Below are positions 1 through 2,827 of a stretch of 2,827 nt of DNA, in pieces. Both the position numbers and the translations under genes were made by a program. The notes under the pieces were generated by a model. It was not told the origin of the DNA and did not search any database. It was given only the letters and a program-made list of their open reading frames with translations. This DNA is from Enterobacteria phage CUS-3. Location: sequence record FN395000.1. The stretch is one strand, 5' to 3'. Every line of letters starts with the position of its first letter. The stretch's first letter is position 1.

Positions 1-438
1 ATGGCACGCCCAACAAAGTATCAAGAGGCGTATGCCGAACAGGCACGCAAACTGTGCTTGCTGGGCTACACCGATGCAGAACTTGCTGATTTCTTTGAAG
101 TCAGTGAGTCAACTATTAACAAGTGGAAGCTTGATTATCCTGAGTTTTCGGAGTCCATAAAAAAGGGTAAGGCCGTCGCTGATGCAGAAGTTAGTGATCG
201 TCTTTATCAACGCGCTATGGGCTTCGTGGCTCCAGATATCGATATTCGTGTTATTGAAAACAGAATTGTCGAAACTCCGCTTGAGAAGTATTACCCGCCT
301 GATACAACCGCTGCCATTTTCTGGCTTAAGAACCGACAGAAGGATAAATGGCGCGACAAGGTTGATCACGAGCTAACAGGCAAAGACGGCGGCGCAATTC
401 AGATTGAAACATCACCGATGAGCACTCTATTCGGAAAA
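1..438 (+). CDS. Phage terminase small subunit-like protein (N-terminal HTH DNA-binding region); 3' end lies in the N run, and the six-frame track extends the frame to a TGA at 541-543 only through masked bases
   Basis: Frame-1 ORF starting at ATG 1, 146 visible codons with no stop. N-terminal 'YTDAELADFFEVSESTINKWK' resembles a helix-turn-helix. C-terminal 'AAIFWLKNRQKDKWRDK' is a basic W/K/R-rich motif I recall as typical of small terminase subunits. GC is about 50% by hand count. Family assignment is from memory, not a search. Confidence 0.6.
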
Positions 439-538
439 NNNNNNNNNNNNNNNNNNNNNNNNNNNNNNNNNNNNNNNNNNNNNNNNNNNNNNNNNNNNNN
501 NNNNNNNNNNNNNNNNNNNNNNNNNNNNNNNNNNNNNN
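439..538. other. Run of 100 N (masked sequence or assembly gap); hides the terS-like 3' end and the start of the downstream frame-2 ORF
   Basis: Directly visible. Exactly 100 N is a common placeholder for a gap of unknown length, so the true distance across this junction is uncertain. Confidence 1.
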
Positions 539-1762
539 TCTGAGCCATGTGTAAAATATTATGATGGCATTCTGTATCTGACGACCAGGGGGACATTAAG
601 TACTCAACCCGGTAGTTCATTGCACAGAAGCTCTGATTTAGGTACATCATGGAATTCTCTTCGCTTCCCAAATAATGTTCATCACTCAAACCTTCCTTTT
701 GCCAAAGTTGGCGATGAGCTGATTATTTTTGGCAGTGAGCGCGCATTTGGTGAGTGGGAAGGAGGAGAACCTGATAACCGTTATGCAGGAAACTATCCAA
801 GAACATTTATGACCAGAGTTAACGTCAATGAGTGGAGTCTGGATAATGTAGAGTGGGTTAATGTTACTGATCAGATTTATCAGGGCGGAATAGTTAACTC
901 TGCGGTTGGTGTTGGTTCAGTTTGTATCAAAGACAACTGGCTGTACTACATTTTCGGTGGGGAAGACTTTCTAAACCCATGGAGCATAGGGGATAACAAC
1001 AGAAAATATCCTTATGTTCACGATGGTCACNNNNNNNNNNNNNNNNNNNNNNNNNNNNNNNNNNNNNNNNNNNNNNNNNNNNNNNNNNNNNNNNNNNNNN
1101 NNNNNNNNNNNNNNNNNNNNNNNNNNNNNNNNNNNNNNNNNNNNNNNNNNNNNNNNNNNNNNNNNNNNNNNNNNNNNNNNNNNNNNNNNNNNNNNNNNNN
1201 NNNNNNNNNNNNNNNNNNNNNNNNNNNNNNNNNNNNNNNNNNNNNNNNNNNNNNNNNNNNNNNNNNNNNNNNNNNNNNNNNNNNNNNNNNNNNNNNNNNN
1301 NNNNNNNNNNNNNNNNNNNNNAGCGGCGGTGAAACAACGTCTTCAGCAGATGGTGCAATGATAACGTTGCATGGTTCCGGAAGCAGTACTCCACGTCGCG
1401 CGGTATATAACGCACTCGAACATCTTTTTGAGAACGGAGATGTTAAACCTTATCTTGATAATGTAAATGCTCTTGGTGGTCCGGGAAACAGGTTCTCGAC
1501 AGTTTATCTTGGCTCCAATCCTGTGGTTACCAGTGACGGAACATTAAAGACAGAGCCGGTCTCTCCTGACGAAGCATTGCTGGATGCCTGGGGTGACGTC
1601 AGGTATATCGCTTATAAATGGCTGAACGCTGTCGCTATAAAGGGGGAAGAAGGGGCGAGGATACATCATGGTGTAATCGCGCAGCAACTTCGTGATGTTC
1701 TTATTTCTCACGGACTCATGGAAGAAGAAAGCACAACATGCCGCTATGCGTTTCTTTGCTAT
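539..1762 (+). CDS. Endosialidase (endo-N-acetylneuraminidase) tailspike, C-terminal portion: distal beta-propeller segment with Asp-box, masked stalk region, and C-terminal intramolecular chaperone domain; partial at both ends
   Basis: Frame 2 is open with no stop across both visible blocks (539-1030 and 1322-1762). The internal mask is 291 nt (97 codons), so the frame is preserved. Translation includes 'YYDGILYLTTRG', 'HRSSDLGTSWNS' (Asp-box) and 'WLYYIFGGEDF' upstream, and 'SDGTLKTEPVSPDEALLDAWGDVRYIAYKW...HHGVIAQQLRDVL' downstream. A frame-2 TGA at 419-421 prevents the ORF from extending upstream of 422. The 3' end is in the third N run. Confidence 0.75.
629..652 (+). other. Asp-box (BNR) sialidase motif S-S-D-L-G-T-S-W
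   Basis: Codons 629-652 in frame 2 encode SSDLGTSW, matching the S-x-D-x-G-x-[TS]-W Asp-box consensus found in sialidase beta-propellers. Confidence 0.6.
1031..1321. other. Run of 291 N inside the endosialidase frame (97 codons; frame preserved)
   Basis: Directly visible. Its length is a multiple of three and the same frame is open on both sides. Confidence 1.
1532..1762 (+). other. Peptidase S74-type C-terminal intramolecular chaperone domain (CIMCD) of the tailspike, with putative autoproteolytic Ser-Asp site at 1532-1537; domain continues into the mask
   Basis: 'S-D-G-T-L-K' followed by 'DVRYIAYKW' and 'HHGVIAQQL' matches the pattern of the endosialidase/tail-fibre self-cleaving chaperone domain (S|D-x-x-L-K ... 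Y-x-Y-K ... G-x-IAQ) as I recall it. Cleavage is expected between Ser (1532-1534) and Asp (1535-1537). Confidence 0.7.
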
Positions 1763-2179
1763 NNNNNNNNNNNNNNNNNNNNNNNNNNNNNNNNNNNNNN
1801 NNNNNNNNNNNNNNNNNNNNNNNNNNNNNNNNNNNNNNNNNNNNNNNNNNNNNNNNNNNNNNNNNNNNNNNNNNNNNNNNNNNNNNNNNNNNNNNNNNNN
1901 NNNNNNNNNNNNNNNNNNNNNNNNNNNNNNNNNNNNNNNNNNNNNNNNNNNNNNNNNNNNNNNNNNNNNNNNNNNNNNNNNNNNNNNNNNNNNNNNNNNN
2001 NNNNNNNNNNNNNNNNNNNNNNNNNNNNNNNNNNNNNNNNNNNNNNNNNNNNNNNNNNNNNNNNNNNNNNNNNNNNNNNNNNNNNNNNNNNNNNNNNNNN
2101 NNNNNNNNNNNNNNNNNNNNNNNNNNNNNNNNNNNNNNNNNNNNNNNNNNNNNNNNNNNNNNNNNNNNNNNNNNNNNNN
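1763..2179. other. Run of 417 N; expected to hide the tailspike 3' end and stop, the intergenic/promoter region, and the 5' end of neuO
   Basis: Directly visible. Its content is inferred only from the flanking genes. Confidence 1.
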
Positions 2180-2827
2180 ATGTCGTTTTCCGTTGATGAT
2201 AATGGATCAGGTAATATTTTTGTATGTGGAGATCTTGTAAATAGCAAAGAGAATAAAGTTCAGTTCAATGGAAACAATAACAAACTTATTATAGAAGATG
2301 ATGTTGAGTGTCGATGGCTTACCGTAATATTTAGGGGTGATAATAATTACGTAAGAATACATAAAAACAGTAAGATTAAAGGTGATATTGTCGCAACAAA
2401 AGGTTCAAAAGTTATTATCGGTAGAAGAACGACAATAGGTGCAGGTTTTGAAGTCGTCACTGATAAGTGCAATGTTACAATTGGCCATGACTGCATGATA
2501 GCAAGAGATGTTATTTTGCGTGCATCAGATGGGCATCCTATATTTGATATTCATAGCAAAAAAAGGATTAATTGGGCAAAAGATATCATTATATCTAGTT
2601 ACGTATGGGTAGGGAGAAATGTCTCTATAATGAAAGGGGTATCTGTTGGAAGCGGATCTGTCATTGGGTATGGGAGTATTGTAACTAAAGATGTGCCATC
2701 TATGTGTGCAGCAGCCGGTAATCCAGCAAAAATAATAAAAAGAAATATAATATGGGCAAGAACGGATAAAGCGGAGCTAATTAGTGATGACAAGAGATGC
2801 TCCAGCTATCATGCGAAGCTCACGCAA
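2180..2827 (+). CDS. neuO: Polysialic acid O-acetyltransferase NeuO (hexapeptide-repeat, left-handed beta-helix acyltransferase); no stop within the window, and the 5' boundary abuts masked sequence
   Basis: Frame-2 ORF from ATG 2180 with 216 codons and no stop to the window end. Hexapeptide-repeat signatures: 'IGAGFEVVTDKCNVTIGHDCMIARDVILRASDGHPIF' and 'VWVGRNVSIMKGVSVGSGSVIGYGSIVTKDVPSMCAAAGNPAKIIK'. GC is clearly lower than upstream (about 30-43% in hand-counted 60-nt lines). Lies immediately downstream of an endosialidase gene, as I recall for neuO in the K1 prophage CUS-3. Counting from this Met puts His at 119 and Trp at 143, the residue numbers I recall being reported as catalytic in NeuO. 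Confidence 0.85.
   Translation, partial: MSFSVDDNGSGNIFVCGDLVNSKENKVQFNGNNNKLIIEDDVECRWLTVIFRGDNNYVRIHKNSKIKGDIVATKGSKVIIGRRTTIGAGFEVVTDKCNVTIGHDCMIARDVILRASDGHPIFDIHSKKRINWAKDIIISSYVWVGRNVSIMKGVSVGSGSVIGYGSIVTKDVPSMCAAAGNPAKIIKRNIIWARTDKAELISDDKRCSSYHAKLTQ

What the first reader, a model, noticed from the sequence alone, without database searches (positions are those of the whole stretch)
1..1030. terS-like gene directly upstream of an N-terminally truncated endosialidase tailspike
The endosialidase frame (frame 2) has a TGA at 419-421 inside the terS-like ORF, so the tailspike ORF cannot begin before 422. At most about 39 masked codons precede the visible distal-propeller sequence at 539. 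A complete endosialidase tailspike carries a capsid-binding N-terminal domain and a full six-bladed beta-propeller, several hundred residues more than fit here. In P22-like phages the small terminase gene is also not adjacent to the tailspike gene. The possibilities are: (a) a deletion or recombination scar in a degraded prophage that keeps only the tailspike C-terminus and neuO; (b) a mosaic junction, for example a satellite or defective element combining a packaging gene with receptor-modifying cargo; or (c) an artefact, if the 100-N run is a gap of unknown real length.
Basis: partly seen in the sequence, partly recalled or inferred. Interest (0 to 1): 0.6.

Follow-up and report, generated by a model that had tools for sequence, protein, structure and literature searches.

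The report
Database concatenation artefact, not a truncated tailspike
The window is a typing record that strings together four separately sequenced pieces of the well-known E. coli K1 prophage CUS-3 with runs of N, so the small-terminase gene only appears to sit next to a shortened tailspike; in real genomes they are 18-21 kb apart and the tailspike is full length.

Summary
The literal observations hold. There is a terS ORF at 1-438, a 100-N run at 439-538, a frame-2 TGA at 419-421, and distal endosialidase beta-propeller sequence from 539. The adjacency and the truncation are not real. The window has the same layout (2827 nt, same fragment ends, same N runs) as 17 GenBank records (FN394218 and 16 in FN394986-FN395002) titled 'Enterobacteria phage CUS-3 partial proviral terminase gene, siaK1 gene and neuO gene, genotype GT_x', whose CDSs are flagged partial. 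On the complete CUS-3 genome (CP000711), the 100 N stand for 18,254 bp: terL, portal, scaffold, coat, head-completion and injection genes, mnt, ant, and the first 486 codons of a 981-aa tailspike. The figure is 18,558 bp in two complete chromosomes. Sister record FN394994 is 100% identical to the finished genome of its own strain, IMT5155, where the same 100 N stand for 20,754 bp. The other two N runs (291, 417) equal the true spacing. The phase-variable heptanucleotide tract of neuO was cut out between 2182 and 2183. All genes are already known. Interest is very low.

The parts
1..438 (+). Fragment 1: complete small-terminase (terS) coding sequence of prophage CUS-3, 146 codons, without its stop codon. 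Base 438 is the A of the overlapping terL start (ATGA overlap).
   Evidence: Maps to CP000711 22705-22268(-), CDS 'phage terminase small subunit' 22265-22705, at 97.7% identity. It is 100% identical to FN394998. PHROG 309 terS, E=2e-68. The C-terminus matches Sf6 gp1, PDB 3HEF. In 60 of 60 listed E. coli genomes the match also touches a 'PBSX family phage terminase large subunit'.
439..538 (.). 100-N spacer of arbitrary length between unlinked fragments. It stands for 18,254 bp in CUS-3 of RS218, 18,558 bp in PA45B and UPEC129, and 20,754 bp in IMT5155.
   Evidence: Identical N-run coordinates in the three sister records read (FN394998, FN394994, FN394218). The flanking CDSs are flagged partial in those records.
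539..1030 (+). Fragment 2: codons 487-650 of the 981-aa endosialidase tailspike gene siaK1 (distal part of the catalytic beta-propeller), trimmed in frame.
   Evidence: 100% identical at DNA and protein level to CP000711 4013-3522, SiaK1 residues 487-650. Pfam PF12217 positions 192-355/367. Matches K1F endoNF, PDB 1V0E, chain positions 336-499.
1031..1321 (.). 291-N run that replaces exactly 291 unsequenced bases (97 codons) inside siaK1.
   Evidence: The spacing between fragments 2 and 3 is 291 nt in CP000711, PA45B, UPEC129, phiv205-1 and IMT5155.
1322..1762 (+). Fragment 3: codons 748-894 of siaK1 (end of the tailspike stalk domain plus the start of the C-terminal intramolecular chaperone domain).
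   Evidence: Maps to CP000711 3230-2790 at 99.1% identity. Pfam End_tail_spike 91-160/160 and Peptidase_S74 1-58/58.
1763..2179 (.). 417-N run that replaces exactly the 417 bases from codon 895 of siaK1 through the intergenic region to the neuO ATG.
   Evidence: CP000711 2789-2373 is 417 nt, ending just before the ATG at 2372-2370.
2180..2827 (+). Fragment 4: neuO (polysialic acid O-acetyltransferase) from its ATG to its last sense codon. The phase-variable AAGACTC repeat tract has been removed, so there is an artificial join between 2182 and 2183.
   Evidence: 2183-2827 maps to CP000711 2236-1592 at 99.5% identity; 133 nt (19 repeats) are missing after the ATG. The missing length is 140, 35, 126 and 126 nt in PA45B, UPEC129, phiv205-1 and IMT5155. 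The protein matches NeuO crystal structure 3JQY, E=1.6e-142. No tandem repeat is found in the window.

Best explanation
The window is a concatenated multi-locus typing record of the P22-like E. coli K1 prophage CUS-3, not a contiguous piece of genome. Four codon-trimmed sequenced fragments were pasted in genome order with N spacers: the whole terS ORF, two internal pieces of the endosialidase tailspike gene siaK1, and neuO without its repeat tract. The first spacer (100 N) is a placeholder for about 18-21 kb: the whole virion-assembly operon, the immI region (mnt, ant) and the 5' half of siaK1. The other two spacers carry the true lengths. In the real prophage the order is terS-terL-portal-scaffold-coat-head completion-injection proteins-(accessory genes)-mnt/arc-ant-siaK1-neuO-int-attL at a tRNA-Arg gene. 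The tailspike is a complete 981-982-aa protein with a P22-type head-binding domain. No terS-tailspike junction exists, so no mechanism needs explaining. Shown: the mapping, the distances, the shared record layout and the domain content. Inferred: that the window is itself a member of that GenBank series, possibly FN395000, which is absent from the collection. Also inferred: that the fragments came from separate PCR amplicons, since the source paper (probably Mordhorst et al. 2009) could not be read.
For:: 17 GenBank records (FN394218 and 16 in FN394986-FN395002) of exactly 2827 nt match the window end to end in 4 pieces at 98.2-99.9% identity; the three records read are titled 'partial proviral terminase gene, siaK1 gene and neuO gene, genotype GT_n', with CDSs at 1-438, 539-1030, 1322-1762 and 2180-2827 flagged incomplete; the N-run coordinates are identical in the window and these three records; on complete CUS-3 (CP000711) terS maps to 22705-22268 and the first sia fragment to 4013-3522, so they are 18,254 bp apart, with 18 other annotated CDSs and siaK1 codons 1-486 in between; the separation is 18,558 bp in the PA45B and UPEC129 chromosomes, where the tailspike CDS is an intact 2949 nt; sister record FN394994 (strain IMT_5155) is 100% identical in all four fragments to the finished IMT5155 chromosome, where its 100 N span 20,754 bp; full-length CUS-3 SiaK1 has Head_binding, End_N_terminal, the complete End_beta_propel (1-367), End_beta_barrel, End_tail_spike and Peptidase_S74; the window fragment is residues 487-650; the best place in any of 5,426 complete E. 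coli genomes starts at window 539 (56% of the window). A place holding all four fragments (71%) would rank above it, and only the FN records do so among 50,697 phage records; terL directly follows terS in all 60 listed genomes.
Against: The window's own accession and source paper could not be retrieved: FN395000 is not in the collection, the paper is not held and no paper cites the accessions. The statement that this particular record is a concatenation therefore rests on its identical layout to sister records, not on its own header. Only fragments were sequenced for the source strain, so the true distance in that strain is unknown.
Confidence: 0.97

Rival explanations
1. (a) A real deletion or recombination scar in a degraded CUS-3 prophage removed everything between terS and the middle of siaK1, leaving terS next to the tailspike C-terminus and neuO.
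For: Only the literal reading of the 100 N as 100 bases. Disrupted CUS-3 tailspikes do exist: an IS66 element sits inside siaK1 in IMT5155 and phiv205-1.
Against: The same 100-N run at the same coordinates appears in the sister records read, from different strains and genotypes. For one of them the finished genome shows 20,754 bp there. Fragment ends are codon-trimmed gene pieces: fragment 1 stops exactly at the last terS sense codon and fragment 2 starts exactly at a codon boundary. In none of 5,426 complete E. coli genomes are terS, both sia fragments and neuO joined in one place. The known disruption is an IS insertion after about 71 codons, not a fusion to terS.
Confidence: 0.01
2. (b) A genuine mosaic element, such as a satellite or defective phage, that combines a packaging gene with receptor-modifying cargo (tailspike C-terminus plus neuO).
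For: None beyond the apparent adjacency. P22-like phages are mosaic, and the window's terS allele differs by about 2% from that of CUS-3 prophages with identical sia and neuO fragments.
Against: The evidence against (a) applies here too. In addition, all complete genomes examined carry the whole P22-like virion module between the two genes. The allele difference is ordinary module exchange among P22-like prophages.
Confidence: 0.01
3. The N runs are masking applied to a contiguous sequence (lengths preserved), so all three hide real bases of the stated length.
For: Two of the three runs (291 and 417) do equal the true genomic spacing.
Against: The first run does not: it is 100 N against 18,254-20,754 bp. 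The sister GenBank records carry the same Ns in the public deposit. A further 35-140 nt are missing with no N at all between 2182 and 2183.
Confidence: 0.01

Closest known systems
GenBank records FN394218 and 16 of FN394986-FN395002 (Enterobacteria phage CUS-3 partial proviral terminase, siaK1 and neuO genes, genotypes GT_1 to GT_n)
   Same: Same length (2827 nt) and four aligned pieces at 98.2-99.9% identity for all 17. Same fragment boundaries, N-run coordinates and annotation in the three records read. FN394998 differs at only 3 positions (1500, 1574, 1750).
   Different: No listed record is 100% identical, so the window is a further genotype of the series. FN395000 is the one accession in the range that is absent from the collection.
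Prophage CUS-3 of E. coli K1 RS218, complete genome CP000711 (P22-like, Lederbergvirus)
   Same: All four fragments map to it at 97.7-100% identity in the same order and orientation. The genes are the same: terS, siaK1, neuO.
   Different: In the genome the fragments span 21.1 kb (22705 to 1592). The terS allele differs at 10 of 438 positions. neuO carries 19 AAGACTC repeats that the window lacks.
Endosialidase tailspikes of K1 phages (K1F endoNF, PDB 1V0E/3GVK; phi92 endosialidase, PDB 4HIZ)
   Same: Window 539-1030 aligns over all 164 residues to the beta-propeller of these structures, E=1e-80 to 1e-83. The C-terminal chaperone domain is present in fragment 3.
   Different: CUS-3 SiaK1 uses a P22-type head-binding domain (PF09008) at its N-terminus. 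From established knowledge of K1F, that phage instead uses a T7-type adaptor domain.
Sf6 gp1 small terminase (PDB 3HEF, 4DYC)
   Same: The C-terminal 38 residues are nearly identical. The size is similar (146 vs 140 aa), and so is the position upstream of terL.
   Different: phmmer detects no similarity in the N-terminal 108 residues, which by established knowledge of Sf6 gp1 hold the DNA-binding and oligomerisation regions. The best family match is PHROG 309.

Membership tests
Concatenated multi-locus typing record (CUS-3 genotype series FN3942xx/FN3949xx-FN3950xx) | Same total length, fragment boundaries and N-run coordinates as the series | tested here: met
   All 17 records are 2827 nt and align 1-2827 in 4 pieces. 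N runs at 439-538, 1031-1321 and 1763-2179 are identical in FN394998, FN394994 and FN394218.
Concatenated multi-locus typing record (CUS-3 genotype series FN3942xx/FN3949xx-FN3950xx) | Fragments are non-contiguous in the source genome | tested here: met
   The terS and sia fragments are 18,254 bp apart (CP000711), 18,558 bp apart (PA45B, UPEC129) and 20,754 bp apart (IMT5155, the same strain as FN394994).
Concatenated multi-locus typing record (CUS-3 genotype series FN3942xx/FN3949xx-FN3950xx) | The window's own header or accession names it as such | not testable with these tools
   The window carries no header. FN395000 is absent from the collection. The source paper is not held.
Phage small terminase (terS), Sf6/CUS-3 type | Sequence match to a terS family profile | tested here: met
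   PHROG 309, E=2.1e-68, covering residues 1-142. The C-terminus matches Sf6 gp1 structures. There is no Pfam hit.
Phage small terminase (terS), Sf6/CUS-3 type | Gene immediately upstream of, and overlapping, the large terminase gene | tested here: met
   CP000711: terS 22265-22705, terL 20853-22268. The same arrangement is seen in PA45B, UPEC129 and IMT5155 and in 60 of 60 listed genomes. This is seen in the genomes, not in the window itself.
Phage small terminase (terS), Sf6/CUS-3 type | N-terminal helix-turn-helix DNA-binding domain and ring oligomer | not tested
   The only hint is a weak match to the IS630-transposase N-terminal region at residues 17-48 (E=0.0066, below cutoff). No structure was predicted.
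Endosialidase tailspike (endoN) | Catalytic six-bladed beta-propeller (PF12217) with inserted beta-barrel | tested here: met
   The window holds profile positions 192-355 of 367. The full CUS-3 protein holds 1-367 plus End_beta_barrel. The missing part was not sequenced; it is not absent from the gene.
Endosialidase tailspike (endoN) | N-terminal capsid or tail attachment domain | tested here: met
   It is not in the window. It is present in the genomic gene: Head_binding PF09008 at residues 1-113, E=5e-66. Intact 982-aa CDSs are annotated in PA45B and UPEC129.
Endosialidase tailspike (endoN) | C-terminal intramolecular chaperone domain (Peptidase_S74) | tested here: met
   Window 1322-1762 gives PF13884 positions 1-58/58, E=8e-12.
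NeuO polysialic acid O-acetyltransferase | Left-handed beta-helix hexapeptide acyltransferase nearly identical to the crystallised NeuO | tested here: met
   PDB 3JQY, E=1.6e-142, with one mismatch in 215 aligned residues. Pfam Hexapep.
NeuO polysialic acid O-acetyltransferase | 5' AAGACTC heptanucleotide repeat tract that gives phase variation | tested here: not met
   The tract is absent from the window because it was excised from the record. It is present with 5-20 copies at the corresponding site in all five genomes compared. This reflects record editing, not the gene.
Degraded prophage or satellite with a terS-tailspike fusion junction | Contiguous sequence across a terS-tailspike junction | tested here: not met
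   No junction sequence exists in the window, only Ns. No complete E. coli genome or phage record joins all four fragments in one place, apart from the FN series.

The most novel reading that the evidence does not exclude
The source strain of this record might carry a rearranged CUS-3 in which terS really lies close to the distal half of siaK1. Only fragments were sequenced, so this cannot be formally excluded. A milder version is that this genotype is a recombinant: it pairs a terS allele typical of other P22-like prophages (99.5% identity) with ST95-type sia and neuO alleles (100% identity).
Probability: 0.01. Interest if true: 0.2.

Novelty: not a real feature. Interest (0 to 1): 0.03.

Why it matters
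It matters only for data hygiene. Concatenated typing records with N spacers sit in phage sequence collections labelled as phage sequence, and a scan that reads N runs as sized gaps will report false gene adjacencies and false truncations. The underlying biology has been known since 2005-2007 (from memory; the dates were not checked with the tools). That biology is prophage CUS-3, its endosialidase tailspike and the phase-variable capsule O-acetyltransferase NeuO.

Tried and rejected
I looked for the source paper and the record's own accession. No paper cites FN394986, FN394218, FN395002 or FN394998. Mordhorst et al. 2009 (PMID 19671077, cited in PMC13001214) is not held. FN395000 is not in the phage collection. 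A further paper search for the typing scheme found nothing useful.

Pfam and NCBIfam gave no significant family for terS. PHROGs and the PDB sequence search settled its identity.

I looked for non-coding features in the window and found none: Rfam at gathering threshold, tRNAs and tandem repeats all gave zero hits. Minus-strand ORFs are short or run through Ns.

I tried to measure terS-to-tailspike distances across many genomes by crossing the top 60 hits of each fragment. The two lists barely overlap, because the terS allele is widespread in other P22-like prophages (634 genomes against 185). I therefore measured distances directly in four complete sequences.

I considered that the Ns might be length-preserving masking. 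That holds for two runs but not for the 100-N run.

I did not use the structure prediction, large protein database, metagenome or genome-contig tools, because the question was settled without them.

Full report
**What is in the window**

The 2827-nt window holds four stretches of real sequence: 1-438, 539-1030, 1322-1762 and 2180-2827. They are separated by three N runs of 100, 291 and 417 bases.

- The ORF at 1-438 starts with ATG and runs into the Ns.
- The translation of 539-1030 matches the distal half of the endosialidase catalytic beta-propeller: Pfam PF12217 positions 192-355 of 367, E=1.6e-104.
- 1322-1762 matches the end of the endosialidase stalk domain plus the C-terminal chaperone domain.
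- 2180-2827 is a hexapeptide acetyltransferase and is nearly identical to the crystallised NeuO, PDB 3JQY, E=1.6e-142.
- The ORF at 1-438 has no Pfam hit. It matches PHROG 309 'terminase small subunit' at E=2e-68, and its last 38 residues are nearly identical to Sf6 gp1 small terminase, PDB 3HEF/4DYC.

**What the window is**

A megablast of the whole window against the phage collection returned 17 GenBank records: FN394218 and 16 in the range FN394986-FN395002. Each is exactly 2827 nt and matches the window from base 1 to base 2827 in four pieces at 98.2-99.9% identity.

The three records I read are titled 'Enterobacteria phage CUS-3 partial proviral terminase gene, siaK1 gene and neuO gene, genotype GT_n'. 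They annotate four CDSs at exactly 1-438, 539-1030, 1322-1762 and 2180-2827, and every one is flagged incomplete. Their N runs have the same coordinates as the window's, and FN394998 differs from the window at only three bases.

The window is thus one genotype of a multi-locus typing series for prophage CUS-3 in E. coli K1 strains. The series most likely belongs to Mordhorst et al. 2009, which is cited in PMC13001214. I could not read that paper, so the attribution is inference. FN395000, the only accession in the range missing from the collection, may be the window's own record.

**True genomic arrangement**

On the complete CUS-3 genome (CP000711, 40,207 bp) the four fragments map to the minus strand as follows:

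| Window | CP000711 | Identity |
|---|---|---|
| 1-438 | 22705-22268 | 97.7% |
| 539-1030 | 4013-3522 | 100% |
| 1322-1762 | 3230-2790 | 99.1% |
| 2183-2827 | 2236-1592 | 99.5% |

The terS CDS is 22265-22705, so fragment 1 is the entire ORF minus its stop codon. The siaK1 CDS is 2526-5471 (981 aa), so fragment 2 is codons 487-650, confirmed at 164/164 identical residues. Fragment 3 is codons 748-894.

The 100 N therefore stand for 18,254 bp. That stretch contains terL, portal, scaffold, coat, head-completion and head-assembly genes, the injection and DNA-transfer genes, hkcB, two hypothetical genes, two mnt genes, ant, and the first 486 codons of siaK1.

In the complete chromosomes of PA45B and UPEC129 the same interval is 18,558 bp, and the tailspike CDS is an intact 2949 nt.

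The full-length CUS-3 tailspike carries every expected domain:
- P22-type Head_binding, residues 1-113
- End_N_terminal
- the complete propeller, profile positions 1-367, with its inserted beta-barrel
- End_tail_spike
- Peptidase_S74

**Direct control with a sister record**

FN394994 comes from strain IMT_5155, whose finished chromosome (NZ_CP005930.1) is in the E. coli collection. All four fragments of FN394994 are 100% identical to that chromosome. Its identical 100-N run spans 20,754 bp there.

The 100 N are thus a fixed placeholder that does not depend on the real distance. The same placeholder stands for 18,254, 18,558 and 20,754 bp across the genomes compared.

**The other spacers**

The 291-N run equals the real spacing between the two sia fragments in all five genomes compared. 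The 417-N run equals the real distance from the end of fragment 3 to the neuO ATG.

There is one hidden edit. In genomes the neuO ATG is followed by 'TT' and then 5-20 copies of AAGACTC, which is the phase-variation tract described in PMC13001214. In the window the ATG at 2180-2182 is joined directly to the sequence after the repeats. The missing length is 133 nt in RS218, 140 in PA45B, 35 in UPEC129, and 126 in both phiv205-1 and IMT5155. Tandem Repeats Finder finds no repeat in the window.

**Does the adjacency exist anywhere?**

Apparently not. In 5,426 complete E. coli genomes the best place starts at window 539 and covers 56% of the window. A place holding all four fragments would cover 71% and rank first, and none does. 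Among 50,697 phage records, only the FN series joins them.

The terS fragment occurs in 634 genomes. In all 60 listed, the match also touches the large-terminase gene, which overlaps the terS stop.

**Verdict**

The apparent 'terS directly upstream of an N-terminally truncated endosialidase' is an artefact of reading a concatenated database record as contiguous DNA. Options (a) and (b) have no support.

The TGA-in-frame-2 argument and the '39 codons' limit are arithmetically right. They are meaningless here, because the reading frame across an arbitrary spacer is arbitrary.

All three genes and the prophage are already well characterised. The feature is not real and interest is minimal. I found no RNA family, tRNA or repeat feature in the window.

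**Side observations**

Truly disrupted CUS-3 tailspikes do exist. In IMT5155 and in phage phiv205-1 an IS66-family element (tnpA/tnpB/tnpC) splits siaK1 after about 71 codons, inside the head-binding domain. A typing record of this kind cannot show such an insertion.

The window's terS allele is 100% identical to that of FN394998 and 99.5% identical to prophages in several other E. coli genomes. It is only 97.7-97.9% identical to terS in the CUS-3 prophages whose sia and neuO fragments are 99.1-100% identical to the window. This is ordinary module mosaicism among P22-like phages.

Noticed in passing
window 2180-2185 (join between 2182 and 2183): The neuO start codon is fused directly to the sequence that follows the repeats. 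The phase-variable AAGACTC tract (5-20 copies, 35-140 nt, in the five genomes compared) has been removed without any N, so the neuO ORF in the window is an edited, always-in-frame version.
   Followed up: yes
window 1031-1321 and 1763-2179: Unlike the 100-N run, these two N runs (291 and 417) equal the true genomic spacing in CP000711, PA45B, UPEC129, phiv205-1 and IMT5155. Within one record, some N runs are sized and one is not.
   Followed up: yes
L009 (NZ_CP005930.1 IMT5155) 3497-8892; L005 (MN340231 phiv205-1) 16093-21488: An IS66-family element (tnpA, tnpB, tnpC) is inserted in siaK1 after about 71 codons, inside the head-binding domain. It leaves a tailspike pseudogene in two pieces next to an in-frame (18-repeat) neuO. 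Several other genomes annotate the gene as 'endosialidase catalytic beta-propeller domain-containing protein' rather than 'phage tailspike protein', and one has an IS3 element there (H40).
   Followed up: partly
window 1-438: The terS allele is 100% identical to FN394998 and 99.5% identical to prophages in strains such as SB0258h1 and YZLc1-3. It is only 97.7-97.9% identical to terS of the CUS-3 prophages (RS218, PA45B, UPEC129, IMT5155) whose sia and neuO fragments are 99.1-100% identical to the window. This suggests module exchange among P22-like prophages.
   Followed up: partly
window 325-438 (terS residues 109-146): The C-terminal 38 residues are nearly identical to Sf6 gp1 small terminase (PDB 3HEF, 4DYC), while phmmer detects no similarity in the N-terminal 108 residues. 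terS itself looks like a mosaic with a conserved C-terminal segment.
   Followed up: no
L003 15295-16761; L009 10643-12099: Between the injection genes and the mnt/arc-ant region, CUS-3-type prophages in PA45B, UPEC129 and IMT5155 carry a Panacea-domain protein gene and a ClpP-like protease gene. These are absent from the annotation of CP000711 (RS218), so this is a variable accessory region inside the interval hidden by the 100 N.
   Followed up: no

Follow-up and report, generated by a model that had tools for sequence, protein, structure and literature searches.

Does the third run of Ns in the CUS-3 sequence record FN395000.1 conceal the phase-variation tract of a neuO gene, or is the tract simply not in the record? 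The stretch of DNA analysed here, to which we refer as the window, comprises 2827 nt and is interrupted by three N-runs at 439-538 (100 nt), 1031-1321 (291 nt) and 1763-2179 (417 nt, unbroken). Directly after the last of these, an open frame on the plus strand starts with an ATG at 2180 and runs for 216 codons to the end of the window at 2827. The initial annotation took this frame for neuO, and it placed the variable heptanucleotide tract, the true start codon and the promoter of the gene together under the Ns at 1763-2179. We find that the gene was correctly named and that the promoter region does fall in the N-run, but that neither the start codon nor the repeat tract is hidden there.

Positions 2180-2827 encode NeuO, the polysialic acid O-acetyltransferase of the Escherichia coli K1 prophage CUS-3. 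When the translated frame was compared with the PDB by phmmer, 215 residues (2-216) aligned to 3jqy, 'Polysialic acid O-acetyltransferase', with a single I/V difference and E = 1.6e-142, and the product also matched the Hexapep family of Pfam (PF00132, E = 4.2e-11, 42.5 bits vs a cut-off of 27). His119 and Trp143, which are catalytically important in NeuO when residues are numbered without the heptads (PMC3046976), are both present in the translation of 2180-2827. From window position 2183 on, the neuO DNA is 100% identical to that of many E. coli K1 genomes. The gene order siaK1/tailspike, neuO, int/intS is found in CP000711, IMT5155, PA45B and FDAARGOS_1304, and the window itself has siaK1 fragments directly upstream of neuO. 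The near-identical crystal structure together with the genome matches settles the identity of the gene. The second-best PDB relative was the meningococcal enzyme OatWY (2wlc, 3e-31), followed by galactoside acetyltransferase (8e-19), maltose acetyltransferase (2e-17; the two families span 1e-15 to 1e-19) and serine acetyltransferase (3e-6). Another hexapeptide acyltransferase of the maltose, galactoside or serine type can be dismissed, as these gave 3e-6 to 8e-19 against 1.6e-142 for NeuO.

The window thus shares with the characterized NeuO of CUS-3 (PDB 3jqy; Schulz et al., 2011, PMC3046976) its sequence, its membership of the Hexapep/LbetaH family (left-handed beta-helix), the His119/Trp143 pair and the tailspike and IntS neighbours. 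As deposited, it differs from known NeuO in that the record lacks both the variable-number tandem repeat (VNTR, the poly-psi tract) and a stop codon, and in that codon 2 is TCG (Ser); the TAA stop, absent from the window, follows the last codon in PA45B. We write 'neuO+0' for a frame with zero repeat copies, as it stands in this record. The I/V difference lies at window position 2216, in codon 13 of the neuO+0 frame, where the window has Ile (aatATTttt) and both 3jqy and RS218 have Val (aatGTTttt).

The place of the tract becomes clear when the window is set beside complete genomes. IMT5155, PA45B and FDAARGOS_1304 all read ...GGATACTAAT ATG TC (AAGACTC)n GTTTTCC, where the window reads ATGTC directly joined to GTTTTCC. 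The IMT5155 chromosome has 18 copies at this site, ATG TC (AAGACTC)18 GTTTTCC, and CUS-3 of strain RS218 has 19, ...GGATACTAAT ATG TT (AAGACTC)19 GTTTTCC. The RefSeq coding sequences of in-frame (ON) alleles begin at this same ATG, at position 1372 of the IMT5155 locus (L003) and at position 2059 of the FDAARGOS_1304 locus (L006). As the genomes place the VNTR after the same ATG and TC, the ATG at 2180..2182 (plus strand) is the native neuO start and not an artefact of the N-boundary; the initial annotation expected a start codon hidden under the Ns, and in four reference sequences it is the visible one. The VNTR for its part belongs between 2184 and 2185, after the start codon rather than in 1763-2179, and it is missing from the record rather than masked: not one AAGACTC unit occurs on either strand anywhere in the window. 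The two bases that separate the ATG from the VNTR are themselves polymorphic, being TC (Ser2) at window positions 2183-2184 and in IMT5155, PA45B and FDAARGOS_1304, and TT (Leu2) in RS218 (L002 2868-2869). With TC, a repeat register of TCAAGAC reaches up to the start codon.

We re-derived the frame rule from the letters themselves. Counted from the A of the ATG, the TCG codon lies at an offset of 7n+3, so that only an n divisible by 3 puts the gene in frame. Translation with n = 18 gives a 258-aa protein, MS(RLKTQDS)6FSVDD..., while n = 19 leads to a stop after 49 aa and n = 20 to a stop after 66 aa. The general picture of a 5' heptanucleotide switch that is in frame only at multiples of three, and whose repeats encode an N-terminal heptad extension, was therefore sound. 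Equally, the ON/OFF state is unreadable from the window, the tract being absent from the record. Slipped-strand mispairing is the process that changes n, ON alleles produce NeuO with n/3 RLKTQDS heptads, more heptads give a higher catalytic efficiency, and long chains of K1 capsular polysialic acid are the substrate that becomes O-acetylated (PMC3046976). Every three units thus add one RLKTQDS heptad, and it is the ON cells that O-acetylate their K1 polysialic acid capsule.

If the tract is not under the Ns, what do they stand for? To delimit the corresponding stretch in four references, we used as anchors the bases that immediately precede the N-run and those that follow the repeat site. From the siaK1 fragment to the ATG, CUS-3 RS218, IMT5155, PA45B and FDAARGOS_1304 all have exactly 417 nt, and the four copies differ from each other at 2 positions at most; in the IMT5155 locus the Ns correspond to L003 955-1371. 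In the reference loci (L002, L003, L005 and L006), the equivalent of 1763..2026 (plus strand, 264 nt) continues the siaK1 frame, DDYPAVYDD...LIEGKH, for 87 codons up to a TAA stop at 2024-2026, so this part of the placeholder represents the siaK1 3' end. The remainder, 2027..2179 (plus strand), is the siaK1-neuO intergenic region of 153 nt. Tandem Repeats Finder, run on the reference loci, reported nothing within the 417 nt, and the only array it found was the heptamer after the ATG. The expectation that the N-run masks the repeat tract therefore fails, as the equivalent 417 nt is repeat-free in four references and the length of the run is fixed across sister records (described below). Counting 7-nt repeats upstream of 2180, which we did on the reference equivalents, likewise gave none, and the gene is nevertheless neuO.

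Projecting coordinates from PA45B onto the window (window = L005 + 121), a consensus scan of the PA45B intergenic region picked out two plus-strand sigma-70-like sites at approximately 2092-2120 and 2135-2163, both of them consensus matches only. In total 5 promoter-like matches were found vs 1.3 expected; all are putative sites defined by consensus. A putative AGGA Shine-Dalgarno sequence, also projected from PA45B and likewise a consensus match, lies at approximately 2169-2172, 7 nt upstream of the ATG. neuO has been reported to be regulated by DsdC, which bound the promoter region only weakly (PMC9659370).

The structure of the record itself explains the remaining Ns. When a phage collection was searched by megablast with 2180-2827, the matches comprised 18 records under the name 'Enterobacteria phage CUS-3', all of them 2827 nt in length and with neuO occupying 2180-2827, together with the full genome of CUS-3 (CP000711) and with phage phiv205-1. 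We read four of the sister records in full, namely FN394992, FN394994, FN394997 and FN394999, which represent genotypes GT_8, GT_10, GT_13 and GT_15. All four carry the title 'partial proviral terminase gene, siaK1 gene and neuO gene, genotype GT_n' and are annotated with the same coordinates (terminase 1-438; siaK1 539-1030 and 1322-1762; neuO 2180->2827), and in all four the N-runs of 100, 291 and 417 nt and the junction 'N...N ATGTCGTTTTCC' are identical to those in the window. The series of CUS-3 genotyping records, FN394218 and FN394986-FN395002 (GT_1 to GT_18), agrees with the window in length, N-runs, feature coordinates and zero-repeat junction. What sets the records apart is substitutions: the window differs by 3 from FN394997 (GT_13) and from FN394999 (GT_15), by 9 from FN394992 and by 11 from FN394994, and no exact match to it was present among the sister records searched. 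Since genotype numbers run parallel to accession numbers, the window is probably the GT_16 record. The CUS-3 typing scheme and its records presumably go back to Mordhorst et al., reportedly published in 2009 (Environ Microbiol 11:3154).

The window is furthermore not contiguous DNA, as a terminase fragment, a 100-N spacer and a siaK1 fragment follow one another in it. The first sequenced fragment, at 1-438, belongs to the terminase small subunit; it gave no Pfam match at E <= 0.01. It corresponds to CP000711 22268-22705, while the siaK1 fragment ends at 4013, so that 18,254 nt separate the two in CUS-3 and the 100 Ns between them are an arbitrary spacer. The 291-N run, on the other hand, is the true spacing of the two siaK1 fragments (IMT5155 locus, L003 223-513). 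siaK1 encodes the endosialidase tailspike, and its second sequenced fragment at 1322..1762 (plus strand; identified by Pfam and by the annotation of the sister records) reaches from the last part of the catalytic/tailspike domain into the first part of the C-terminal chaperone domain (End_tail_spike, 7e-33; Peptidase_S74, 8e-12). It shows 0 mismatches to PA45B and FDAARGOS_1304.

One of the sister records allows a direct comparison with the chromosome of its own strain. FN394994 derives from strain IMT5155 and matches the IMT5155 chromosome with 0 mismatches in both siaK1 fragments and in neuO. The typing record nevertheless reads ATGTCGTTTTCC, with 0 repeats, where the complete genome has 18 AAGACTC units at the same site, and the omission is therefore editorial. 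It is for this IMT5155 record only that the removal is directly visible, and all 18 records have the same length despite a widely varying natural copy number, which argues that the tract was left out systematically. We are accordingly almost certain that the window is a curated, concatenated CUS-3 genotyping record from which the VNTR has been edited out and in which the Ns are placeholders. On this reading, four sequenced fragments (the terminase small subunit, two siaK1 pieces and neuO) were set on a common frame of 2827 nt and the unsequenced parts filled with Ns, of which the 417 represent the 3' end of siaK1 together with the intergenic/promoter region of 153 nt. The hypervariable heptanucleotide tract was omitted so that strains could be aligned for genotyping, a motive that we infer. 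A survey from 2026 likewise excluded the VNTR from its BLAST query for alignment reasons (PMC13001214).

The natural copy number was sampled in two ways. As the N-runs keep the natural distances, subtracting 1506 nt from the span that window 1322-2827 covers in a genome should leave 7n. Among the matches listed, the difference was a multiple of 7 in 59 of 60 complete E. coli genomes, with n = 3-53, and n was divisible by 3 in 20 of the 59. For MS7163 the span test gave n = 21, the same as the published value (PMC13001214). For the second sample, a synthetic 134-nt junction without repeats (62 nt upstream, ATGTC and downstream sequence) served as the query against 5,426 complete E. coli genomes, and we took an evenly spread 60 of the 158 matching records. 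One of the listed rows covered half of the query only; the 59 full-length matches listed were all split into two pieces lying 35-420 nt apart, so that a contiguous junction (n = 0) was found in none of these 59 from the 158 records. The tract was a multiple of 7 in 57 of the 59 genomes, with n = 5-60 and 19 of the 57 divisible by 3. Both samples together amount to about 115 genomes with n = 3-60, of which approximately one third are ON and none has zero copies. A published survey found 3-53 repeats and 65.6% of alleles OFF (PMC13001214), and the natural range has elsewhere been given as 2-93 (PMC3046976).

We also considered reading the copy number of the window's strain from its closest genomes, and rejected this approach. 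At siaK1 1322-1762 and neuO 2185-2827 the window is 100% identical to PA45B as well as to FDAARGOS_1304, yet the former has n = 20 (OFF) and the latter n = 18 (ON). With identical flanks around 18 and 20 repeats, the ON/OFF state of the window's strain is not inferable from its relatives.

Some further observations came from these genomes. NZ_CP116409.1 deviates from a multiple of 7 by 1 nt. Three isolates with names of the form 729_* have 19, approximately 32 and 14 copies, which suggests slippage inside one lineage. In 729_270514_x_12 the tract (L007 1162-1388) has a garbled centre, AAGATCTCGAGACTCAAGTTGCAAGACTC, and measures 225 nt (32x7+1); the irregularity is probably a long-read consensus error. 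RefSeq is inconsistent in its treatment of OFF-phase neuO: ON alleles are given as the full 258-aa protein (L003, L006), the OFF allele of PA45B (n = 20) as a 111-aa 'acyltransferase' with an internal start (L005 2514-2849), and that of 729_270514_x_12 as a partial pseudogene (L007 1221-1400). Finally, 196 complete genomes were matched by a query of siaK1 plus neuO vs 161 by neuO alone, and about 35 genomes seem to have a prophage with the endosialidase tailspike in which neuO is missing or diverged.

Against this background the other ways of reading the record can be weighed. That the tract, the true start and the promoter all lie under 1763-2179, with the ATG at 2180 being internal or accidental, would fit an ATG that abuts the Ns in a window without any AAGACTC unit. 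We regard this as very improbable, however, because the run has precisely the length of the repeat-free stretch that precedes the ATG in the four references, because the genomic repeats lie downstream of that same ATG, where the RefSeq ON alleles also start, and because a run fixed at 417 nt cannot contain a tract whose length ranges between 21 and 420 nt among strains. Still less credible is the idea that the Ns are an assembly gap, or mark the joining of scaffolds, after the repeats collapsed in a short-read assembly; the initial annotation had noted that such tracts commonly cause assembly gaps. Tandem repeats can break or corrupt assemblies, and the garbled 225-nt tract of L007 is a case in point, but here the same N-runs of 100, 291 and 417 nt recur in independent records of different strains, two of them agree to the base with the distances in the genome, the run of 100 bridges genes separated by 18,254 nt in CUS-3, and the records are annotated partial-gene typing entries and not assemblies. 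The Ns are fixed-length placeholders between typing fragments, identical in the sister records that we read.

Alternatively, the record could be taken at its word, and the strain would then carry a natural zero-repeat allele (neuO+0) that is always in frame and locked in the ON phase, with a low catalytic efficiency of its product. The window does contain an intact, in-frame neuO+0 ORF when read literally, and NeuO without heptads is active in vitro (PMC3046976). Were this so, CUS-3 would acetylate the K1 capsule constitutively and at low efficiency, and the contingency switch would be lost. We find such an allele highly unlikely. The IMT5155 record has the identical zero-repeat junction and yet its strain has 18 repeats; all 18 records are of the same length; n = 0 did not occur among the approximately 115 complete genomes sampled; all 25 genome matches listed start at base 4 of the neuO query and not at base 1; and zero falls outside the published ranges of 2-93 (PMC3046976) and 3-53 (PMC13001214). 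We therefore favor the former explanation, namely that the window is an edited genotyping record.

Simple-sequence contingency loci, in which phase variation by slipped-strand events takes place inside coding regions, are well known from bacteria such as Neisseria and Haemophilus. neuO resembles them in that the number of intragenic repeats sets the reading frame, and approximately one third of the sampled genomes are ON, as expected for random copy numbers. It is unlike other contingency loci in that three 7-nt units make up one RLKTQDS heptad, so that the length of an in-frame tract also tunes the efficiency of the enzyme, a property that has been called unique to NeuO (PMC3046976). OatWY, the sialate O-acetyltransferase of Neisseria meningitidis serogroups W-135 and Y, has the LbetaH fold and the catalytic logic in common with NeuO (PMC3046976), but is distant in sequence, is not phage-borne, and has neither a heptanucleotide VNTR nor N-terminal heptads (established knowledge; PMC3046976).

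In conclusion, the gene, the switch and the mechanism described here are all already known, and nothing about them is novel; NeuO is reportedly also the subject of earlier studies by Deszo et al. in 2005 and Bergfeld et al. in 2007. The sole value of the analysis is a caution for the reading of databases. The Ns of this series of CUS-3 records are alignment placeholders and the phase-variation tract has been edited out, and a scan of such an entry could misread it as a masked repeat, as an assembly gap, or as a constitutive zero-repeat neuO allele.
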